Source: an uncultured Veillonellaceae bacterium (GTDB taxonomy: Bacteria; Bacillota; Negativicutes; Selenomonadales; Selenomonadaceae). From it: DNA of 64,000 nucleotides. Positions 1 to 64,000 of the stretch are shown piece after piece. Under the pieces are notes generated by a model, which saw nothing but the letters and a program-made list of their open reading frames with translations, made no database searches and was not told the origin of the DNA. Both the position numbers and the translations under genes were made by a program. How positions within the stretch are numbered: the first letter of the stretch is position 1; the number at the start of each line of letters is the position of its first letter. The DNA is taken from NCBI GenBank assembly GCA_902785705.1, contig CACZZN010000011.1, forward strand, positions 605 through 64,604. The letters are read 5' to 3'.

Positions 1-226
1 TAAAGGGCGGTTTTTATTTTTTTCGTGCCGCCTGTTTGGCTATTTTGCGTTCAATGTCGATTTTCTCGTTCATCGTCTGCACCCAAGCATAGAAATCGCC
101 GATTGACAGCTCTAAAAAGTAGTCAATCGGCGATTTGCTGTACTTGGCAAGGCGGAGCGCGGATGTCCGTATTTTACGGATTACTCCGCACCGTAAAAAA
201 ACGTGATACCTTGAGTGCAGCCGCCA

Positions 227-436
227 TTAGCTGTACTCGCTTTCGCCCTGCGGTTCCGGAATCTCGATACCTTCTTCCAATGCCGCCTCTAACCAGCAAG
301 CCTTGGCATCCTCCAGCATATCCAGTATGCCCGCCTTTGTTTCCGATTGCGTGATACATCCCTTCAACTCGGGGATATAACCCACATAGCCGCCCTCCGT
401 GGCTGCCACAATGACCTCTTGATAGGGTAGAGCCAT
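227..436 (-). CDS. hicB: HicB-like antitoxin (UPF0150 fold); no intact HicA partner visible
   Basis: 69-aa ORF. GGYVGYIPELKGC motif followed by a helical acidic C-terminus, as in HicB-family antitoxins. Assigned from family memory only. Confidence 0.55.
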   Translation of the reverse strand: MALPYQEVIVAATEGGYVGYIPELKGCITQSETKAGILDMLEDAKACWLEAALEEGIEIPEPQGESEYS

Positions 437-610
437 ATAATACTATCGTCTTTTTTTCCACCACAAGTACGCCCCCTTCATTTATTTTATGCGTTTGGTT
501 GCGGTTTCCCGCCACCTTCTGCTTAGTCCTCATCCATAACCTCGATGACCTGTTTCACATATTCCTCTTTGACATATGGCTCGTGCTTAGGTACTGTGAT
601 ACTGCAGACG

Positions 611-2379
611 TTTCTAAACCGCCTATGCGGCGGATAACTGTGTCCCCTTCTTTTGGTATCACGACCTGCATTTCTAAACCGCCTATGCGGCGGATAACAT
701 CCTCCTATTGGCTGGGCTGCCTCAGACTTATTTCTAAACCGCCTATGCGGCGGATAACCAATCAAATCAATGCGGCGAATATGCCGTACTTTTCTAAACC
801 ACCTATGCGGCGGATAACGGCAGCATATTTATTGGCGTTCGCCTGTGCTTTTTCTAAACCGCCTATGCGGCGGATAACCTGGGCGTATGCACGATATGCG
901 GAAAAGCCATTTTCTAAACCGCCTATGCGGCGGATAACATCGCGCCTTACGCCGTTTCGGTCAACGATGTTTTCTAAACCGCCTATGCGGCGGATAACAA
1001 GCATCGCTTTCCCATCGGCGATGGCAGACTTTTCTAAACCGCCTATGCGGCGGATAACAGGGGTAGGAGATTGCCGGGTAATTCCAAGGTTTTCTAAACC
1101 GCCTATGCGGCGGATAACATTGGCCTGCTTGAGGCCGTCGATCTCCAGCTTTTCTAAACCGCCTATGCGGCGGATAACCGTATCTTCACGGGCAGCCAAT
1201 CCGCCTGACATTTCTAAACCGCCTATGCGGCGGATAACCAGCTGTCCCATTGACCTTCGCATAGGTCTTATTTCTAAACCGCCTATGCGGCGGATAACTT
1301 GCGCCGCTGCTCCTGATTGCTCTCCCATGCTTTTCTAAACCGCCTATGCGGCGGATAACACCATTACTATCTCTGGGCTATGGAAGTAACATTTCTAAAC
1401 CGCCTATGCGGCGGATAACGGCTGATGCCGATGTCGTTCGGTCCTGCATATTTTCTAAACCGCCTATGCGGCGGATAACTTTTTCAGGCGCACGTTGCGG
1501 CTGCCGCCGTATTTCTAAACCGCCTATGCGGCGGATAACAACCATAGGATAGAGAATGGACAACACCGTATTTTCTAAACCGCCTATGCGGCGGATAACT
1601 CCGTCCTTTTTCTTTTCTCCCCTGCACGGCATTTCTAAACCGCCTATGCGGCGGATAACAAAGAGATGCTCGTTCTCACGGAATGCCCGAATTTCTAAAC
1701 CGCCTATGCGGCGGATAACGGATGCAATCAGCCTTTCCTGCCTTCGCGGTATTTCTAAACCGCCTATGCGGCGGATAACCTTCGGCAGGGCGGGAACGGA
1801 AGCAAGGAAATTTTCTAAACCGCCTATGCGGCGGATAACTTATGATTGCAGACGGAAACGGCGGCGCATATTTTCTAAACCGCCTATGCGGCGGATAACC
1901 TGTGTCTTTATCTGCTCATTGATACCGCCAATTTCTAAACCGCCTATGCGGCGGATAACGAGATGCTGCCGGGGACACGAGCGGCGGCTATTTTCTAAAC
2001 CGCCTATGCGGCGGATAACTACTTCGACAACGGTACGGTATGGCACACCACTTTCTAAACCGCCTATGCGGCGGATAACCTTCGCAGGCGTGAGATAACC
2101 GCCATGTTTGCTTTCTAAACCGCCTATGCGGCGGATAACCGTCATTTTACGCTTCTCCCTTATTTTACGAATTTCTAAACCGCCTATGCGGCGGATAACA
2201 GGCGGCGGCTCCTGCACCTGCGACGAAGGGATTTCTAAACCGCCTATGCGGCGGATAACCAGCCGCAGGATTCACGCGCATGATAGAAGTTTTTCTAAAC
2301 CGCCTATGCGGCGGATAACATTTGAAAGGAGTAATGACAAATGTCTCTTATTTTCTAAACCGCCTATGCGGCGGATAAC
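611..2379 (-). CRISPR. Type I-F CRISPR array, 30 repeats / 29 spacers
   Basis: 28-nt repeat TTTCTAAACCGCCTATGCGGCGGATAAC on the + strand, which is GTTATCCGCCGCATAGGCGGTTTAGAAA on the - strand. This fits the I-F consensus: CCGCC/GGCGG stem and TTAGAAA 3' handle. Repeat starts are 611, 671 ... 1271, then 1332 ... 2352. Spacers are 32 nt except one of 33 nt (1299-1331). One variant repeat at 791-818. Confidence 0.97.
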
Positions 2380-2508
2380 TGTGATGGAAACAGCACTTCT
2401 TCATAGGGAGAAGCTTGCCCCAAGCTTTTGATTGTTTTTACCCAAAAATTTCGATGATCATGGGAGAGCTTGATTTTTCTGCATGGAAAGAGTCGGTTGG
2501 TTTTTTGG
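2380..2508 (-). promoter_or_regulatory. CRISPR leader (cas6f stop to first repeat)
   Basis: 129-bp non-coding stretch upstream of the array in the repeat-defined transcription direction. Contains the perfect palindrome AAGCTTGCCCCAAGCTT (2411-2427). Promoter not pinpointed. Confidence 0.5.
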
Positions 2509-3144
2509 TCAAAATTCTGGTACCGTGGAGATATCGCTTAAGCCGTAGGATCCGAAAGCGTTCTCTATATTTTTCTCTCGGAAGTCCTTTTTTATAAATA
2601 AGCGAAATGGATTTTTGTTGGTTAAGCTTTTCAACTGGATGTAAGGAACATTTTTATCAAATTCTCGCGCGGGAAACAGGGCAAGCGCTTCTTCATAGGA
2701 TATGTTGTGGCGCTTGGCATATCTTCTGGCCTTTTGTTCCGCACTACTCTTTTGATGAAATCGTCTGTAATTGGCATATCCCTTGAGTACGGAGGGGATT
2801 GGGCGGATCGATGTGATATGGACGTAATCCGCCAGTCGAGCGAGACGATCCCTGACAGCAAATTCTTGTAGTGAGGATTCTTCCATTGCGAATAAGCGAA
2901 GTCGATAACCAAATGCACAGGTGGGCAAGCCTTTGGACTTCTCTGCTGACAACGGTTTACGGCAATTGTTTTTTCCGGCGGAGAGTTCTTGATAGTCGGG
3001 AAAAGAAATCCCGATAGGGACATGTCCATGTTCGTCCTGATGGGATGCAAAGCCAAGATGAAGTTGCTGGTATACCTTCGACCAGATGAAATAAGCCGGT
3101 ACTTCTGCGCAGGGGAGGATGGTCAGTTCCTGATAGTATTTCAT
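2509..3144 (-). CDS. cas6f: Cas6f (Csy4) crRNA endoribonuclease
   Basis: 211 aa from ATG 3144, with an AAGGAGT SD just upstream. The 265-aa ORF-track version overlaps cas7f and is too long. MKYYQELTILP...IGISFPDY...FRLFIKK...GSYGLS..VPEF is collinear with remembered Csy4 features. Confidence 0.85.
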   Translation of the reverse strand: MKYYQELTILPCAEVPAYFIWSKVYQQLHLGFASHQDEHGHVPIGISFPDYQELSAGKNNCRKPLSAEKSKGLPTCAFGYRLRLFAMEESSLQEFAVRDRLARLADYVHITSIRPIPSVLKGYANYRRFHQKSSAEQKARRYAKRHNISYEEALALFPAREFDKNVPYIQLKSLTNKNPFRLFIKKDFREKNIENAFGSYGLSDISTVPEF

Positions 3145-3148
3145 AACA

Positions 3149-4180
3149 TTACTCCTTGCTGCTCTGGCCGAAAACGCCGCCGCGAACCAGAACCGCCATG
3201 ACATAATGTTCCTCATTCTCGTTTGCAAGAGATTCTCCCAATGCATAGCGGTCAAACAGGGAATAAAAATCCACTTTGTCTTTTGGATTGCGGAACGCTT
3301 TGCCAAGGTTAGTCACAGCTCCGTAGGGTTCAATGGCAATTGGGCCGATGCCGCTGGCTGTCTCGTACTCTGGGTACCAGGTATCAATAGTGCGGATGGC
3401 ATTGTTCAATTTCTGGGAGTGCATGGCGGCAATTTCATTGACTTGATACAGCACCTTGCTCTTGTCCCCACGCCCTTTGTCGAAGACCAGTTCCTCACTG
3501 GGATAGACCTCCTGCCCTTCACCCAATAAGGCATAGGTTTCGATATCTAATAACAGATAACGTTTTCGTCCACTAAGGGCGGATGCGATTCGACTGGCCA
3601 GTTCTTCTGTTTTTTCATTTTTTTCAAAGTCTTTCAAGGAAAATTCATAAGCATTAAAAACCCATGATTTTTTTTCCTGTTCATTGCTGACATCTGTGAT
3701 TCTGACCTCAATTTTTTCCGCACCCAGTCGATTTCGCCATAGATATCTGGCATTGGCAAGGTTTATCGCATAGCGCCGCCCCAATTCGTGGAACTGTGTT
3801 CTTTCTATATATCGTTTAGCGATTTCCGTATACTTCTGGCTGAATCCGGCATGATTGCAAGCAGAAGGAGTTTCGACACCACTCAATACTTTGAGGGAGA
3901 ATTTCAGTTTCAGGGTGTTGTGGTTCATGGATAGGGCACAAGCGTCAACAAGTTGTAGATTCGGTTTTTCAACTTCGGCATTCAATTTGGCGGGATCGTT
4001 TTTTACCGTATCTTTCAGGCGATTGGAAATCGTGCCACGTACAGACTTTTCCACTAATTTCAGTGGTTCTGCCGGTTCATCTCTGTTCTCCCATGTAGTT
4101 CCATACATATAGCCGTCGGATGCAACTAATTTTTTTTCGAATGCCAATACAGATGCTATGCCAGTTTCTTTCTTTGCCAT
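3149..4180 (-). CDS. cas7f: Cas7f (Csy3) Cascade backbone subunit
   Basis: 343 aa. SVLAFEKKL, EKSVRGTISNRLK, NLANARYLWRNRLGAE, HSQKLNNAIRTIDTWYP, GPIAIEPYGAVT and VRGGVFG blocks are near-collinear with P. aeruginosa Csy3 as remembered. Confidence 0.9.
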   Translation of the reverse strand: MAKKETGIASVLAFEKKLVASDGYMYGTTWENRDEPAEPLKLVEKSVRGTISNRLKDTVKNDPAKLNAEVEKPNLQLVDACALSMNHNTLKLKFSLKVLSGVETPSACNHAGFSQKYTEIAKRYIERTQFHELGRRYAINLANARYLWRNRLGAEKIEVRITDVSNEQEKKSWVFNAYEFSLKDFEKNEKTEELASRIASALSGRKRYLLLDIETYALLGEGQEVYPSEELVFDKGRGDKSKVLYQVNEIAAMHSQKLNNAIRTIDTWYPEYETASGIGPIAIEPYGAVTNLGKAFRNPKDKVDFYSLFDRYALGESLANENEEHYVMAVLVRGGVFGQSSKE

Positions 4181-4192
4181 AATAAAACCTCC

Positions 4193-5104
4193 TCAATGCT
4201 GTTTGGTATTCCATTGATTGCTGTTTTTGCACAGATAGAGTCCAAGTTGGGGAATTGTCTGATAGTTCCACATGATCTCTTCCAAGTCACGGAAGTGGAA
4301 GGGCATTTTAAATTCGCATATCGTGACCACGGATTCCGCAAAATGATGTTCGTAGTCGTAGGAGCGTTGGTGTCGTACCCGCATCGGCCCTGAGATGTCT
4401 TTGAACCCCACGGCCAGCGGAATGAGCCAACCCGGTTGCTGTTTCTGCGGACTCCATTGGGGGATAGCATCTGCCCCTGTGTGTTCTTTCGGGGTAAATC
4501 TGACGGAAAGTACGTCCAACAACTGATCCAAGGTATCTTTTCCCTCCGGCAAAGGCTCTTTCAGAAGGTCGCTGCGGTCAATAATGACGTATCCGGGCAT
4601 CAGACGGCGGACTGCATGGGCAATAGTCTGCGGTTCGTCTTCGTCTACGTACAATATCTGTAAGGTACTTATTTTTTCAATGTCGCCACCGGCAACTTTT
4701 AATTGGGGAAGAATTTCCCGGACCGCACCTAAAAACATATTATCGTTTTCTACGGCAAGATTGTTGAGTTCTATGAGCAGGGAAACGACCAGATGGCAGC
4801 GGGGTTCTTCAATAAAAGGGGGGCGTTCAAATTCTTTTCCCTTTTTTTTCAGAGGATTTGAGGTTCCGATGATCGAATACCTATAGTCATACACCCCTTT
4901 GTACACTTGAACATTGCAGTCATGACAAGAGACTGCAACCTTGCAGAGGTCGATTTCGGGGAAACCGTCGGCCTGGAGTTTTCGCTGCAAGGCGTGAACA
5001 AAGCCAAGCCAGGCCGTCATAGCAGGAAATCCGATGATATAGGAACCGGACAGGGCGTTGGCATTATGAACATGAAGTTTTGGTATCAGCAAGAAAGGCC
5101 TCAT
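4193..5104 (-). CDS. cas5f: Cas5f (Csy2)
   Basis: 303 aa. The N-terminus LLIPKLHVHNANALS...GFPAMTAWLGFVHALQRKL resembles Csy2. ATGA start/stop overlap with cas8f. Confidence 0.85.
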   Translation of the reverse strand: MRPFLLIPKLHVHNANALSGSYIIGFPAMTAWLGFVHALQRKLQADGFPEIDLCKVAVSCHDCNVQVYKGVYDYRYSIIGTSNPLKKKGKEFERPPFIEEPRCHLVVSLLIELNNLAVENDNMFLGAVREILPQLKVAGGDIEKISTLQILYVDEDEPQTIAHAVRRLMPGYVIIDRSDLLKEPLPEGKDTLDQLLDVLSVRFTPKEHTGADAIPQWSPQKQQPGWLIPLAVGFKDISGPMRVRHQRSYDYEHHFAESVVTICEFKMPFHFRDLEEIMWNYQTIPQLGLYLCKNSNQWNTKQH

Positions 5105-6267
5105 AATTGCACCTCCTTGGTGTCCAGCAGGATATCGTGGATTCTGTGGCGTAGGGCATTGAATTCCGCGTCGCCCAGGTCAAAGGCATCCTTTTTCAGG
5201 AGTTCCTGATAGGTGTGAAGCATCCATTCGGCAAACTCTCTTGAAATTTCTTTGCTCCATGTGTCATCGGATTGGCGCTCTTCCTCATAGAGACTGTCCA
5301 GCCAGATTTTTTGATGACGGGATATGCGGCAGGTTTCCGCATCGGACCATCCACTTTCCAAACTTCGGAGCCGAAATACGCGCATAAGGATCCGGTCGAT
5401 GATGGCATCCTCGGCATCTCTTGTATCCCGGCGGATGTCCTTGTTATTCCGCTGTACGCCATAAAGATAATGCAGGTTATAGAACAGGGAGGAATAGCGT
5501 TTGGTTCGCAGCGATTGGAAGAAATTCCGTTTGGGCGGAAGGATTTCCCGCCGGGGAAGGTGCGGAGGAAAGGCGGGGATTAGGTAGGCTCTGCCGCCAT
5601 TCATGTTATTGAGTGTAGATATATTCTGCGGCTTGGTCCCACCAAAACTGCTCTCACTCAGATCAAAAACCTTCCTGTAGGTCGTGAGATATTGATCGCT
5701 TTTTTTATCCTGGGATGCCCTTGCTTGCGCTTCCATGTTACGAAGCCGCTTCCTCAGCTCCAACATCAGGGAAGAAGCGGGAAGAACGGAGAGAAGATGG
5801 TATTGATTCTCTCCGATGGGGAAAAAGACTTGCCGGATTCGCTCATCCGTCGCATCCGGAATATAATCTTCCTTTACATTCAAAATATTATTACGAACCA
5901 CTGTATAGTCGATTTGCAACGAAGAGAGATCCTGACGAAGTTTTTCCGTATTTTCCTTGAAGTGGGAAAGAACCGTTTTTTTATCTTCCAGCTCCAGCAA
6001 AAGGAATCGGGAGATAGCGAGAAACGCAGCCGATGATACGGTGATATCTTTGGTGCAGGCAACCGCATCCGTGGTGATATATCCGTCGAGGGTGTCGTTC
6101 TTTACGCTATGGGATATCTTTACGTCTGCGGACGGATGGGAAAAGCGGCCAACATAGAAAGACGTCGTGCATTTTGAAGCATTCAGGGATGTTGCCATGA
6201 GCCATTCTTCTACATTTTTTCCTTTTTTGGCCGCCTCTTCGGTCATATAGGACATTATGATATTCAA
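5101..6267 (-). CDS. cas8f: Cas8f (Csy1) large subunit
   Basis: About 390-aa ORF in the canonical slot between cas2-3 and cas5f. No diagnostic motif recognised. Start chosen as TTG 6267, 7 nt after GGAGG (6279-6275). Alternatives: ATG 6256 or the ORF-track start 6291. Confidence 0.75.
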   Translation of the reverse strand: MNIIMSYMTEEAAKKGKNVEEWLMATSLNASKCTTSFYVGRFSHPSADVKISHSVKNDTLDGYITTDAVACTKDITVSSAAFLAISRFLLLELEDKKTVLSHFKENTEKLRQDLSSLQIDYTVVRNNILNVKEDYIPDATDERIRQVFFPIGENQYHLLSVLPASSLMLELRKRLRNMEAQARASQDKKSDQYLTTYRKVFDLSESSFGGTKPQNISTLNNMNGGRAYLIPAFPPHLPRREILPPKRNFFQSLRTKRYSSLFYNLHYLYGVQRNNKDIRRDTRDAEDAIIDRILMRVFRLRSLESGWSDAETCRISRHQKIWLDSLYEEERQSDDTWSKEISREFAEWMLHTYQELLKKDAFDLGDAEFNALRHRIHDILLDTKEVQL

Positions 6268-6301
6268 GGTTCTCCCTCCTTGAGACTGCAATCATATTTG
6301 C

Positions 6302-6485
6302 ACCTGAATCCGTGAAACTGGATGGATGTATGATGTACTTGCTATGTCCGCCCCCTTGGGGGCGGGGAACCATCGAAGATGGTGGTGGGGGTGACGATTT
6401 TGACACATTGCCCCCCACCACCGCCGATGGCGATCCCCCGCCCCCAAAGGGGGACGGACAGTGTTCGAGTTTCACGGATTCAGGT
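6302..6485. repeat. ~185-bp imperfect palindrome rich in G and C runs (predicted cas8f leader hairpin)
   Basis: Perfect 17-bp terminal arms: ACCTGAATCCGTGAAAC (6302-6318) and GTTTCACGGATTCAGGT (6469-6485). Inner arms: GTCCGCCCCCTTGGGGGCGGGGA vs TCCCCCGCCCCCAAAGGGGGACGGAC, and GGTGGTGGGGG (6381-6391) vs CCCCCCACCACC (6411-6422). Confidence 0.85.
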
Positions 6486-6492
6486 TGTATAT

Positions 6493-6521
6493 AAGATACC
6501 ACGATAGCAGAAAATAGTCAA
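6493..6521 (-). promoter_or_regulatory. Putative sigma70 promoter TTGACT-N14-TGG-TATCTT (extended -10) pointing into the palindrome and cas8f
   Basis: - strand TTGACT at 6521-6516, TGG at 6501-6499, TATCTT at 6498-6493. The predicted transcription start (~6486) coincides with the 5' base of the palindrome. Confidence 0.45.
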
Positions 6522-6523
6522 TA

Positions 6524-6544
6524 ATAATTTTTTTAATATCAAGG
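6524..6544 (-). promoter_or_regulatory. Predicted self-target of the mini-CRISPR guide (protospacer 6542->6524 plus CC PAM 6544-6543)
   Basis: - strand CC|TTGATATTAAAAAAATTAT is 17/19 identical to the psi-spacer. Mismatches are only at positions 12 and 18. The site lies 2 bp from the -35 TTGACT. Confidence 0.5.
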
Positions 6545-6546
6545 AT

Positions 6547-6621
6547 ATAATATGCCGCCTGTCCGGCGGCTAAAAAAATTTCTTTAATATCAATTTCTAA
6601 GCCGCCTGTTCGGCGGAGGTA
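6547..6621 (-). CRISPR. Degenerate single-spacer mini-CRISPR (psiR1 - 19-nt psi-spacer - psiR2), CreA/CreR-like
   Basis: psiR1 (6621->6594) TACCTCCGCCGAACAGGCGGCTTAGAAA is 21/28 identical to the array repeat. psiR2 (6574->6547) TTTAGCCGCCGGACAGGCGGCATATTAT is 19/28 identical. Both keep the CCGCC/GGCGG stem. The spacer is TTGATATTAAAGAAATTTT. Confidence 0.65.
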
Positions 6622-6627
6622 TTCTGC

Positions 6628-6656
6628 TTGCGACAAAAGAATTTTTGATGTATACT
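6628..6656 (+). promoter_or_regulatory. Putative promoter TTGCGA-17-TATACT for the + strand small RNA
   Basis: TTGCGA 6628-6633, 17-nt spacer, TATACT 6651-6656. Confidence 0.45.
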
Positions 6657-6662
6657 GATAGC

Positions 6663-6759
6663 AAAGAGGGGTGCCGCCTAGCGGTTTCGCCCTCAGATGG
6701 GATATCCTTAGATTACCCGCCTTCTAAGCTAGCAACTAGGAAAGGCGGGTTACTTTTTT
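6663..6759 (+). ncRNA. Candidate ~95-nt small RNA convergent with, and overlapping the 3' end of, the peptide gene
   Basis: Bounded by the promoter above and an intrinsic terminator: ACCCGCCTT (6715-6723) / AAGGCGGGT (6742-6750) followed by TACTTTTTT. Has an internal GAGGG...CCCUC hairpin. No plausible SD plus start codon. Confidence 0.4.
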
Positions 6760-6815
6760 ATCGTCATGAGGATCAACAAAATCAACAGCAAAGCCATGAT
6801 CAGGTTATCATCCAT
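6750..6815 (-). CDS. 21-aa hydrophobic peptide MDDNLIMALLLILLILMTIKK (type I toxin-like)
   Basis: ATG 6815 lies 7 nt after the strong SD AAAGGAGGG. Stop TAA 6752-6750. Single predicted TM helix with a KK tail. The SD can pair in a GCCCUC/GAGGGC hairpin (6843-6822). Too short for the ORF track. Confidence 0.45.
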   Translation of the reverse strand: MDDNLIMALLLILLILMTIKK

Positions 6816-6869
6816 AGGCGAGCCCTCCTTTCGCAGTGAGGGCAAGCTCCGCCGAACGGCACCATGGAT

Positions 6870-6899
6870 ATTATAACGTGTTTATTTACATATTGACAA
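6870..6899 (-). promoter_or_regulatory. Putative promoter TTGTCA-18-TATAAT for the peptide gene; -35 lies inside the last codons of cas2-3
   Basis: - strand TTGTCA 6899-6894, TATAAT 6875-6870. The cas2-3 stop is at 6888-6886. Confidence 0.5.
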
Positions 6900-9800
6900 G
6901 AGAAGAATCTGTGAAATTGTGTTTTTGCTTATTCGGGTCATTCTTTTTCCATAAGCCTAACTGATCAGAATAAAGCAGGGTATATCGCGAACCCGCGCCA
7001 TAATACGGTATTGTAATCCTGCCGAATTTTTCGCTGAGAGATTCCATTCTTGCCTCTTCTGCTTCGGGAGGGCAGTCGGGATGCAGAGCCTGTTCCCGAA
7101 GGGACGCTATATAGTCCCGCTCCAGCCAAAGTCGTTTCTTTGCAGTAGTATCTATCATATCCGTAGCAAATTCAATATGGTAGCTATCTTCCTTAGCGAT
7201 ATACTCTCCCGTCCTTGCCCGTTCATAGAATTTGGGTTTTCGATTTCTATAGCAGAGGCATAGCGGGATTTGCGGAGTTCCATCCCGGAATGGATGGAGC
7301 ATCTGCGGGAGTCCCGTCATCCACCAATATTCCCTGAGATATCCGTGCAATGTGTCGGGGCCGACGGCAGATATATCACAGAAGTCCTGCATGACTTGAT
7401 GTTCCAAATGAATCAGGTGCTTTCCCGGTTCCAGAGGGAATGGCTTGCGGATTCTCGGAACGGCATCTACTTTCGTCAGCAGATCAGACGCGTTTACCAA
7501 GTCGTTCATATCGTGGCTATCCAACGGATACCGTTCGGATGTTTCATAGCCGGGATGACAAAAAGCCGGACTTTTGCCATCCAGTCCTTTGAGATTGTAT
7601 TGCAGGATGGCAATATTGGGAGTGGAGATATCTTCCTTGAGGTTCCGATGGCGGAGAACCCTTCCCGCCAGCTGGATGATGGAGCGGTAGGAGGATGGCT
7701 CCACCACAGCCCAGTCAAAATCATGATCCCGGCCGATTTCTTCCACGGGTGTCGAGATGACAAGAAAAAGAAGATTTTCCTCAGAGACGCTATTGATATG
7801 TGAACGGAGAACAGGATCGTCCGAAAGGATGGAAGAGGCGGCTCCTTTGCGTTTTAATACCCGGTCCAGGTAAGTTTCCTGCTCATGGCGCAGCAGCAGC
7901 GTCTGACGACTGTGATAGGTCATCAGACGTACGGCATAGCCTGCCCAATCCGCATGCAGGAGAAACAGGCTCAGGTATACGCAGGGATCGATGTTTGCCA
8001 TGCGGATCAGACCAAAGGATATTTTCTTCCCGGATACGGTGTCGATGAAACAGTGGGCGTTATGCAGGGAAATGGCGGTTTTCTGTATTTGTGCGAAATA
8101 CAGAAGCCTCTGCTGCGATTCCTCCACATTTTCTTCTTTAAGGATCGGTACAAGACATGCTTTTCGCTTGACCATTTGCCGGTCAAGTTTCATGATTCGC
8201 TTATCTACGAACTCCCGGTGAAGTTTTTTGTATTCTTGTCCGAAAGTTTCTGAGTTTCCCGAAATCGGACAAACTGCCGTTCTGAATTCATCGCACCAAG
8301 CACAGAGGATTTGCGCATGCTGTTGAGTGAATCCGTTGTAGAGAACACGACCTTCCCAATAGGCGCAAAACAGTCCTTCTGCCAGGTCAGGCGGGATGGT
8401 AGCAGACGAAATTGCTACATTTCTTCCCAACATACCGGCTAAATGGACAAGATGGGCGATGGGAATCAGGTCGTTTGCATTGAAATCGTCCACTTCGTCG
8501 ATTACAAGGTCGGATGACATCAACCGCAGGAAAGGCAGCATGTATTTGCCTCCCCGAGTGCTTTCCGTCGCGCGGATGAGATGGTCAATGGTTGCAACGA
8601 GTACCGGTTTATAGAGAAAGGCCCGATTTTTCTTTGTGAAGCCGGGCTTGTTGTTGTCAAAGAAAATGTCGAGAAAGCTGTCCGAACTATCCAGTGCATA
8701 GTGAATGCCACTATCCAGCAAATCCTCCTGCCCTTCTTCCCCAAAAACGGAATCCTCCTGTGTCTGTTGGTACAGTTCTTGTACCGCGGAATCGCCAATC
8801 AGGACGGCCAGTTCGTCCTCGTCCAGGCCGATGCGCTGACGATATTCGGTTCCTGTCTGCAGAGTCAGGGAACGTAACCCCAAGGCAAGGACGTAGCGAA
8901 GGGATTTTCCGTCTTTTGATACAGCTTGCATGATTTTGGCATTAGCGATGGTTTTCCCGCAACCCGTACTTGCCATGTTCACGATGAACCAGCCATTTTC
9001 CGCGTCCGTGTCCTGTGCCTCACGGAAATAGCGGATGGTCTCCACTGCGGTATCCTGCCAAAGGAAGGGTTTGGGACTTTTCTTCCTCAAAGAACGGATG
9101 TCTCTGGCGAACTCCATCCGTTCGGCCAGTTGAGGCAGACGATGCGCGATTTTCAAAGCCTGTGCCGTCACACGTACCAGATGTTCATCCAGTTTCTGCC
9201 CGCCACCGGATTTGGCGTACAGATCGCAGTCCGTTTTCCAATTCGGGTCGGCAGGATTGGAAGAGGAAGAGACGTAATAATCCGCCATCATCATGCTCAG
9301 ACGCGCGTAATGCAGAACAGGACGCAGGGACGGAGTATCAAGAAGCCGCAGGATGTGTTCCCGTTCCTCCGATAGCCTTTGTGCCCACTTCTTCACCTGC
9401 TTGCTCCAAGGGTCGGATTTCTTCAGGAGCCCACGGGCGAATTTGACCGGGACGGAGGTGTCCTTCTGATATCCCCAATTGCTTTCTATGACTGACAGTA
9501 CGGAGGAAAGGGAGTTCTTTGCGTTCCCCTTGTACTTCGTGGCAATCTCCTTGTCTAAGACAGGCATACGGTGGTGGGTGAGGATGAGCCAGCAGATGAG
9601 ACTTGCAATAGGAGGGAAATGGGAGAAGGGTTCATCCATCACATCGGGAAGTTTCTTCAGGATCTGCTTCTCATCGAAGGATTGATTTTGCAAACTTTCC
9701 ATCCATATCCTGTCATCCTCTCCGGATTCCGTGGCTGCAATCAGAGCAGAAATCAATTTGCAGGAGATCCATTCGTGTCGGAAAGGGTCCTTCCCTTTGG

Positions 9801-10218
9801 ACGGTGCTGTCAGCATTTTCTGAAAGGCATGATTCGCTTTCCCCCAGTCATGCAGCAAAGAAGCCATGGCCGTCAATGCCTTGATGGCTGGTAGATATAC
9901 CCAGTGGTTTTCCCACTCGCCATGACGAATGTTTTTCTTTGTGGAGTGGACGGGTACGGTTCCCTGCTCGTTGAACTTGTCCCGATTTCCCACGATCCAC
10001 AAAAGTTCGCTCCGATTCCTGGAGCGAATCCAGTGGCAAGCGACCGCCGTATTTTTTGTGGCGGATTTTCGTAAGAGCATTTTCACGGTTTGCAGACCAT
10101 CTTCCGTAATGATGGTTTTCCATGTATCGTTACCGATGCGATCGGCGAAGGTATCCAGAATTTTTCTGGTAGACTGGAGAGATTTCTTTTCGCTGCGGCT
10201 CGTAAACAGGACCATCAT
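6886..10218 (-). CDS. cas3: Cas2-Cas3 fusion (type I-F Cas2/3 nuclease-helicase)
   Basis: 1110 aa. N-terminal ~95-aa Cas2-like module, HD region (LLHDWGKANHAFQ), Walker A (NMASTGCGKT) and a DEVDD helicase box. ATGA overlap with cas1. Confidence 0.9.
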   Translation of the reverse strand: MMVLFTSRSEKKSLQSTRKILDTFADRIGNDTWKTIITEDGLQTVKMLLRKSATKNTAVACHWIRSRNRSELLWIVGNRDKFNEQGTVPVHSTKKNIRHGEWENHWVYLPAIKALTAMASLLHDWGKANHAFQKMLTAPSKGKDPFRHEWISCKLISALIAATESGEDDRIWMESLQNQSFDEKQILKKLPDVMDEPFSHFPPIASLICWLILTHHRMPVLDKEIATKYKGNAKNSLSSVLSVIESNWGYQKDTSVPVKFARGLLKKSDPWSKQVKKWAQRLSEEREHILRLLDTPSLRPVLHYARLSMMMADYYVSSSSNPADPNWKTDCDLYAKSGGGQKLDEHLVRVTAQALKIAHRLPQLAERMEFARDIRSLRKKSPKPFLWQDTAVETIRYFREAQDTDAENGWFIVNMASTGCGKTIANAKIMQAVSKDGKSLRYVLALGLRSLTLQTGTEYRQRIGLDEDELAVLIGDSAVQELYQQTQEDSVFGEEGQEDLLDSGIHYALDSSDSFLDIFFDNNKPGFTKKNRAFLYKPVLVATIDHLIRATESTRGGKYMLPFLRLMSSDLVIDEVDDFNANDLIPIAHLVHLAGMLGRNVAISSATIPPDLAEGLFCAYWEGRVLYNGFTQQHAQILCAWCDEFRTAVCPISGNSETFGQEYKKLHREFVDKRIMKLDRQMVKRKACLVPILKEENVEESQQRLLYFAQIQKTAISLHNAHCFIDTVSGKKISFGLIRMANIDPCVYLSLFLLHADWAGYAVRLMTYHSRQTLLLRHEQETYLDRVLKRKGAASSILSDDPVLRSHINSVSEENLLFLVISTPVEEIGRDHDFDWAVVEPSSYRSIIQLAGRVLRHRNLKEDISTPNIAILQYNLKGLDGKSPAFCHPGYETSERYPLDSHDMNDLVNASDLLTKVDAVPRIRKPFPLEPGKHLIHLEHQVMQDFCDISAVGPDTLHGYLREYWWMTGLPQMLHPFRDGTPQIPLCLCYRNRKPKFYERARTGEYIAKEDSYHIEFATDMIDTTAKKRLWLERDYIASLREQALHPDCPPEAEEARMESLSEKFGRITIPYYGAGSRYTLLYSDQLGLWKKNDPNKQKHNFTDSSLVNM

Positions 10219-11186
10219 ATCTCTTCACGCTCCTTGGGCATGGAAAGACTTTGTTCCTTGATTTTTTCGAAAATAAAATCAAGCGCTTTGTGATCTGTGA
10301 ATTTTTGTAGACATATCTGTCGAAATTCCTGGCTCGTTCGGCCATATCGGGCAGAGATAAAAGCCCATGGCAAAACAATAGCATCTTTGATTAGGTCTGC
10401 GGCATCAAACACAAGTGCTCCACGTCTGGTTTTTCCGTGCATCAGAGCAAATCCATGTGGAATGCCCAATACCCAAAGCGCCGTTGCTCCCAATCCGTAG
10501 GCCAGATAATTCCCATGGTTCAAGAAACGATTTGCATCATCATGCGCATTCGGGTTTCTTTTGAAGTCTGGAGTGTCTGTTCTGCCAGCGGTGTAATGGT
10601 AAAGACTTTTGGTGAATTGGGCTTCGTCGCTTAGCAGTTCGGTGACATGACGTGCTTGTTCGATGCGGTTTCGGAATCGTTGGATGGCCTGCTCGATTTC
10701 CTGATCGTCCGGATAGAGACCTTCCTGTTGGAGTTCTCTGTCTTTGCCCCAGGTCTGAAGAAAATAGTCGCAACGGGCACGCTGTAATTGCTTTGCGGCG
10801 AAAAGCCGCTTTTGCTCATCGAACCAAAAAGAAAGCCAGCCTTGGACGTATTCTGTGGGCCTGTATTCGCTTTGTGGGGTAATCCACTCAACTTCTGTAC
10901 CGGAAAAGAGCGGCGTGCCGCCACCGCCACAGAATCCGACCAAGACGCCGGCGGCTGCCAGCATACGCATGGCAGCCTGCGTGACGGAAGTCCCTGTTCC
11001 GAGGAGTATGACCGTCGTATTTCCAATGGGAATGTTCCAATAGAGATTTTCTTTTTTTGCTTCTGTCAGATATAGGATTCGTCCATCTTTTTGCATGACA
11101 CGGCATTTTTCCAAGTAGTAGATATTGGCACGTTTAGAATGCAGGATAGTTTTCAAATCAGATGGCGTTATGGTTGTTTTTTTCAT
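10215..11186 (-). CDS. cas1: Cas1 integrase (I-F subtype)
   Basis: 323 aa. Size, position and blocks such as TVILLGTGTSVTQAAMRMLA and NRFLNHGNYLAYG fit Cas1. AAGGTG SD upstream. Confidence 0.9.
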   Translation of the reverse strand: MKKTTITPSDLKTILHSKRANIYYLEKCRVMQKDGRILYLTEAKKENLYWNIPIGNTTVILLGTGTSVTQAAMRMLAAAGVLVGFCGGGGTPLFSGTEVEWITPQSEYRPTEYVQGWLSFWFDEQKRLFAAKQLQRARCDYFLQTWGKDRELQQEGLYPDDQEIEQAIQRFRNRIEQARHVTELLSDEAQFTKSLYHYTAGRTDTPDFKRNPNAHDDANRFLNHGNYLAYGLGATALWVLGIPHGFALMHGKTRRGALVFDAADLIKDAIVLPWAFISARYGRTSQEFRQICLQKFTDHKALDFIFEKIKEQSLSMPKEREEI

Positions 11187-11517
11187 TCGCTACACCTTAC
11201 TCAGTCACCCGGATTTCCTGGTAAACTTACCGGACACCTTCGGTGTCCACACGTCCTTACTCCCAAGTCAATCCTCCATAAACCTTGCAGTATGCTAATT
11301 CCATTATAGCATTTCCATTGGTGCAAGGACAGTTCTTTTCAAGAAAGTCATCTTGAAATGATACTTCACTATGCCCGAATGACAAAAATTACGTAAACAA
11401 ATCCCGGAATCGTTCGGCGAATGCCATCCCCATGCTTTGGATGCCGAAAACAAATAAGCGGTATCCCTCAGAGAACTTTTCTAAATCAAAAATTGCAGCA
11501 TCCTCCATTCCCATGTT

Positions 11518-12618
11518 ATGATAGGAAAACACAAGGAGGTTTTTGGGGATGGAACAACAAACGATCGGTCATGCGGAACTTTTGGAGCAGGTGCCCGCGC
11601 CTTCTGGCGTGAACAGCCCACCCCCTACCGCGTCTGGCTGTCGGAGATCATGCTGCAGCAAACGCGCGTGGCTGCGGTCATGCCCTATTTTGAACGGTTC
11701 CTGGAAACGCTTCCCTCAATCTCCGCACTTGCGGAAGCCGACGAGGAAACGCTCATGAAGCTCTGGCAGGGGCTCGGCTACTACAACCGCGCAAGAAATC
11801 TGCAAAAAACCGCCCGAATCGTCATGGAAAAACATCGTGGCATGCTGCCCGAGAAATTCGAGGATCTGCTCGCCCTGCCCGGCATCGGGAGATACACTGC
11901 CGCCGCCATCAGCTCCATTGCGTACGGGCATTGCCATCCTGCCGTGGACGGCAATGTGCTGCGGGTCATCACAAGACTCCTGTGCTATGGCGAGGATATT
12001 TTGAAAGACCGTACCAAGCGCACGATGGAAGATGCGCTGCGGAAGATGTATCCCCGAGACAAGGCAGGTACACTGAACCAAGCCCTGATGGAACTCGGCG
12101 CAACGGTCTGCGTCCCCCATGGGGCGCCGCTCTGCGGGGAGTGCCCGCTGCAGTCCCTCTGCCTTGCCAAAAAAGAACACCGCATCGAGGATTATCCTCA
12201 TAAGGCGCAGGCAAAAAAACGCCGTGTCGAATACCTCACGATCCTGCGCTTGGAGCAAAACGGCTGTTTCGCCATCCATAAGCGGCCTTCCAAGGGACTG
12301 CTCGCAGGTCTCTGGGAGCTTCCGCATCTGGAGGGCTGGCCGGAAAAGCAGGAGCTCCGGCATACGCTTCAACAATTTGGGCTTGCCCCTCTCTCCATGA
12401 AAGCCCTGCCGGACGCGGTCCACATTTTTTCCCATGTGGAATGGCACATGAAGGGCTGGCATGTACGCCTCGCGGATGCGTCTTATGTCGCGGAGCACGC
12501 TGCCCCACTCTCCCCCATGCCCGATGAGCTCATTTGGGAAACGCCCGCCGTGCTCGCTCAAAATTACAGCATCCCTGCAGCGTTCCAGTATTTTTTGCCC
12601 GACACATGCAGGATTTGA
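11518..12618 (+). CDS. mutY: A/G-specific adenine DNA glycosylase MutY (start uncertain; see findings)
   Basis: PYRVWLSEIMLQQTRV, GLGYYNRARNL, HhH GIGRYTAAAI, a Cys cluster (CVPHGAPLCGECPLQSLC) and a C-terminal NUDIX-like domain. Confidence 0.85.
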   Translation: MIGKHKEVFGDGTTNDRSCGTFGAGARAFWREQPTPYRVWLSEIMLQQTRVAAVMPYFERFLETLPSISALAEADEETLMKLWQGLGYYNRARNLQKTARIVMEKHRGMLPEKFEDLLALPGIGRYTAAAISSIAYGHCHPAVDGNVLRVITRLLCYGEDILKDRTKRTMEDALRKMYPRDKAGTLNQALMELGATVCVPHGAPLCGECPLQSLCLAKKEHRIEDYPHKAQAKKRRVEYLTILRLEQNGCFAIHKRPSKGLLAGLWELPHLEGWPEKQELRHTLQQFGLAPLSMKALPDAVHIFSHVEWHMKGWHVRLADASYVAEHAAPLSPMPDELIWETPAVLAQNYSIPAAFQYFLPDTCRI

Positions 12619-12686
12619 GCATAACGTGCCGAATTATACATTGTATCGGAGTTGTTATCAGCATCTAAAGAGGTGTTTCATTCATT

Positions 12687-14750
12687 ATGTTTAGCATTTT
12701 TTCATCCGACGAGAAAAAGGGCTCCCAAAAGCCCCTGTCCCCCATTGCACAGCGCATTGTCCCAACGACTGCCGCAGTGTCCCAGCAGGATATCCGTGTC
12801 TCTTACCTGAACGAGAACGAACTGGACAAAGCTCACCTGAAGACGCTTTGCGATGTGTCCGAAGGGGCGGCGCTGATTCTTGGCTTCATCTCCCCCGATC
12901 TGGACATGGACAAGGTGGCCAGTGCCATCAAGCAGGAGATCCCGAGCAGCGCCAAGCTGATCCTCATGACGACCTCCGGCGAACTCTGCCGCACGGAACA
13001 AAGCTCCACGCTTTACTGCCCCGCGCCCGAGGGACGCGCGAAGATACTGCTGCAGGCATTCTCCCATCGCATGATCGAGAGCACCTATGTCATGAGCATC
13101 CCTCTCCCCGATGACGACCTGCGCGCAGGCAATGTGGACATGACGGTCAATGAGCGCGTGGCTGCCATCAGAAAGGAAATCGAGCGCTACAATCCGCCCT
13201 TCCGCATCAGTGTGAACCATACCTTCGCTCTCGTCTATGTGGACGGTGTTTCAAGCTGTGAGACCTTCGTGCTGCAGGCGCTCTATGAGTCCGGCAAATT
13301 CAGCTGTCCCTTCATGGGGGGAAGCGCAGCGGGAAATCTGGATTTTGCCCATACCTACATTTACAATGGCGAACGCACACTGGAAAACCACGCAGTCATC
13401 ACGCTGGTGCGCCTTGCAAAGCCCTATCGCTACGGTATCCTGAAATCCCAGGCCGTCGAGCGCACGGGAGATGTGTTCACCGTGAGCGGGGCAAATACCG
13501 CGCTCCGCTATATCGAGTCCGTGGATGACAACGGCCATGCGGTGTCCTTTATCGAAAAACTCAAGGAGCATTTCGGCGTTTCCACCGCAAAGGAGCTGGA
13601 GACCGCCATGCAGGGCTATACCTTCGCCACCGACATCAACGGCGAGGACTTTATCCGCACCATTGCGAGCATTGATGAGCCGAACAACCGCATCCACTTC
13701 TTCTGCGATGTGGTCACGGGCGAAAAGCTCTACCTTTTGAAGCGTCTTTCCCTGAATCAGACGCTGGAGAAAGATGTGCGCGCCTATCAGCAGACCAAGC
13801 CGGAGCCCATCGGCGGCATCCTCAACGACTGCATCCTGCGCCGTCTGGGCTATCCGCAGGAAATCACCCATATCGACCAGTTCAAAAATATCCCCGTCGC
13901 GGGTTTCTCCAGCTTCGGCGAAATCAGCGGACTGCATGTGAATGAGACCCTGACGGCCATCTTCTTCTACCATGTCCCCGCAGGCACATCCTTCCAGGAT
14001 GCTTATGTGGACAATTTCGCCCGCAGCTACGCGGACTGCAACGCCTTCTTCTTCCAGCGCACCATCGACCGGCAGAAGCATACCGAGACGCTGAAGGATC
14101 ATCTCATCCAGATGTTCCAGGACTATCAGGCGAAGATGCCGGGCATCGTGAAGACCATTATGCGCATGTCCAGCGATGTGGAGATGATACAGACCTCGAT
14201 CCAGGATCTCTCCGGCGGCATCGAGCAGCAAAACAAGCTCTTCAACCAGCTCATGCAGCGCAGCGGCGAGATCACGCCAAAATTGGACATGCTGAACCAG
14301 AGCACCCAAAAAATCAACGATGTCATGAAGATGATTCAGGATATTTCCGCGCAGATCAACCTGCTTGCGCTCAACGCGGCAATCGAGGCCGCCCGCGCAG
14401 GCGAAGCGGGACGCGGATTCTCGGTCGTCGCGCAGGAGGTCCGCAAGCTCTCGGAAAACACACAGGAGAGCCTGCACACCTCGGACGACGCCATCAAAGT
14501 GCTGCTCAACGATGTGAAGGAGATCGACGAAATCCTTGCGGAAAACCAGAACTTTGAGGAAAAAATCAATGAATTCGATTCTGATTTCACCGTCCGGATG
14601 AAGGATCTCCGCAAAAATCTGGAAGAAGGCTTCCAGCACATCCAAAGCTCCACCCGCTCCATCAAGGAACTGGAACGCATCAATGAAGCCACACAGTTGG
14701 AAATGGACAAGCTCACCACGATCATACACAATATCGAGATGGGGATTTGA
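12687..14750 (+). CDS. Cytoplasmic methyl-accepting chemotaxis protein with N-terminal FIST-like sensor
   Basis: 687 aa with no obvious TM segment. The N-terminal ~400 aa resemble FIST_N/FIST_C (GFISPDLD...ILMTTSGEL). The C-terminus carries the MCP signalling hairpin [33 protein letters not shown]. Confidence 0.75.
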
Positions 14751-14768
14751 CCATATAGCTGCATAACG

Positions 14769-14810
14769 AAAAAATCAGCGATATCCGTGCAAAGATATCG
14801 CTGATTTTTT
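14769..14810. terminator. Bidirectional intrinsic terminator
   Basis: ATCAGCGATATC / GATATCGCTGAT 12-bp stem flanked by an A-run and a T-run. Confidence 0.8.
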
Positions 14811-14947
14811 AATCTTTATCTCTCTGCTCACTTGACAGCTGTCATTTCGCCGTTCTGTACGACAAAATGAATAGTTGAGGATTGCTTTTTTGCACCATTT
14901 ATAAAACAAACTCCTCAATACACCGTCCCTTACGCCTGTTTTTTACC

Positions 14948-15244
14948 TTACTCTTTGATCACTACAGTGGCGATATACTCCGTGTCTTCATTGACAACAA
15001 TATTCGGATTTTCCATTATCAGGTTTCCGTCCGTCACGCTCATAAAATGGCAAAGAGCGATTCCCATATCGATTTTCTGCACGTCCCAGGCATAAGCGTT
15101 TCGATATCCTTCTTTGTGCTGCTCGTAGAAATGATATTTGTTTCCGTCCTTGACGATGCGGCAGGGCTGCATATTGGCAGCCGACGGATACCACCTCACG
15201 GATTCCAATATAGCCAGTGTCCCGCTGTCAATTTGAACCATCAA
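14948..15244 (-). pseudogene. Nitroreductase-family fragment (C-terminal part only)
   Basis: 98-aa ORF with ESVRWYPSAANMQPCRIV (APSxxNxQPW-type motif) and IDMGIALCHF. The N-terminal half expected for this fold is missing, and only 54 nt separate it from the next gene. Confidence 0.4.
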
Positions 15245-15298
15245 GTCTTCTCCGGATCAAACAGAAGTCTTGCCAAATGAAGCCTTCCGCTTCCCTAT

Positions 15299-16891
15299 TC
15301 ACTTGGGAAAAACAATATCGCATTCAAACATCCTGAGCCATGGGAGTTTGACGGTGAAATCGGTGGGAATCCATGGCATGTGCGCCTTGGCAAATTCCCG
15401 CATGAGCTCTGTGCTGCGCTTTTCCGCAAAGTCGAGCTTGTCATCCAGCTTGTAATAATACTTGTAGCTGCCGAAATTTCTCACCAGCTCCGTGCCCACC
15501 CACGAGCGCACATTGGCCTGATAGGCCCAGTCGTCCAGATAGCGCACTGCCAGCAGATGGTCCTTTCTGGCTGCGTCCATCTTTCTTGTGAGCAACCCCA
15601 TGCCCAGGGCGAAACCAGTGGAATTGGTGGGGGTATTCCAGCCGGAATAGGACTGCAGACGGCGGAGCAGATTCTTTTTCTCAAAGAGATTCAGCAGTGC
15701 ATTGTCCGCGCCGTTTGCATATTTAATATCCGCCACACCCACGGGATAGCCCGCCGCTATGGCCTCCTCTGTCATGTTGACGAAGGCCTTGGTGTCCTTT
15801 CCCGCCTTGAGGTCCGGTATGAAATCCGCCTCCGTGGGACAGGTGTTCAACGTGTCGATGGTTCTGCCCTTCAGCTCCGTATTCACCAGCAGCAGGAGAT
15901 CTGCCCGCTTGGGGGTGTTGACCCGAAGGCCCCCTGCAATTTTCAATGCTGCCTCCACGGAGTCGGAGATCTTCTCATCGGAAAACTCCGGGATGGTATC
16001 TCCCCCCTTGCCTATGCCGTAGCGGACGCAGACAAAGGGAATATCCCCCGTCATATCGTTGATGGCCCGATTCAGCAGCAGGATGTTGAATTCGTCTATG
16101 CCCGGCAGGGACTGGAATTTGCTCTTGGGCAGGTTCTTTTCCTCCGCATAGGCCAGAATCTGCCTGTTTTCCCTATGGGTCTGGCAAAGGGGCGCGTTGT
16201 CGTCCCGCCCCAAGATCAGATAGTCTATGACCCCCTCTTTGATCATATCCATCAACCGTTTGGTGGCGGAAAGGTTCTTCTGCCGCCTGTCAAACCAATC
16301 CTTCCTGCATTCCTCCGGAATGGCTTTTTCGTGTGCCTGCAGTTCACGGCGCTCGGAGGCGCTGAGCTTCCCCGTCTCTCCCTTGTCCAGCAGTCGGGTG
16401 TACTGGAAAATGTGCGCCCCGTACGTTTCGTAGTAGGCCGGCTCCTCAATATTACCCACCCATCCCTCAAAGGGAGTCCGCATGAGAGAATCAAAGACGT
16501 AGATGTGCAGACCGGGATTTTCCCTGCGGAGCTTTACAAAATTATCCAGCCGCTCGGCCAGCTCCTCCTGACTCACCTCATGTTTTCGTGAAGGAATCAA
16601 TCCCCCATAAAGCAGGGAATCGGATGAAATGACAACAGATTTTGCCGCCGGGGCATTCTCCCTCAGCCATTGCCAAAGCTCCTCCGGATGCCCCATGTTC
16701 GTGGCGTTGCTGAGCATCTCCTTGGGGGGCAGAAGCATCTCATAGCCTGCGCCCTCCACCACCTCTACCGTCTGATGATAGGAAATGGGCCTGTCATCGT
16801 GCGGCAGGAAAAGTATCTTGCGCCCTGCTCCCTGTGCAGAAGTCCAAGGCAGCAGCATAGCAATCAAAACCATAAGCATTAATTTCTTCAA
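15299..16891 (-). CDS. DUF4127-like exported protein
   Basis: Start set at TTG 16891, 9 nt after GGAGG, which gives the signal-peptide-like MKKLMLMVLIAMLLPWTSAQG. KILFLPHDDRP near the N-terminus matches my memory of DUF4127. Confidence 0.5.
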   Translation of the reverse strand: MKKLMLMVLIAMLLPWTSAQGAGRKILFLPHDDRPISYHQTVEVVEGAGYEMLLPPKEMLSNATNMGHPEELWQWLRENAPAAKSVVISSDSLLYGGLIPSRKHEVSQEELAERLDNFVKLRRENPGLHIYVFDSLMRTPFEGWVGNIEEPAYYETYGAHIFQYTRLLDKGETGKLSASERRELQAHEKAIPEECRKDWFDRRQKNLSATKRLMDMIKEGVIDYLILGRDDNAPLCQTHRENRQILAYAEEKNLPKSKFQSLPGIDEFNILLLNRAINDMTGDIPFVCVRYGIGKGGDTIPEFSDEKISDSVEAALKIAGGLRVNTPKRADLLLLVNTELKGRTIDTLNTCPTEADFIPDLKAGKDTKAFVNMTEEAIAAGYPVGVADIKYANGADNALLNLFEKKNLLRRLQSYSGWNTPTNSTGFALGMGLLTRKMDAARKDHLLAVRYLDDWAYQANVRSWVGTELVRNFGSYKYYYKLDDKLDFAEKRSTELMREFAKAHMPWIPTDFTVKLPWLRMFECDIVFPK

Positions 16892-17184
16892 AGTGAAACA
16901 CCTCCACGGTAGAATTTCGCCGTTCCGCGGAGAAATCCTGCCGGCGAAAGAAAGTCCTTGCCCGAATGCCAGCAGCGGCGGAAGCTGCGCAAATGAAGTC
17001 ATCCATATTTCTATACTTCGAGAGACAGCGATGATTCACCTTCTGCAACGGGAATTTGTCTCACAGAGCATCCGAAACGGCACATTCAGGGATTTTACCA
17101 ATCTTGCAGGACTTTTGAGTCAAATGTCGAAAAAGAGAAGGATAAGATCATCGGACACGAAAAGCAAGAAGGAGATGCGTCAAG

Positions 17185-18909
17185 ATGAGTTGGATGAACA
17201 ACATTAAAGTAGCGTACAAGATACTGATTTTGGTCATCATTGCCGCGATCGGCATGATCCTGATCGGCTACCGCGGGTACGCCACCATGGAAGATTCCCG
17301 GCAGGGATTGGAGACCATGTACCAGCAGAACATGCAGCAGATTTATCACATCGGCGAGGCTAAATACATGATGCGGGACATGCAGTCCAGAGCTGCGCTC
17401 GCGCTCGCCGCGACGCCGGGAGATGCGGATAGATTCAAAGACTTGAAGAATGACGCGGCAAAGATTCAGGCATCGTTTGATGAAAACTGGGCGAAATACG
17501 AGGCGGCTTCCCAAAACATGCCGGATGCCCAGGCCAAGAGCGCAAATGTCAAAAACGCATGGAAGAGTTTTTTTGATATCATGACCAACGTCATGGACCT
17601 TTGCGCGCAGAACCGCCGTGACGAGGCCTCCGCGCTCTACAGCAGCAAGGGCGGACAGGCGACGACAGATGTGAGAAAGCCCTTGGAAGCCCTGCAGGAA
17701 GAAGCGCAGACCACAGGCGAAAGCATCTATCAGGAAATTGACAATGCCGCCAAGACCGCCGCTATTTCCATGATCGTCATGTGTCTCATCGCATTGGTGC
17801 TGCTCTGTGCCGGAAGCATGTGGATCTCCAAGGAGATCACGCATCCGATCGCCGCGATGATGGCGGCATGCGCCCGCCTGCGGGACGGGGACTTCCGCCA
17901 GACGCCCCAGCAGATCGTGCGGGGGGATGAATTCGGCGATATGGCAAACGTCATTTTTGCCATGCGCATCAACCTCAACAAGCTCATGAAGCAGACGAAT
18001 ACCTCCACACAGCAGCTGGCGGCCGCTTCTGAAGAGCTGACCGCCAGTGCAGGACAATCGGCGGACGCCTCGAATCAGGTAGCGCAGTCCGTGACAGATG
18101 CCGCAGGGGCAGTCGTGGAGCAGCAGTCCGCGGTTGACAGCAGCATGACCGCCATCAAGCGCGCCGCAGATTCCGTGGAATCCATACGCCAGCGCGCCGG
18201 GAACGTAGCAGAACAGTCCACCACGGCCTTCCACTACGCAGAAGCTGGCGGAAAAACCATTGAGTCGACCGTCCAGCAGATCCAAAGCGCAGAGAGCACC
18301 GTTCAGGATTCTGCGGCGATCGTGGATAAGCTCGGCGCACGCTCCCAAGAGATTGGCCAGATCGTAGAAGCCATCTCAAATATCGCGGAACAGACGAATT
18401 TGCTTGCGCTGAACGCAGCCATCGAGGCGGCGCGGGCAGGCGAGCATGGGCGCGGGTTTGCCGTCGTGGCGGAAGAAGTGAGGAAGCTTGCCGAGCAGTC
18501 CGCAGAGGCGGCAAACAAAATATCGGCCCTCATCTCCAGCATTCAGAGCGACACGCAGGACGCGGTCGATTCCATGCAGGCGGGACGCAAGGCCGTGGCC
18601 GAAGGCGCTCAGTCCGTTGCTTCCCTGCAGGAAGCCTTCCGTCAGATCCAACATCTGGTGGAAGCCGTCACACAGGAAGCGAACAGCATGGCGGATGCTG
18701 TTCAGGTAGTCGCCAAGGATACCGAACATATTTCCAATGAAGTGGACACCATTGCGCACCAAGGAAACAGAGTCTCCGATGAGATGCAGACCGTTTCCGC
18801 CGCAACGGAGCAGCAATCCGCTTCCGCCTCGGAAATCGCAACCGCCAGCAGCGCACTCTCGAAACTTGCAACGGAGCTGCAGGTATCCCTTGGAAAGTTC
18901 AAGTTCTGA
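17185..18909 (+). CDS. Methyl-accepting chemotaxis protein (transmembrane, HAMP)
   Basis: 574 aa. Two TM segments flank a periplasmic helical sensor. Signalling domain [33 protein letters not shown]. Confidence 0.88.
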
Positions 18910-18969
18910 GTCCCATAAAAAGCGAGGACGCACGCGCATCCCCGCTTTTTTCATGCAAATCTCCCAAAC

Positions 18970-20877
18970 TCAGCCGGCTTCCTGCAACGCTCGTGCAAGC
19001 TCCCCATAGAACAGCGAAGGCTCGATGGGTTTCAGCAGATGGCCGTTCATGCCTGCCTCCATGCTGAGCTCGATGTCTTTTTCCTCCCCGTCTCCCGAAA
19101 GCGCAAAAATCGGAACGAATTTCGCATCGACACGCGACATATCCCGAATAGCTTTCGTTACCTCATAGCCATCCATGATCGGCATATGCACATCCATCAG
19201 AATGATATGGATCGAGCCAATCTCCGAATCGGAAAAAACAGAGACCGCCTCGCTCCCATCCGAAGCATAAAGCACCTTCATCCCCTGATGCTCCAACAGG
19301 GTTCCCGCAATCTCGCGGTTCAGATCGTCATCGTCGCAGACCAGTACCGTATGCCCCTGCAAGGCAGCGCTGAAATCCTGCCCCGCATGGTTCCGATCCG
19401 CAGGGATTCCGGCAGCTGCACCCTCCTGCCATGTCATCCAGATATCGAATCGCGTCCCCTTCCCCGGCTCGCTCTGCACCTCGATGCGCCCGCTCATGAG
19501 CGTTACAAGCTGCTTGACGATTGCCATGCCGAGTCCCGTTCCCTTGATTTTTTTCGTCTTCGCATTTCGCTCCTGAGAGAAAGGCGTAAATATCTTCGGC
19601 AGGAATTCCGGCTCCATGCCGATGCCCGTGTCGCTGACGACAATATGGCAGTTATTGCCGTCCCCGAACTCCCTCGGCCCCTCGATGGAAAGCGTAACGG
19701 TTCCATCCTTCGGCGTGAATTTCACCGCGTTGGACAACAGATTTAGGATAATTTTCTGCATCTTGAGCCCGTCCAGAAAAACATGCTCAAATCCCATATC
19801 CTCCAGTTCCAAACGGAACTGCACCCCGTTCAGTTCTGCATTGGAACGAATAGGCGTCAGCACGCTTTCCAGCATTTCCTTGACATCCGTATCCTCCGGC
19901 TCCAGTTCCAGCTTTCCGTCCGAAATCTTGCTGAAATCCAAGGTATCATTGATGAGCGACAGCATGAACTTCCCCGTGCTCTGTATCTTCGCGAGATATT
20001 CGGACTTCTTCTGCTCGCCCGGCGAATGGATCGCCATATCCGTAAAGCCCAGAATGCCATTGAGCGGCGTGCGCATATCGTGGCTCACATTCGTCACGAA
20101 GGCCGCCCGTGCGGAGCTTTCCCGCTCCGCCGCAAGGAGCTTTTCATTCTGTTTCTTCGCAGTCACATCCGTGATAAAATGCGCGCAGGCAAGGCGCCCG
20201 TACCAGGAAATCCCCTTCTTCTCGATATTGAGGTAGCTGTCGTTCTCCTTCACATGTCGCACCAGTTCCTGACGGCTCCCAACCTTCAGGCTTTTCAGCT
20301 GGCAGTCCGCACAGACGTCGCAGTGCCCAAACATGTAGCCGTGGCAAGTTTTCCCCGCATAGTCTCCCTTTGTCAGGCTGCTCTGCACCGCCGCTCGGTT
20401 TGCATACAGGAGTTCCTCCGTCTCCGCATCGCAGACAAAGACCAGCGTATCCATTTCCTCCAAAAGCTCCAGCTGGGCATCCATCTGCTCCGACGCATCC
20501 GCAAAGGAAACGACCACGACGGGCATGTCCTGCATCACCCCCGCATGTCTTATGAGCATGCGCACCCAATGCGTTTCCCCCTGCTTATCCGCCACACGGC
20601 AGATGCACTCCGACTGGCGATGCGTTGGCAGACTGCAATCCGCAAGCGCTTTCTCCACACGGGCACGATCCCCCGGCATGACGCCCGCCAGAGGCCCCTG
20701 CTCCGCAAATGACCGAAAATTTCCTTCCTCCAGACCGCCAACGGGCTCCAGCGTCCTGACAGCAGCCAAAAACTGCATGTCCTGCTCCCGAACAAGATAG
20801 GCCACGCAATTTCCCGGCAGCAGTTCCATCATATCCCGCAACTTTTCATCCGTGAATTCCATCGCCATCCCCCCCAA
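18970..20877 (-). CDS. Hybrid sensor histidine kinase / response regulator with PAS region
   Basis: H-box FVTNVSHDMRTPLN, an HATPase region (VVSDTGIGM, GTGLGMAIV) and a C-terminal receiver (VLVCDDDDLN...ILMDVHMPIMDG). Confidence 0.88.
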   Translation of the reverse strand: MGGMAMEFTDEKLRDMMELLPGNCVAYLVREQDMQFLAAVRTLEPVGGLEEGNFRSFAEQGPLAGVMPGDRARVEKALADCSLPTHRQSECICRVADKQGETHWVRMLIRHAGVMQDMPVVVVSFADASEQMDAQLELLEEMDTLVFVCDAETEELLYANRAAVQSSLTKGDYAGKTCHGYMFGHCDVCADCQLKSLKVGSRQELVRHVKENDSYLNIEKKGISWYGRLACAHFITDVTAKKQNEKLLAAERESSARAAFVTNVSHDMRTPLNGILGFTDMAIHSPGEQKKSEYLAKIQSTGKFMLSLINDTLDFSKISDGKLELEPEDTDVKEMLESVLTPIRSNAELNGVQFRLELEDMGFEHVFLDGLKMQKIILNLLSNAVKFTPKDGTVTLSIEGPREFGDGNNCHIVVSDTGIGMEPEFLPKIFTPFSQERNAKTKKIKGTGLGMAIVKQLVTLMSGRIEVQSEPGKGTRFDIWMTWQEGAAAGIPADRNHAGQDFSAALQGHTVLVCDDDDLNREIAGTLLEHQGMKVLYASDGSEAVSVFSDSEIGSIHIILMDVHMPIMDGYEVTKAIRDMSRVDAKFVPIFALSGDGEEKDIELSMEAGMNGHLLKPIEPSLFYGELARALQEAG

Positions 20878-21042
20878 GGTCTTGCACCATATCTTCGATA
20901 CCTTTTATATTCTATCCATCTCCAAAACATTCCTGCTAAGAACCTGTGCTTAAAATCAAAAAGCAGCATCCCATGTCCCATTGCCACCATGGAATACTGC
21001 TTAAACAAAGTATTGCAGGAGAATGACATACCACCTGCAACA

Positions 21043-21390
21043 TCAACCCGGCGGCCACTGCATGGAGCGCCCGCCCAAAAGATGGAAATGCAGATGCTTG
21101 ACCGTCTGCTGCCCGTCTTTTCCCGTATTCACCACAAGGCGGAAACCGCTTGCATCGACGCCGAGCTGCTTCGCGATTTCCGGCAGCACATCCACAAGGA
21201 TATGCGCTGCCAAATCCTTATCCTCCTGCTGCAGGCCCAGCACGCTCTCCACATGTTTCTTCGGAATCACCAGCACATGCTCCGGCGCCTGCGGCTGCAG
21301 ATCCCGGAACGCCACCACCTGCTCATCCTCATAAACAACGGTAGAAGGGATCTCCTTCTGTGCAATCTTGCAAAAAATACAATCTGACAT
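21043..21390 (-). CDS. HIT-family (histidine triad) protein
   Basis: 115 aa. CIFCKI N-terminus and the HLHFHLLGG triad. Confidence 0.88.
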   Translation of the reverse strand: MSDCIFCKIAQKEIPSTVVYEDEQVVAFRDLQPQAPEHVLVIPKKHVESVLGLQQEDKDLAAHILVDVLPEIAKQLGVDASGFRLVVNTGKDGQQTVKHLHFHLLGGRSMQWPPG

Positions 21391-21414
21391 TCCGAACCAC
21401 TCCTTCGCTCAATC

Positions 21415-22410
21415 TTACTCTCCCCGCCTTCCATGATAAAGGCACCACGGCTCTTCCGCCATATAGTCCCCTTCATGGTAATAGGCCGCCCTTGCCCTGC
21501 ACCCTCCGCAGATGCGGTGGTACTCGCAGGTTCCGCAGCCGCCGCCATATTCCAAGGTGCGCAGCTTCGCCAAGACCTCATTCTGTTTCCATATCTCATC
21601 GAAGGGCGTCTCCCGCACATCCCCCAGCTCCATATTGAGATAAGCGCAGGGCTGCACCTTTCCGCGCGGACTGATGATGCAGTAGGAAAGCCCCGCAAGG
21701 CAGCCCCGTCGGAACCTTGTCTTGACTCCCATCTGCGCCGCAATGCGCAAAAACTGAGGCGCACAGGTCGGCTTGAGCTCAATCTCCACTTCCTGCTGCT
21801 TCTTCATGATCCGCGTGAGCACATCCTCGTAGGCCTCCGCGCGAAGGGACTCCTCCTCGATGGTTTTGGCACGCCCTGTCGGCACCAGAAAAAAGAAATG
21901 ATGGGCCTTGGCGCCGATCTCCACCGCAAAATCCGTCATGGCCTCCAGCTCGTGGCTGTTCCAGTCCATAACCGTCGTATGGATCTGGAAGGGCAAGCCT
22001 GCCTCCCGACAGTTTTTCATGCCCTCCACCGCACCCTCCCATGCTTTGGGGAATGCGCGGAACTTATTGTGCTTCTCCTTGTCCAGGGAATCCAGGGAGA
22101 TTCCCATGCCCTTCGCGCCTGCAGCCTTTAAATCCCTTGCCATCTGCGGCGTGATGAGCGTGCCGTTCGTGCCGAAAACCGGAATCAGATGCAGACTCGC
22201 CGCATGGGCAACCAGCTCCAGAATATCGGGGCGCATCAAGGGCTCACCCCCCGAAAAAATCATGATTTTAAAGCCTGCCCGCGCGATCTGCTCCAAAAGC
22301 GTCTTCGCCTCCGAGGTCGAAAGCTCCTCCTCCGCCTTGCAGCCCGCATCACGATAGCAGTGGGCACAGTACATATTGCAGGCATTGGTCGTATTCCAGG
22401 AAACAATCAT
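21415..22410 (-). CDS. Radical SAM protein, NirJ2/AhbD-like
   Basis: 331 aa. CNMYCAHCY cluster motif, SGGEPL, and C-terminal extra Cys motifs (SPASM-like). 4-nt overlap with the upstream paralog. Confidence 0.55.
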   Translation of the reverse strand: MIVSWNTTNACNMYCAHCYRDAGCKAEEELSTSEAKTLLEQIARAGFKIMIFSGGEPLMRPDILELVAHAASLHLIPVFGTNGTLITPQMARDLKAAGAKGMGISLDSLDKEKHNKFRAFPKAWEGAVEGMKNCREAGLPFQIHTTVMDWNSHELEAMTDFAVEIGAKAHHFFFLVPTGRAKTIEEESLRAEAYEDVLTRIMKKQQEVEIELKPTCAPQFLRIAAQMGVKTRFRRGCLAGLSYCIISPRGKVQPCAYLNMELGDVRETPFDEIWKQNEVLAKLRTLEYGGGCGTCEYHRICGGCRARAAYYHEGDYMAEEPWCLYHGRRGE

Positions 22411-23609
22411 ACCGCCGCCTCCCTTGCATCATCTGCAAGACCGATTTCTTCATCCGTCAGGTAGCAGGAGGGATCCGACTCCCAGAAATCCCCCGTGCGA
22501 GCTTCCGCACGCGTACGGAAATTGCCGTTGCAGAAATCCAGATACTTGCAGGCCGCGCAGCGCCCCTTCAACAGCCCCTTGCGGTCCTTGAGCCCTCGCA
22601 TGATGGGATGCGTCGTGTCCATCCAGATATCCCCGAATTTCCGCTCCCGCACATTCCCGAACGTATGGTGCTGCGTGAACTGGTCGGGGTGCACATAGCC
22701 CATCGGATCCACCTCGCCGAAGGCGATGCCCGAGCGATTCCCGCCGTTCATGGAAATATACTTCCTGACCTGCTTCGCCGTTTCCTCCTTTCCCTCCGCC
22801 AAGGCCCGCAAATACATGTAGACGCCATCGCAGTGATTGTCGACGGTCAAGATCTCCTTCTCCAGCCCCCGTTCCTCGAAATCCTTCGTGCGGCGGATGA
22901 TGATATCCATCGCGCGGCGCGATTCCTCCGGCGTCACATCCTCGTCCATCATTTGATTGCCGCGCCCCGAATAGACCAGATGGTAGAAGCATACGCGGTT
23001 GATCCCCTTTTCTTCGATGAAATCAAAGATATGCTCCAGTTCCTGCAGATTATGATGATTGATCGTAAAGCGAAGCCCCACGCGCTGCCCTACGGCAACG
23101 CAGTTCTCAATGCCCTGCATCGCCTTTTCATAGGCGCCTTCCACACCGCGGAATTTGTCATTGACCTCCCGCAGTCCGTCAAGGGAGATTCCCACATAGC
23201 CGATGCCCAGATCCTTGATGCGCCGCGCCACCTCTCGCGTGATCAGCGTACCGTTCGTGGAAAGCGTCGGCCGCAGGCCTTTCTCTGCCGCGTATTCCGC
23301 CAGCTCAAAGAAATCCGGGCGGATCAGCGGTTCGCCGCCTGAAAAGAGCAGCACTGGCACATGGAACTCCGCCAAATCATCAATAAATTTCTTTGCTTCT
23401 GCCGTCGTCAGTTCATCCTGATATTTTTTCGCATCTGAATTCATGTAGCAATGGCGGCATTTCAAATTGCAGGTGCGCGTGGAGTTCCAGACCACCACGG
23501 GGCCCATGCCATCCGCCGCGCCATTTTTCTGATGATGCGCGTTCTTGGTATATCTGAGCGTATCGCCAAAGTAGTCCCTTGCAAATAAAAGCTTCGTTAC
23601 ACTGATCAT
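22407..23609 (-). CDS. Radical SAM protein, NirJ1/AhbC-like
   Basis: 400 aa. GDTLRYTK...PVVVWNSTRTCNLKCRHCY, SGGEPL, and a C-terminal Cys-rich region. Confidence 0.55.
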   Translation of the reverse strand: MISVTKLLFARDYFGDTLRYTKNAHHQKNGAADGMGPVVVWNSTRTCNLKCRHCYMNSDAKKYQDELTTAEAKKFIDDLAEFHVPVLLFSGGEPLIRPDFFELAEYAAEKGLRPTLSTNGTLITREVARRIKDLGIGYVGISLDGLREVNDKFRGVEGAYEKAMQGIENCVAVGQRVGLRFTINHHNLQELEHIFDFIEEKGINRVCFYHLVYSGRGNQMMDEDVTPEESRRAMDIIIRRTKDFEERGLEKEILTVDNHCDGVYMYLRALAEGKEETAKQVRKYISMNGGNRSGIAFGEVDPMGYVHPDQFTQHHTFGNVRERKFGDIWMDTTHPIMRGLKDRKGLLKGRCAACKYLDFCNGNFRTRAEARTGDFWESDPSCYLTDEEIGLADDAREAAV

Positions 23610-23646
23610 TCGTTCTTTCTCTCTCCTAAAATCTTATTTGGAGGAA

Positions 23647-24258
23647 TCATGTCGCTTGCTCCACCCGGATCCCATCCAACAGCAGCAGCGTCTTCAGACG
23701 CACATTCTCCCTGAAGGAAATCTGGAGCTTGCTGAAGGAAGCCGCCTGATAAATGGAATGGAACATCTCCGCAATCAACTCCGCAGGCACATCCTTCCGG
23801 ATCTCGCCATTTTCCTGCCCTTGCCGCAGAATCGACTCAAAAAGAGGCTTGAAGCCGGGCGTAATCTTCCGCATGGAGCGCTCCCCGCCCTCCGGCAATG
23901 CGGCGCGCTCGGACCCGCTCAGAAAAAGCGGCAAGACAAAGCGATTCTCATCCAGAAATTCCGCCGTCACCATGCATCCCGTCTGCAGGAGTTCACGCGC
24001 GCTGTAATTTTCCGCCCGTCCCTGGTCCAGCGCACGATCCACGTTATGTACCAGCCGCTCCAGCAGACAGACGAGAATCTCCTCCTTTGACTCAAAATAA
24101 TTATAGAATGTACCGATGCCCAAATCAGCGGCATTCATAATATTGGCAATCGAGGTCTCCCGGAAACCCCGACTGCCAAACTCTTGTACGGCTGCATCCA
24201 AAATGGCCTGCCGCGACTGAATCTTCTTGCGTTCCCGTCGCCCAAGCTGTTTCTCCAT
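23647..24258 (-). CDS. TetR/AcrR-family transcriptional regulator
   Basis: Start ATG 24258 after AAGGGGGA. N-terminal HTH RKKIQSRQAILDAAVQEFGSRGFRETSIANIMNAADLGIGTFYNYF. Confidence 0.85.
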   Translation of the reverse strand: MEKQLGRRERKKIQSRQAILDAAVQEFGSRGFRETSIANIMNAADLGIGTFYNYFESKEEILVCLLERLVHNVDRALDQGRAENYSARELLQTGCMVTAEFLDENRFVLPLFLSGSERAALPEGGERSMRKITPGFKPLFESILRQGQENGEIRKDVPAELIAEMFHSIYQAASFSKLQISFRENVRLKTLLLLDGIRVEQAT

Positions 24259-24317
24259 AAAAGGTCCCCCTTTGGAACATAAACCCAATCCACTCCTAAA
24301 CTTGCATACATTTCTAT

Positions 24318-24599
24318 ACTCGCGTTCAAGGAAATTTACCAAAACGAAATTACTTCCTGTTTCCGAACGCTGTATATGCAGAATCCGTAAACATTTACCT
24401 TCGCTTCGCTTGGTAAATATCAACGGCTTCTAGTGTAGCAGGTTTCAAATAACTTGCTGTTTGAACGCAGGATAAATTTTCGTGGACACAGGCAGAGGAG
24501 CGCAGTCGTAGCAGAGCTACGTCAAGCAACGATAACGAAGTCCACGGAAATTTAGACAAGTGATTCAGCAAGTTATTTGGAATTTGCTGCACTAGTATA
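24318..24599. repeat. Repeated intergenic element, copy A (conserved ~110-bp arm plus ~165-nt long hairpin 24430-24595)
   Basis: Collinear with 54142-54392. Hairpin arms are CTAGTGTAGCAGGTTTCAAATAACTTGCTG and CAGCAAGTTATTTGGAATTTGCTGCACTAG. Conserved TGGTAAATA (24411-24419) sits just upstream of the hairpin. Confidence 0.8.
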
Positions 24600-24721
24600 T
24601 TATAACGCGAAAAACGCCGCAAAGCTAGTCCCCTTGGAAACCGGATTTCGTGTAAGGGTGTCTGGTAAGTTTGCCAAGAAACGTCCGTGCGAAACGATGT
24701 GCCGCAAGGAACGGTGCGCAA

Positions 24722-24748
24722 ATAAAAAAGCGCCGCTCAAGCGACGCT
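24722..24748 (-). terminator. Intrinsic terminator after the tRNA operon
   Basis: - strand AGCGTCGC/GCGGCGCT stem followed by a U-run. Confidence 0.65.
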
Positions 24749-24758
24749 CTGATCTCAG

Positions 24759-24844
24759 TGGTGGGCAGGGATGGATTCGAACCATCGTAGCCGTAAGGCG
24801 ACGGATTTACAGTCCGTTCCCTTTAACCACTCGGGCACCTACCC
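24759..24844 (-). tRNA. tRNA-Tyr (GTA)
   Basis: 86 nt. GGGTAGG/CCTGCCC acceptor stem, anticodon loop CTGTAAA, long variable arm, GGTTCGAATCC T-loop, encoded CCA. Confidence 0.93.
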
Positions 24845-24850
24845 ACATCA

Positions 24851-24928
24851 TGGTGACCCAGGAGGGACTCGAACCCCCGACCCTTTGATTCGTAGTCAAA
24901 TACTCTAATCCAGCTGAGCTACTGGGCC
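24851..24928 (-). tRNA. tRNA-Arg (ACG)
   Basis: 78 nt. Anticodon loop CTACGAA, GGTTCGAGTCC T-loop, CCA. Confidence 0.93.
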
Positions 24929-24953
24929 ATGATATGAAAACTTTATGCAATTG

Positions 24954-25030
24954 TGGTGGGCCCACTTGGACTCGAACCAAGGACCGACCGGTTATGAGCC
25001 GGTTGCTCTAACCAACTGAGCTATAGGCCC
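24954..25030 (-). tRNA. tRNA with CAT anticodon (Met, or lysidine-modified Ile2)
   Basis: 77 nt. Anticodon loop CTCATAA, GGTTCGAGTCC T-loop, CCA. The body resembles ileX-type tRNAs, but this cannot be decided from sequence alone. Confidence 0.9.
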
Positions 25031-25068
25031 ATAAATATCAATCCGGCTGACCGGATGCATAAACAGAA

Positions 25069-25143
25069 TGGAGCGGAAAACGAGGCTCGAACTCGCGACC
25101 CCCACCTTGGCAAGGTGGTGCTCTACCACTGAGCTATTTCCGC
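25069..25143 (-). tRNA. tRNA-Gly (GCC), copy 1
   Basis: 75 nt. Anticodon loop TTGCCAA, AGTTCGAGCCT T-loop, CCA. Confidence 0.93.
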
Positions 25144-25147
25144 GACA

Positions 25148-25222
25148 TGGAGCGGAAAACGAGGCTCGAACTCGCGACCCCCACCTTGGCAAGGTGGTGC
25201 TCTACCACTGAGCTATTTCCGC
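25148..25222 (-). tRNA. tRNA-Gly (GCC), copy 2 (identical tandem copy)
   Basis: Sequence identical to copy 1, 79 nt upstream of it. Confidence 0.93.
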
Positions 25223-25292
25223 GTCCTCCTGCCAAGCACTCCCACAGGATCAACAAACAATCCCCCGTGCCAGTGGCTGACTGACAAAGACT

Positions 25293-25321
25293 ATTTTACG
25301 CAGTACAGAATGAAAAGTCAA
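25293..25321 (-). promoter_or_regulatory. tRNA operon promoter TTGACT-17-TAAAAT
   Basis: - strand TTGACT 25321-25316, TAAAAT 25298-25293, with an A/T-rich UP-like tract upstream. Confidence 0.6.
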
Positions 25322-25348
25322 GCTTTTTTTCAAAAAATTTTCCAGGCA

Positions 25349-26212
25349 TCAGAAATTGCTTCCCGCGAGCTCCATTCCCTCCAGCCGCGCTTTTCCGTAG
25401 AGCTCCTGCAATGCTTTCGGATGCACCATGACCTCTCTTGCAAAATCTCCCAAATAATCCTCGAAGATCATTTTCTCCCGACAAAGCAGCCATAGATCTT
25501 CATAGCTTTTCTCCGCTTCCACCCCGTACTCGATGCGATGCAGCAGCCGCGAAAGCCTTTTCCGCGTCGCAAAGTCGAACATGCCTTTCAGGGATGCCAC
25601 CTCTGCCGTGGAACGGCCTGCCTTCAGCATCCACTTTTCCGTCCGCAAATCGTCGCTGAAATTCTCAAAGCCCATCTCTACCCATTCCCTGACTCCATCT
25701 CCCGCATCCTGCTTCAGCGGCGCAAAGGAAATCTCCTTGAAGATCGCGTCATTCAGAAGCGGAACGATTTCCGACTTCGCATAGAACCTGCGCTGACGCT
25801 CCGGATAACAGCCCTGTCGAAGTCCCTCCAGCACGCGCCAGTAACGTATATTGAAGAACTCCGTCACCAGGCTGCCCGTATCCTTCAGCAGCCGCCCCAG
25901 CTGCGTCAAAAGCTCATAGGGCTCCAGCGCATCCGTAAGGCACGGCTCCGCGAGCATAAGGTCGAAAGCTCCCTTTTCATAAGGAAGCCTTTCCTTCCGA
26001 AAATCCAAAAAAGTCCATTTCACGGGCAGGGCGCGATAGGATGCCAATTCCAATACCTCTTCATAAATCGTCACCACAGAAATCTCCGCATTCGGCAGCA
26101 TACGGCAAAGCTCTCTCAAGTAAAACAGGCTTTCCACCACCAGCACCTTCCATGGGGCAGGCCCCGGCGCGATCAGCTGAAGCAGCCCTTCCCGACCTTC
26201 AATTTCCCGCAT
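25349..26212 (-). CDS. Hypothetical protein translationally coupled to the GT41/TPR gene
   Basis: Start taken at MREIEG (26212), overlapping the upstream stop. The longer ORF-track N-terminus would overlap the upstream gene. No family recognised. Confidence 0.5.
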   Translation of the reverse strand: MREIEGREGLLQLIAPGPAPWKVLVVESLFYLRELCRMLPNAEISVVTIYEEVLELASYRALPVKWTFLDFRKERLPYEKGAFDLMLAEPCLTDALEPYELLTQLGRLLKDTGSLVTEFFNIRYWRVLEGLRQGCYPERQRRFYAKSEIVPLLNDAIFKEISFAPLKQDAGDGVREWVEMGFENFSDDLRTEKWMLKAGRSTAEVASLKGMFDFATRKRLSRLLHRIEYGVEAEKSYEDLWLLCREKMIFEDYLGDFAREVMVHPKALQELYGKARLEGMELAGSNF

Positions 26213-27671
26213 ACTGCTCCTTCTCCCTCCAAAGCCGCAGATATTCCCGTTCCAGCTCCCGCATCCATCCCTTGGCATCCAGCAGGCGTGACTCCTCCAG
26301 CCGCCTGCGCAAGGAGCCTTGCAAATCTTCCAAGTCACGCATCTTTGCGGCAAGGCTGCATACTCTGTAAACATAGTCCTGCCGGGACTCCGCGATCAGC
26401 TGCGGCATCCCCGCTGCCGTCAGAAGGCTCATGCCGAATCTGCTTCCGTGCCGGTCCCCTGCCATCGTCACGACGGGAACCCCCATGTAAAGCGCTGTCG
26501 CGGTCATAGCACCCCCCGGATAGGGCCAGGGATCGAGCATGATATCGATTTCCCGGTATTCCTCCAGATAATCGTCAGAACCAAGCCGAAGCTCCACCCG
26601 CTCCATCGGAACCCCCAGCGCTTCCATGCGCTCCGACAGGCACTCCAGCCGCAGGGGAATGCGCGTTGTATCCTGCAGGATGAGCCTTGCTTCAGGCATA
26701 GCTCGCAAAATCTCCCCAAAGCAGCCAAGTACCTCCCGATTGAGTTTCATGAAGTTATTGAAGCAGCCCAGTGTCAGAGGTTTTCCCTTTTCCCTCGGCA
26801 AACGCTCCACCTTTCGCATCGCGTCGGAAGGGACAAAGGCAAATGCAGAGGAAAGCCGCAGCAGCCCTTCGGCGAAATCCCGCTCTGCCCCGGCGGGAGC
26901 CAGGATCCCATCCGTCAGAAAGGCATCGATCTCCGAAAGCCCTGTCGTATCAAAATATCCGATGCCGGAAAGCTGCACAGGCGCGGCGCAGCAGTTCATG
27001 ACAGGAAGCGTCGCTCCCCCTGCACTGTGCCCGCCGAGGTCGAACAGGATATCGATTTCGTCCTGCCGAATGAATTCTGCGACTTCCCCTGCGGAAATCT
27101 CCGGCACCTCCCGATAGGCTGTCACAGCCTCCCGCACGCGTTCCGTGAACGCGTCCGAGCGCCCGGACAGGCTGTAGCAGAACACCTCGAATGCCGACCT
27201 GTCCCAAAGCGTCAACATGGGCTCATAGAAGCGCGCTGCTGCCTGCTCCAGAACATCGGGCGCCAGATAGCCGACACGGAGCTTCCGATGCCGCCTCGGC
27301 CCGCAAGGCGGCAACGGCTCCGCATCACGATAGAGCGAATGGTACACCAAATGCTGCTCCATCAGAACCTCATGGGAAATCTCCGGCAGATAGTGCAGGA
27401 TAAAAAGATAATTGGAAAAATGCTCCCGCTGGCTCCGAAGGTAGCGATCGCTTTGCGCCGCGCGGAAATAGGCCTGTGCCGCGCCCTCCGCGTCCGCCAT
27501 GTCATGGAAGCATGCCCCGATCAGCTCATGCACGCGCCAGCTTTCCCTTGCCAAAAACTCCTGATCTGCCCCGTGCAGCAGCTCCTTCAGAGACTCGAAC
27601 GCCTCCCGCGCCCTTCCCCGCAGGAGCATCTGCCTCGCTGCCCGCAGCGCCGTCTCATCCTCTCCCCGCAT
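26199..27671 (-). CDS. TPR plus GT41 (SPINDLY/O-GlcNAc-transferase-like) glycosyltransferase
   Basis: 490 aa. N-terminal TPR-like helices. The C-terminal blocks RVGYLAPD, IRQDEIDILFDLGGHS, SGIGYFDTTGL and DPWPYPGG are shared with the paralog at 61798-63366. Confidence 0.6.
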   Translation of the reverse strand: MRGEDETALRAARQMLLRGRAREAFESLKELLHGADQEFLARESWRVHELIGACFHDMADAEGAAQAYFRAAQSDRYLRSQREHFSNYLFILHYLPEISHEVLMEQHLVYHSLYRDAEPLPPCGPRRHRKLRVGYLAPDVLEQAAARFYEPMLTLWDRSAFEVFCYSLSGRSDAFTERVREAVTAYREVPEISAGEVAEFIRQDEIDILFDLGGHSAGGATLPVMNCCAAPVQLSGIGYFDTTGLSEIDAFLTDGILAPAGAERDFAEGLLRLSSAFAFVPSDAMRKVERLPREKGKPLTLGCFNNFMKLNREVLGCFGEILRAMPEARLILQDTTRIPLRLECLSERMEALGVPMERVELRLGSDDYLEEYREIDIMLDPWPYPGGAMTATALYMGVPVVTMAGDRHGSRFGMSLLTAAGMPQLIAESRQDYVYRVCSLAAKMRDLEDLQGSLRRRLEESRLLDAKGWMRELEREYLRLWREKEQYAGN

Positions 27672-27672
27672 C

Positions 27673-28824
27673 TCAGACCGCCTTGCCCTTCAGCGTGAAC
27701 AGAGCGATTTCCGGCGGGCAGCCAAAGCGGTAGGGGAACCAGCTCCCGTTTCCCACATGCACATACCCGTAGCAGCCGTCTTTTTGCACCATGCCTCTGG
27801 TATATTTGAAGATTGGAAAAAGGGGCACGCCAAAAATCCCGAACTGGCTGCCGTGGGTGTGCCCGGTCAGCGTCAGGGGTATCCCGTATTCCCGCGCGTC
27901 GTCGATGAATTCCGGATGATGCGCCAGAAGCACGCAGACAGCATCCTCGGGCACTGCCTGCATCGCCGTCTTCAGGTACGCTGCCTTTTCCTGCTGAAAA
28001 ACCTCCTCCTGACGGTGCATCGGATAATCCGCGCCCACGATATACAGCTTCTGCCCGTCCACGACAGGCTCCGCCGCATTGACCAGCACATGCAGCCTTG
28101 TCTCGCGGAGCATTTCCTCGATCGGCCCAATGCCCCGACGATGCTCATGATTGCCATGACAGTACCAGATTCCCCGCGGAAAGGCATCCACAAAGCGATC
28201 CACCAGACGGATCGCTTCGGGATTCATTTTCACATGGTCAAAGATGTCCCCCGTGATGACCAGCGCATCCGGCTTCAGTTCTGCCGCTTGCCGCAAAAGC
28301 GCCTGCAGCATCTCCAAAGAATAGAACATGCCTATATGCACATCGCTGATCTGCGCAAGCGTGAAGCCCGACAAATTTCCCGGCACTCCCGCAGGTATCT
28401 CATAGCGGTTCACCACCGTCTGGTTCCTCTCCCAGAGATTCCCGTAGAGCCCCATGCCAAAGGCAGCCGCCGGATAGACAGCCGCATGCTGCAAGAGTTT
28501 CCGTCTGCCTCCGTCAAAGGGAACATCCTCAACGACCAGTTTCCTCGCGCGCCGCAAAAGCAATGCCAGACCAACCAGCACGCAAAAGATGAACTGAACG
28601 ACAATCAGGACGGCAAAAAACATGACGACCTCAACCGCAAAGGAGATATCCCGCAGGTATTTCGGCCCAATGAAAATAGCCGCAATCATCCCCCCGTCAA
28701 AAAGGAGCAGCAGTCCGCGCACCAGCCGCAAGACTTTGCCCTCCGCGACGAAGCCTGTCAGCCAATAGCTCATTCCCAAAGCCAGAGCGATCAGCAATGC
28801 GGTCAAAACAAAAAACAAAAACAT
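27673..28824 (-). CDS. Membrane-anchored metallophosphoesterase
   Basis: Start ATG 28824 after AAGGTGGGAG. N-terminal TM helices. Motifs DVHIG, GDIFDH, GNHEH and GHTHG. Confidence 0.8.
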   Translation of the reverse strand: MFLFFVLTALLIALALGMSYWLTGFVAEGKVLRLVRGLLLLFDGGMIAAIFIGPKYLRDISFAVEVVMFFAVLIVVQFIFCVLVGLALLLRRARKLVVEDVPFDGGRRKLLQHAAVYPAAAFGMGLYGNLWERNQTVVNRYEIPAGVPGNLSGFTLAQISDVHIGMFYSLEMLQALLRQAAELKPDALVITGDIFDHVKMNPEAIRLVDRFVDAFPRGIWYCHGNHEHRRGIGPIEEMLRETRLHVLVNAAEPVVDGQKLYIVGADYPMHRQEEVFQQEKAAYLKTAMQAVPEDAVCVLLAHHPEFIDDAREYGIPLTLTGHTHGSQFGIFGVPLFPIFKYTRGMVQKDGCYGYVHVGNGSWFPYRFGCPPEIALFTLKGKAV

Positions 28825-28979
28825 GACTCCCACCTTCAAAACTGTAGCATGATACTCGCATTGTAGCAGATTCCGCGCGAAAGAGCAATGAACGATTGAA
28901 CAATCATTCATCTCAAAATTTTTAGAAGTTTCCTCACAAAACCCTTGCAAAAATTTGACGCCTATGCTATACTATGAGC

Positions 28980-29429
28980 ATAAGGAAGGGAAGACTAGCA
29001 AACCATCCGGAAACGGAGTCCTAGAGGGCAAAGGGAACGGAAAGGTGCGGTCGTGCCGAAACAGGCTCTCTTCGGTAGTATCAGGAAAGGATGTGAAGCC
29101 TATTGAGTTTTGTATCTTTGGTTTCCATGTTCCGGTCTGACTAGCAAGTGCAGCGTATGAAGAGAAAATAATTCCACGGAGACGGAGCAGGACGTAATGC
29201 AGTCGGGTGGCTGCAGCGTACCTTGTCATGTGGCGTAGAGGAGCACAGCGTTAGAAATCCGGAAGAGCGTTCTCTGGTCTACAACAATTGTTTGGCTGAG
29301 CAATGGAATACACAGCGTGCTTTCGCGAGGCATGCAGGGGAAAACAAAAAAGAGAATAGGGGTTTTTCAATTTATGGTATCCAAGAAATAGAACCGGCGT
29401 GCAGGTATGCAGGCCGGTTCTATGTTTTT
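28980..29429 (+). ncRNA. Unassigned ~450-nt promoter-to-terminator non-coding transcript candidate
   Basis: Promoter TTGCAA (28945-28950)-17-TATACT (28968-28973). Intrinsic terminator GAACCGGC...GCCGGTTC plus TATGTTTTT (29391-29429). No credible ORF. Several local hairpins, including a CCG-GAAA-CGG tetraloop. Confidence 0.4.
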
Positions 29430-29473
29430 GTGCTTCAGCCTCGGTAACCGAAGCGATTTTTCTGCATAATTCC

Positions 29474-30139
29474 TCAATGATCCTCATAGGGACGCACACG
29501 CAGGGCAAGTCCCCTACTCTCGCAGATGTTTCGGCACTTCTCGATTTCCTCCGGAGGATTCACATGATCCACGATGGTCAATACCACATGCGGCACATAC
29601 TTTTTACTGTGCTCAGCAAAACGCAGCATTCCCTCATAGGATGCCATGCCGTATTTCGCCCGGGTCAGCGCAAGATATTTTTCCGCGCTCGAAGCATTGA
29701 GGCTGATGGAAATGGTATCCAGAATTCCCTCGAAATCCGCCGATATCTCGCGCCCATAGGCCAGTTCGCCCAGACCGTTCGTATTGAGCCGCGTCGGATG
29801 CCCCGGATAATCCGCCTTCACGTGGCGCAAAAGCTCCGTCAGCACATCCAGCCTCGATGTCGGCTCCCCGAAGCCGCAGAACACCACCTCGGCAATGAAC
29901 TCCCAAGGCACCTCCGACAGTTCCCGCTTGACCTCTGCCGCAGTCGGTTCCCGCTTGAGCCAGAGGGACGATTCCTCCGCCATTTTTTTCATCTGCCGCA
30001 GGCAAAAGGTACATGCGCAGTCACAGCGATTCGTGAGATTGATATAGAGATTCCGTTTTCCCTCCGGCTGGATCCGAAGGCTTTCCTGTATCGGAAGATA
30101 CTTCCCGCCCTTGTGGGTCGCATAGACGATCATTGGCAT
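29474..30139 (-). CDS. Small radical SAM protein (TatD-associated type?)
   Basis: 221 aa. CDCACTFC cluster motif (Cx3Cx2C) and FCGFGEP. Confidence 0.6.
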   Translation of the reverse strand: MPMIVYATHKGGKYLPIQESLRIQPEGKRNLYINLTNRCDCACTFCLRQMKKMAEESSLWLKREPTAAEVKRELSEVPWEFIAEVVFCGFGEPTSRLDVLTELLRHVKADYPGHPTRLNTNGLGELAYGREISADFEGILDTISISLNASSAEKYLALTRAKYGMASYEGMLRFAEHSKKYVPHVVLTIVDHVNPPEEIEKCRNICESRGLALRVRPYEDH

Positions 30140-30154
30140 TCTCCTGTACTCACA

Positions 30155-30985
30155 CTATTCCAACTCTGTCAAATATTCCTCAAACGGCAGCCCGTAATTC
30201 CAAGGAAGATCCAATTCTTCCGCATAGGAAAGCGCCTTGCTGATAAAATCCGCCGCCTTTTTGACCGCATCCCGCAGGCTTTCCCCGTTCAAAAGACTTG
30301 CCGCCACGATGGCCGCGAAGGCATCTCCCGTGCCGGAACGGTCTCCCCCGATCTTGGCTGCTTCCAGCACTTGTACGGGACATCCGCGTTCATAGATAAA
30401 ATTCTGCACGGAATTCCCGCGATGAAGGCCGGTAATGACCACTTGCGAGGGTCCCCGTTCCGAAAGCCGCTCCGCCATTTCCTTCAATTCACCGTCGGAT
30501 GCCTGTCCCTCTTCGGGGTATGCCATATCCAGAAGCTCACAGGCCTCGGTGAGATTCGGCGTCACCAGATCCGCATAAACCAGCATATCCCGCATCCTCA
30601 CGCACATTTCCTTCGTATAGGAGGAATAAAGCCTCCCATGATCCCCCATCACGGGATCCATCATAACGACCGTGTCCTGCCCCCGGAACTGCCGGATAAA
30701 ATCAATCACGATATCGATCTGCTCCACGGAGCCAAGGAAGCCTGTCGCAATGCCATCGAAAGCAATTCCGTTTTCCTTCCAGTTCGCCATGTAGGGGCGC
30801 ATGCGATCCGTATAGTCATCGATGTAATGGGACGGAAACCCCGTATGCACGGAAAGAAGCGCCGTCGGCAGCGGACACGCCTGCACCTTCAGCGCTGAGA
30901 TAAGCGGCAGCTCCACCGTCATGGAGCATCGGCCAAACCCCGTGATATCATTGATCAAAGCAATTCGTTTCTGTCGTTTCTTCAA
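30155..30985 (-). CDS. pdxK: Pyridoxal/pyridoxamine kinase (ribokinase fold)
   Basis: 276 aa. IALINDITGFGRCS, DPVMGD, and a GTGDAFAA anion-hole motif near the C-terminus. Confidence 0.8.
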   Translation of the reverse strand: MKKRQKRIALINDITGFGRCSMTVELPLISALKVQACPLPTALLSVHTGFPSHYIDDYTDRMRPYMANWKENGIAFDGIATGFLGSVEQIDIVIDFIRQFRGQDTVVMMDPVMGDHGRLYSSYTKEMCVRMRDMLVYADLVTPNLTEACELLDMAYPEEGQASDGELKEMAERLSERGPSQVVITGLHRGNSVQNFIYERGCPVQVLEAAKIGGDRSGTGDAFAAIVAASLLNGESLRDAVKKAADFISKALSYAEELDLPWNYGLPFEEYLTELE

Positions 30986-30999
30986 AATGCATTCCTCGA

Positions 31000-31494
31000 C
31001 TATCTATTATCGACCTTATCCATGCCTGCCATATCATGCTCCGCGAATCGTTTCCATGCCAATTCCTCGAACTTCGTGCCGGGCTTTCCGTAATTCGTGA
31101 ACGGATCAATGGAAATACCGCCCCTGGGCAGAAACTTCCCCCACACCTCGATATAGCGCGGTTCCATGAGCCGGATCAAATCCTTCATGATGATATTCAC
31201 CACGTCTTCGTGGAAGTCCCCATGATTGCGAAAGCTTACGAGGTAGAGCTTCAAGGATTTGCTCTCCACCATTTTCCTGTCCGGCACATAGGAAATATAG
31301 ATTGTCGCAAAATCCGGCTGCCCCGTAATCGGGCAGAGCGCCGTGAACTCCGGGCAGTTGAACTTCACCCAGTAGTCGCGGTCCGGATGCCGATTCTCAA
31401 AGGTCTCCAAAAGCTCGGGCGCATAGTCATACGCATAGGGAACATGTTTCTCCCCCAAAAGCGTGATTTTTTCTTGCTGCTTCTCACGAGGCAT
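31000..31494 (-). CDS. queF: NADPH-dependent 7-cyano-7-deazaguanine reductase QueF (type I)
   Basis: Start ATG 31494 after [31 protein letters not shown] and ESKSLKLYL motifs. Confidence 0.9.
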
Positions 31495-31543
31495 AACGCA
31501 TCCTCCAAACCTCAATTTAGAAACTGTAAAAAAACAACTTATT

Positions 31544-33235
31544 TCATGCCTGCAGAAATTTCAATTCAAAATTCTCGATGGACTCGGGGTGCCCGAACAG
31601 ATAGCCCTGTATCGTATCCGCCTCGCATTCCTGCGTCAGCACCCGGTACTCCTCCTCCGCCTCCACACCTTCGATGCAGGTGCGGATGCCGATGCTGTGA
31701 CAAAGATCCACCGTGTACTTCACCAGACGGCGGTCAAAATCATTGTCCAAAATTTTCTTCACGAATTCCCTGTCGATCTTCACGATATCACAGGACAGAT
31801 TCTTCAGGGAGGACAAGGAGGAATACCCCGTGCCAAAATCGTCCATCGCAATGGCAATGCCCTGATCGCGGAAGGAATCGAACTGGCGGTTCACAAAATT
31901 CCAGTCCGCAACGATCTTGCTTTCGGTCAGTTCCAGAACGATAGCCTCCGGCTCGATTTCATACCGCTGAATGCATGCATTCACAAATTCCTTGAAGGAC
32001 GAGTCCTTCACCTGCTCATAGGACATATTGATGCTCACGCGAAAATCGGGCACTATCTTGCGCCACTTCTTGCAAACACGCACAGCCTCCTCGAAAATCC
32101 ACTTTCCCACAGGAAGGATGAGCTTGGTTTCCTCCAAAATCGGGACGAACTCCATGGGCGAAACCATCCTGCCCTTCGGATTCTTCCAGCGCAGCAGAGC
32201 CTCCGCCCCGATCAGCCTCTGATCCCTTGCGTTGACCTGGGGCTGGAAAAAGAGACTGAAACCTTCGCAGCCGCTCTCCACGCTCGCCCAAAGGCTGTCC
32301 CGCATGGAAATCGAACGCACCCAGCGATTGTACTGTTCCTTGCTGAAAATCACATTGCGGTTCTTTCCCTCACGCTTCGCAAGGTCCATTGCCGCTTCCG
32401 CGTGCTTATGCAGCACCAGATAATCCTTGCCCCCCTGCGGATAGAATACCGTCCCCGCAGATGCCGTACAAAAATAGGTATGCCCATCGATTTCCTTGGG
32501 ATGCGACAACCCCTTCTGGATGCTGGCAAAAAGGTCCTGCACTTCCTCTTCGCCTGCCTGGGGATAAATAATCGCAAACTCATCTCCGTCCAGCTTGAAC
32601 AGCGTCAGCATCGGAGGCAGCAAATTCGTCACCAGATTGGATACATGCTTGAGCACCTGATCGCCCATGACACGGTTATAGGTCTCATTCACGATCTTGA
32701 AATTATCCAGCCCAAAGATGAGGATTGCTCCGCCAACACCTGTCGCGCGATACTCTGCCAATGCCATCTTGACGCTGTGCTCGAACTGGTATTTGTTCAG
32801 CAGGCCGGTGACTTCGTCCGCCTGATTGCGCTGGGCCATGCGCGTCATCATGCAGACCAGGAGGCCCGGCTTCCGGTCACGGTCAAGCCCGACACGCATG
32901 CGGCTCATGAGCCAGAGATACTCCCCTTTCCGGCTCTTCACGCGATATTCCATCGCATTCTCATAGGCCGTCTGCGATTCCATGACATCGCGCATCATGG
33001 CCAGATATTGGCCTCGCTCCTCCTGATGCACCAGCGATGACCAGCCTGTGGCAAAATCCTGCACAATCTCTCCGGGCATCTCAAAATCCTGCACCAGATT
33101 CGCCGAGAGCATCGCCGTATCCGACTCGAGATCAATGACCGCCATGTAGGCATCCGTTGTCCGCTTGACCAAGTCAAAGAAAAATTTATGCCGCCGCAAT
33201 GTCTGGCTCAGGGAAACACGACCCATCTTTTTCAT
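31544..33235 (-). CDS. PAS-GGDEF-EAL signalling protein
   Basis: 563 aa. KLDGDEFAI (degenerate GGDEF-type site) and an EAL-domain region ([26 protein letters not shown]). Confidence 0.85.
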
Positions 33236-33323
33236 GCGCTTACCATCCTTGCTCTGTAATCGTCTCCCCCTATCATACCGAAAATATCAGCTTTTTTCAA
33301 GTATTCCGCCATATCCATAGTCT

Positions 33324-33359
33324 CAAAAAAATGCCCATTTCCCGAAGGAAATGGGCATT
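33324..33359 (-). terminator. Intrinsic terminator after sdhB/frdB
   Basis: - strand AATGCCCATTTCC-TTCG-GGAAATGGGCATT followed by a U-run. Confidence 0.85.
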
Positions 33360-33371
33360 GAAGCAACCAAA

Positions 33372-34121
33372 TCAATTGTTGAAGATATTCCGCAGCGCTT
33401 GCTTGTTCACATCGCGATTGAGCTGTGCGAGATAAGTCGTGAGCTTGATGTTCTTCGGACAGACCTCTACGCAGTTCTGGCTGTTGCCGCAGCTGGTGAT
33501 GCCGCCCTTCTCCATCAACGCATTGAGACGCTTCGGCGCATCGAATTTGCCCAGCGGATGCAGATTGAAGAGATACGCCTGCACCGTCGGAGCAGGTCCG
33601 ATGAAGTCGGACTGCGGTCCCACATTCGGGCACGCCTCAAGGCAGCAGCCGCAGGTCATGCAGTGGGATATCTCATAGGCCGTCTGCGCCGTATACGGAT
33701 TCTGGATCGGCGCATCCTTGACATCCCAGGAACCATCCAGCTCCACCCAGCCCTGGATGCGCTTCAGGCTCTCGAACATCACGGAACGGTCGATCAGGAG
33801 ATCGCGGATGACCGGGAATGTGCGTGCCGGCTGCAGATGAATCGGCTGCTTAATCTCATCGACCAGTGCGCAGCAGGCCTGACGGGCCATACCGTTGATG
33901 ACCATCATGCACGCGCCGCAGACTTTCTCCAGACAGTTGCACTCCCAAACCACAGGAGCCACACGCTTGCCATCGACTGTCACAGGGTTCTTCTGTATCT
34001 CCATGAGCGCCGCGACCACATTGAGTCCCGGACGATAGTCCACATCGAATTCCTGAGTATAGGGCTTCTCGTTCGGGCCGTCCTGGCGCTCGATAATAAA
34101 TCTAACTTTCTTCTCTGCCAT
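33372..34121 (-). CDS. sdhB: Succinate dehydrogenase/fumarate reductase iron-sulfur subunit
   Basis: 249 aa. Cys clusters CNCLEKVCGAC, CMTCGCCLEACP and CGNSQNCVEVCP. Confidence 0.9.
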   Translation of the reverse strand: MAEKKVRFIIERQDGPNEKPYTQEFDVDYRPGLNVVAALMEIQKNPVTVDGKRVAPVVWECNCLEKVCGACMMVINGMARQACCALVDEIKQPIHLQPARTFPVIRDLLIDRSVMFESLKRIQGWVELDGSWDVKDAPIQNPYTAQTAYEISHCMTCGCCLEACPNVGPQSDFIGPAPTVQAYLFNLHPLGKFDAPKRLNALMEKGGITSCGNSQNCVEVCPKNIKLTTYLAQLNRDVNKQALRNIFNN

Positions 34122-34141
34122 TTCTCATGATCCTCCTTTAT

Positions 34142-35983
34142 TTATTTGTAACTGCGAAGACGCGGCTTGATGAGCGAATGATCGAACTCGCGGTAGGTCA
34201 CCTGCGGCTCTTCCGTCTTCGGATCATAGGAAACAACCGTAATTCTCATGAAATTCTCATCATCGCGGCCCATGAACACAAGATCATTGTTCTCGTCCAC
34301 TACGCGCTCGCCCTTCTCGTCCAGGACGATCTTGGCGTGTGCGCCGCGGGATTCGTCACGCATACGCGCGCCCTTCGTGATGACCATCGCATAGAGGATC
34401 ATATTGCGGAGCTGACGCACGAACATTGCTTCCTGATTGGCCGTCTTGGACTGGTCGGTAATGCCGATATCCTCCCAGCGCTTCAGAATCTTCTTGAGTT
34501 CCACCAGACATGCATCCAAGCCCTTGTTATCGCGCTCGATGGCAACATACTTGTACATGAGATCGCCCAGTTCATGATGGAGCCTGTGGGCGTTCTCCGA
34601 ACCTCTCATCTGGAGGATCTTGTCATACTCATCCTGCACTTCCTTGCGTGCCGCTTCCAGTTCCGCATCGGTAAGCTCAGGCCCCTTGTTGCCGGTCCTT
34701 GCCCAGTTCATGGCCTCCGGGCCGGAAATCGTGCCGGAATAAGCCGCGGAGAGCAGGGAATTCGCGCCCAAGCGGTTCGCGCCATGGTACTGGTAATCGC
34801 ACTCGCCGGACGCCATGAGGCCCGGAATGTTGGTATAATGCTTGCGGTCTACCCAGATGCCGCCCATGGAATAGTGGACGGACGGGAAAATCTCCATCGG
34901 CACCTCTCGCGGATCCTTTCCGACAAACTCAGAGTACATCTCAAGGATGCCCCCCAGCTTGCGCTCCAGATAATCCGGGGCGATATGGGAAAGATCAAGA
35001 TAAACGCGGTGCTCGCCGTTGATGCCGAGCTTCATGTGCTCGCAGACCTTGTAAATGGCACGGGACGCCACATCACGCGGAACAAGATTTCCGTATGCCG
35101 GATACATATCCTCCAGGAAGTACCAGCGCTCCTTTTCTCCCGTTTCGGGATTCTTGCGCCATACCCAGACGCGCCCGCCCTCGCCGCGGCACGCCTCGGA
35201 CATCAGGCGGTTCTTGTCAGAACCCGGGATCGCTGTCGGATGGATCTGGATGAACTCCGGATTCGCGATCTCAGCGCCCTGCTGGTACACCGCCGAAACT
35301 GCGGAGCCGTTGCAGATCGTGGAAGCCGTGCAGCGTCCGAACACCTGCCCGGGACCGCCCGTCGCAAGAATGACGGTATCCGCGCGGAACGCCTTGATCT
35401 CCATGGTGTTCATGTTCTGCGCCACAATACCGCGGCAGACGCCATCCTTGTTCTTGATAATCTTGACGAATTCCCAGAACTCATATTTCTTGACTGCAAA
35501 ACGCTCCGCGTCCTTGTCCAGCTTCTTTGTCTCCCAGCGGCGAACCTGCTCGTCCAGCGCATAGAGGATCTGCTGGCCTGTCGTGGAGCCTGCGAAGCAG
35601 GTACGTTTATGCTTCTGTCCGCCGAAGTTCCGAAGATCCAGAACGCCCTCCGGCGTACGGGTAAAGGGAACGCCCATGCGATCCAACATCTTGATGATCT
35701 TCGGGGCTGCCTCCACCATGCCCTTGACCGCCACCTGATCGGCAAGGAAATCGCCGCCATAGACCGTATCATCGAAATGCTCGTAAATGCTGTCGTGCTC
35801 GCCCTTCGTATCCATGCAGGCATTGATGCCGCCCTGTGCGCACAGGGAATGGGAACGCTTCACCGGGCAGTAGGAAAACAGATCCACCTCGCCGCCGGCC
35901 TCGCAGACTTTGATGGTCGCCAAAAGTCCGGAAATTCCGCCGCCGACAATGATAATTCTCTTTGCCGTTTTATCTTTAGCCAT
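34142..35983 (-). CDS. sdhA: Succinate dehydrogenase/fumarate reductase flavoprotein subunit
   Basis: 613 aa. IIIVGGGISG FAD fold, SHSLCAQGG, HPTA, and RGEGG active-site blocks. Confidence 0.92.
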   Translation of the reverse strand: MAKDKTAKRIIIVGGGISGLLATIKVCEAGGEVDLFSYCPVKRSHSLCAQGGINACMDTKGEHDSIYEHFDDTVYGGDFLADQVAVKGMVEAAPKIIKMLDRMGVPFTRTPEGVLDLRNFGGQKHKRTCFAGSTTGQQILYALDEQVRRWETKKLDKDAERFAVKKYEFWEFVKIIKNKDGVCRGIVAQNMNTMEIKAFRADTVILATGGPGQVFGRCTASTICNGSAVSAVYQQGAEIANPEFIQIHPTAIPGSDKNRLMSEACRGEGGRVWVWRKNPETGEKERWYFLEDMYPAYGNLVPRDVASRAIYKVCEHMKLGINGEHRVYLDLSHIAPDYLERKLGGILEMYSEFVGKDPREVPMEIFPSVHYSMGGIWVDRKHYTNIPGLMASGECDYQYHGANRLGANSLLSAAYSGTISGPEAMNWARTGNKGPELTDAELEAARKEVQDEYDKILQMRGSENAHRLHHELGDLMYKYVAIERDNKGLDACLVELKKILKRWEDIGITDQSKTANQEAMFVRQLRNMILYAMVITKGARMRDESRGAHAKIVLDEKGERVVDENNDLVFMGRDDENFMRITVVSYDPKTEEPQVTYREFDHSLIKPRLRSYK

Positions 35984-36025
35984 TGCTTTCTCTCCTTAAA
36001 CTGTACTACAAACCACAACACCGCA

Positions 36026-36661
36026 TCAAATGAGATAGCTGCCCATGAAGGTCAGCGTGATGAGGCAGAGCAGCGCGCAAAGGCACATGCTCAGATAGCT
36101 CACAACCGTCTGCGCGCGGGGGCCTTTCGTGATGCCCCACGTCATGCAGAAGGTGGTGATGCCGTTGCAGAAGTGGAAAATAGCGGCAAACATGCCAAGC
36201 ACATAGAGCAAGACAACAATCGGACTCTGGAAATAGTTCTGCAGCAGCTCATAGGAAATCGGCGTGCCCGTCACGCCCTTCGTGTAAAGGCGCAGATAAC
36301 CAACATGCCAGATGAGGAACACGACAAGATACCAAGCCGTCCAGCGCTGGAGCGTGAAGTTCCAGTTGCGGACATAGCCGAAACGTCCCGGATTGTTCTT
36401 TGCCTGCAAAGCGATATAGATACCATAAATGCCATGGAACAGCAAAGGAATCGCGATGCCGCCCACCTCAAGCCCCAGGAAAATCGGTTTCGGAATCAGC
36501 TCCATCATAGCCAGTGCGCCATTGAGAGCCTGGGGGCCGAAGATGGCCATGGAGTTCGTGAAGATATGCTCAAAGAGCACCATACCCAGAACAAGCAGAC
36601 CACACAGCGAATGCAGCCGGCGCAGATAAAAAGTTGCGTTAAACATTCTATACCTCCTCAT
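36026..36661 (-). CDS. sdhC: Succinate dehydrogenase/fumarate reductase cytochrome b subunit
   Basis: 211 aa, five hydrophobic helices, first gene of the CAB operon. Confidence 0.75.
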   Translation of the reverse strand: MRRYRMFNATFYLRRLHSLCGLLVLGMVLFEHIFTNSMAIFGPQALNGALAMMELIPKPIFLGLEVGGIAIPLLFHGIYGIYIALQAKNNPGRFGYVRNWNFTLQRWTAWYLVVFLIWHVGYLRLYTKGVTGTPISYELLQNYFQSPIVVLLYVLGMFAAIFHFCNGITTFCMTWGITKGPRAQTVVSYLSMCLCALLCLITLTFMGSYLI

Positions 36662-36723
36662 AATTTCTTACGACAGCCAAGGCACGCAGATATGGAAACC
36701 TGCCGCCCCGGCCAGTCGAAAAC

Positions 36724-37293
36724 TCATTCATAGCCCTGCAGGGTACGATATTTCTTCTGATTCGTCTCATACAGGCTGTTCCCCTCGCAGTCAATGACCA
36801 CGATAGCGGGGAAATCCTCCACGGTGAGGCGGGCCACTGCCTCAGGCCCGAGCTCCGGGTAGGCAAGTACTTCGTATTTCTTGACGGACTTCGCGATGAG
36901 CGCCGCTGCGCCGCCGACTGCCGCAAAATAGGTCACGCCGTTCTTCTTCATGGACTCGATGACTTCCTTGGAACGGGAGCCTTTGCCGATCATGCCCTTG
37001 ATGCCCTGATCCAGCATGGTCGGCGTATATGCGTCCATACGGCCGGATGTCGTCGGGCCGCAGGAGCCGATCGGATCGCCCGGTTTTGCGGGGGTCGGCC
37101 CAAGGTAGTAGACCATCTGGTTGTTCCAATCTACCGGAAGCTTCTCGCCGCGCGCGAGCGCCTCTGTCATAGCCTTATGCGCCGCATCGCGTGCGGCGAT
37201 GATCTCGCCGGAAATGAGCACCGCATCCCCTGCTTTGAGCTTGCGGGACATCTCCTCCGTAAAAGGTGTCTGGATTCTAATCTGTTCAGCCAT
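36724..37293 (-). CDS. Class I fumarate hydratase, beta (C-terminal domain) subunit
   Basis: 189 aa. GxIxxARDAAHK and GPTTSxRMD-type blocks. Follows the alpha subunit. Confidence 0.85.
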   Translation of the reverse strand: MAEQIRIQTPFTEEMSRKLKAGDAVLISGEIIAARDAAHKAMTEALARGEKLPVDWNNQMVYYLGPTPAKPGDPIGSCGPTTSGRMDAYTPTMLDQGIKGMIGKGSRSKEVIESMKKNGVTYFAAVGGAAALIAKSVKKYEVLAYPELGPEAVARLTVEDFPAIVVIDCEGNSLYETNQKKYRTLQGYE

Positions 37294-37311
37294 ATCTCTT
37301 CCTCCTGATCC

Positions 37312-38169
37312 TCAAAGCACACGATGTGAATGGCGCATAGCATGGCAGCAAATCGTGACTGCTACCGGAAGCCCGGCAATATGGGTCGGTCCCCATTCGA
37401 TATTCACAGCGAGCGCCGAGGTCGTTCCCCCAAGCTGCGGCCCGATTCCCGTCTGATTGATGAGCTCAAGGAGTTCCTCTTCCAGCTTTGCGTATTCCGG
37501 CATCGGATTGCGCTCGTCAATGGAGCGCGTGAGCGCTTTTTTGGAGAGGAGCGCCGCCCGGTCCATCGTGCCGCCGATGCCGACGCCGACAACCATGGGC
37601 GGGCAGGGATTCATGCTCGCATGGAGGATGATCTCCATGACGGCCTTCTTCACACCCTCTACCCCATCGGCAGGAACCAGCATCTTGACGCCCGACTTGT
37701 TCTCGCTGCCGAACCCCTTCGGCGCAATCGTGATGTCCAGCTTGTCTCCCGGAACGATTTCCGTATAGATGACGCCCGGCGTATTGTTCTTCGTATTCAC
37801 GCGGTTGAACAGCGGCTCAGACACGACGGACTTGCGAAGGTATCCCTCCGTATAGCCCTTCGCGATGCCTTCATTGACAGCATCCTCCAGATACCCACCC
37901 GTGATATGAAGATCCTGCCCGATCTTCAAGAACACGATGGTCATGCCCGTATCCTGGCAATACGGGCGATCCTCTGCACGGGCGATCTCCGCATTCCGGA
38001 TGATCTGGTCGAGCACGTTCTGCCCGACCGGCGATTTTTCTGTCTCACGCCCCCGTTTCAACCCTTCATAGACATCCTTTGGCAGATAATATGCCGCTTC
38101 CTTGCACATCTCTGCCACGGCTTCCGTGATCTGTTTCGCGTCGAGTTCTCGCAAAGTAATCCCTCCCAT
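37312..38169 (-). CDS. Class I fumarate hydratase, alpha (N-terminal domain) subunit
   Basis: 285 aa. PYCQDTGM, GFGSENKS and CCHAMRH blocks of Fe-S hydro-lyases. Confidence 0.85.
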   Translation of the reverse strand: MGGITLRELDAKQITEAVAEMCKEAAYYLPKDVYEGLKRGRETEKSPVGQNVLDQIIRNAEIARAEDRPYCQDTGMTIVFLKIGQDLHITGGYLEDAVNEGIAKGYTEGYLRKSVVSEPLFNRVNTKNNTPGVIYTEIVPGDKLDITIAPKGFGSENKSGVKMLVPADGVEGVKKAVMEIILHASMNPCPPMVVGVGIGGTMDRAALLSKKALTRSIDERNPMPEYAKLEEELLELINQTGIGPQLGGTTSALAVNIEWGPTHIAGLPVAVTICCHAMRHSHRVL

Positions 38170-38304
38170 AAAAATATAAACCGCAATGGGTTTTCTGGCA
38201 AATCATGCATCCGAGACATTCCTTACATCAACTTTATATATTAGTCACAAAATCTAAAAATCCTGCATGGGAATCCAACTTTACCAAACAAAATTTTCGG
38301 CAGC

Positions 38305-38345
38305 AAAAAGCGGACAAGGCATCAAAACATCAATGCCTTGTCCGC
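38305..38345 (-). terminator. Intrinsic terminator after the rph-rdgB-yfcE operon
   Basis: 13-bp stem GCGGACAAGGCAT/ATGCCTTGTCCGC followed by a U-run on the - strand. Confidence 0.85.
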
Positions 38346-38358
38346 CCCCTCTCATGTT

Positions 38359-38841
38359 CTATGGATGCATGCGGATAAGCTCCACGCTGGGCACCTGCCC
38401 CGGTTCCAGCTCGGCAATCATGAAGGACGGCCGCATCTCGTCCCTCGGACGGGCAGCGCTGCCCGGGTTCAGCACAAAGATCTCGCCGGGCGTGATATCC
38501 GCGATATGCGTGTGCCCGTAGACCGCAATATCCGCGCCCTTGCTCGCCGCCGCCTGCTTCAGAAGATCCGTTTCATAGCGTACCCCGTAAAGGTGCCCAT
38601 GAACCAGAATGATACGGTGCCCGCCTGCCTCCACCATGCGCTCGTCCGGCACATCAGCGTTCGGCCAGTCACAGTTTCCCGCCACGGCAAACACGGGAGC
38701 ATCTGTCATGCTGCTCAAATAGCCCGCATCCGGCGTGCAGTCTCCCGCATGGAGCCACATCTCGACCCCCTGCGCAGCGCCCAAGGCCTTTTCGACAGCT
38801 TCCATGCTGCCGTGCGTATCGCTGATGATTCCGATCCTCAT
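38359..38841 (-). CDS. YfcE/MJ0936-family metallophosphoesterase
   Basis: 160 aa. [20 protein letters not shown] and GHTH motifs. Confidence 0.85.
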   Translation of the reverse strand: MRIGIISDTHGSMEAVEKALGAAQGVEMWLHAGDCTPDAGYLSSMTDAPVFAVAGNCDWPNADVPDERMVEAGGHRIILVHGHLYGVRYETDLLKQAAASKGADIAVYGHTHIADITPGEIFVLNPGSAARPRDEMRPSFMIAELEPGQVPSVELIRMHP

Positions 38842-39431
38842 TTTAGATACTCCCCCAAAAGCTGTACCATTCGCCGAAGCGCCGCCCCCCGATGGCTGAT
38901 CCGGTCCTTCTCCTCCAAGCTCAGCTCTGCCATGGTTCTGTCCTTGGCCACATAAAAATAGGGATCATAGCCAAATCCGTTGCTTCCCTTTGCCGTCATG
39001 CGAATCACGCCGTCGCAGCGGCCATCCGCATGAAGTTCCTGTCCGTCCGTATCCATGAATACCAGTGCGCATCGATAATCCGCATCGGACTCCGTCACGC
39101 CTGCATTTCTGAGTTCCGCAAGCAGTTTCTCATTGTTCGTGCCATCATCCGCATGAAAGCCCGCAAAACGCGCGGAATGCACGCCCGGCGCTCCGCCCAG
39201 CGCAGCAACTTCCAGCCCCGAGTCATCCGCGATACAGGCACAGCCGGTCTGTTCCATGAAGAATCTTGCCTTGATGCGCGCATTTTCCAAAAAGGTATCC
39301 GCATCTTCCACCGCATCCGGCAGAGCGCCGAAATCCGCCAGGGACACAATCTCCACAGGCAGATGTCCCAAAGCCTGCTTCATTTCCCGAAGCTTGCCCT
39401 CGTTCTTGGTCGCTATGACAACTTTCTTCAT
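38838..39431 (-). CDS. rdgB: Non-canonical purine NTP pyrophosphatase RdgB/HAM1
   Basis: Start ATG 39431 (ATGA overlap with the rph stop). [20 protein letters not shown] and FGYDP motifs. Confidence 0.88.
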
Positions 39432-40174
39432 CCGACACGCCCTACTTTCCACACGAGCTGCCCGCCCAACACATCCTTCTGATAGGAGATCAGCTCATCA
39501 ATCCCCTGCTCCGCAAGCTCCAGCAAGGCATCCAGCTCTTTCCTCGAAAAAGGGCGCCCTTCCCCGGTTCCCTGCAGTTCCACGAACTGCCCCTCGCCTG
39601 TCATCACCGCATTCATATCCACGATGGCCTGCGAATCCTCATCATAGCAAAGATCCAAAACAGGCTCCCCTTCCTGCGAGATGCCCACGGAAACGGCTGC
39701 CAAAAAATCCTTGACGGGAAAGACACCGCCCGGCTCGTAAAAGCTCGCACACGCTTCCACCAAAGCGATAAAAGCTCCCGTAATCGAAGCGGTTCTCGTG
39801 CCTCCGTCCGCCTGAATCACATCGCAGTCCAACGTGATCGTGCGTTCCCCTAAAGCCTTGAGATCCACTACAGAGCGCAGCGACCTTCCGATGAGCCGCT
39901 GGATTTCCTGCGTACGCCCGCTGATCTTCCCCCTGGCCGAATCCCTCTGCGTACGGACCGATGTCGCGCTGGGCAGCAGCGAATACTCCGCCGTCACCCA
40001 GCCCTCGCCCGTACCCTTGCAAAAAAACGGCACGCGATCCTCCACGGATGCCGCGCAAATCACTTTGGTATTTCCCATTTCGATCAGAACAGAGCCTGCA
40101 GGATATCGCTGGAACTTTCTCCGCATCTTCACCGGTCTCATCTGATCGGCCAATCTCCGGTCCGGTCTTGCCAT
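39428..40174 (-). CDS. rph: Ribonuclease PH
   Basis: Start taken at [15 protein letters not shown] (40174). [17 protein letters not shown] and [18 protein letters not shown] blocks. Confidence 0.9.
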
Positions 40175-40209
40175 CCTGCCGCCCCCTGCTTCATATGCGG
40201 AACTGTTCA

Positions 40210-40403
40210 TAAATAAATTTTAGATTTGACTTGTCTAAATCTTCATAGGCGTTGTTGTCGGTCGGACAATTCTTCGCCGTTGGCTCAGAATTCTCGCTGA
40301 CGTGCCACCGGCACATCAGCCAGTCGACATAGCCCCGCTATGCCTCCTCCCTCCGCCTAGCCTATGAAGATTTACCCTGCGTCCTATCTTAAAATTTATT
40401 TAT
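40210..40403. repeat. MITE-like palindromic intergenic element (~195 bp)
   Basis: Terminal inverted repeats ATAAATAAATTTTA... (40210) and ...TAAAATTTATTTAT (40403). Sub-terminal TAAATCTTCATAGGC / GCCTATGAAGATTTA. Internal hairpin GCTGACGTGCC/GGCACATCAGC. Shares TTAGACAAGTCAAA (reverse-complemented) with copy B at 54345-54358. Confidence 0.7.
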
Positions 40404-40467
40404 TACCAGTTCCTACGCAAAAGAAAGCCCTCTCTGGTTTGGGAAGGCTCCTGCTGCAACTTGCCAA

Positions 40468-41127
40468 TCAATGCTGCTCCTGATACTGCCTGAAATTCTT
40501 CAGAATACAAATCGGCGTTTTCTGGGAGGCATTGCCGAACGGATTGTCGATCAGAAGATTCGCCGCCAACTGCCCATTCATGCCATCCGTTACGCCTACA
40601 ATGCGCGAACGCTTCAGGTCATTGACATCCGCAATGATCGCCCCAAAGCAGCCCAGACGCTCCTTCAGCCGCTTCACGACGTTCTGCGGATCCTTTGGAC
40701 CGTAGACAATACTCTTGTCATAAGGCGGCATCGTGCCCGTCACATCATCAATGAGCGCCGTTTGCTCGCCGCCCCACTTGTAAAAGAGTCCTCCCTGTCC
40801 GATGAGCTTTCCGAAAAAACCTGCCAGAAGAGCGAACGCCACGCGCCAGGTTCCCTCCACATCCATCAGGGACTGCATCCCGTGCGGACTGGCAAGGCTG
40901 CCGTAGTCTGGTATGAACCTGCAGCAAAGCTGCGCAACGGGGCTGATGGTCAAATCCTCCGGACGCACGACACGCCCCTGCGTGATTGCCACAACGCTTT
41001 CCGCTACGGAAATCACATCGTTTTCCCCAATCTTGTCCTTCGTATATTTCTCCACCTGGTCGATGATATCATCCCGCTCGGTCAGGATGCGTGTCGGCAC
41101 AGGAATGATCTCTACATCTGCCATCAA
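40468..41127 (-). CDS. CofE-like (F420-0:gamma-glutamyl ligase fold) protein
   Basis: 219 aa. Resemblance to the PF01996-type fold is from memory ([14 protein letters not shown]...). Function in this organism is unknown. Confidence 0.4.
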
Positions 41128-41136
41128 GCTTCCTCC

Positions 41137-41676
41137 TCAGTCCTCCGCCAGATCCACGCCCGCAAGACGCGCGATCTCATCCGCAGTCAACAAGAACCTC
41201 ACCTTTTCATAGCGCCACGGCTTGCGGTCGACAGTCATATAGATGAGTTCCACCGGGAGATCCACCATATGGGAGAGAGCCTCCCTCAGCTTCATGCCCT
41301 TGCGCGCAGTGAGCGTCACCTTTGCATGGATGAAGATGCTCTCGCTCTTTTGGATCAAAACCGCTTCGAAGTAGTCATCTTCACGCGGCGCGCCCTCCAT
41401 TTCGGCCTTGCCACGCACCTCGATGCCATCGTACTGCTCATAGGGAAGCTGCGGGCGGACTATCGCATCCATGATCGTCGCACACTGCTTCCCGACATTC
41501 GCGAACTCCAGTTTTGTCGAAAGCACCACACTGGTATCCGTCTGCTGTTCCACGATCCAAGGCGTACGATTCTCCGTCCGGACCTCAACCTTTGCATTCC
41601 CCTCAATCGAAAGAAAAATATTCACGATAACGATCAGGGCAATTACAATGCCCAGAATCACGTAAAATGCTGTCAC
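41137..41676 (-). CDS. Hypothetical membrane-anchored protein
   Basis: Start GTG 41676, 8 nt after GAGGAGG. The N-terminal TM segment is TAFYVILGIVIALIVIVNIFL. The ORF-track N-terminal extension overlaps the upstream gene. Confidence 0.5.
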   Translation of the reverse strand: MTAFYVILGIVIALIVIVNIFLSIEGNAKVEVRTENRTPWIVEQQTDTSVVLSTKLEFANVGKQCATIMDAIVRPQLPYEQYDGIEVRGKAEMEGAPREDDYFEAVLIQKSESIFIHAKVTLTARKGMKLREALSHMVDLPVELIYMTVDRKPWRYEKVRFLLTADEIARLAGVDLAED

Positions 41677-41689
41677 GCAGCACGCCTCC

Positions 41690-42127
41690 TCATTGCTCCT
41701 GCTTCTTCTCGGCCCGCTCCTGCTCCATGGCCTTCTGCAGCCGCTCATGATATTTCGCGGGCAAGCGGACGATCTGCCCGCTCTCCCGGCTGGTAAACAC
41801 ATTCTGTGTATGGCCTGTTACAAGGGTCGTGCCATCCGACTTGCGATAGACGCGATAGTCGAACGCCATCTTCACCTTCGTGAGCGCCGTCGCCCGCGTC
41901 TCAATGCAAAGCACATCGTCGAAATATCCCGGCGAGACGTATTTCGCCTTGACCTCCGTAATGGGGAACACAAAGCCGTCCGCCATCATGTCATCCAGCG
42001 TAATCCCCAAGTTCCTCAGGTATTCCACGCGTCCGATCTCGAACCATCGGATATAATTCGCATGGTGTACCACTTTCATCGCATCCGTATCAAAAAAGTT
42101 CACACGATACTCTGCAACAATCGACAA
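41690..42127 (-). CDS. YbgC/4HBT-family acyl-CoA thioesterase
   Basis: Start TTG 42127 after GGGAGGG. YRVNFFDTDAMKVVHHANYIRWFE hotdog-fold motif. Confidence 0.8.
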   Translation of the reverse strand: MSIVAEYRVNFFDTDAMKVVHHANYIRWFEIGRVEYLRNLGITLDDMMADGFVFPITEVKAKYVSPGYFDDVLCIETRATALTKVKMAFDYRVYRKSDGTTLVTGHTQNVFTSRESGQIVRLPAKYHERLQKAMEQERAEKKQEQ

Positions 42128-42241
42128 AACAATGCCCTCCCTGTACAATAGCGATATGGCATAGAATCCATACGCAAAACACATTGTATAGCCTAGAACA
42201 AATCGCTCGCAATGTCAAGGTTTTCTTGTTGCTGAGAGCAC

Positions 42242-43039
42242 CTATCCGATTGTATACATTTCTTCCAAACGCCCCATATACGCTTGGAGGCGCGAAAGCT
42301 CCGCCGCATCCCGCACTTCCCTGCCGGAATAGAAACAAGTGACGGTCTGCGGCAGATGTTCCAGTGCGTCACGCTCCTTCAGTCTGCGGATCAATTCATG
42401 GACGGTGCCCGCATTCCCGTCCACGAAGCGCACATGCTCCGGCAAAAGCTCGCGCATGCTGTCCTTGAAGTAGTTGAAATGCGTGCAGCCCAGTACGACA
42501 GACGAGAATTGCGAGAAATCATAAGGCGAAAAAGCCTGTTCCAGATAGGACTTCACCTCAGGAGACCGAAATTCCTGATGCTCGGCAAAGTCCACCAAAC
42601 GCGGAAGCGGCAGCCGGTCAATGAGCCTTTCCCGGTTCAGCTGCTCCATCAGCATGCGCATCTTCTCGCCACGCAGCGTAATCGGCGTCGCCGTGACCAG
42701 CACCCGCCGGTTTCCGTAAAGGTCCATCGCCTGTTTCACCGCCGGCTCCATGCCGATGATCGGGATCTCATATTTTCTTCGCATCTCAGCAGCCGCCACG
42801 CTGGTTGCCGTGTTGCATGCCACAACGATTGCTTTCACGTCCTGCGTCATCAGAAACCGGAATGCCTCATCCACATATTGGAGCACCTGTTCCTTTTCCT
42901 TCACGCCGTAAGGGACATGATCTTCGTCCGCAAAAAAGACGAACTGCTCCTCCGGCAGCGCCTTCATTGCATGATGAAGCACCGAGAGACCGCCGACACC
43001 CGAATCAAAAAAAGCAATCTTCACAGCCGCATCCTCCAA
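42242..43039 (-). CDS. murI: Glutamate racemase
   Basis: 265 aa. IAFFDSGVGGLSV, VVACNTAT and LGCTHF catalytic Cys blocks. Confidence 0.92.
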   Translation of the reverse strand: MEDAAVKIAFFDSGVGGLSVLHHAMKALPEEQFVFFADEDHVPYGVKEKEQVLQYVDEAFRFLMTQDVKAIVVACNTATSVAAAEMRRKYEIPIIGMEPAVKQAMDLYGNRRVLVTATPITLRGEKMRMLMEQLNRERLIDRLPLPRLVDFAEHQEFRSPEVKSYLEQAFSPYDFSQFSSVVLGCTHFNYFKDSMRELLPEHVRFVDGNAGTVHELIRRLKERDALEHLPQTVTCFYSGREVRDAAELSRLQAYMGRLEEMYTIG

Positions 43040-43132
43040 AATAACTTTCTACATTACATTATACTAGCTTCAGAAAAAAGAAGCAATCAAATTTGACAAG
43101 CAACCTGCCGACCTGCTATAATGTTGCCCTAC

Positions 43133-43221
<89 letters not shown>

Positions 43222-43222
43222 C

Positions 43223-43311
43223 GGAGTGGTACTCAAGAGGCTGAAGAGGACGGTTTGCTAAATCGTTAGAGTCGCAAGGCTGCGAGAGTTCGAATCTCTC
43301 CCACTCCGCCA
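43223..43311 (+). tRNA. tRNA-Ser (GCT)
   Basis: 89 nt. Anticodon loop TTGCTAA, long variable arm, AGTTCGAATCT T-loop, CCA. Followed by a terminator hairpin at 43325-43361. Confidence 0.93.
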
Positions 43312-43368
43312 TTTTGCAATGGTTCCGGGCATCGGATGATTTCGATGCCCGGTTATTCTTTACCGTAA

Positions 43369-43398
43369 TGTCAACCGCTATTTTGTAACAAGTTGACA
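43369..43398 (+). promoter_or_regulatory. BirA-type bio operator TGTCAAC-N16-GTTGACA overlapping the bioA -35
   Basis: Perfect 7-bp inverted repeat with 16-nt spacing, directly upstream of bioA-bioY. Matches the TGTnAAC-N14-16-GTTnACA pattern known for BirA sites. Confidence 0.6.
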
Positions 43399-43480
43399 AA
43401 ATGGTGCCAACGGAGTATCGTATTAAGCGTAGAATTCAGGAATTGTGCAACGATAGGACAGATTTAATGGAGGGCATTCG

Positions 43481-44683
43481 ATGATTTGGTATCCTTATGA
43501 ACAAATGAAAACGATGAAGAAACCTTACGAGATCATTGCTGCCGAAGGGGCGTATCTTTACACACAGGACACGAAGCTCTTGGATTCCATTTCATCCTGG
43601 TGGAGTGTGATCTACGGCTATCACCAGCCGGAAATCACGGAGGCCATCTGCAAACAGGCTGCCAAATTCTCACATGTGATGCTCGGCGGCCTTACCCATA
43701 AGCCTGTGGAAGAATTGTCCGGGAAACTGGCATCCTGGCTGCCGGGGGATCTGGATTACTGCTTCTTCTCCGATTCCGGCAGCGTCGCCGTGGAAGTGGC
43801 CTTGAAGATGGCGCTGCAGTATTATGTGAATCGCGGCGAGAACCATCGCAAAACGGTGCTGGCATTGCATCATGCCTATCATGGCGACACGTTCAAGGCC
43901 ATGGCTGTCGGCGATGACGAGGACTACCATTTCGTCCTGCAGGTCTACGGCGACAACCCCTATGTCGTGCATATCCCCACGGATATTGCATCTCTTGAGG
44001 CGGCCTTTGACCGTTATCATGATGAGTTGAACTGTTTTATCGTCGAACCGCTTTTGCAGGGTGCAGGCGGAATGCGCATGTATGACATTGCCTTTCTCAA
44101 GCGAGCGAGGGAGCTGTGTGATACCTATGGCGTACTGCTGATCTTCGACGAAGTAGCCACGGGGTTTGGACGGACCGGCCATCGTTTTGTCGCCGATGTG
44201 GTCCTGCCGGATATTTTGGTGCTGGGCAAGGGGTTGACCGGCGGACATATCGGCCATGCCGTCACGGTAGCCAACCAGAAGGTCTTTGCCGCGTTTTACG
44301 ATGATGCGCCGGAGAAAGCTTTGATGCACGGCCCGACCTTCATGGGCAATGCTTTGGCCTGTGCCGCAGCCAAGGCTGCTGTCGACCTCTTTGACCGACT
44401 CGATGTTCCATCCAGGGTTGCCCATATCGAGGAACTCACCCAGCGAGAGCTTGCGGGCTTTACCGACCCACGCATCCGCGAGGTCCGCATCATGGGCGGA
44501 TGTGCCTGCATAGAAGTCTATGATGCCGAGACATTGGCCGGATATCAGCAGTTTGCCTATGAACACGGTGTCTTTGCACGGCCTTTCCTGAAGTATCTGT
44601 ATTCGATGGTGCCTTACATCCTTACGGACGACGAACTCGTTCATATCTTCTCTGTGATGAAGGAATGGTTCCGGCAGGGTTAA
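43481..44683 (+). CDS. bioA: Adenosylmethionine-8-amino-7-oxononanoate aminotransferase
   Basis: 400 aa. SSWWSVIYGYHQPEI, FFSDSGSVAVEVALKMA and FDEVATGFGRTG (class III aminotransferase) blocks. Next to bioY. Confidence 0.88.
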   Translation: MIWYPYEQMKTMKKPYEIIAAEGAYLYTQDTKLLDSISSWWSVIYGYHQPEITEAICKQAAKFSHVMLGGLTHKPVEELSGKLASWLPGDLDYCFFSDSGSVAVEVALKMALQYYVNRGENHRKTVLALHHAYHGDTFKAMAVGDDEDYHFVLQVYGDNPYVVHIPTDIASLEAAFDRYHDELNCFIVEPLLQGAGGMRMYDIAFLKRARELCDTYGVLLIFDEVATGFGRTGHRFVADVVLPDILVLGKGLTGGHIGHAVTVANQKVFAAFYDDAPEKALMHGPTFMGNALACAAAKAAVDLFDRLDVPSRVAHIEELTQRELAGFTDPRIREVRIMGGCACIEVYDAETLAGYQQFAYEHGVFARPFLKYLYSMVPYILTDDELVHIFSVMKEWFRQG

Positions 44684-44755
44684 AGAACGGTCGAAAGCAT
44701 ATCCGTTTGCGGCCAAGTAAATATTTATAAAAAGTTAGTTACAAAGGGGACGAAA

Positions 44756-45346
44756 ATGAATCATCTTTCTGTTCGCGAAATCGTTCTGTGCGGCTTGTTT
44801 ATCGCCCTGATCACGGCAGGGACCTTTATCCGCATCCCTGTCGGCACGGATGTTTATACCCTGCAATTCATGTTCACTCTGCTGGCCGGGCTGGTCCTTG
44901 GTGCCCGCTTGGGTGCCATTGCCGTCGGCGCCTATGTATTGCTGGGCTTGCTTGGTGTCCCGGTGTTTGCCTCGGGCGGCGGCCCCGCCTATGTCCTGCA
45001 GCCAACGTTCGGCTATCTGCTGGCTTTCATCCTGCAGGCCTGGTTTTGCGGGTTCTGCGTGCGCCGTTTCTCGGCGGTATCTTATTCTGCTTTGCTGGCG
45101 GCCAATTTAGGCGGCATGGTCATTGTTTATGTGATCGGCATCGCCTGGTTTTATCTCGTCTCGAATTATGTGATCGCTGCCCCCATCCCCTTGTGGACTG
45201 CCATATTGTACTGCGGCGTTTTGCAGGCCCTGCCCGATTTCCTGCTCTGTCTGACAGCGGCAGCCATCGGTCTGCGCTGCTATAAAAGCGGAGTCTGGAT
45301 AACCGAAGAAAAATCTGCCGTCCTGCATGAGGATGCGTGTGCATGA
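44756..45346 (+). CDS. bioY: Biotin transporter BioY
   Basis: 196 aa, six hydrophobic helices. PVGTDVYTLQ and GGPAYVLQPTFGYLL blocks. Confidence 0.85.
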   Translation: MNHLSVREIVLCGLFIALITAGTFIRIPVGTDVYTLQFMFTLLAGLVLGARLGAIAVGAYVLLGLLGVPVFASGGGPAYVLQPTFGYLLAFILQAWFCGFCVRRFSAVSYSALLAANLGGMVIVYVIGIAWFYLVSNYVIAAPIPLWTAILYCGVLQALPDFLLCLTAAAIGLRCYKSGVWITEEKSAVLHEDACA

Positions 45347-45401
45347 ACCACCTGCCGATACGCATTCGTTTGTTGATCTCTCCCATTCCATTTTGATATA
45401 A

Positions 45402-45540
45402 CAGGACATGCCTGACAAACGCCATAGGGTATATTTTGCCTATGGCAAAATTTGAACAATTGCGTTATGTCAGGACAAGCCTGACGAAACGCCATAGGGT
45501 ATATTTTGCCTATGGCAAAATTTGAACAATTGCGTTATAA
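45402..45540 (+). repeat. Tandem 69/70-bp duplication carrying palindromic operator-like sites and the glgB promoter
   Basis: Unit CAGGACA[T/A]GCCTGAC(G)AAACGCCATAGGGTATATTTTGCCTATGGCAAAATTTGAACAATTGCGTTAT occurs twice (45402-45470 and 45471-45540). Only the second unit ends in TATAAT. Confidence 0.9.
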
Positions 45541-45632
45541 TGAGTTCAGCGTGTTTCACGAAAAAATTCATTTGGGATGGGAGGGAGCAGATAGGATCTC
45601 CGCTCATGGGGATTTTATCAAGGCGAAAATGT

Positions 45633-47651
45633 ATGGCAAATGAACACATCGGTCTGGTGGCACATGACGGGTGGCTGGAGCCCTATGAGGATGCGATTCG
45701 GGGGCGCCATGACCATGCAGTATGGAAACTGAACCAGCTCACGCAGAACGGAAAGCGTTCTCTTTCCGATTTTGCCACGGGGCATCTGTATTTTGGCCTG
45801 CACAGAACCGACAAGGGGTGGGTCTTCCGCGAATGGGCGCCCAATGCCACGGATATCTATCTCATCGGGGACTTCAACGGCTGGAAGGAAGATGACGCCT
45901 ATCGCTGCAAGCGCGTGTCCGACAGCGGCAACTGGGAAATCGAACTTCCCGCGGACAAGCTCAAGCACGGCGACCTCTACAAGATGAAGGTGCACTGGAA
46001 CGGCGGCGAGGGCGAGCGCATTCCCGCATGGTGCCAGCGCGTCGTACAGGACGACCAGACCAAGATTTTCTCCGCACAGGTGTGGGATCCCAAGAAAAAA
46101 CACACCTGGCATGACAAGGGCTTCAAGATCAAGACCGATCCGCTGCTCATCTATGAGTGCCACGTCGGCATGAGCCAGGATGCGGAAAAGGTCGGGACCT
46201 ATACGGAATTCAAGGAGAATGTGCTCCCCCGCGTCATCAAGGACGGCTATAACTGCATCCAGATCATGGCAATCCAGGAGCATCCCTATTACGGCAGCTT
46301 CGGCTATCATGTGAGCTCCTTCTTTGCAGCCAGCAGCCGCTGCGGCACGCCGGAAGAGCTCAAGGATCTCGTCGACACGGCACATCAGCAGGGCATCGCA
46401 GTCATCATGGACATCGTGCACAGCCACGCGGTCAAGAACGAGGTCGAGGGGCTCGGCAATCTCTGCGGCGATCCGAACCAGTTCTTCTATCCGGGCGACC
46501 GTCACGAGCATCCCGCCTGGGACAGCCTGTGCTTTGACTATGGCAAGGACGATGTGCTCCACTTCCTGCTTTCCAACTGCAAATACTGGCTGGAGGAATA
46601 CCACTTCGACGGATTCCGCTTCGACGGCATCACCTCCATGCTTTACTACAGCCATGGGCTCGGCGAAGCCTTCGGCGGCTACGGTGACTACTTCAACGGG
46701 CATCAGGATGACAATGCTATCTGCTATCTGACCCTTGCCAATAAGCTCATCCATGAGGTGAAGCCGGAAGCCATCACCATAGCTGAGGACGTGAGTGGTA
46801 TGCCCGGCCTCGCAGCGAAATTCGAGGACGGCGGCTATGGCTTCAACTACCGCCTCGCCATGAACATCCCCGACTATTGGATCAAGACCATCAAGGAGCA
46901 GAAGGACGAGGACTGGAAGCCCTCCAGCATCTTCTGGGAGGTCACGAACCGCCGCTCGGATGAAATGACCGTTTCCTATGCGGAAAGCCACGATCAGGCG
47001 CTGGTGGGCGACAAGACCATCATCTTCCGTCTCATCGACGCGGACATGTACTGGCACTTCCGCATCGACAACCGCAACGGCATGGTGGATCGCGGCATCG
47101 CGCTGCACAAGATGATCCGCCTCGTGACAGCCTCCACCATCAACGGCGGCTATCTCAACTTCATGGGCAACGAGTTCGGACATCCCGAATGGATCGACTT
47201 CCCGCGCGAAGGCAACGGATGGAGCTATAAATACGCGCGCAGGCAGTGGAGCCTGGTTGATGACCCCGAGCTCTGCTATCATTACCTTGGGGACTTCGAT
47301 CGGGAAATGCTCTCCATCATGAAGAGTGTCAAGGATTTCCAGAAGCTGCCCGTCATTGAGATCTGGCACAACGATGGCGATCAGATCCTCGCCTACATGC
47401 GCGGCGATCTCGTCTTCGTGTTCAACTTCTCGCCCACCCAGTCCTTCCCGGACTACGGCTTCCTCGTGCCAAAGGGAGAATACCATGTGGTGCTGAACAG
47501 CGATGCGACGAAATTCGGCGGCAACGGTCTGGCGGATGACAGCGTCCCGCATTTCACGAATCTTGACCCGCTTTATGAAAAGGACAAGAAGGAATGGCTG
47601 AAGATTTACATCCCGGCCCGCAGTGCAGTTGTCCTGCGTAAAGTAAAATAA
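45633..47651 (+). CDS. glgB: 1,4-alpha-glucan branching enzyme (GH13)
   Basis: Start taken at MANEHIG (45633). GH13 blocks DIVHSH, GFRFDGITSM, AEDVSG and ESHDQ. Confidence 0.88.
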   Translation: MANEHIGLVAHDGWLEPYEDAIRGRHDHAVWKLNQLTQNGKRSLSDFATGHLYFGLHRTDKGWVFREWAPNATDIYLIGDFNGWKEDDAYRCKRVSDSGNWEIELPADKLKHGDLYKMKVHWNGGEGERIPAWCQRVVQDDQTKIFSAQVWDPKKKHTWHDKGFKIKTDPLLIYECHVGMSQDAEKVGTYTEFKENVLPRVIKDGYNCIQIMAIQEHPYYGSFGYHVSSFFAASSRCGTPEELKDLVDTAHQQGIAVIMDIVHSHAVKNEVEGLGNLCGDPNQFFYPGDRHEHPAWDSLCFDYGKDDVLHFLLSNCKYWLEEYHFDGFRFDGITSMLYYSHGLGEAFGGYGDYFNGHQDDNAICYLTLANKLIHEVKPEAITIAEDVSGMPGLAAKFEDGGYGFNYRLAMNIPDYWIKTIKEQKDEDWKPSSIFWEVTNRRSDEMTVSYAESHDQALVGDKTIIFRLIDADMYWHFRIDNRNGMVDRGIALHKMIRLVTASTINGGYLNFMGNEFGHPEWIDFPREGNGWSYKYARRQWSLVDDPELCYHYLGDFDREMLSIMKSVKDFQKLPVIEIWHNDGDQILAYMRGDLVFVFNFSPTQSFPDYGFLVPKGEYHVVLNSDATKFGGNGLADDSVPHFTNLDPLYEKDKKEWLKIYIPARSAVVLRKVK

Positions 47652-47732
47652 ATCACTGCCGGTATCAGGCACAGGAAAAGCGCAGCCTTGCAAGCTGCGC
47701 TTTTCCTGTGTCTAAAACTTCCCCATCAATCG

Positions 47733-48539
47733 TTACGATGCTTCAATGCTGTCCCAATCAATGCCCAAGATCTTCTCCATGAGCTCTTCTTCCGTATCCG
47801 CCTCTACCATGGCTTTCTTGACGGGCATATACTCCCATTCGTCCTCATCTTCCGGCTTTTCGGCTTTGTCTTTTTCCGCCTGCTTCGCAGCCTCCTCGGC
47901 TTCCTCAGCACGCTTTTCCTTCAGCTTCTCCAGACGTTCCTGCTGATCGGCGGACAGCTTCTCCAGCTGTGCGAAGAGCTTCATATTGCCGTCGTTGTCA
48001 AAGGAAATGCCGATATGCGCGAACTGCACGCCTTCGCCCAGCCCGCCTTTTTCCGCGATCCCTTTCAGCTTGTCAATCGCAGTCTCCACATTGCCCATGA
48101 CCTTGTCGGCATATTCCTCGTCATCTGCCATCTTCTCCAGCTCGTCGTTGGTGAGGATGACGGAATACTGCTTGGTCCCTTGCTCCATCAGGCCCTGTGT
48201 GTCATCCATATTTTCTGTGATGATGAAGTCATAGTCTCCATATTTTTCGCGCAGCTTCGCCAGAAAATCCTGCGCCTTCGCGGAAAGCTTCTGTTCCGCG
48301 CCGACCGCGTTCCCGCCGCTACTTTCCTCGTTGTTCACCGCTTCCTTCCGCTGATTGGCCAGTGCTGCCAGCCCGTCACCGGAAAGCTCCACGGAAACAT
48401 CCTTCCCGAACATCGCGGACAGATCCTTCGCTGCCTCCGAAGCCTTTGCGGATGCCCCTTTCACTGCATTCGCGCCTTTGCCGAGCTGGCTCGTGCTCTT
48501 GTAGAGCTGGGCATAGTTTGCATTGATCATATTCGCCAT
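47733..48539 (-). CDS. Hypothetical acidic coiled-coil protein
   Basis: Start ATG 48539 after AGGGAGGAAAAAG. 268 aa with a very acidic, Lys/Glu-rich C-terminal half. No family recognised. Confidence 0.5.
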   Translation of the reverse strand: MANMINANYAQLYKSTSQLGKGANAVKGASAKASEAAKDLSAMFGKDVSVELSGDGLAALANQRKEAVNNEESSGGNAVGAEQKLSAKAQDFLAKLREKYGDYDFIITENMDDTQGLMEQGTKQYSVILTNDELEKMADDEEYADKVMGNVETAIDKLKGIAEKGGLGEGVQFAHIGISFDNDGNMKLFAQLEKLSADQQERLEKLKEKRAEEAEEAAKQAEKDKAEKPEDEDEWEYMPVKKAMVEADTEEELMEKILGIDWDSIEAS

Positions 48540-48691
48540 GACTTTTTCCTCCCTTGAACAATCACGAAATCCTTTTCCTATGGAAACGCTGAATGAATCA
48601 GTGTTTCCGTGTATTGCCGCGTCAGCGCTGCGACAATACTCCACTATGTATATCGAAGGATATCCCCGAAAAGTTAAGTGGAAATTTTCAC

Positions 48692-50503
48692 CTAATCCAC
48701 CTTGTTTTTCTTGCTTTCCTTTTGCTTTTTCCACCGTGTCAGCCGTTCTTCTTCCTGCTGCGCCTGCGCTTTCTCCAGTTGTTCGGCTTGCTTGGCATCG
48801 ATTTCTTTCAAGTATGCCATGGGAACAATCTCCGGATTCTTCGTGAGCTCATAGCAGGAACGATAGCTTTCCAGCGCTCCATCATGATCCGCAAGCTCAT
48901 CTCGGAGCATGCCCTGCATGAAATAGGCTGCTGCATTTTCCCCGTCCAGTGCCAGAGCAGACGCGACATCCTGAAGCGCAAGCGCATAATCCCCCTGCAT
49001 GTGATAGATATCCGCGCGATTCAGGAAATTATAGGGATTCGTGGCATCCATCTCCAGAGCCTGCGCCGCGTCCCGCAGACCTCCCTCGAAGTCCCCGCAG
49101 ATCGCCTTGGCACGCCCACGGATTCCATAGGCCTCCGGCAGATTCTCCTGCTGCTGGCTCGCGAAATATCTGGATATCTCCATCAGCGCATAATCGCCCA
49201 TCCCATAATCGCTGTAAGTATCCGCGTTCAGGTAAAGCTTCCTGGCCGCATTCACCTTCGCAGCCAAAGCTGCCTGACGACGCTTTTCCCATTCCGCCCT
49301 GCGCGCTGCCTCCTGCTCCCGCTGACGGATCCGCGCTCCGCTCGCCGCCTCGCCCGCATAGGCCGCAGCGACGATCCCATAGAGTTTTTCCATGCCCGAA
49401 GTACGCCGGATATATTCCCTCAGAACCGCATAGCTATGGTCCTCAGTCAGCAGATCGTCCCGTCCATCCGCCCCCTTGCGGAAATTCCATTCCTCCGCCG
49501 AATCATAATCATGAAAAGCCTTTGCCAGAGCGCCTGCCACATAATAGGCATTTTCCGTACGGTTGTCGTAATCATCGCTCGTCATGGCCGACGTATAGAC
49601 CAGATTCCCGTCAATCAGCACATTCCTGCGATTTTCCACGGTCACATGCCCGCAGCCGTACTCGGTCATCATGGCGGCGAACCTCTGCTCCCGCTTGTCC
49701 GTCTCCGGATGGTCGCTGAAATTCTCCTCGTTCGGCTTCGTATCCTGCGCATCGTATTCCCAAATGTCCGTCGTCTCATATTTCACGTAATGGCTCATGC
49801 GCGCCATTGCCGCCGCCGACCCGCCGGGATTGAAGCCCGCGCTCGTCATGAGATAGAAGCCCCCTGCATCCGCTTCATATTCCGTGGGAAGCGTTACATT
49901 CTTCGCAATGGAGTAATTGACGATGCCGTTCAGCCGGTTCCAATCCGTCGCCCCCGTTTCCATGTTCAGGAGGCTCAAACCCACGTACTGCGCCATTGCC
50001 TTCGCATAGTTCTTTGCGCTGTGCTGCTCAATGCCGTGGGTCATCTCATGCGCCAGCACCGCCGCCAATTCATCCTCGTCACAGTTCATTCCACGCACCA
50101 GTCCGCGGTTGATACTGATATAGTTCGTCGGATAGCACGCCGCATTGAACATCGGATCATCGTTCACAAAATAGGTAAATGGCAAGGAGTTTACCTGCAG
50201 CTCATATTCCCCTTGATTGATCAGCTTTGTCATGACGCGGCGCACCACGGCCTGATCGTGTTCGTTCGGATCCATCCCATTCTGCTGCTCATCCTGCACA
50301 CGCCCCGAGACCTGTGCGTTCACATCGTTCCCGATGGAAAGCATGGAAGCCAAACTGGACTGATATGCCGCCAGCACGCCCAAAGCCTCAGCCGCGACCG
50401 TCCACGCATCCGCTGCCTTCGCTCCCCCTGCGGGAAACAAAACGGCAAGCATCACCAGCAATCCCGCAATCCATCGATATAATTTCATCCGATACCGTTT
50501 CAT
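48692..50503 (-). CDS. Exported M48-family metallopeptidase with C-terminal TPR repeats
   Basis: Signal peptide MKRYRMKLYRWIAGLLVMLAVLFPAGGAKA, an HEMTH zinc motif, and TPR-like helices in the C-terminal third. Confidence 0.75.
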   Translation of the reverse strand: MKRYRMKLYRWIAGLLVMLAVLFPAGGAKAADAWTVAAEALGVLAAYQSSLASMLSIGNDVNAQVSGRVQDEQQNGMDPNEHDQAVVRRVMTKLINQGEYELQVNSLPFTYFVNDDPMFNAACYPTNYISINRGLVRGMNCDEDELAAVLAHEMTHGIEQHSAKNYAKAMAQYVGLSLLNMETGATDWNRLNGIVNYSIAKNVTLPTEYEADAGGFYLMTSAGFNPGGSAAAMARMSHYVKYETTDIWEYDAQDTKPNEENFSDHPETDKREQRFAAMMTEYGCGHVTVENRRNVLIDGNLVYTSAMTSDDYDNRTENAYYVAGALAKAFHDYDSAEEWNFRKGADGRDDLLTEDHSYAVLREYIRRTSGMEKLYGIVAAAYAGEAASGARIRQREQEAARRAEWEKRRQAALAAKVNAARKLYLNADTYSDYGMGDYALMEISRYFASQQQENLPEAYGIRGRAKAICGDFEGGLRDAAQALEMDATNPYNFLNRADIYHMQGDYALALQDVASALALDGENAAAYFMQGMLRDELADHDGALESYRSCYELTKNPEIVPMAYLKEIDAKQAEQLEKAQAQQEEERLTRWKKQKESKKNKVD

Positions 50504-50647
50504 AAAGCTGTAATCCTTTCTCTCAGGAACTGTCCCTCATACAACATTGTACCATAGCTTTTGAAAAAAGAGGAACACTTTCGTGTTTATAAACTCTTCC
50601 ATTTCTGCTATACTGAAGGCACGTTCCCAAGAAAGAAGGTATTTCTT

Positions 50648-51079
50648 ATGCCAGACGAACAGACTTCATCGAAAACGGTCGATATCACGAAGCCGCATGG
50701 GAAGCAGCAAATCATGAAAATGGATCTTCTGGACATGATCCATCGTGCGGAAAACCCCTTTGACATCATCTACCATCTCGCTCGCCAACTGGAGCAGGAG
50801 TCCAGCGAGCCGGGCTATGCCGCCTATGTGAAGGAGCAGCTTCTTGCTGTCTACGGCTTTGCGCTGCAGGACAAGAAACTCATCACCGACGAACTCCACG
50901 AGGTCGAGGCACGGCTCAAGCGCATCGAGGAGGCGCAGCAAAAGCCCGAGTTCACAGAAGAAGAGCATGTCCGCATCGGTTTTGCGATTGAGCGCCACAA
51001 AAAGAACATCGAACGTCTGAAGCTCCTGATTCAGCGCGCAAAGGACGATCCCGCACAGCTCTACCTCAAGAAAAACTGA
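50648..51079 (+). CDS. Hypothetical protein
   Basis: Start ATG 50648 after AGAAAGAAGG. 143 aa, helical and charged. No family recognised. Confidence 0.45.
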   Translation: MPDEQTSSKTVDITKPHGKQQIMKMDLLDMIHRAENPFDIIYHLARQLEQESSEPGYAAYVKEQLLAVYGFALQDKKLITDELHEVEARLKRIEEAQQKPEFTEEEHVRIGFAIERHKKNIERLKLLIQRAKDDPAQLYLKKN

Positions 51080-51176
51080 CAAAGAACTTCGTGCGAAACG
51101 GTGTTTCGCCCTACGCCCTTACACGAAATCCAAGCTCATACTGCGCCTTTGGCTTGTATTTGCTAAGATTTCATAG

Positions 51177-51221
51177 CAAAGAACCGGAAAGGCGGTGCCG
51201 CCCTCTCCGGTTCTTTTGTTT
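51177..51221. terminator. Bidirectional intrinsic terminator
   Basis: GAACCGGA...TCCGGTTC stem with an inner GGCGG/CCGCC, an A-run on the left and TTTTGTTT on the right. Confidence 0.75.
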
Positions 51222-51229
51222 GACGATAT

Positions 51230-54124
51230 CTACTGTGTGATTTCGTGGATGAACGCATAGCAGAGATGACTATCCCCGTCCTTCCCGATGCTGCAGAAGG
51301 TGGCCTTGAGCCAGATATTCCGCTGGTCTGCCGTCTTGAACGGATACTCCATGGTGACCAGCCGCCCGGTGCGGCCGGCCTCCTTGATGGCTCTCCGTAT
51401 ATTCCCGCAGACACTTGCCGGGACAGCCGTTTTCAGGTACTCCTTATCAATGCGTCCATCTGCGTCCATCAGCTGCTGCCCATTGATGTCCGTGAGCCAT
51501 TTGCTCAGGAAATGGCAATAGATATCCTCGCCCTTCAGCTCATAGACGCCAAAGCCTCCCGTCATGCTGTCCGACATGTTCTTGATCTGCATGCGGTCCT
51601 GCTCGGCCGTCGTAGCTTCCTCCATCACGAGATACAGCAGCTTCCGCATCTGTTCCACGAAAATGATGCTTGCGCGCACCCTCAGCCAGAGCATCCGCCC
51701 ATCCACGCAGTAGCGGCGGACCACACACTCCGCAGGCTTTTTGGTTTTCTCCGACTTCTCGATGGCCGCCCAAAGCGTATCCCGATCCTTCGGGTGCACA
51801 TCATTGATCACTGACCGGTTCGCATCGTAGACCGTATCCCTGTCATCCCCGAACAAGTTGAAATAGCCGTCATTCGCGCGCAACAGCTCCAAATGGTCGC
51901 CCATGATCTCATACAGCCCGATGCCCTCCGACGTGCTGTTGAAAAGCACTGTAAGCTGGGCGCTGAGGCTCATCATATCCACGGTATCGCTGTATCCCAG
52001 ATGCACCTCCGGCACCTTCTCGAAGCTGTTCTTCTCAATGAGCTTCTCATAGACATCCACAGGCACAGGCTTCGAGTAGTAGTACCCCTGCACGCACTCG
52101 CAGCCGATCGTGCGCAGGAAGTCCACCTGCTGCCGCGTCTCCACGCCCTCTGCAATCACCGGGATATGCAGCCATTTCGCCATCCGCACGATGGAGTTCA
52201 GGATATTTCCGGCGCGCCCGTTGTCTTCCCCTTCGTCGTAGCTCAGGAATTTCAAATCGATCTTCAAAATGTCCACCGGCATGTCCTTGAGCATATTCAG
52301 CGAAGAATAGCCGCTGCCGAAATCATCCATGAGAATCGGGAATCCCAGCTTCTGCAACTGTTTCGTGATCTCGATGATATGCTTCGGATTCTCCACATAG
52401 GCGCTCTCCGTCAGCTCCAGCTCCAGCAAACGCGGCGGCAGCCGATAGCGTTCCAGAAGATCCGTGAAATCCTGTATGATGGTCGGGCTGTAGAGATCCA
52501 CACGCGAAACATTGACGGAAATCGGCATGACAGGCGTTCCCCGGTCCAAATCCTGCCGCAGGAGCTGGCAAGCCTTTTCCCAGATGTACTTGTCCATGCG
52601 GTAGATGAATCCCGTGTGCTCAAAGATGGGAATGAACCGATCCGGCGGGATATTTCCCAGCTTCGGATGGATCCAGCGCACCAACGCCTCCGCGCCCACG
52701 ATTTTCTCCGCCATGAGTTCGTACTTCGGCTGCAGATAGAGCAGAAAATCCCCGTTCTCCAAGGAATCCGCCATATTGTTCACGATGACCTGCTCATTCA
52801 CGATACCGTCGCGCATCTTCTCATCGAACACCGTGCAGGTCACGAACCCGTTATTGTTGCTCTTGGCCAGCGCCATGCTGGCGCGGTCGCACATCGCGCT
52901 CACCGACAGGCTGCGATCCGCCACCACATAGACGCCGAAGTAGAAATCCACGCGGTAGTCCAGCGCGAAACTGGCAGCAAGCATCTGCAGGGAATGAACC
53001 AAGCGATTGCGGTTATCCGTTCCCGACGGATAGCAAATCACGAAATTGTCCGAGTGCAGCCGTCCATAGGTACAGTTCTCCATCTTCATGTTTTTCAGGA
53101 AGCGTGCCACATAGGTCAGAAGCCGGTCTCCCGTCTCCTCCCCGAAAAGATCGTTGATGATCTTGAAGCGAGCGATATCCATGCACATGATCTCGAACCC
53201 TGTGTCCGGATTCCTTGTGAGGATTTCCTCTGTTTCCGCAAAAAAAGCGTTTTTGTTGAAAATTCCCGTCAATGCGTCATGGCGGAGCGTAAACAGGTAA
53301 GTATCATGGGACTGCTTGAGCGGCGTAACATCCGTGACAATGCCGTTGAGCGTCCCGATGCCTGCCTGCTTGTCCAGCACATAGCGCCCGCATTCCATGA
53401 TGCTGAGCAGTTTTCCCGACTTCTGGACCAGATGATACTCGATCTGATAGTCCTCTTTTTTCAGCAGCTGCTTCCGGAGAGATTCCCGTATGTCCTCGCG
53501 CTCGTTCTTTAGGATGGCATCCATGTACCCGTTCGGGCAGGCCGCCTCGAATTCCTGCGCATCGGCATAGCCCATCATGCGCCACAGCTCGTCGCTGTAA
53601 TAGCTCATGCTGTGCATCTCGTCCGAGCGATAGACCACATAGGCGCAATTCACATAAGAGGACACCATGTCCATGATATCCTCCGCCGTGTTCTCGGCGC
53701 CCTCGTTCATGATGCGGGTGCTGATGAGCCGATAGGTGGCCTCGTGCCGCACATCACGCACGAAATGCAGCCCGCGAATGGAATACACGCCCTCACCGCT
53801 CCGGCGGTACATCACGCGCACGCGGTGCATGTTCGCCAGACGGTCCTTCCGGCGGAAAATCAGGTTCACATAAACCGTGCAGCCGCCGTCATCCGACGCT
53901 TTCTCGGTGCATCCCATCTTCGTGATCGTGCACGGCGCTACCAGAAGATGCTCTTTCTCCAACAGTTCGCGAACCGCCTTCGGCCCTACATGGTAGTCAT
54001 CCGAACGGATTCCAAAGGCAATGGCATCCTCATCCAGGATATCCATGATATTTTTGATGCTGCCATACTCATAGTATTCCCGCAGCAATGATTTCGTCAA
54101 AACAATCGCCCTGCTCCGTTCCAT
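51230..54124 (-). CDS. Multi-domain PAS-GGDEF-EAL signalling protein
   Basis: 964 aa. A GGDEF-like region (RLHSDNFVI, degenerate) and an EAL-domain region (ELTES, DDFGSGYSSL, LKIDLKF, EGVET). Confidence 0.85.
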   Translation of the reverse strand: MERSRAIVLTKSLLREYYEYGSIKNIMDILDEDAIAFGIRSDDYHVGPKAVRELLEKEHLLVAPCTITKMGCTEKASDDGGCTVYVNLIFRRKDRLANMHRVRVMYRRSGEGVYSIRGLHFVRDVRHEATYRLISTRIMNEGAENTAEDIMDMVSSYVNCAYVVYRSDEMHSMSYYSDELWRMMGYADAQEFEAACPNGYMDAILKNEREDIRESLRKQLLKKEDYQIEYHLVQKSGKLLSIMECGRYVLDKQAGIGTLNGIVTDVTPLKQSHDTYLFTLRHDALTGIFNKNAFFAETEEILTRNPDTGFEIMCMDIARFKIINDLFGEETGDRLLTYVARFLKNMKMENCTYGRLHSDNFVICYPSGTDNRNRLVHSLQMLAASFALDYRVDFYFGVYVVADRSLSVSAMCDRASMALAKSNNNGFVTCTVFDEKMRDGIVNEQVIVNNMADSLENGDFLLYLQPKYELMAEKIVGAEALVRWIHPKLGNIPPDRFIPIFEHTGFIYRMDKYIWEKACQLLRQDLDRGTPVMPISVNVSRVDLYSPTIIQDFTDLLERYRLPPRLLELELTESAYVENPKHIIEITKQLQKLGFPILMDDFGSGYSSLNMLKDMPVDILKIDLKFLSYDEGEDNGRAGNILNSIVRMAKWLHIPVIAEGVETRQQVDFLRTIGCECVQGYYYSKPVPVDVYEKLIEKNSFEKVPEVHLGYSDTVDMMSLSAQLTVLFNSTSEGIGLYEIMGDHLELLRANDGYFNLFGDDRDTVYDANRSVINDVHPKDRDTLWAAIEKSEKTKKPAECVVRRYCVDGRMLWLRVRASIIFVEQMRKLLYLVMEEATTAEQDRMQIKNMSDSMTGGFGVYELKGEDIYCHFLSKWLTDINGQQLMDADGRIDKEYLKTAVPASVCGNIRRAIKEAGRTGRLVTMEYPFKTADQRNIWLKATFCSIGKDGDSHLCYAFIHEITQ

Positions 54125-54141
54125 GCCCTTCTCCCCTTTTA

Positions 54142-54392
54142 TGCTCGCGTTCAGAGAAATTTACTAAAACGAGACTATTTCCGGACGCTCGATATGCAGA
54201 ATCCGTAAATATTTACCTTCGCTTCACTTGGTAAATATCAACGGCTTCTAGTATAACACGTTTTAAATAGCTTGCTGTTTCACGCAGGATAAATTTTCAT
54301 GAACAAGGATGAGGAGCGCAGTCGTAGCAGAGCTACGTCAAGCGTTAGACAAGTCAAACAGCAAGTTATTTGGAATGGGTTATACTAGTATA
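54142..54392. repeat. Repeated intergenic element, copy B
   Basis: Collinear with copy A (24318-24599). Outer hairpin arms at 54248-54277 and 54359-54388. Lacks about 20 nt that form the 3' strand of copy A's inner stem. Confidence 0.8.
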
Positions 54393-54562
54393 GGACTTAA
54401 GAACTTGCTTCCATAAAGTTTTTCATCTGAGAATCAATATTCCCCTGTTTTTATTCTTCATCATCCGCTAAAATCCTGCACCCTTCTCTTGAATTTCCCC
54501 CATTCCCGTCCTTCTTTTTCAAAAAAGGCAGCCATTGCAAAATGCAATAGCTGCCAATTTGT

Positions 54563-55375
54563 TTACTGAAGCACATACACCGTAACGGGACGGCGTCCAA
54601 ACTGCATGGCCTCGCCGTAGCTTTCCATGCAGAGGTCGATCATATGGCCGTTGATAGCTCCGCCCGTGTCCGCCGCAATGGCATCGCCATAGCCCGGAAT
54701 ATACAGGCGCGTCCCAAGGGGAATCACCCGCGGGTCGACCGCCACGACACCGCGCTGTGCGCGCATGCCGGATGCCGTCACCCCGCTTCCGCCGCCATCC
54801 GTCGGCAGGTAAGCGCTGGCCTCCATGGTCATGGCATGCGTATAGCGCACTGCCCCTCTGGAGGTTTCGATGATCTGATTGCGGAGACGCTCCTCCTCCG
54901 CCTTTCTTGCGGCCGCAGCCGCCTTGACAGCTGCGCTGTCTTCGAGCTTTATATTGATATTTTCCTGAACTTTCGTATCCAACCCCGGAACGACCTGATA
55001 GTCGTTCACGTTATAGCCGAGGTCGCTCAGCGCCTCGCCTACCGTCGCTCTGCTTGTCAAAACCTGTTCTTTTGTGCCGTTGTACTCGATGACGGCCGGC
55101 ACAGCCCTTTGTACGATAATCTCTGTTCCATTTCCTGTTTTCTTCGCATAATACTCGTCTTTTTCGTTCAATTGAATCCCTGCACGGTCCAGGATGCCCT
55201 CAGGGTTCGTAGCTGTTGTGTGCGTTTCAATCGTCTGTCCATCCACAAGGATGCGTACGTTCTGAAGATTGTTCGGTGTAAAGCCGGTGGTCAGTGCCAT
55301 CATAGAACCAAGCATGAGGCAAAGCATCGCTTTCTTTTCCTTTCGGTTGAATAATCTCAGCTTCTTGAAACTCAT
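54563..55375 (-). CDS. YabE-like cell-wall protein (DUF348 plus 3D domain)
   Basis: 270 aa. N-terminal anchor, a DUF348-like repeat, and a C-terminal 3D domain (VAVDPRVIPLGTRLYIPGYG...ADTGGAI.G..IDL). metG-tatD-yabE order as in Bacillus. Confidence 0.75.
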   Translation of the reverse strand: MSFKKLRLFNRKEKKAMLCLMLGSMMALTTGFTPNNLQNVRILVDGQTIETHTTATNPEGILDRAGIQLNEKDEYYAKKTGNGTEIIVQRAVPAVIEYNGTKEQVLTSRATVGEALSDLGYNVNDYQVVPGLDTKVQENINIKLEDSAAVKAAAAARKAEEERLRNQIIETSRGAVRYTHAMTMEASAYLPTDGGGSGVTASGMRAQRGVVAVDPRVIPLGTRLYIPGYGDAIAADTGGAINGHMIDLCMESYGEAMQFGRRPVTVYVLQ

Positions 55376-55573
55376 TGAATACCCCCTTTGCTCCTAATTT
55401 GTCGATCCATTACTGATACAAAAGCACAGAACTTTAGGTTTCTGTGCTTTGCATGATGCTATTCTCCCACTTTTATCTGAAAACCACATGGAAAAATGGG
55501 AAAAATTAAGTGGCGAGCCGTTCTTTTTTGAACCTGCCCACCACTTTCACAAAAAACCAACAATTTATTCTTC

Positions 55574-56350
55574 TTATTTGATGCGATACAGTCGCATTGC
55601 ATTCTGGGTTGTTGCGGCAGCAATTTCCCCCAAGGGGACATTTCGGAGCTCTGCCACCTTTTCCGCCACGTGGACGACATAGGCCGGTTCGTTGCGCTTC
55701 CCGCGCTTCGGAACAGGCGCGAGATAGGGGGCATCCGTTTCCAGCAGAAGACGGTCCAGGGGTATCTTCTGCACGATTTCGGGCAGCTTCGCCGCGTTCT
55801 TGTAGGTCAGCGGCCCGTCCACGCCGAGATACCAGCCCATGCGCAGAACTTCCTGCGCCATTTCCCAGCTCCCGGAAAAACAGTGCAGCACGCCGGTCAT
55901 GCCCCGCGCTTCCTTTTTCAAGATAGCAAGTGTGTCCCCGTGCGCCTCACGGTCATGGATGCAGACGGGAAGATGCAGCTGCCGCGCAAGATCCAGCTGG
56001 CGGACGAACACGCGCTGCTGCAAAAGCCGCTTCTCCGCATCCTTTTCCCAGTAGTAGTCCAGACCGATCTCCCCGATGGCCACGACCTGCGGCTTTGCCG
56101 CCCATGCCGCAAGCCTTGCGTCATCCTCCGCCGTCATCTCACAGGCCTCTTCGGGATGGATGCCGACACCCGCGAACAGCCCCGCATATTCCTCCGCCAG
56201 CCTCACGACCGCCTCAGAAGACTGCATCGTATCCCCGAAATTGATGATGCGGGATACGCCCGCAGCCTTCGCGCGCGCCACCGCCTCCGCACGATCCTCA
56301 TCGAACTTCCCATCGTTCAGGTGGGTATGCGTATCGACAAACTCCATCAT
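55574..56350 (-). CDS. tatD: TatD-family metal-dependent hydrolase
   Basis: 258 aa. DTHTHL, IGEIGLDY, IHDREAH, LHCFSG and ETDAPY motifs. Confidence 0.92.
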   Translation of the reverse strand: MMEFVDTHTHLNDGKFDEDRAEAVARAKAAGVSRIINFGDTMQSSEAVVRLAEEYAGLFAGVGIHPEEACEMTAEDDARLAAWAAKPQVVAIGEIGLDYYWEKDAEKRLLQQRVFVRQLDLARQLHLPVCIHDREAHGDTLAILKKEARGMTGVLHCFSGSWEMAQEVLRMGWYLGVDGPLTYKNAAKLPEIVQKIPLDRLLLETDAPYLAPVPKRGKRNEPAYVVHVAEKVAELRNVPLGEIAAATTQNAMRLYRIK

Positions 56351-58290
56351 CGCACCGTTGCCCCGATGGGCATATCCACGGAAAGCACCTTCAGTTCATC
56401 GCCCGCGGATGCCGCCAAAACCATGCCATGGGACACGATGCCGCGGATTTTCGCAGGCTTCAGGTTGATGACCATGACCACATTCTTGCCGATCAGTTCT
56501 TCCGGCTCATAGTGCTTTGCGATGCCGGACACGATTTCCCGCTTCTCATTGCCCAAATCCACCGTCAGCTTCAAGAGCTTGTCCGTCTCCGGCACTTTTT
56601 CCGCCGCCAGGACTTTCACCACACGCAGGTGGATCTTGGAAAAATCCTCCATGCTGATCTCCGCTGCCGGTTCCTCCCGCTTCTCCGCCTTTTTCTGCTG
56701 CTTTCCCTGCTTTTGTGTCTGCTGCGGCTTTGCAGGCTGCGCCTCTTTCTCCACCTCAATGCGCGGGAAAAGCTGTTCGGGCGCACCGACCCGATGGCCG
56801 CCCGCGATGCCGCCCCATGTCTCGATATCCGAGAGCTGCACCTCGTCAAAGGGCTGCGGCAGCGCCAGCTGCTCCCAGATGCGTTTTGCCGTGAAGGGCA
56901 TATAGGGCGAGATGAGCACGCTGATGAAGCGCAGGGATTCCGCAAGATGGTACATGGTATTTGCCAGCACCTGCTTCTTCTCAGGATCCTTCGCAAGCGC
57001 CCAAGGCGCCGTTTCGTCGATGTACTTGTTCGCGCGGCTGACGAACGCCCATACCTTCTTGATGCTCTCGCTGAGCTTCATCTGCTCCATGCCCTCACGG
57101 AACGCCCTCACGGTCGCCATCGCGTCCGCCTTGAGGGACGCGTCGATCTCGCTCTCACCCTCCGGGGCCAGCACGATGCCGTCCTGGAATTTCCCGATCA
57201 TGTTGAGGGTTCGGTGCAGAAGATTCCCAAGGTCATTCGCCAGATCCGCATTGATGCGCGTGATCAGCGCATCACGGGAGAAATTGCCGTCCTGCCCCAG
57301 ATTGATTTCCCTCAGCAGGAAATAGCGGATCGCATCTGCGCTGAACTCGTCGATGAGCAGCAGGGGGTCCACCACATTCCCCTTGGACTTCGACATCTTG
57401 TCGCCGTCTACCACGAGCCAGCCGTGCCCGTAGACCATCTTCGGCAGCGGCAGATCGAGGGCCATGAGGATGCAGGGCCAGATGATCGAGTGGAACCGCA
57501 CGATCTCCTTGCCCACCAGATGCAGATCCGCGGGCCAGTATTTCCCGAACTTTTCCGCGTCATCCAAAAAGCCGATGGGCGTCAGGTAATTCGTCAGCGC
57601 ATCGAACCATACATAAATCACATGCTTCTCATCCATCGGCACGGGAATCCCCCAGTCGAAGGACGTGCGGGAGATGCAGAGATCCTCCAGCCCCTGTTTG
57701 ATGAAATTGATCATCTCATTGCGGCGGGAGACCGGCTGGATGAACTCCGGGTTTTCCTCAATGTATTGCAACACGCGGTCCGCATATTTCGACATTTTGA
57801 AGAAATATGCCTCCTCCGACACCTGTTCCACCGGACGGTGGCAGTCCGGGCAGCAGCCGTTCTCGTCCAGCTGATGCTCCGTCCAGTAGCTCTCGCATGG
57901 CGTGCAGTAAAGCCCCGTGTAGGAGCCTTTGTAAATATCCCCCTTCTCGTAAATACGGCGGAAGATCTCCTGCACCACCCGATGATGGCGCGCCTCGCTC
58001 GTGCGGATGAAATCATCGTTGGAAATGCCGAGCCTCACCCAGAGCTTCTGGAACTCCGCCACAATCCCGTCCACGTACTCCAGCGGCGATACTCCCTGCT
58101 CCTCCGCCGTGCGCTGGATTTTCTGCCCATGCTCGTCCGAGCCTGTCAGGAAAAACACATCGTAGCCCGCCAGCCGCTTGAACCGCGCAATCGCATCCGC
58201 AATCGTCGTACAGTACGCGTGCCCGATGTGCAGCTTCGCGCTCGGATAATAAATCGGCGTCGTAATATAAAAGGGCTTCTTCTCACTCAC
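56347..58290 (-). CDS. metG: Methionine--tRNA ligase with C-terminal tRNA-binding domain
   Basis: Start GTG 58290 after GGGAGGA. HIGH (AKLHIGHAY), KMSKS, a zinc knuckle (CTPCESYW...CPDC) and a C-terminal EMAP-like domain. Confidence 0.92.
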   Translation of the reverse strand: MSEKKPFYITTPIYYPSAKLHIGHAYCTTIADAIARFKRLAGYDVFFLTGSDEHGQKIQRTAEEQGVSPLEYVDGIVAEFQKLWVRLGISNDDFIRTSEARHHRVVQEIFRRIYEKGDIYKGSYTGLYCTPCESYWTEHQLDENGCCPDCHRPVEQVSEEAYFFKMSKYADRVLQYIEENPEFIQPVSRRNEMINFIKQGLEDLCISRTSFDWGIPVPMDEKHVIYVWFDALTNYLTPIGFLDDAEKFGKYWPADLHLVGKEIVRFHSIIWPCILMALDLPLPKMVYGHGWLVVDGDKMSKSKGNVVDPLLLIDEFSADAIRYFLLREINLGQDGNFSRDALITRINADLANDLGNLLHRTLNMIGKFQDGIVLAPEGESEIDASLKADAMATVRAFREGMEQMKLSESIKKVWAFVSRANKYIDETAPWALAKDPEKKQVLANTMYHLAESLRFISVLISPYMPFTAKRIWEQLALPQPFDEVQLSDIETWGGIAGGHRVGAPEQLFPRIEVEKEAQPAKPQQTQKQGKQQKKAEKREEPAAEISMEDFSKIHLRVVKVLAAEKVPETDKLLKLTVDLGNEKREIVSGIAKHYEPEELIGKNVVMVINLKPAKIRGIVSHGMVLAASAGDELKVLSVDMPIGATVR

Positions 58291-58594
58291 AAAAATTCCT
58301 CCCATCGCATGCAGTACCGATGCACACGCTCCGTTTTGCTTATCATCACAGAAAAATCCGCTACCATTTTATCAAAAAAAAGCTGTTTCTTCAACCTGGC
58401 AAAGTATATTGTTTTTATAAGATAGACAAATGTTTGTTCTGCATCAACATTTCTCTTCCATTTCTCCAAATTCATGATATAATATTTGTAAGAGAGTTGT
58501 ACATAGAGGAACACAGAATGGATACTAACGAATTTCAGGAATTGGTGCTGAAGGGACTCAAGTCCAATAGTGCGTATCCAAAGGAGTGAGTGAA

Positions 58595-58825
58595 ATGGCA
58601 GGGGGAACGCGCATGCAGGAGCATGTGAATTGGGCAGAGAAGTATGTCGAGAGACTTGCCATTGACATGGACAGCATCAAGCAGGACATGAGAGAGTTGC
58701 GCGGCATGGAGGCACGTCTGGCAGAACGAATCGAAGCGAACAATAAGCAGGTACAGAACCTTGTCCTTGCTACGATCATCGGCATTGGGGCAATGACGAT
58801 AGCCATAGCGATAGCACTGAGATAG
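58595..58825 (+). CDS. Small coiled-coil protein with C-terminal TM helix (XhlA-like architecture)
   Basis: 76 aa from ATG 58595 after AAGGAG. Heptad-rich middle and a C-terminal LVLATIIGIGAMTIAIAIAL. Family assignment is tentative. Confidence 0.45.
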   Translation: MAGGTRMQEHVNWAEKYVERLAIDMDSIKQDMRELRGMEARLAERIEANNKQVQNLVLATIIGIGAMTIAIAIALR

Positions 58826-58835
58826 GAGAGTGCAG

Positions 58836-58872
58836 AAAAAAACAAGCCGTCCGTGATGGGCGGCTTGTTTGC
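58836..58872. terminator. Bidirectional terminator between the small gene and flagellin
   Basis: AACAAGCCG/CGGCTTGTT stem with an A-run on the left and TTTG on the right. Confidence 0.7.
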
Positions 58873-58900
58873 GTTGTGTTTCGCTGTAGGATTCTATCCC

Positions 58901-60874
58901 TCACTGCAAAAGCGTCATGACATCCATGCTGTTCTGGTTGGCCTGAGAGAGCATGGATTGGGATGCCGAGAGGAGGACGTTGTTCTTGGTGTACTCGGTC
59001 ATTTCTTTTGCCATGTCTGCGTCGCGGATGGTGGATTCGGATGCCTGCACGTTGTCGCTGGCGACGCGCAAATTCGCCGCCGTGTATTCCAGACGATTGC
59101 TGATGTTGCCGATGGTTACCTGCTGGTTGAGCGCTTTTTGGATAGCATTGTCCAGCACATTGATCGCCGCATTCGCCTTGCTCTGGGTGGAGATATCGAG
59201 TTTCGTGCCATCCGACCCCTTGAGTCCCAAAGCCTCGGCACGCATATCCGACAGGCCGATCTTGATGGCGACTCCCGGATCCGCACCCACATGGAGCACC
59301 AATGCATTGTCCTCCGACTCATCCTCCGCGCGGATGCTTTCACTGAATGCATCCAGATAGGCATTCACGGATTTCTTGACATTTCCATCCTTGTCCGAAA
59401 CACTGATGGAGAAGCCGGAAATCTGGTTCGTGACTCCCGATTTCATGGCTGTGATGGTCAGCGCCTTTTGTCCATCCACCGTCGTAAGCAGGAAACCCGA
59501 TTTCTCCAAACCGATATTCGAACTGGAAACAATCGCGGGACCCGCCAGACTGTCCACATAGGCCTTAGCACTATTATAAACGCTTGTCGCACTGGAAGCA
59601 TAATCTGCATACGAACCAGTATTGTACGTTGGTGCCGTATACTCTGAGGACACCTCAGTGGGAACTGATGAACCATTGGGAGGTTGCGTTGTATCCATCG
59701 CACTTAAATCGTGGTTATTTTGCCAAGTTACAGAGTTGTTATATGCTGCTACATAGCTGTTATAAGTAGTATAAAGTTGTGCAAGACCGGCTTTTTCGCC
59801 ATCACTGACCGAAGGCGGAAGCGATTGACCATTTGCAGCTCGCGTGGCATAACTGAAAACTGTAGCGAAATCACCAGAACCCGTTGTCGGCAACCCTGAG
59901 GGATTTAAATCCCCCGTCAACCACGCTTGAAATTCAGTATTCGCATCTGAATACAGATATGAAATCGCTCCACCACTATAATTACTCACCAATGTCGACA
60001 TCGCGCCAATCAATCCATCTAAAGCCGCATTCGCCGCACTGGTCACGGAATTATATCCCGTTAACCATGTCGCTGCAGTCTCTTTCGCAGTCCTCGTATC
60101 CTCCAAATAGGATCTCGCTGCGGCAACCTTCGCCTGTAACGTGGCAATATTGGTTTCTCCGTTGGCTTTCGCTACACTTTCATTGTACCGATCTGCAAAG
60201 ACGTAGCTATCCCCATCAATATCCTCCGCCTTTTGGAGAATCGTCGCAAGCGAAGAAGACCCCGTCACATCAAAGGTCGTCGCATAGGTTTTTCCGCCTT
60301 GTACATAGGACACGGTAACCTTATCCGTGGTCAGGATGCCAAGATCACTGCCCGTACGGCTCTTCAAGGATGTCAGCAGTGTCGCTGCCGATGTGTCCGT
60401 GGAAAGGCTCTGGTTGGTCAGCGCTGTATAGGTGGCGTTGCCAATCGTATTCTTCGTGCCATCCACAAGGTATTTTCCGTTGAAGGTCACATTCGCATTG
60501 TCATCGATCTGATCAATGGACTGGTTCAGTTCCTTCTGGATGGTCTGGCGATCCGCATCTGTATTGGAATCATTCGCAGCATTGACAGCCTTCTCTTTCA
60601 GCGTCTTCAGAATATCCACGGTGGACTGCACCGCACCCTCCGCGACCTTGAGCATACTCCGCCCGTTCTGCGTGTTCTGATCCGCCTGGTCAAGCCCCCG
60701 TACCCGCACCCGCATGCGCTCGGAAATCGCCCATGCGGAGTTGTCATCCGCTGCACTGTTGATTTTCACGCCTGTCGAGACTTTTTGCAGGCTTTTCGAC
60801 ACCGCAGTCGAATTCCGGTTCAATGTTCCCAGCCCGTACACCGCGGGAATATTGTTTTTCACCACCATTGACAT
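58901..60874 (-). CDS. fliC: Flagellin with large central variable domain
   Basis: 657 aa. Conserved N-terminus (SLQKVSTGVKINSAADDNSAWAISERM...QNGRSMLKVAEGA) and C-terminus (RLEYTAANL...DADMAKEMTEYTKNNVL). Ser/Thr/Asn-rich middle. Confidence 0.92.
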   Translation of the reverse strand: MSMVVKNNIPAVYGLGTLNRNSTAVSKSLQKVSTGVKINSAADDNSAWAISERMRVRVRGLDQADQNTQNGRSMLKVAEGAVQSTVDILKTLKEKAVNAANDSNTDADRQTIQKELNQSIDQIDDNANVTFNGKYLVDGTKNTIGNATYTALTNQSLSTDTSAATLLTSLKSRTGSDLGILTTDKVTVSYVQGGKTYATTFDVTGSSSLATILQKAEDIDGDSYVFADRYNESVAKANGETNIATLQAKVAAARSYLEDTRTAKETAATWLTGYNSVTSAANAALDGLIGAMSTLVSNYSGGAISYLYSDANTEFQAWLTGDLNPSGLPTTGSGDFATVFSYATRAANGQSLPPSVSDGEKAGLAQLYTTYNSYVAAYNNSVTWQNNHDLSAMDTTQPPNGSSVPTEVSSEYTAPTYNTGSYADYASSATSVYNSAKAYVDSLAGPAIVSSSNIGLEKSGFLLTTVDGQKALTITAMKSGVTNQISGFSISVSDKDGNVKKSVNAYLDAFSESIRAEDESEDNALVLHVGADPGVAIKIGLSDMRAEALGLKGSDGTKLDISTQSKANAAINVLDNAIQKALNQQVTIGNISNRLEYTAANLRVASDNVQASESTIRDADMAKEMTEYTKNNVLLSASQSMLSQANQNSMDVMTLLQ

Positions 60875-61056
60875 ATCGACTCATCCTCTCCCTGGTAATA
60901 GAGACTCCAAAAAGCGCCCTACCGGCAATCCTTCAAAGCCCCCTGCTAACTCCCTGCATCATGGCATCTTCACGCATCCGCCTTCCGGGACGCATCCTGC
61001 GCCCCCTTGGCCGCCCTCCATGGCGCACGTATTCCTTGACACCACGTTCTAATCTG

Positions 61057-61085
61057 TATATCGAAAGAAAAGGGGATTTCCTTAA
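61057..61085 (-). promoter_or_regulatory. Sigma-28 (FliA/SigD)-type promoter TAAG-N15-TCGATATA for flagellin
   Basis: - strand CTTAAGGAAATCCCCTTTTCTTTCGATATA, compared with the consensus TAAA-N15-GCCGATAA. Leaves a ~180-nt leader. Confidence 0.6.
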
Positions 61086-61171
61086 GCGATTTTCAAAAAA
61101 TTCATGCCCCCTAAAAACCAACGCATCTCATCGGCGCTTCCCCGCATCCCTCCGTTTGGATTCCCCTGCAT

Positions 61172-61771
61172 TCACAATCCTTCCAGCAGTCGGCACAAGG
61201 CATCTCCATCCTGCACGAAATAGTCCGCCATGGAAATCGCCGCATCCACGGGCGGATGCACTCCGCCATAGGCAATCGACACATCCGCCTCCCTGAACAT
61301 GGGAATGTCATTGAAGCCCTCGCCGATGGCAATGACAAAAAAACCCTGCCGTTTCATTTCGCGAACCGTCTCGCCCTTGTCCAGTACCCGATCCAGCTGC
61401 AGGAGCCCTCCGTCATCCCATCGGCTTGTCGAAGCATACCATTGGCAGCCCAGCCGTTCCGTCAAGGGCTGCACCCACGCATCCAGATTTCCCGTCACAA
61501 TGGCACATTCTTCCGCACGCTCCCGGATAAATGCCTCAATCCGCGCATCAATACGTACCTCCGCCATAATCCGCCGGATATCCTGCAATGGGATCTTTCT
61601 CAGAATATGAACACGCATCCGCAGAGACTTGTCAAAGGCAACCCGCCCCTCCATCGCAAGCCGCGTCAGCAGCCCCATTTCCTCCATCAGCCCCAGTTCC
61701 CGCGCCAAAAGCGGCAATGTCTCCTCCAGCGTGACCGTTCCATCCAGATCAAAGGCAAACATCTTCTGCAT
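61172..61771 (-). CDS. HAD-IB family hydrolase (phosphoserine-phosphatase-like)
   Basis: Start ATG 61771 after AAGGA. FAFDLDGTVT motif I and GEGFNDIPM motif IV. Confidence 0.75.
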   Translation of the reverse strand: MQKMFAFDLDGTVTLEETLPLLARELGLMEEMGLLTRLAMEGRVAFDKSLRMRVHILRKIPLQDIRRIMAEVRIDARIEAFIRERAEECAIVTGNLDAWVQPLTERLGCQWYASTSRWDDGGLLQLDRVLDKGETVREMKRQGFFVIAIGEGFNDIPMFREADVSIAYGGVHPPVDAAISMADYFVQDGDALCRLLEGL

Positions 61772-61797
61772 CTGCTCATCCTTCCATGCCTTACGCT

Positions 61798-63366
61798 CTA
61801 CCGCTCGACGAAACACACACGTTCATAAAGCTGCTCCATTTCCCTTGCATACAGCGCTCCGTCCATCAGCGGCGACTGCTCCATCCGTGCGCGGAGCGTC
61901 CGATGCAGTGCATCGAGCAGTTCCCAATCCTTCGCAAGCATAACAGCCGTTTCTGCATAGGCCTCTGTCGTGGGAACGGCCAACTCCCCCAATCCGATAT
62001 TCTGCAAAAGACTGTAGCCGAATCGTGTGCCATGCCTCCTGCCATAAAGGGACACTAAAGGAACCCCCATATAAAGTGCCTCGATACTGGTCATGCCTCC
62101 CACATAGGGGTAAGTATCCAGTGCAATGTCAATTTCCCTATACTCCTGCAAATACTCTGCAGAGAACCCACGCAGCTCCACCCGATCGATGGAAAATCCC
62201 AACCGTTCCAGTTTTTCAATGGCAAACTCGCGTCCTTCCTCACTGTCGAAGAGCTGATGCTTCAAAATCAACCGGCTGTCAGGAACGGTCTGCAAAATGC
62301 AGTTCCAGAGAGAAAGCATTTCATCCGTCACTTTGCCGAAATGATTGAAACAGCCAAACGTGATCCGCCCCTGCCTGACGCATGGCGCGGACTCATTCGG
62401 CTTTGGCATGGGCTTCAGCGGCGCATAGCAAAAATGGCTGTGGGGCAGGCAGAGCGGCTGCTCCGTGAAATACGCCTCCATCGCCTCCGCATCCTCCGCG
62501 CAATAGCGGTCTGTCAAGAAATAATCCACCATGGGCAGTCCGGTGCTGTTCACATCACCAATGCCTGAAATCTGCACACCGGCAGGCCGATAGGCGAGCA
62601 CCGAAAGACGGGTATCACTCGTATGCACGGACAAATCGAACAGGATATCGATCTCATCCTGCCGGATCTGCTCCGCTGCCTCCGCATCCGAAGTCTCAGC
62701 GATACAGCGCCAAACATCCGCTTCCGCCCGAAGCATCTCCGTCACCCTGTCTTCTTTGGCGTTGGCCGCATAGCAATAAATCTCAAACTTCCTCTTGTCA
62801 TGATGTTTCAGCAGCGGATAAAGCAGACTGGCCACCGGGTGACTTCGGAAGTCAGGAGAGATATAGCCGACGCGCAGCCGCTGATGCCGATACCCCACAG
62901 ATTCATAGGGAGTGACATGCTGAAACTGTCTTTGATAGAAATCATACAGATAGCGGAAGTCCGCAGCTCGATAGTCCCAAATGCCGCTTGCGGAAAACAA
63001 GGCGTTGCAGCACTCGGTTCTCGCATTCTCCGGATTCCGTTCCAGATCTGCCGACCGCAGAAATGCTTCCACCGCCTCCCGCTGCTTTCCTATCGTCCGA
63101 TATGCCGCCCCCAAAAGGCTCCATGCCGTCGCGGCCTGAGCCCGCTCATCCTCCTGCGAAAGCTCCAACTGCCCCAGACACTCCCTCAGCACAGCGATCT
63201 CCGACAAAGGCCGTTTCGTCTCCCGATAAACATACGCCTCCAGCAGCAGCATCCGAGGCCACTTCCGCACAGCAGCCTTCAAATCCGTCAAAATCCGGAG
63301 CGTTTCCTCGTATTTCCCTGCCCTGTAACATGTCAGCGCATGCTGATAAACATTTGCAATATCCAT
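61798..63366 (-). CDS. TPR plus GT41 (SPINDLY-like) glycosyltransferase, flagellin-linked paralog
   Basis: Blocks RVGYISPDF, IRQDEIDILFDLSVHT, SGIGDVNSTGL and DTYPYVGG are shared with 26199-27671. Start uncertain: MDIANVYQ at 63366 is preferred, and the ORF is open up to 63621. Confidence 0.6.
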   Translation of the reverse strand: MDIANVYQHALTCYRAGKYEETLRILTDLKAAVRKWPRMLLLEAYVYRETKRPLSEIAVLRECLGQLELSQEDERAQAATAWSLLGAAYRTIGKQREAVEAFLRSADLERNPENARTECCNALFSASGIWDYRAADFRYLYDFYQRQFQHVTPYESVGYRHQRLRVGYISPDFRSHPVASLLYPLLKHHDKRKFEIYCYAANAKEDRVTEMLRAEADVWRCIAETSDAEAAEQIRQDEIDILFDLSVHTSDTRLSVLAYRPAGVQISGIGDVNSTGLPMVDYFLTDRYCAEDAEAMEAYFTEQPLCLPHSHFCYAPLKPMPKPNESAPCVRQGRITFGCFNHFGKVTDEMLSLWNCILQTVPDSRLILKHQLFDSEEGREFAIEKLERLGFSIDRVELRGFSAEYLQEYREIDIALDTYPYVGGMTSIEALYMGVPLVSLYGRRHGTRFGYSLLQNIGLGELAVPTTEAYAETAVMLAKDWELLDALHRTLRARMEQSPLMDGALYAREMEQLYERVCFVER

Positions 63367-63505
63367 TTCTGCTACGACCCCATTCTGACAAAATAATGCA
63401 ACGCGAATCTTTCCGGATCCTAAAAACTCAGAGACAATACTTGCAGGATTTCTTGGAACGTGCAACGAATTAGAAAACATAGAGTTTAGCAAAGGAGTGT
63501 ATGTC

Positions 63506-64000
63506 ATGGAGGAAGAACGTATTTGCCTGCAGCCGGAGTATGTGAGCCGATTCCAATGCGACGGCACTGCCTGCGATGCAAAATGCTGCAAGTTGGGCTG
63601 GAGAATCAGCATCGATCCCAAGACCTATCAGAAATACTGCAATCTGGAACCGATGAGCTTTCGGAAGCGTGTCATATCGAAACTAAAATACGAAAAAGGG
63701 AAGAATCATTTTACCATCCGATTGGACAAGAAAGGGCGCTGCCCGTTGTTAGGGAAAGATTTGCTGTGCGAAATCCAAAAAAATTACGGAGCAGAATACC
63801 TGTCCAGAACCTGCCAAGTCTACCCGCGCGTCATCAACGATTTTGGGGATATGATAGAAAAGAGCCTGACCCTGACCTGTCCTGTCGCCGCGAAACTGGT
63901 GCTGCTGCAAGAGGAGCCGATCGCCTTCGAGCAAGTCAAGACAACGCCGGAAGGCATCTGGCGAGAATTGCCGGAGGATGTCCGCGACTATGCCTTTGAT
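63506..64000 (+). CDS. fliB: FliB-like flagellin lysine-N-methylase (5' partial; runs off the window)
   Basis: ATG 63506 lies 8 nt after AAAGGAG, and the frame is open to the window end, so it is absent from the ORF track. MEEERICLQPEYVSRFQCDGTACDAKCCKLGWRISIDPKTYQKY matches the Cys-rich N-terminus of flagellin lysine-N-methylases as remembered. Confidence 0.6.
   Translation, partial: MEEERICLQPEYVSRFQCDGTACDAKCCKLGWRISIDPKTYQKYCNLEPMSFRKRVISKLKYEKGKNHFTIRLDKKGRCPLLGKDLLCEIQKNYGAEYLSRTCQVYPRVINDFGDMIEKSLTLTCPVAAKLVLLQEEPIAFEQVKTTPEGIWRELPEDVRDYAFD

Follow-up and report, generated by a model that had tools for sequence, protein, structure and literature searches.

Why does one junction of an otherwise compact cas operon span several hundred nucleotides, and do the signals packed into it belong together? 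The operon in question, of type I-F, occupies the minus strand of the 64-kb stretch of DNA that we analyzed (the window), with cas1 at 10215-11186, cas2-3 at 6886-10218, cas8f at 5101-6267, csy2 at 4193-5104, csy3 at 3149-4180 and cas6f at about 2509-3144, and with a CRISPR array of 30 repeats at 611-2379. Its genes meet in 4-nt overlaps or in gaps of 4 to 12 nt, except at the cas2-3/cas8f junction, which measures 618 nt. Long gaps at this position are common, extending over 120 to 1500 nt in 53 of the 84 type I-F loci that we sampled.

An earlier reading of this DNA, referred to below as the original prediction, had treated the gap as one cassette of five interlocking elements (a guide, its target, a toxin-like peptide, an antisense RNA and a structured leader), and we found each of the five in the sequence where it had been placed. 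Reading the architecture of the gap, and the co-variation, conservation, coding constraint and MITE insertion that bear on it, from the sequence and its comparison with related loci, we arrived at a mosaic, on balance the probable answer, whose three components each have a history of their own: a mini-CRISPR, a toxin-antitoxin-like cassette and a MITE, which is a transposon both small and non-autonomous. The five elements thus stand as an inventory but not as one interlocked unit, since they have three separate origins and the structured leader is the MITE.

A mini-CRISPR with a target at the promoter of the Cascade genes

Two CRISPR-repeat-like sequences around a 19-nt psi-spacer form a mini-CRISPR at 6621-6547 within the cas locus. 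The first of them, psiR1 (TACCTCCGCCGAACAGGCGGCTTAGAAA; 6594-6621, minus strand), is a degenerate repeat that is identical to the CRISPR repeat GTTATCCGCCGCATAGGCGGTTTAGAAA at 21 of 28 positions, with its Cas6f hairpin (CCGCC-N5-GGCGG) and the complete 8-nt 5' handle CTTAGAAA intact; it matches the Rfam CRISPR-DR4 model with 28 bits, and its stem shows a compensatory change from C-G to U-A between lineages. The psi-spacer (TTGATATTAAAGAAATTTT; 6575-6593, minus strand) leads into psiR2 (6547-6574, minus strand), in which the hairpin is retained and the 3' part is degenerate, and a T-rich tail downstream of psiR2 results in a terminator-like score.

Directly after psiR2, at the Cascade promoter, where the guide's target had been predicted, we found a CC PAM (6544-6543) and the protospacer TTGATATTAAAAAAATTAT (6524-6544 with the PAM, minus strand), which matches the psi-spacer at 17 of 19 nt, the mismatches being at positions 12 and 18. 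This protospacer (6542-6524) is the sole strong CC-flanked target of the psi-spacer in the window, and it abuts the promoter of cas8f-csy2-csy3-cas6f (TTGACT-17-TGTATCTT; 6493-6521, minus strand), the -35 element of which starts 3 nt past the protospacer end. In relatives, a conserved TTGAC lies 19 to 23 nt from the protospacer start, and six lineages carry six different psi-spacers; in every one of them the psi-spacer matches that lineage's target next to TTGAC. Across these six lineages the mismatches between psi-spacer and target fall at positions 6, 12 and 18, which are the positions at which type I-F Cascade does not base-pair.

By its sequence, the mini-CRISPR with its target is an autoregulatory mini-array of the CreR/CreA type, for which repression is predicted, and mini-arrays of this kind and design have already been described and tested experimentally for type I-F (10.1101/2023.03.03.530964; PMC10097628). 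The proposed feedback loop, in which Csy proteins loaded with the psi-crRNA throttle their own operon, is borne out to the extent that a PAM-flanked partial target lies at the promoter of the Cascade genes and that spacer and target co-vary. In such a loop, Cas6f would cut psiR1 and psiR2 to yield a short crRNA-like guide consisting of the 8-nt handle, the 19-nt spacer and a hairpin, and a Csy complex loaded with it would bind the CC-flanked site at 6542-6524, forming an R-loop that may be too short to license cutting by Cas2-3. Because the R-loop would sit against the -35 element of the cas8f promoter, the effector would repress its own operon, and repression would be lifted when crRNAs compete for the Cas proteins or when anti-CRISPRs act.

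A cassette that looks like a type I toxin-antitoxin system

Upstream of the mini-CRISPR, the promoter of the peptide transcript (TTGTCA-18-TATAAT; 6870-6899, minus strand) agrees with the consensus at 11 of 12 positions and is retained as TTGTGG-17-TATAAT in L083 and as TCGACA-18-TATAAT in L111. The claim that it lies inside cas2-3 holds by position, but only through a 1-nt deletion in this strain that adds 19 codons to Cas2-3. Downstream of it, AAGGAGGG is followed by an ATG at 6815 that opens a 21-aa ORF (MDDNLIMALLLILLILMTIKK; 6750-6815, minus strand), the product of which has an acidic N-terminus, a hydrophobic core and a KK C-terminus. In the 5'UTR of the peptide mRNA (6816-6862, minus strand), GCCCUC pairs with the Shine-Dalgarno (SD) sequence GGAGGGC of the ORF; the SD is sequestered in predicted folds, the stems of which (among them GCCCUC/GAGGGC) are invariant between lineages while the loop is variable.

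The stop codon (6752-6750) immediately precedes the stem of a hairpin (6713-6749, both strands) that would be common to two convergent transcripts; its T-run (6755-6760) is on the plus strand only in the window and in L111 and is bidirectional in L083. The second transcript is a predicted antisense RNA of ~100 nt (6663-6762, plus strand), a candidate antitoxin with a conserved promoter and terminator, which would be complementary to the ORF over its final ~13 nt, to the hairpin and to the 3'UTR of the peptide mRNA. As predicted, its promoter (TTGCGA-17-TATACT; 6628-6656, plus strand) has the hairpin and the plus-strand T-run downstream; it lies 7 nt from psiR1 and reads TTGCAA-17-TATAAT in L083 and TTGCAG-17-TATACT in L111. 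Within the 3'UTR of the peptide mRNA, the element CCGCUAGGCGGCACC (6670-6684, minus strand) is predicted to pair with the 5' end (6849-6863) in a helix of 15 pairs that would close the mRNA 5' to 3'.

These RNAs show little covariation. Most of their pairs are constant, and a single compensatory change, from G-C in the window to A-U in L111, backs the 5'-3' closure, the other pairs of the helix being invariant. Two further pairings were considered and rejected. Pairing of the antisense RNA with the toxin SD in trans would rest on complementarity of just 5 to 6 nt, and in the outer stem of a 5' hairpin of the antisense RNA, substitutions in L111 and L083 break pairing on the antisense strand while the sense strand stays G-U compatible.

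The peptide and the antisense RNA look like a type I toxin-antitoxin system, with toxicity and neutralization as predicted properties. The peptide is small (<60 aa), hydrophobic, charged at its ends and under coding selection; the cis-encoded antisense RNA, as predicted, has its own promoter and terminator and overlaps the toxin mRNA; and the modeled structure of that mRNA, through SD sequestration and 5'-3' closure, would limit translation. Searches of Pfam and NCBIfam with the 21-aa peptide or a 31-aa extended ORF, and of Rfam at gathering and permissive thresholds, gave no match to any toxin or antitoxin family described so far; the only Rfam match was CRISPR-DR4 at psiR1, the rest being noise. 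At 21 aa, the peptide is at the short end of the range for type I toxins. Type I systems of Bacillota in which the two transcripts overlap at their 3' ends include bsrG/SR4, txpA/RatA and par fst/RNA II.

The cassette is more constrained than the cas genes around it

We found the cassette in each of the five informative relatives whose identity exceeds 50% for Cas8f or is at least 60% for Cas2-3, but not in relatives with 46% identity or less. Its bearers fall into three lineages (L081/L091/L114; L111; L083-L089/L112), and these three alone are the base of the comparisons that follow. Between lineages the cassette is 84-94% conserved (94% identity for the 5'UTR and 86% for the ORF) beside flanks, the flanking promoters included, that are 45-55% identical, and Cas8f and Cas2-3 of the same lineages are 54% and 61% identical, so that the cassette is under much stronger constraint than the surrounding cas genes. 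The ORF differs between the window and L083 by six synonymous codon changes against one replacement, and across the three lineages the peptide varies at positions 5 and 12 only, with an invariant hydrophobic core and KK tail. The original prediction expected its elements to be conserved together in related genomes, and sequence comparison indicates that the peptide, antisense RNA and mini-CRISPR are indeed co-conserved, being kept together across the three lineages, whereas the structured leader is not.

A BLAST search of plasmids and phages with the cassette gave no match, an exact 22-mer search of viral contigs revealed no cassette copy, and an exact 21-mer search of JGI metagenomes returned two contigs only, both from the same, already known type I-F lineage. 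The 53 other long type I-F gaps held no analogous hydrophobic mini-ORF preceded by an SD. These searches hint, weakly, that the cassette is absent elsewhere than at the type I-F cas2-3/cas8f junction. Its very high conservation, exclusive to one junction, could mean a tighter tie to CRISPR than a model of an autonomous module would have it.

The peptide and the guide probably share a transcript

According to the original prediction, read-through of the peptide mRNA supplies the precursor of the mini-CRISPR, and the sequences suggest that the two probably are one primary transcript. In the three peptide-bearing lineages, no other sense-strand promoter was found before psiR1, including the interval between the shared hairpin and psiR1; in two of the three, the shared hairpin has no sense-strand U-tract; and the 5' end of the peptide mRNA is predicted to pair with sequence past this hairpin. 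In peptide-less relatives, the promoter of the mini-array occupies the position equivalent to that of the peptide promoter. The mini-array seems to be without an adjacent promoter of its own because a cassette of ~240 nt separates the promoter from psiR1. Co-transcription may not be universal, as the hairpin of L083-type loci is followed by a U5 tract and a perfect TATAAT occurs there 40 nt upstream of psiR1.

Is the peptide tied to Cascade?

In type I-F CreTA and CrePA, a guide target lies over the toxin promoter. We found no PAM-plus-seed match to the guide at the peptide promoter (6860-6900) or at the antisense promoter, and the peptide promoter lies ~330 bp upstream of the only guide target. 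The link that defines CreTA and CrePA, repression of the toxin promoter by Cascade, is therefore absent here. Two candidates for a second target were discarded, a near-match at 6864-6873 that is out of register with the adjacent CC and a seed-only match at 10258, of a kind that chance alone would produce ~0.5 times per window (an estimate).

The transcripts, processing, toxicity and repression that we infer at the gap can be combined as follows. A strong promoter would give rise to an mRNA that encodes a membrane peptide of 21 aa and has its SD locked in a hairpin, and this RNA would most likely run past the leaky shared hairpin into psiR1. The convergent antisense RNA of ~100 nt would pair with the ORF at its 3' end and with the 3'UTR, and formation of this duplex and its cleavage by RNase III would keep the peptide off. 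The cassette would most plausibly be a conventional stabilizing (postsegregational) module for the cas locus, outside control by DNA binding of Cascade.

The same parts could instead form an integrated Cas-sensing addiction circuit, in which Cas6f, by binding and cutting psiR1, determines where the toxin mRNA ends and how it folds, and in which loss or inhibition of the effector alters this processing, so that the peptide is translated and cells without the effector die. Such a circuit would be favored by the likely co-transcription, by the highly conserved cassette being found only at the cas2-3/cas8f junction and always with the mini-array, by hok-like 5'-3' closure between the ORF and psiR1 and by a perfect complementarity of 11 nt between the 5'UTR (6857-6847) and the 5' half of psiR1 (6618-6608), a pairing retained through G-U pairs in L083; CreTA and CrePA also attest to selection for such coupling in type I-F (PMC10097628; 10.1101/2024.01.05.574328). 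However, neither cassette promoter has a Cascade target, the cassette already has a complete and self-sufficient antitoxin arrangement, only three lineages could be compared, and the 11-nt match uses the locally recurring GGCGG/CCGCC and may be due to chance (~0.07 expected before that bias, an estimate). We consider this circuit improbable, if not strongly so, and would say the same of its finer detail, in which the presence of Cas6f/Csy makes the 5'-3' closed, SD-locked form or antisense-directed decay prevail. That processing of a joint peptide/guide precursor by Cas6f/Csy, and not DNA binding by Cascade, decides translation of the peptide strikes us as rather unlikely, and addiction of the cell to Csy/Cas6f is pure conjecture.

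It is also conceivable that the ORF acts in cis as a leader and that its product is a harmless small membrane peptide: a ribosome terminating at the stop codon, with the hairpin stem directly after it (6752-6750), would melt the hairpin and set read-through into a mini-array that has no promoter of its own, and the 5'UTR is the most conserved segment. Yet a pure leader would have no need for the selection seen on the amino acids, where most codon changes are synonymous and neither the hydrophobic core nor the KK tail varies, and the overall arrangement matches the 3'-overlapping type I toxin-antitoxin systems of Bacillota (PMC5961336). Such a leader seems quite unlikely to us, as does the corollary that the antisense RNA tunes the same read-through step. 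The most dismissive view, that the hairpins are the remnant of a decayed CRISPR array, that the other signals arose by chance and that nothing in the gap is functional, could point to the strong degeneration of psiR2 and to a peptide without a known family. Against it, the combination of a repeat-like hairpin and handle recurs in 35 of the 53 long gaps (120-1500 nt), spacer and target co-vary across lineages with the mismatch periodicity of type I-F, and the cassette is conserved beside diverged flanks; the co-variation and the conservation already contradict this view, which we regard as highly improbable.

Relation to known systems

In supposing that a peptide toxin with an antisense RNA in type I-F would be new, the original prediction went too far, as type I-F CreTA, CrePA (with a protein toxin) and autoregulatory mini-arrays in the same cas2-3/cas8f gap have been published (PMC10097628; 10.1101/2024.01.05.574328; 10.1101/2023.03.03.530964; 10.64898/2026.06.02.729485). 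Like the type I-F1 mini-array of Pseudomonas aeruginosa YL84 (Shmakov et al., 10.1101/2023.03.03.530964; for the CreR concept, see Liu et al., 10.1101/2023.03.10.532045), the one described here lies between cas2-3 and cas8f, has two degenerate repeats around a short spacer (~19-24 nt), a CC PAM and mismatches at every sixth position, and has its target at the promoter of the Cascade operon. It differs in its host, which belongs to the Negativicutes (Selenomonadaceae-like) and not to the proteobacteria, in being on the same strand as cas8f and in seemingly having no adjacent promoter of its own.

With CreTA of Acinetobacter WCHA45 (PMC10097628), CreTA1/2 of P. aeruginosa (10.64898/2026.06.02.729485) and CrePA of A. 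baylyi ADP1 (10.1101/2024.01.05.574328), the locus shares the intergenic region, a mini-CRISPR guide, a small ORF or toxin gene preceded by an SD and the concept of linking a toxin to the Csy effector. The toxin of those systems, an RNA or a KilAC protein, is downstream of the guide target and its promoter is repressed by Cascade, whereas the candidate toxin here is a 21-aa hydrophobic peptide encoded upstream of the guide, from a promoter without a target, and has a predicted antisense RNA of its own. The type I toxin-antitoxin systems beside CRISPR arrays of Clostridium difficile (PMC5961336) resemble the cassette in that they encode a small hydrophobic peptide charged at its C-terminus, have convergent transcripts that overlap and a sequestered ribosome-binding site, and lie physically next to CRISPR repeats. 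Their peptides, of 40 to 60 aa, are much longer and have no sequence similarity to that of 21 aa, and they neighbor a type I-B immune array, whereas the cassette occupies the leader of a regulatory mini-array within a type I-F cas operon and is probably co-transcribed with the guide.

The known mini-CRISPRs and CRISPR-repressed toxins of type I-F gaps explain control of Cas dosage and punishment of effector loss or inhibition. The present locus extends the autoregulatory mini-array design to Negativicutes and carries a passenger of another kind, the short leader of the mini-array having given way to a complete type I toxin-antitoxin-like cassette. If the two are merely co-located, C. difficile would be joined by a second case in which type I toxin-antitoxin systems settled beside CRISPR repeats, here within an operon. 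If they are coupled through the shared transcript, they would offer a novel path to addiction to the effector or to anti-anti-CRISPR defense in a compact, testable system of ~350 nt, and should precursor processing decide translation, the CreT RNA toxins and the CreP protein toxin would be followed by a third tie between toxin and effector, one that merges a classical type I toxin-antitoxin system with a CreR autoregulator.

The structured leader is a MITE in the cas8f 5'UTR

Outside the conserved cassette, at about +1 of the cas8f transcript, lies a 184-nt element (6302-6485) that folds into a hairpin of -119.9 kcal/mol (z = -11.9). This is the structured leader of the original prediction, and it cannot be a fifth interlocking part, since the three closest relatives (L081, L091 and L114), with 90-96% identical Cas proteins, have an empty site, tatatacaaatatgattgcag, in its place. 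Its 18-nt terminus recurs in 14 contigs of the viral collection and, in L097, flanks a DDE transposase of 452 aa (PF13701). Like other MITEs derived from insertion sequences with DDE transposases, it ends in perfect terminal inverted repeats that a full-length element also carries, has a small noncoding body and shows presence/absence polymorphism at an otherwise identical site; unlike typical ones, it has an ambiguous candidate target-site duplication of 2 to 3 bp, imperfect in the flanks ACA ... GCA. We consider it probable that the MITE inserted recently into the cas8f 5'UTR of a single strain.

Two other candidates in this part of the gap were rejected. The absence of the 184-nt hairpin in the three closest relatives and its transposon termini speak against reading it as an RNA toxin similar to CreT or as a conserved leader, and for a mini-ORF toxin downstream of the target, in the style of P. 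aeruginosa CreT, the only ATG is without an SD, AGGAGG being the SD of cas8f (AGGAGGG with a TTG start codon; 6265-6280, minus strand), homologues of which, at 388 aa, have the same start. The element carries a practical warning: a very stable leader hairpin may be just a MITE.

The cas2-3/cas8f gap in a type I-F operon

A complete type I-F system lies on the minus strand of the window, with strong NCBIfam matches for all of its cas genes: cas1 (10215-11186), cas2-3 (6886-10218), cas8f/csy1 (5101-6267), csy2, csy3 and cas6f. The accompanying CRISPR array (611-2379) has 30 repeats (GTTATCCGCCGCATAGGCGGTTTAGAAA), and the repeat at 791-813 carries a stem mutation, GGTGG in place of GGCGG. Homologues of the Cas8f protein are found in Negativicutes (Selenomonas, Megasphaera and Pectinatus), the nearest species-level genomes reaching only 45% identity and closer relatives being present solely in metagenome assemblies. 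The cas2-3/cas8f gap was measured as 618 nt, as outsized as the original prediction had claimed; elsewhere in the operon, neighbouring genes overlap by 4 nt or are separated by 4-12 nt. A lengthy gap at this position is not unusual among type I-F systems: 53 of 84 sampled loci have one of 120-1500 nt, and in 35 of these 53 the gap includes a repeat-like hairpin and, after it, CTTAGAAA. The hairpin and CTTAGAAA handle lie on the same strand as cas8f in Negativicutes and on the opposite strand in Proteobacteria (L010, L017, L045 and about 25 other loci). In Selenomonas ruminantium HD4 (L018, 300-520), the cas8f promoter is immediately preceded by a three-repeat array with 32-nt spacers, itself preceded by a transposase gene fragment; this array, in the place where other loci carry the regulatory mini-array, may be an ordinary small one.

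A mini-CRISPR with a matching site beside the cas8f promoter

On the minus strand of the gap, a degenerate repeat, psiR1 (TACCTCCGCCGAACAGGCGGCTTAGAAA, 6621-6594), matches the array repeat at 21 of 28 positions, its hairpin and 8-nt handle intact, and is followed by a 19-nt psi-spacer (6593-6575) and a second repeat, psiR2 (6574-6547), which retains the hairpin and is degenerate in its 3' portion. Next come a CC PAM (6544-6543) and a protospacer, TTGATATTAAAAAAATTAT (6542-6524), which matches the psi-spacer at 17 of 19 positions (mismatches at 12 and 18), and the -35 element of the targeted promoter (TTGACT-17-TGTATCTT) starts 3 nt past it. This is the sole strong CC-plus-spacer match within the 64-kb window. 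A second site at 10258 (plus strand), at the cas1/cas2-3 junction, has CC and then TTGATTTTTTCG, a seed match of 7/7 positions ignoring position 6, which is within chance expectation.

Relatives have the parts in identical order with differing spacers, and in every case the spacer matches the target of its own locus, next to a TTGAC -35 element: TTGGTTTTTTTATTTTG in L083, TTAGTxTTTTTATTTT in L089, TCTATxAAATTTGTGGT in L001, TCTATxAATTTxGAA in L008 and GTAGTxATGTTxTGAA in L039 (x, spacer and target differ). The differences fall at position 6 or 12, and because type I-F Cascade leaves every sixth base unpaired, such a pattern is the signature of a genuine Cascade guide. In relatives free of the inverted repeat described below (L081, L091 and L114), the targeted promoter leads through an ~30-nt leader directly into cas8f, with no mini-toxin gene between them, which argues that the element is of the CreR (autorepression) kind. 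The feedback originally predicted for this operon is thus well supported by the PAM-flanked target at the cas8f promoter and by the matching relatives, as a mechanism that is already known. Regulatory mini-arrays and CreA guides already published for type I-F share this design, with spacers of ~20 nt located between cas2-3 and cas8f (10.1101/2023.03.03.530964; PMC10097628; 10.64898/2026.06.02.729485).

A MITE near the start of the cas8f transcript

The gap also contains a 184-nt inverted repeat (6302-6485; fold -119.9 kcal/mol, z = -11.9). It is missing from the three closest relatives, L081 (Cas8f 93% identical), L091 (Cas8f 90%) and L114 (Cas2-3 96%), which read ...tatcttatatacaaatatgattgcag... 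there. The 18-nt terminus (ACCTGAATCCGTGAAACT) was also found in 14 viral-collection contigs, in ~280-nt pairs and at either end of an ~1.74-kb element encoding a 452-aa DDE transposase (PF13701). Judged from these sequences, the hairpin is a MITE that in this strain inserted near +1 of the cas8f transcript, where it may affect cas8f expression. Five interlocking elements had been described in the gap; the observation is real, but the "structured leader" among them is this unrelated MITE and not a conserved part of any cassette. A full-length copy of the ~1.74-kb insertion sequence, with the PF13701 transposase and the MITE's terminal repeat, lies at 4321-6060 of L097 and is present in several viral-classed contigs.

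A conserved peptide ORF and its predicted antisense RNA

A promoter on the minus strand (TTGTCA-18-TATAAT, 6899-6870) is followed by a 47-nt 5'UTR (AAGGAGGG) and a peptide ORF, MDDNLIMALLLILLILMTIKK (ATG at 6815, stop codon 6752-6750). The SD sequence pairs with GCCCUC in all predicted folds, and directly 3' of the stop codon is a hairpin with a T-run on the plus strand. From the plus strand, a promoter at 6628-6656 (TTGCGA-17-TATACT) would give an antisense RNA of ~100 nt (6663-6762) overlapping the ORF end, the hairpin and the 3'UTR. The peptide promoter does lie inside cas2-3, as had been noted, but only in this strain: compared with L114 and L091, the cas2-3 3' end (~6936-6950; ggaagaaagaatga to ggaaaaagaatga) has lost 1 nt near 6946, which removes the ancestral TGA frame (LWKKE*), so that Cas2-3 gains 19 codons, to 6886, across the peptide -35 element.

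The entire cassette, peptide ORF and predicted antisense RNA together, is also found in two other lineages: L083-L089/L112/L113 (Cas8f 53-54% and Cas2-3 60-61% identical to the window) and the Selenomonas sp. MAG L111 (Cas2-3 75%), which is continued by the overlapping sequence of L082. It was not found in relatives with Cas8f identity of 46% or less, where gaps hold the mini-array alone or nothing. Between the window and L083, identity is 94% in the 5'UTR, 86% in the ORF, 68% in the hairpin and 73% in the 3'UTR, against 45-55% in the flanking promoter regions and 42% in the psi-spacer. Because synonymous codon changes dominate (six, with one replacement, versus L083) and only residues 5 (L/T/S) and 12 (I/M) vary across the three lineages, the comparison is good evidence for a translated peptide under selection. 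The antisense promoter is likewise retained (TTGCAA-17-TATAAT in L083, TTGCAG-17-TATACT in L111). In L091 (2109-3379) the cassette is 100% identical, yet cas8f is cut to 251 aa and the next gene belongs to the sigma-70 family; the operon for the effector seems to be disrupted there, with cassette and mini-array intact.

Type I toxin-antitoxins of the 3'-overlapping kind are common in Bacillota, and by its layout the cassette belongs to that kind, its antisense RNA being its own candidate antitoxin; searches of Pfam, NCBIfam and Rfam gave no match.

The cassette lies in the mini-array leader

Selenomonas and Megasphaera loci that lack the peptide have a promoter immediately past the cas2-3 stop codon that reads straight into psiR1. 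Where the peptide is present, its promoter occupies the same position and no other sense-strand promoter precedes psiR1; the sequence adjacent to psiR1 carries the outward-facing antisense promoter. The cassette therefore sits in the leader of the mini-array. We infer that read-through of the peptide mRNA would, as originally proposed, supply the mini-CRISPR precursor, which is the best reading of the arrangement; cassette and CreR are probably co-transcribed. On the sense strand, the post-ORF hairpin is without a U-tract in the window and L111 and has U5 in L083. In a consensus fold of five sequences, mRNA nt 1-15 pair with nt 180-194, past the hairpin, with one compensatory change (G-C to A-U in L111), and the start-codon region pairs with nt 164-177. 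This suggests a functional sense RNA reaching toward psiR1, with thin support because most pairs never vary. The peptide 5'UTR (6857-6847, GUUCGGCGGAG) also shows 11 nt of perfect complementarity to the 5' half of psiR1 (6618-6608), G-U-kept in L083, which could reflect chance among GC-rich hairpins or an alternative pairing.

We consider it probable, and the likeliest reading, that the cassette is a conventional toxin-antitoxin that stabilises the locus from its place in the CreR leader. A shared transcript could instead let the cassette sense Cas6f or the Csy proteins, in line with the addiction circuit originally suggested, but such a circuit seems unlikely. The defining feature of CreTA and CrePA is a toxin promoter repressed by Cascade, and this hallmark is absent here because neither the peptide nor the antisense promoter has a PAM-plus-seed match to the guide; moreover, unlike those systems, the cassette has its own candidate antitoxin. 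That the ORF is a non-toxic leader ORF tuning read-through is more doubtful still. New here is that a Selenomonadaceae-like clade carries, inside a type I-F CreR and probably co-transcribed with it, a strongly conserved cassette resembling a type I toxin-antitoxin.

Elsewhere in the window, tRNA gene clusters lie at 24762-25222 and 43133-43308, two neighbouring tRNA genes (25072-25222) being an exact 79-nt tandem duplication, and at 45402-45538 a 70-nt unit is present in two tandem copies that are 97% identical.

Follow-up and report, generated by a model that had tools for sequence, protein, structure and literature searches.

A probable CreR-type mini-CRISPR in the cas2-3/cas8f gap of a Selenomonadaceae type I-F1 locus, predicted to repress its own csy promoter

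Between cas3 and cas8 of type I-F1 systems, mini-arrays have been described in which the spacer is shortened, the PAM is CC and positions 6 and 12 are mismatched; one of them was tested with a reporter (Shmakov et al. 2023, PMC10120712). In Pseudomonas aeruginosa such a mini-array repressed the promoter of its own Cascade; Cascade and the RNA were required, whereas Cas3 was not (PMC10120712). With I-F psi-spacers of 20 and 26 nt, repression exceeded 90% and the mature RNAs had the expected size (10.64898/2026.06.02.729485). The CreR elements of subtypes I-B, I-E and V-A are degenerate mini-CRISPRs without a toxin, partially complementary to a PAM-flanked site beside the effector promoter, and act as autorepressors sensing free effector (Liu et al. 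2023, 10.1101/2023.03.10.532045). The experiments in that study concern I-B, I-E and V-A, not I-F, for which examples were found by eye (Figure S7 of 10.1101/2023.03.10.532045). In the I-F CreTA/CrePA modules (CreP of A. baylyi ADP1; CreT1/CreT2 of P. aeruginosa), CreA silences the promoter of a toxin, either a KilA-C protein or a proline-codon RNA with an SD, a mini-ORF and a hairpin.

A mini-array of this kind is present in the window, a 64,000-nt stretch of DNA from an uncultured member of the Selenomonadaceae (Negativicutes). Pfam matches give the order cas1, cas2-3, csy1/cas8f, csy2, csy3 and csy4/cas6f on the minus strand (Table 1), and the cas8f gene calls in loci L001-L010 are 388 aa. 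The products of csy2, csy3/cas7f and cas6f/csy4 would be the machinery that processes and carries a guide RNA. Competing crRNAs come from the canonical array, which has 30 copies of the repeat GTTATCCGCCGCATAGGCGGTTTAGAAA, one every 60 nt. A first-pass annotation of this DNA did not recognise the I-F architecture. It has in fact already been described and reporter-tested (PMC10120712), and related elements have been reported (10.1101/2023.03.10.532045; 10.64898/2026.06.02.729485); the window provides a new example of it, and no new mechanism.

Table 1. Features of the mini-array and its surroundings (positions in the window).
Feature	Position	Strand	Description
cas2-3	6886-10218	-	upstream neighbour of the gap
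predicted antisense RNA	6628-6765	+	promoter TTGCGA-17-TATACT at 6628-6656; start about 6663
21-codon ORF	6750-6815	-	MDDNLIMALLLILLILMTIKK; separate module; promoter scan, codon comparison
psiR1	6594-6621	-	degenerate repeat, TACCTCCGCCGAACAGGCGGCTTAGAAA (6621 to 6594); 21/28 identical to the array repeat; Rfam CRISPR-DR4; hairpin covariation
psi-spacer	6575-6593	-	19 nt, TTGATATTAAAGAAATTTT (6593 to 6575); identical in 12/12 window-clade loci
psiR2	6547-6574	-	degenerate repeat, TTTAGCCGCCGGACAGGCGGCATATTAT (6574 to 6547); 5' part and hairpin kept, handle part decayed; 19/28 identical to the array repeat
CC PAM	6543-6544	-	canonical type I-F, directly 5' of the target; same place in 8/8 lineages
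target (protospacer-like)	6524-6542	-	TTGATATTAAAAAAATTAT (6542 to 6524); matches the psi-spacer at 17/19 positions, all but 12 and 18
predicted csy-operon promoter	6493-6521	-	-35 TTGACT 6521-6516; -10 TATCTT 6498-6493; promoter scan
MITE-like palindromic insertion	6302-6485		lies in the 5' leader of cas8f; has terminal inverted repeats of 21 nt
cas8f/csy1	5101-6267	-	first gene of the putatively regulated operon; start taken as TTG 6267 after SD AAGGAGGG
csy2 (4193-5104), csy3/cas7f (3149-4180), cas6f/csy4 (about 2509-3144)	2509-5104	-	rest of the putatively regulated operon
canonical CRISPR array	611-2379	-	30 repeats of 28 nt, 32-nt spacers

The mini-array lies inside the cas locus, in the gap between cas2-3 and cas8f and beside the effector genes, and consists of two repeat-like units around one spacer-like sequence; the upstream unit has a handle end and both have a Cas6f hairpin. 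In psiR1 the hairpin (CCGCC-GAACA-GGCGG) and the 8-nt end coding for the 5' handle (CTTAGAAA, 6601-6594, minus strand) are intact, and according to Rfam it is an I-F-type repeat (CRISPR-DR4, model positions 6-28, E = 6e-4). The hairpin of psiR2 reads CCGCC-GGACA-GGCGG, its handle part differs strongly between haplotypes, and its Rfam match is weak and covers model positions 6-24. This coverage is consistent with the reciprocal decay of the two repeats claimed in the first-pass annotation, where psiR1 keeps the handle and psiR2 the hairpin. The coordinates, lengths and identities given there for psiR1, psi-spacer and psiR2, as well as the CC PAM and the target with its two mismatches, were all reproduced to the base. 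In the minimum-free-energy fold psiR1 is paired with psiR2, as a consequence of two near-identical palindromes, and the fold is uninformative on Cas6f substrates. The psiR2 hairpin with its T-rich tail appears terminator-like in a promoter/terminator scan. No dedicated promoter for the mini-array was evident on the cas strand.

The target ends 2 bp before the -35 element of a predicted promoter upstream of cas8f. This promoter, proposed in the first-pass annotation, was called independently by the promoter scan as TTGACT-17-TATCTT, with a TG extension at 6501-6500 within the 17-nt spacer. It is a consensus match with a modest score of 9/12, has an extended -10 and is kept in relatives. With up to three mismatches allowed, the 21-nt pattern of CC plus spacer is found in the 64 kb only as the spacer and the target themselves, and was found in 0 of 100 shuffles. 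Furthermore, the target is the only CC-flanked site in the window that matches the seed at 10/10 positions. The anatomy of the mini-array is exact and non-random. The plus-strand TATAAT (6546-6551) that was also pointed out earlier could be confirmed; lacking both a -35 and conservation in relatives, L012 included, it was discarded as a candidate for a regulated antisense promoter.

Relatives of the locus were found by an alignment-based scan of genome contigs, whereas a search with a single Cas8f protein query gave none. They represent eight lineages: the window clade, L012/L013/L014, L015, L018 (Selenomonas ruminis), L019 and L023 (S. ruminantium), L021 (Anaerovibrio) and L096 (a Pirellulaceae MAG). 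All eight retain the architecture but have different spacers, and every CC-flanked target has changed along with its spacer. L012/L013/L014 and L015, with Cas8f 53-54% and Cas2-3 61% identical to the window, have the same layout with other spacers, TTGGTTTTTTTATTTTG and TTAGTTTTTTTATTTTT respectively; at position 3, for example, the L012 spacer and its target share a G, and those of L015 share an A. L018, L019, L021, L023 and L096 each have a matching spacer/target pair of their own. An exact CTTAGAAA handle beside the seed and a CC beside target position 1 were found on the cas strand in 8/8 lineages. The first-pass annotation had suggested aligning related gaps and looking for covariation between spacer and target, and such covariation is indeed seen across the diverged loci.

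Throughout L001-L019 the mini-array is located in the cas2-3/cas8f gap; in L023, too, cas8f directly follows it, but the neighbour on its upstream side is not cas2-3. In the seven lineages that have the target beside cas8f, this gene is preceded by a good promoter, and the target stops at its -35 or extends into it. A strong equivalent promoter follows the target in L012, L015, L018, L019 and L023, and in L021 the -35 is within the target. The stems of psiR1 and psiR2 are 100% paired in 15 units, with compensatory changes in three out of five pairs. Among further loci, L098-L101 have either no gap or no mini-array; the close relatives L098-L100 lack the gap altogether.

The mismatches between spacer and target (positions 1-18) are located at 12 and 18 in the window and L018, at 18 in L012, at 6 and 17 in L015, at 6, 12 and 18 in L019 and L021, at 6, 12, 16 and 18 in L023, and at 12 in L096. 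Sixth positions (6, 12 and 18) are thus mismatched in 16/24 cases over the eight lineages versus 2/120 elsewhere (Fisher p = 1.4e-13), a contrast that is inflated at positions 1-5 and 7-11, where the search for relatives demanded matches. The unbiased subset is smaller: at positions 13-18, which were not used for site finding, 6/8 sixth positions and 2/40 others are mismatched (p = 6e-5). This agrees with the earlier claim that the mismatches fall on the unpaired every-sixth positions. Among window-clade loci, variation in the target is confined to positions 12, 18, 19 and 20. The two window-clade haplotypes seem to differ by a compensatory change at guide position 20, but this does not hold generally: it is weakened by L249, which has uncompensated changes at positions 19 and 20, and was set aside.

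Judged from these sequence comparisons, we consider it likely, with a probability of roughly 85%, that the mini-array is a CreR-type mini-CRISPR of type I-F1 encoding a guide RNA that represses the promoter of its own csy operon. The gap would be transcribed in the cas direction, probably by read-through from cas2-3 or from the small-ORF promoter (6899-6870), since no dedicated promoter is evident. Cas6f would cut the hairpins of psiR1 and psiR2 at their base and release an RNA of ~47 nt (6601 to 6555), predicted to consist of an 8-nt handle CUUAGAAA, the 19-nt guide and a 3' hairpin formed by 20 nt of psiR2. This RNA would assemble a shortened Csy complex, which would read the CC PAM (6544-6543) and pair with positions 1-5, 7-11 and 13-17 of 6542-6524, corresponding to three Cas7f segments, each followed by a flipped-out sixth base. 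Bound against the -35 of the cas8f-csy2-csy3-cas6f promoter, the complex would block RNA polymerase. The short R-loop should not license Cas2-3, and we propose that the chromosome would therefore stay uncut. The expected outcome is negative feedback on the effector genes: where titration by crRNAs or inhibition by anti-CRISPRs leaves little free Csy, the promoter would be released and more effector made. A Cas6f-processed guide of this size and repression of the cas8f promoter without cleavage had been suggested in the first-pass annotation; the covariation, the sixth-position mismatches, the hairpins and the conservation of the promoter support this suggestion, and from them we infer processing and repression at the window locus. 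Two scans of IMG/VR for viral mimics (Cracr) of the guide gave only chance or coding matches.

The anatomy of the mini-array is shared with the CreA of I-F CreTA/CrePA modules, which is found in the same gap and has a psiR1 that keeps the handle, a hairpin in both repeats, a psi-spacer of 20-26 nt, a CC PAM and mismatches at 6 and 12. The I-F cas3/csy1 gaps of Acinetobacter and P. aeruginosa hold creA together with a toxin (10.1101/2024.01.05.574328; 10.64898/2026.06.02.729485), and in P. aeruginosa the CreTA1 toxin and the cas genes are under one promoter (10.1101/2024.10.29.618823). The mini-array of the window could accordingly be the antitoxin half of such a module, the toxin being sought in the cas8f leader or in the 21-aa peptide. 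The small ORF 130 nt upstream of psiR1 is toxin-like in that it comes with a strong promoter, an SD and a stabilising hairpin, and it is conserved along with the mini-array in two diverged clades. However, this ORF has a separate promoter, which lies about 330 bp upstream of the target, and Selenomonas relatives possess mini-array and target without it. Near the small-ORF promoter there is no CC-flanked site with at least 7/10 seed matches in three clades, and a second CreR target at this promoter was accordingly rejected. The interval from the putatively repressed promoter to cas8f holds nothing but the MITE, which is missing from six near-identical loci, and the MITE-free loci have a leader of about 45 nt with neither toxin nor ORF. 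The lack of a toxin between promoter and cas8f argues for a CreR-type autorepressor of csy rather than the CreA of a CreTA; a CreA is unlikely here, and the control of a toxin, which the first-pass annotation had entertained beside autoregulation, is not borne out.

That the mini-array is a non-functional relic, either of a decayed old array or of a plain local duplication of AT-rich sequence upstream of the promoter, would fit the degeneration of both repeats, the AT-rich, low-complexity spacer and target, the sporadic occurrence and frequent loss of mini-arrays (PMC10120712) and the close relatives that have no gap (L098-L100). In a relic one would not expect the CC PAM to be kept or the target to follow its spacer through lineages with 41-54% Cas8f identity, nor mismatches nearly confined to 6, 12 and 18, nor compensated stems with exactly the handle kept in psiR1 and exactly the hairpin in psiR2. 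Local duplication without selection had been named as a possible refutation in the first-pass annotation; repeat-like hairpins maintained by compensatory changes and mismatches at every sixth position speak against it, and a relic seems very improbable. Even less credible is a reading on the plus strand, where the complement of psiR2 (hairpin plus CTAAAAAA) would be the handle-bearing repeat. A repeat-like unit with two mismatches does exist at 6555-6577 (plus strand), as a result of the palindromic repeat stems, and transcription opposite to cas3 was inferred in the cases examined in PMC10120712. On this strand, however, the matching site is not preceded by CC, and CTAAAAAA is not conserved, being replaced by CTAATAAA in haplotype B and by nothing similar in L012; the exact CTTAGAAA handle and CC of all eight lineages are on the cas strand.

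As a probable CreR-type autorepressor, the mini-array resembles those of PMC10120712 (tested in P. aeruginosa YL84) in subtype, gap position, two-repeat/one-spacer layout, better preservation of the seed-side repeat, short spacer, CC PAM, target at the Cascade (csy) promoter, sixth-position mismatches and, as a prediction, repression without cleavage. It differs in its host, Selenomonadaceae (Negativicutes) instead of Pseudomonas or Acinetobacter, in its unrelated spacer and repeat sequences, and in being co-directional with the cas genes. Its target is 2 bp from the -35, compared with about 30 bp in P. aeruginosa (10.64898/2026.06.02.729485). For the P. aeruginosa element, a later reinterpretation makes it the CreA of a CreTA, whereas that of the window has no toxin behind its target and the predicted promoter would drive cas8f directly. 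With the CreR of Liu et al. (2023) it shares the degenerate mini-CRISPR without a toxin, the partial complementarity to a PAM-flanked site beside the effector promoter and, as proposed, autorepression sensing free effector; those CreR were studied experimentally, while the window locus is known from its sequence.

I-F CreR and CreA have been studied in Proteobacteria; the mini-array adds well-supported natural cases of probable Cas autoregulation by a degenerate guide from the Negativicutes (Selenomonadaceae and relatives). The eight independent spacer/target pairs give an evolutionary readout of what a regulatory I-F guide appears to require: a CC PAM and about three 5-nt segments (1-5, 7-11 and 13-17), with the sixth positions free. 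For rumen microbiology, or for applying these I-F systems, the locations of the csy promoter and of its putative built-in repressor are now marked.

The small ORF upstream of the mini-array has its own predicted promoter (TTGTCA-18-TATAAT, 6899-6870, minus strand) and SD (AAAGGAGGG), and differs from L012/L015 by six synonymous and one non-synonymous codon changes, which suggests a hydrophobic peptide under purifying selection. The peptide has no match in Pfam, NCBIfam or Rfam. In JGI metagenomes the ORF was found only in an L012-type locus; it is absent from viral contigs, and no further copy was found in 101 fetched loci or in the window. The predicted antisense promoter is kept in L012 as TTGCAA-17-TATAAT, this convergent promoter being conserved in two clades, and on the antisense strand a hairpin (6715-6750) is followed by a U-run. 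Folds of the cassette are no better than those of shuffles, except for the predicted antisense RNA (z = -2.5), and a variant of the SD region in L007/L008 is uncompensated. The closest precedent for this cassette, and for it only, is the CRISPR-Cas-linked type I TA of Clostridioides difficile (Maikova et al. 2018, PMC5961336), in which the gene of a small hydrophobic peptide is paired with an antisense RNA that converges on it and overlaps it. Toxins of the C. difficile loci have about 50 aa and are located beside I-B arrays, whereas the ORF of the window is 21 aa, in an I-F gap directly upstream of the putative CreR, and its toxicity and antisense RNA are predicted. A conserved, predicted type-I-toxin-like ORF with a convergent antisense promoter beside a mini-array is a small new observation, possibly worth a look.

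For the toxin-like mRNA of the window clade, the sense strand offers no U-tract terminator. Transcripts would therefore read through into the mini-array, and the Cas6f cut at psiR1 would set the 3' end of the mRNA, which might make peptide cassette and CreR one functional unit. We regard this as improbable, if marginally less so than a CreA. If true, the stability of the toxin mRNA would hang on a working Cas6f/Csy, and a type I toxin together with RNA processing, instead of promoter repression, would form a CreTA-like safeguard, a coupling undescribed so far.

The MITE is outside the mini-array module, though it now separates the putatively regulated promoter from cas8f. Its fold is very stable (-119.9 kcal/mol, z = -11.9), and the hairpin may dominate or disturb expression of the operon in the window strain. 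It is absent from L001, L004, L006, L010, L248 and L249, its presence varies among loci with identical Csy3, and the copy in the window has a 22-bp internal deletion; a role as a CreT-like RNA toxin was ruled out on these grounds. A polymorphic MITE in the leader of a putatively regulated cas8f is a small new observation, and possibly worth a look.

A complete type I-F1 CRISPR-Cas locus occupies the minus strand of the window's first 11 kb. The closest named relatives of its Cas8f belong to Selenomonas, Anaerovibrio and Pectinatus. One of the window's housekeeping-type proteins, a GH13, shares 87% identity with its Selenomonas ruminantium counterpart, and the loci identical to the window's are of metagenomic origin. 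Together these similarities make an uncultured member of the Selenomonadaceae the most likely source.

Features of the type I-F1 locus and its cas2-3/cas8f gap, in window coordinates
Feature	Position	Strand	Remarks
cas1	11186-10215	minus	
cas2-3	10218-6886	minus	
cas2-3/cas8f gap			618 bp
Small-ORF cassette	6628-6899		between cas2-3 stop and psiR1
Small-ORF promoter		minus	strong, TTGTCA-18-TATAAT, 11/12, promoter scan
21-codon ORF	6815-6750	minus	hydrophobic 21-aa product MDDNLIMALLLILLILMTIKK
Hairpin	6750-6715		U-run after hairpin on opposite strand only
Antisense promoter	6628-6656	plus	TTGCGA-17-TATACT, convergent; would yield ~100-nt antisense RNA
psiR1	6621-6594	minus	
psi-spacer	6593-6575	minus	
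psiR2	6574-6547	minus	
Target	6542-6524	minus	CC at 6544-6543
csy promoter (predicted)	6521-6493	minus	
MITE-like palindrome	6485-6302		184 bp, 21-nt terminal inverted repeats; between csy promoter and cas8f SD
cas8f/csy1	6267-5101	minus	
csy2, csy3, cas6f/csy4		minus	after cas8f/csy1
CRISPR array	2379-611	minus	30 repeats GTTATCCGCCGCATAGGCGGTTTAGAAA, 32-nt spacers

The first-pass annotation had described a degenerate one-spacer mini-CRISPR in the gap, and all its elements were found where it had placed them. The repeat psiR1 matches the array repeat at 21/28 positions and has kept both stem and handle CTTAGAAA, the psi-spacer is 19 nt long, and psiR2 (19/28) retains the 5' part and stem, its handle having decayed. 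This reciprocal decay is mirrored by Rfam, whose I-F-type repeat model matched psiR1 along its positions 6-28 and psiR2, weakly, along 6-24. The following CC precedes a 17/19 copy of the psi-spacer, mismatched at positions 12 and 18 counted from the PAM. Two bp past this target starts TTGACT-17-TATCTT with a TG extension, called independently by a promoter scan. Since no further site with CC and at most three mismatches to the spacer occurred in the 64-kb window, and none in 100 shuffles, the match is not due to chance; nor does any other CC-flanked site in the window match the full seed.

We compared 12 metagenomic loci of the window clade, including nine with identical Csy3 that span all or part of the gap, plus L248 and L249. 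Mini-array, PAM, target and promoter are kept in all of them. Target positions 1-11 and 13-17 are invariant, variation being confined to positions 12, 18, 19 and 20; in one locus (L006) position 12 is a G, which agrees with the spacer. Divergence is greatest in the 3' (handle) part of psiR2, the stem of which is intact. L249 (2020-2045) carries uncompensated target changes at positions 19 and 20, which argues that selected pairing stops at position 17; that position 20 agrees in both main haplotypes (T/T in one, A/A in the other) is probably a coincidence.

The same layout with different spacers was found in two diverged clades, L012-L014 and L015, whose Cas8f and Cas2-3 are only 53-54% and 61% identical to those of the window. 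The L012 spacer TTGGTTTTTTTATTTTG matches a CC-flanked site 17/17, followed after 4 nt by TTGACC-17-TATAGT, and the L015 spacer TTAGTTTTTTTATTTTT is mismatched to its target at positions 6 and 17. A G/A difference between the two at position 3 occurs in guide and target alike, so that spacer and target change together. Furthermore, a scripted search of 80 loci from named genomes, looking for a hairpin and handle and then a spacer whose seed reappears after CC (positions 6 and 12 ignored), revealed matching arrangements in Selenomonas ruminis (L018), two S. ruminantium genomes (L019, L023), an Anaerovibrio MAG (L021) and a Pirellulaceae MAG (L096). A comparable seed match occurs at only ~0.9% of random start positions in the searched regions, which places these matches far above background. 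In L021 (5300-5990) a full multi-spacer array, directly upstream of cas8f and ending in a degenerate repeat, takes the place of the two-repeat mini-array and carries the self-targeting spacer as its last unit. The Pirellulaceae locus has a handle-bearing repeat-like unit whose spacer matches a CC-flanked site 17/18; this lies on the opposite strand ~845 nt upstream of cas8f, and regulation may therefore concern another gene.

Could the target simply be a local duplication that is drifting apart? Mismatches would then be spread over pairing positions. Within positions 1-18 they fall at 12 and 18 in the window and L018, at 18 in L012, at 6 and 17 in L015, at 6, 12 and 18 in L019 and, exactly, in L021, at 6, 12, 16 and 18 in L023, and at 12 in L096. 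Sixth positions are thus mismatched in 16 of 24 cells, near the neutral expectation, and all others in 2 of 120 (p = 1.4e-13). As the search itself demanded seed matches, positions 13-18 are the fair test; there the sixth position is mismatched in 6/8 cases versus 2/40 for the rest (p = 6e-5). In 15 psiR1, psiR2 and array repeat units pairing of the stem is complete (100%), with three of five pairs changed on both sides. This mismatch pattern and the compensated stems argue against a drifting duplication; as read from sequence, they are what pairing by a type I-F surveillance complex would leave behind.

The guide might alternatively be the CreA half of a CreTA pair, and toxin control was part of the earlier interpretation. 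In the seven lineages with a cas8f-adjoining target, a good predicted promoter lies upstream of cas8f and the target extends up to its -35, which it overlaps in L021. The MITE-like palindrome is lacking in six window-clade loci, where the empty site reads atatacaaatatgatt, and therefore represents an insertion into the cas8f leader that does not belong to the module; loci with identical Csy3 differ in its presence. In MITE-free loci of the clade the promoter lies ~45 nt from the cas8f start, which leaves room for neither an ORF nor an SD/mini-ORF/hairpin toxin. This argues against a CreTA pair and indicates that the guide regulates the csy operon itself, which makes it a CreR. We therefore consider the mini-array very probably (roughly 85%) a CreR-type autorepressor of the csy operon; the comparative loci, mismatch pattern and hairpins support the proposed repression by a short guide at a CC-PAM promoter site. 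Compared with L002 and L003, the window's MITE copy lacks 22 bp internally, its RNA fold is about -120 kcal/mol, and no further copies were found in the window or fetched loci. It may change csy expression in the window's strain.

The architecture is not the novelty that the first-pass annotation implied. For I-F1 loci an excess of long cas3/cas8 gaps (28%) has been reported, along with mini-arrays in 15% of loci; the spacers of such mini-arrays are shortened and have sixth-position mismatches to CC-PAM targets at the cas8 promoter, and repression by a Pseudomonas aeruginosa example was shown to need Cascade and the RNA, not Cas3 (Shmakov et al. 2023, PMC10120712). Toxin-less elements were named CreR, with I-F cases listed (Liu et al. 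2023, 10.1101/2023.03.10.532045), and I-F CreA/CreT and CreA/CreP modules in the cas3/cas8 gap, as well as viral mimics, are described in later preprints (10.1101/2024.01.05.574328; 10.64898/2026.06.02.729485; 10.1101/2024.10.29.618823). Typical psi-spacers are 23-27 nt in bacteria and 17-21 nt in viruses (10.1101/2024.10.29.618823); with P. aeruginosa CreA1 at 20 nt, the window's 19-nt guide is at the short end yet inside the known range. What is new is the host lineage of the window's I-F regulatory mini-array.

Judging from the anatomy and published homologous architectures, Cas6f would cut the transcript to a 47-nt RNA (6601->6555), on which a shortened Csy complex could assemble. This complex would recognise the CC PAM, pair over three 5-nt segments and occlude the -35/UP region of the csy promoter, leaving Cas2-3 unrecruited because the R-loop is incomplete. 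No good promoter was found just upstream of the mini-array on the cas strand, and transcription likely comes by read-through from cas2-3 or the small-ORF promoter. The mini-array lies ~20 nt past the cas2-3 stop in L018 and L019.

The small-ORF cassette has no family match in Pfam, NCBIfam or Rfam, and among metagenomes, viral contigs, fetched loci and the window it occurs only in the window and L012/L015 clades, always at the cas2-3/mini-array position. In the L012/L015 clade its DNA is 80-86% identical, against only 61% identity for Cas2-3; the ORF has six synonymous codon changes and one non-synonymous change there, and the antisense promoter persists as TTGCAA-17-TATAAT. The SD is able to pair with an upstream CCCTC. 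These features suggest that the cassette is a type I toxin-antitoxin pair that travels as cargo; such loci adjoin CRISPR arrays in Clostridioides difficile (PMC5961336). A functional tie to the mini-array, e.g. co-transcription and Cas6f trimming, is unlikely, and no CreR guide target was found at the cassette.

The window's cas2-3 ORF extends across the -35 of the small-ORF promoter. A frameshift just ahead of the stop makes the Cas2-3 C-terminus differ between haplotypes (window 6886-6940 versus L001 7380-7430): the protein has 1110 aa in L002, L003 and the window and 1093 aa in L001 and L004. Elsewhere in the window, two identical adjoining tRNA-Gly(GCC) genes (25069-25222) are part of a five-tRNA cluster, and a 70-bp x2 tandem repeat (45402-45538) lies directly upstream of the GH13 (glucan-branching-like) gene.

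Follow-up and report, generated by a model that had tools for sequence, protein, structure and literature searches.

The region between cas2-3 and csy1 in a type I-F CRISPR-Cas locus of the Selenomonadaceae probably carries an undescribed type I toxin-antitoxin module, in which the interval 6628-6759 (+) would be the antitoxin gene and would specify an antisense RNA that overlaps the 3′ end of a small peptide gene on the opposite strand. The window, by which we mean the whole stretch of 64,000 nucleotides that was analysed, was recognised as such a locus from the Pfam matches of its cas genes together with its array, and the candidate antisense unit lies within the cas2-3/csy1 intergenic region. 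The source is a rumen bacterium, and the module sits within its CRISPR-Cas gene cluster. An initial annotation had described a convergent, non-coding antisense RNA with a type I layout at this place; its observation was borne out, all of its coordinates were correct on re-reading the sequence, and its interpretation was supported by all of the sequence-level and comparative tests that were run. The module is compact at about 250 bp (Table 1), and no paralogue of the module or of the peptide was found elsewhere in the window.

Table 1. Coordinates of the candidate module and of the neighbouring elements in the window
Feature	Coordinates	Strand	Details
Promoter of antisense RNA	6628..6656	+	TTGCGA 6628-6633, spacer of 17 nt 6634-6650, TATACT 6651-6656; scores 9/12
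Predicted non-coding antisense RNA, putative antitoxin	6663..6759	+	~97 nt; from fold and comparative length
5′ stem-loop of antisense RNA	6666..6694	+	outer stem GAGGG/CCCUC, inner stem GCCGC-CUA-GCGGU
Intrinsic terminator of antisense RNA	6715..6759	+	9-bp stem 6715-6723/6742-6750, 18-nt loop, tail TACTTTTTT
Peptide gene, putative toxin	6750..6815	-	MDDNLIMALLLILLILMTIKK; ATG 6815-6813, stop 6752-6750
Peptide mRNA 5′UTR	6816..6863	-	anti-SD GCCCUC 6843-6838 pairs with SD region GGAGGGC 6828-6822
Peptide promoter	6870..6899	-	TTGTCA, 18 nt, TATAAT; scores 11/12; overlaps 3′ end of cas2-3
Regulatory mini-array (context only)	6547..6621	-	psiR1 6621-6594, psi-spacer 6593-6575, psiR2 6574-6547
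CC PAM, protospacer and csy1-4 promoter	6493..6544	-	PAM 6544-6543, protospacer 6542-6524; TTGACT 6521-6516, TATCTT 6498-6493

Conservation of the module in three lineages

Three diverged lineages carry the module, in each case at the cas2-3/csy1 position and nowhere else. Lineage A consists of the window, L001, L016 and L020-L023, lineage B of L015, from Selenomonas sp. UBA9786, and lineage C of L003-L007, L012 and L014. Across these lineages the DNA identity of the module is 81-87%, as against 55-63% for the flanking cas coding DNA. The module is absent from the remoter type I-F loci L008, L011 and L017, the Csy1 proteins of which are 44-46% identical. Wider searches extended this distribution no further: a protein-pattern scan of genome contigs with Csy1 gave no relative, a search with the Cas2-3 C-terminus returned partial proteins only (at most 51% identity) and no new lineage, and a metagenome DNA scan recovered two contigs already in the sample plus L013, a eukaryote-like ORF matched by chance. 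Scans of viral sequences for three conserved patterns yielded nothing beyond a chance match in an unrelated ORF (L019), and no plasmid or phage matched the module by blastn.

A convergent promoter-to-terminator unit on the plus strand

The proposed plus-strand promoter, TTGCGA and TATACT separated by 17 nt, was confirmed by reading and reached its 9/12 in the promoter scan; the counterparts are TTGCAG-17-TATACT in L015 and TTGCAA-17-TATAAT in L003, the latter scoring 10/12. The 17-nt spacing is identical in the three lineages while the spacer sequence and the flanks vary, and 9 of the 12 hexamer positions are invariant compared with 14 of 41 neighbouring positions (34%; Fisher p = 0.014, three lineages). 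Taken alone, promoter-like matches are not significant (6 sites in 2.5 kb, against an expectation of 3.1). The combination of such a site with a terminator of the kind described below, 50-200 nt further downstream, is seen twice in the window and never in 30 random sequences. Two features of the promoter count against our reading, namely that the -35 hexamer is weak (3-4 of 6 positions match) and that the L015 promoter falls below the scan threshold. The idea that the conserved hexamers are instead a minus-strand promoter for the neighbouring mini-array was dropped, as no consistent -35/-10 pair could be read across the lineages.

The terminator was likewise found as annotated, in both arms and tail: ACCCGCCTT at 6715-6723 pairs with AAGGCGGGT at 6742-6750 and is followed by TACTTTTTT up to 6759. 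The hairpin alone has a folding energy of -16.9 kcal/mol in the window and of about -17 kcal/mol in every lineage. Perfect GC-rich stems of at least 8 bp followed by a T-run occur at three sites on both strands of the 64-kb window (128 kb of strand), with 0.03 expected, and the ORFs of the window include no upstream plus-strand gene that would need the terminator at 6715-6759. The promoter-to-terminator unit at 6628-6759 (+) goes far beyond chance.

The RNA delimited by these signals has a predicted length of 97-99 nt in all three lineages. RNAfold of 6663-6759 reproduced the proposed fold, in which a GAGGG/CCCUC stem-loop precedes the terminator, with an energy of -35.2 kcal/mol (z = -2.0). 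Conservation peaks within this 5′ stem-loop, at 6671-6694, where 23 of 24 positions are invariant in the three lineages; no other 24 nt of the module are kept so well. What had been called a third repeat-like hairpin (6671-6690) forms the core of the RNA's own 5′ stem-loop; its likeness to the repeats holds only if a 4-nt deletion is allowed. No two-sided compensatory change was seen in any stem among the three independent lineages. That the RNA has no usable Shine-Dalgarno sequence plus start codon agrees with our reading, as the single ATG (6696) has no Shine-Dalgarno sequence and opens a frame of four codons. A conserved plus-strand protein was also considered and dropped, since the longer plus-strand frame is interrupted by stops in lineage C. 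A look-up of an exact 31-residue product in the sequence collection gave no record. An Rfam search of 6200-7000 with E values of up to 10 returned no family of antitoxin RNAs and no match to the RNA itself.

A conserved hydrophobic peptide with a ribosome-binding site predicted to be sequestered

The peptide has 21 residues, with a hydrophobic core of 14 residues between DD and KK, which suits the hydrophobic, membrane-type products of fewer than about 60 residues expected of type I systems, and its consensus across lineages is MDDNxIMALLLxLLILMTIKK. Five of its codons differ only synonymously across the lineages and two change the residue (L/S/T, and a conservative I/M), and judged from these codons the peptide is under purifying selection in the three lineages. 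Searches of Pfam and NCBIfam with the peptide gave no match at E up to 10 and thus no known toxin family, and among 1.84 billion representative proteins there were three matches only, all from the same locus type. The -10 hexamer of the peptide promoter is invariant in the three lineages, L015 having TCGACA-18-TATAAT.

In the 5′UTR, 43 of 47 positions are invariant in the three lineages. The four variable positions all fall outside the anti-SD/SD stem, three in the loop and one upstream in the 5′ arm. The GCCCUC/GAGGGC pairing is present in every fold computed, so that the Shine-Dalgarno sequence and the start codon are locked in a hairpin, and the predicted probability of an unpaired Shine-Dalgarno sequence is 0.01-0.12 across all forms of the mRNA. 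The primary peptide transcript is therefore predicted to be translated poorly. Natural variants strengthen this hairpin or weaken the Shine-Dalgarno sequence, as would be expected if translation of the peptide were harmful; the 5′UTR of L020 has a perfect 16-bp hairpin.

A possible mechanism follows from these features. A strong minus-strand promoter would drive an mRNA for the conserved 21-residue hydrophobic peptide, the predicted 5′UTR hairpin of which would sequester the Shine-Dalgarno sequence and the start codon. The convergent plus-strand promoter, conserved like the terminator, would produce an RNA of ~97 nt that has a stem-loop near its 5′ end and stops at the intrinsic terminator; this RNA would be a perfect complement of the last three peptide codons, the stop and the 3′ hairpin. 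Pairing would begin at the complementary hairpin loops and extend into a long duplex, which duplex-specific and other RNases would degrade, as we infer from txpA/RatA, bsrG/SR4 and the RCd RNAs of Clostridioides difficile. An effect of antisense binding on access to the Shine-Dalgarno sequence was considered and dropped, no change being predicted, and degradation is therefore likelier than a translational block. Direct action of the RNA 5′ domain on the ribosome-binding site of the peptide, in the manner of SprA1as, was also rejected: a 6-bp anti-SD/SD pairing is all that is possible, and RNAduplex energies for such pairing in trans did not improve on those of shuffled sequences. The likely role of the module would be that of an addiction element, by which this part of the cas locus is kept stable.

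The shared hairpin and the minus-strand RNA

The stop codon of the peptide gene, 6750-6752 (-), directly abuts the hairpin and was read inside the span of the RNA; the antisense RNA therefore opposes the stop and the last three codons, as had been proposed. Beyond the hairpin the minus strand reads TAATCTAAGG in the window, and there is therefore no minus-strand U-tract there. The claim that the hairpin lacks a U-tract on the minus strand stands for the window and for lineages A and B, in which only the plus strand has one, and fails for lineage C, in which the minus strand has one too. Read-through of the peptide mRNA, put forward together with about 95 nt of complementarity, divides along the same line. 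It would be expected in lineages A and B, where the complementarity would grow to ~97 nt, but not in lineage C, where the sense U-tract would shrink the overlap to about 45-50 nt. The best-conserved part of the antisense RNA would then not pair with the peptide mRNA in lineage C, which counts against our interpretation. MAFFT misaligned the terminator arm of lineage C, and pairs were counted by hand and from segment-wise alignments.

These observations bear on a different account of the hairpin at 6715-6750, namely that it is the 3′ end of the peptide mRNA and that no functional antisense RNA is made. The conserved 24-nt element would then act in the minus-strand RNA, as a 3′UTR partner that folds back on the 5′UTR or as a leader of the mini-array, and the plus-strand hexamers would be silent or incidental. 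The proper sense U-tract that follows the hairpin in lineage C is what this account calls for, and the plus-strand T-run corresponds to the Ile-Lys-Lys codons of the peptide and could therefore be kept for coding reasons alone. The peptide 5′UTR can form a 14-bp helix with the 24-nt element, which the minimum-energy folds of long transcripts of lineages B and C contain, and 5′-3′ locks of this sort are typical of type I toxin mRNAs (PMC8594479). The substitutions beside the element, at the 5′ stem of the antisense RNA, are moreover compatible with G.U pairs in the minus-strand RNA and give A.C on the plus strand, which again counts against the antisense reading. However, the hairpin of lineages A and B has a good U-tract on the plus strand and none on the minus strand, and the plus-strand hexamers are kept at their fixed 17-nt spacing amid sequence that is only 34% invariant. 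A substitution in L020 spares the hairpin in the plus-strand RNA as a G.U pair and breaks it in the minus-strand RNA as a C.A mismatch; the same locus has lost the proposed 5′ pairing partner and yet keeps the element intact, and in the lineage of the window the 5′-3′ helix has an uncompensated C.A mismatch. We therefore regard a purely minus-strand role for the hairpin and the element as unlikely.

The neighbouring mini-array and the csy promoter

The repeats of the adjoining mini-array match the array repeat at 21 of 28 positions (psiR1) and 19 of 28 (psiR2), and Rfam gives a weak match to CRISPR-DR4 (E = 6e-4). The psi-spacer agrees with the protospacer at 17 of 19 positions, the exceptions being 12 and 18; this is the sole CC-flanked match in the region, it lies 2 nt upstream of the csy -35 hexamer, and spacer and target co-vary in four versions, among them those of L003, L007 and L015 plus L002. 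The element thus has two degenerate repeats and a spacer that partly matches a PAM-flanked site at the promoter of the effector operon, which are the marks of the CreR type. On this sequence evidence the mini-array is predicted to guide Cascade to the csy promoter and not to the peptide promoter, near which no CC-flanked psi-spacer match was found in the window, L003, L007 or L016. With the guide target at the csy promoter, the peptide is therefore not a Cascade-repressed toxin of the CreT type. Membership in CreTA was rejected accordingly, the only CC-flanked psi-spacer match being 6542-6524 beside the csy promoter, as was a second Cascade target at the peptide or the antisense promoter, where no site combines a CC PAM with an intact seed. 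One 14/19 match to the psi-spacer (6628-6646) is flanked by a GC PAM, its seed is broken, and the other lineages lack it.

Promoter scans identified no sigma-70-like promoter for the mini-array in any lineage, and the claim that transcription of the mini-array must collide with that of the plus-strand RNA could not be established for want of such a promoter. A single circuit could nevertheless be imagined, in which the promoterless mini-array is transcribed by read-through from the peptide gene, Cas6f cleavage at psiR1 and antisense pairing together set the fate of the mRNA, and loss or inhibition of Cas6f/Csy unleashes the peptide. The 5′UTR of the mRNA can pair with psiR1, over 11 bp without a mismatch in the window, or with the conserved 24-nt element. 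If true, such a circuit would guard CRISPR by sensing how RNA is processed and not whether DNA is bound, and would be a hybrid of type I toxin-antitoxin and CreTA systems; we consider it rather improbable.

It could also be that the plus-strand RNA is real and chiefly controls the mini-array and the csy operon, convergent transcription or pairing insulating them from read-through from the peptide promoter or cas2-3, and that the peptide is a harmless small membrane protein. As no mini-array promoter was found, the array may depend on read-through that faces the plus-strand promoter head-on; the -35 hexamer of that promoter is 6 nt from psiR1, and the module was always accompanied by the mini-array in the loci compared. 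The plus-strand RNA, however, terminates exactly over the peptide stop and stays clear of the mini-array, the peptide and its SD-sequestering UTR bear classic marks of a toxin gene, and the natural variants specifically tighten translational silencing. Such a role apart from the peptide therefore seems to us highly improbable. Scarcely credible is the notion that the small ORF is an attenuator leader peptide, whose terminating ribosome would melt the hairpin and set transcription into the mini-array with the plus-strand features as by-products: the stop codon does adjoin the hairpin directly and the hairpin is a sense terminator in lineage C, but lineages A and B lack a sense U-tract, which leaves nothing to attenuate there, constitutive sequestration of the ribosome-binding site would not be expected of a leader that senses, and the sequence of a charge-flanked hydrophobic helix is kept through synonymous change.

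Significance

If the antitoxin interpretation is confirmed, the pair would represent a new and, at 21 residues, unusually small family of type I toxins together with its antisense antitoxin. It would be the first such pair described for the Selenomonadaceae (class Negativicutes), as far as we could find, and the first we came across that lies within a type I-F cas operon and is joined to a CreR-type mini-array. It would also mean that the addiction modules taken up by CRISPR-Cas loci are not all of one mechanistic kind. The module is more faithfully kept than the cas genes and occupies the slot of the CreTA/CrePA guard modules; its compactness could make it a usable system for asking if modules of this kind lend stability to cas loci or react to the loss of Cas function.

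Comparison with known systems

The txpA/RatA, bsrG/SR4, bsrE/SR5 and yonT/SR6 pairs of Bacillus subtilis are convergent, 3′-overlapping type I systems (discussed in PMC5961336). The likeness to txpA/RatA and bsrG/SR4 that had been pointed out holds for the layout: the gene of a small hydrophobic peptide is opposed by a convergent non-coding RNA that starts at a promoter of its own, stops at its own terminator and covers the mRNA 3′ end, the Shine-Dalgarno sequence of the toxin is sequestered by an upstream anti-SD, and degradation of the duplex is the expected outcome of pairing. It does not extend to any relationship in sequence, Pfam, NCBIfam or Rfam. The peptide described here has 21 residues, whereas those of B. 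subtilis have 30-59, the host is a Negativicute, and the candidate module lies in a cas operon and not in a prophage. Searches of Pfam, NCBIfam and Rfam at E up to 10 gave no similarity to TxpA/BsrG, Fst/Ldr, Hok, Ibs and other families.

Fst/RNAII (par of pAD1) and SprA1/SprA1as offer a second parallel, as their convergent RNAs share a terminator hairpin; the lineage C hairpin, with U-tracts on both strands, is a bidirectional terminator like that of par. In these systems too the 5′ domain of the antitoxin is conserved outside the minimal overlap, and the functional pairing outside the overlap takes place at the toxin ribosome-binding site (PMC8594479). Here, in contrast, the 5′ domain of the RNA has no significant complementarity to the ribosome-binding site and resembles the 5′UTR of the toxin, not its complement. 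T1TAdb sets out the hallmarks of type I systems (PMC8594479). In Clostridioides difficile the convergent type I pairs CD2517.1/RCd8 and CD2907.1/RCd9 lie beside CRISPR arrays (PMC5961336). They share with the present module the linkage to CRISPR-Cas, convergent overlapping transcripts and small membrane toxins with a sequestered ribosome-binding site (PMC5961336), the last two of which are predicted here. Those pairs, however, border arrays of type I-B, often within prophages, and encode toxins of ~50 residues, while our module lies inside a type I-F cas operon, abuts a mini-array and is unrelated in sequence.

The closest parallel in position is with the CreTA/CrePA modules, which occupy the cas3-csy1 gap of type I-F loci in Acinetobacter (PMC10097628; bioRxiv 10.1101/2024.01.05.574328) and Pseudomonas aeruginosa (bioRxiv 10.64898/2026.06.02.729485). 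The gap is the same, and in both cases there is a degenerate two-repeat mini-array with a CC-flanked partial target and a toxin-like gene among the cas genes. The CreTA guide, however, targets the promoter of a toxin that lies downstream, whereas here the guide has its sole target beside the csy promoter and the mini-array comes after the peptide gene; the candidate antitoxin, moreover, is an antisense RNA and not a crRNA-like guide. In the literature on CreTA/CreR and type I systems we found no type I pair fused to a CreR-type mini-array. The mini-array itself conforms to the CreR or autoregulatory kind that has been described (bioRxiv 10.1101/2023.03.10.532045; bioRxiv 10.1101/2023.03.03.530964), in having a degenerate repeat pair, a short spacer and a PAM-flanked promoter target with mismatches at every sixth position.

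Organization of the cas2-3/csy1 gap

The window derives from a Selenomonadaceae metagenome-assembled genome, and its Pfam matches reveal a complete type I-F CRISPR-Cas locus on the - strand. The gap between cas2-3 and csy1 is unusually long at 594 nt and houses a module made up of a short peptide gene, the putative toxin, and a predicted convergent antisense RNA, the putative antitoxin.

Positions of the type I-F locus and of the elements in its cas2-3/csy1 gap
Feature	Position	Strand	Remarks
cas1	11186-10215	-	Pfam
cas2-3	10218-6886	-	Pfam
Peptide promoter	6899-6870	-	TTGTCA-18-TATAAT, near-consensus (promoter scan)
Peptide 5'UTR pairing	6843-6838 / 6828-6822	-	GCCCUC with Shine-Dalgarno region GGAGGGC
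Peptide ORF	6815-6750	-	21 codons, product MDDNLIMALLLILLILMTIKK; stop codon 6752-6750
Hairpin past peptide ORF		-	tail TAATCTAAGG, without U-tract
Antisense terminator	6715-6723 / 6742-6750	+	9-bp stem, then TACTTTTTT to 6759
Conserved element	6697-6666	-	between hairpin and mini-array
Antisense promoter	6628-6633 / 6651-6656	+	TTGCGA-17-TATACT
psiR1	6621-6594	-	21/28 matches to array repeat
psi-spacer	6593-6575	-	19 nt
psiR2	6574-6547	-	19/28 matches to array repeat
PAM and protospacer	6544-6543 / 6542-6524	-	CC; 17/19 matches to psi-spacer, mismatches at positions 12 and 18
csy1-4 promoter	6521-6516 / 6498-6493	-	-35 TTGACT, -10 TATCTT
Palindromic insertion	6484-6298	-	187 nt, after csy1-4 promoter in - strand order
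csy1	6291-5101	-	Pfam; then csy2, csy3, cas6f
CRISPR array	611-2379		at least 30 repeats, repeat GTTATCCGCCGCATAGGCGGTTTAGAAA

Relative to its close relatives L016 (1600-1625) and L020 (2900-2930), in which cas2-3 ends in GLWKKE and a stop codon, the cas2-3 of the window (6886-6945, - strand) has a 1-nt deletion that adds 19 codons running across the -35 of the peptide promoter. The 187-nt element (6298-6484) is a GC-rich palindrome with perfect 18-nt terminal inverted repeats (6302-6319, 6468-6485), flanked on both sides by CAA and located downstream of the csy promoter, ahead of the csy1 Shine-Dalgarno sequence. The window, L022 and L023 (where it is longer) carry it, and L001, L016, L020, L003 and L007 lack it; it resembles a MITE-type element inserted in the leader of a Cascade-repressed operon. 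Elsewhere the window holds two tRNA clusters (24762-25222, 43133-43308), the first with an exact 79-nt tandem duplication carrying two identical tRNA genes (25068-25223), and a 70-nt unit present as two tandem copies at 97% identity (45402-45538) just upstream of an ORF starting at 45522.

Distribution and conservation of the module

Related loci were collected through Csy1 homologues and their contigs, by one genome scan, and with phmmer, for which the query was the extended ORF of 31 residues. All loci carrying the module have it in the cas2-3/csy1 gap, and they fall into three diverged lineages. Lineage A comprises the window with L001, L016 and L020-L023; lineage B is represented by L015 of Selenomonas sp. 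UBA9786, whose locus L002 appears to continue; and rumen metagenomes supplied lineage C, made up of L003-L007, L012 and L014. It is absent from the type I-F loci L008, L011 and L017, whose Csy1 is just 44-46% identical; the gap is 31-42 nt in the first two, and unrelated sequence lies upstream in the third. Against 1.84 billion representative proteins phmmer returned three matches only, all at these loci, and the peptide family is therefore, as far as can be seen, rare and confined to this context, a conclusion restricted by how seldom ORFs of this size are called as genes. In L016 csy1 is shortened to 251 residues and followed by a sigma-70 family gene (2109-3379), and the peptide gene, antisense promoter and mini-array of this decayed locus are still intact.

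From the peptide -10 to the + strand -35 (248 nt), the module of the window shares 81% identity with lineage C and 87% with lineage B, as against 55-59% for the last 600 nt of cas2-3 and 63% for the first 600 nt of csy1. Non-coding DNA of the module is thus better kept than the neighbouring genes, which suggests that the nucleotide sequence itself is constrained.

Alignment columns identical in all three lineages, by segment
Segment	Invariant columns
Peptide promoter -10	6/6
Peptide -10 to +1	0/7
Peptide 5'UTR	43/47
Peptide ORF	57/66
Terminator arms	7/7 each
Terminator loop	11/20
Linker	9/21
Conserved element	23/24
Conserved element to + strand -10	6/15
+ strand -10	5/6
+ strand spacer	7/17
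+ strand -35	4/6
+ strand -35 to psiR1	1/9

The predicted antisense promoter, RNA and terminator

The initial annotation had placed a promoter and an intrinsic terminator on the + strand, with a transcript antisense to the peptide stop codon, and all its coordinates were correct on re-reading of the sequence. A 9/12 promoter match is by itself unremarkable, since 6 such sites were found in 2.5 kb with 3.1 expected. The two hexamers are invariant at 9/12 columns, as compared with 14/41 in the adjoining columns (Fisher p = 0.014); the versions observed are TTGCGA-17-TATACT, TTGCAG-17-TATACT and TTGCAA-17-TATAAT, the last flagged by the promoter scan at 10/12. The spacing of 17 nt is constant, and the varying positions are those least conserved in sigma-70-type promoters. 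The terminator is unusual: a search for perfect stems of 8 bp or more with no fewer than 5 G-C pairs, a loop no longer than 20 nt, and 7 or more T among the 10 bases that follow, five of them in a row, found three sites in the 64-kb window, counting both strands, where 0.03 were expected. The window has two cases of a promoter-like site lying 50-200 nt upstream of a terminator of this type, and 30 random sequences had none. No + strand gene in the window lies upstream that would need the terminator at 6715-6759.

RNAfold returned for 6663-6759 the GAGGG/CCCUC stem-loop and terminator proposed earlier (-35.2 kcal/mol, z = -2.0), and the view that the RNA lacks a usable Shine-Dalgarno sequence plus start holds: its one ATG has no Shine-Dalgarno sequence and opens four codons. 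In all three lineages the RNA has a predicted length of 97-99 nt and the same build: first the 5' stem-loop, then a linker that varies, and last the terminator, with a folding energy of about -17 kcal/mol.

The strand on which the hairpin and the conserved element act

The initial annotation also stated that the hairpin lacks a U-tract on the - strand. This applies to lineages A and B, where the U-tract is on the + strand alone (- strand tails TAATCTAAGG and TAATTTAAAA), but not to lineage C, whose hairpin has U-tracts on both strands as a bidirectional terminator. A T-to-C substitution in L020, in the 5' arm as read on the - strand, gives a C.A mismatch in the - strand RNA and a G.U pair in the + strand RNA. 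The distribution of U-tracts and the L020 variant favour use of the hairpin on the + strand, as judged from these alignments. The + strand T-run could instead be kept by coding constraint, as it is made up of the codons ATA AAA AAG, and the absence of two-sided compensatory changes in the hairpin among the three lineages counts against + strand use.

The best-conserved 24 nt (6671-6694) make up the core of the 5' stem-loop in the + strand RNA; if a 4-nt deletion is allowed for, they are also similar to a CRISPR repeat. On the - strand, the element could instead pair in lineages B and C with the peptide 5'UTR in a 14-bp helix including three G.U pairs, which appears in minimum-energy folds. Substitutions beside the element give G.U in the - strand RNA and A.C in the + strand RNA, although lineage C refolds with a bulge. 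In L020 the element is kept although its proposed 5' partner is deleted, and in lineage C it would fall outside the terminated peptide mRNA. On this evidence the molecule under constraint may instead be the - strand RNA. There may also be a more integrated circuit with Cas6f processing at psiR1, to which the peptide 5'UTR of the window is complementary at 11/11 positions. The 11-nt perfect inverted repeat concerned joins GTTCGGCGGAG in the 5' arm and loop of psiR1 (6608-6618) to CTCCGCCGAAC in the 5'UTR (6847-6857). Lineages B and C keep the pairing by means of G.U pairs, and a shared CCGCC/GGCGG motif may have produced it incidentally.

The peptide and its translation

Across the three lineages five peptide codons differ synonymously only and two alter the residue, at position 5 (L/S/T) and position 12 (I/M). 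By this codon comparison the peptide, with its DD-hydrophobic-KK layout, is under purifying selection; it has no family match in Pfam or NCBIfam. Fold prediction gives the Shine-Dalgarno sequence an unpaired probability of 0.01-0.12 in short and read-through mRNA forms of all lineages, and all four variable 5'UTR positions lie outside the anti-SD/SD stem, three of them in the loop of the hairpin and the fourth in the 5' arm upstream. In L020 (2990-3040) the UTR is shorter by 15 nt and has AAG in place of TCG, resulting in a perfect 16-bp hairpin that spans the Shine-Dalgarno sequence and AUG, while L022 (3000-3060) and L023 (1440-1490) carry AAG together with a change of AGGAGGG to GGGGGGG that weakens the Shine-Dalgarno sequence. 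These lineage A variants would be predicted to lower peptide translation, and such tightening of the lock is the pattern expected if translation of the peptide is costly.

A putative type I toxin-antitoxin pair

The interpretation of the + strand RNA as a convergent, 3'-overlapping antitoxin agrees with all available sequence and comparative tests, and we consider it moderately probable. The minimal overlap would be about 45-50 nt, covering the last three peptide codons, the stop codon and the hairpin, and would extend to about 97 nt by mRNA read-through, which is expected where there is no sense U-tract. Because a modelled block of the complementary region left Shine-Dalgarno access unchanged, and pairing of the RNA 5' domain with the peptide ribosome-binding site was not better than random, decay of the mRNA triggered by the duplex would be favoured over a translational block. 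We infer transcription of the pair, toxicity of the peptide and rescue by the RNA.

The mini-array and comparison with known systems

Each locus contains exactly one CC-flanked match to the psi-spacer, beside the csy promoter; in the window the protospacer lies 2 nt upstream of the -35. Changes in the spacer are accompanied by changes in the target across four versions of the locus: TTGATATTAAAG in the window, TTGGTTTTTTTATTTTG in L003 (perfect over 17 nt), TTAGTT versus TTAGTA in L007, and TTGGTATTTTA in L015 with L002. Mismatches across the loci fall at positions 6, 12 and 18. Promoter scans of all three lineages turned up no promoter that could serve the mini-array. Its transcription may rely on polymerases reading through from the peptide promoter, which would then meet the + strand promoter head-on; the collision that the initial annotation regarded as unavoidable is thus possible.

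The arrangement fits autorepression of the Csy operon by a mini-array of the autoregulatory/CreR kind, which it resembles (bioRxiv 10.1101/2023.03.03.530964; bioRxiv 10.1101/2023.03.10.532045). In CreTA the target lies inside the toxin promoter with the toxin gene downstream, whereas here the sole CC-flanked target is beside the csy promoter, and the peptide was therefore rejected as a CreT on its defining feature. In layout the module instead matches type I toxin-antitoxin pairs whose antitoxin is convergent and overlaps the 3' end of the toxin mRNA, and it is best filed under that kind, without homology to known families. What sets it apart is its context within a type I-F cas operon, its fusion to a CreR-type mini-array and its conservation above that of the cas genes. 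The decay proposed here as the outcome of duplex formation is that inferred for the RatA, SR4 and C. difficile RCd antitoxin RNAs (PMC5961336).
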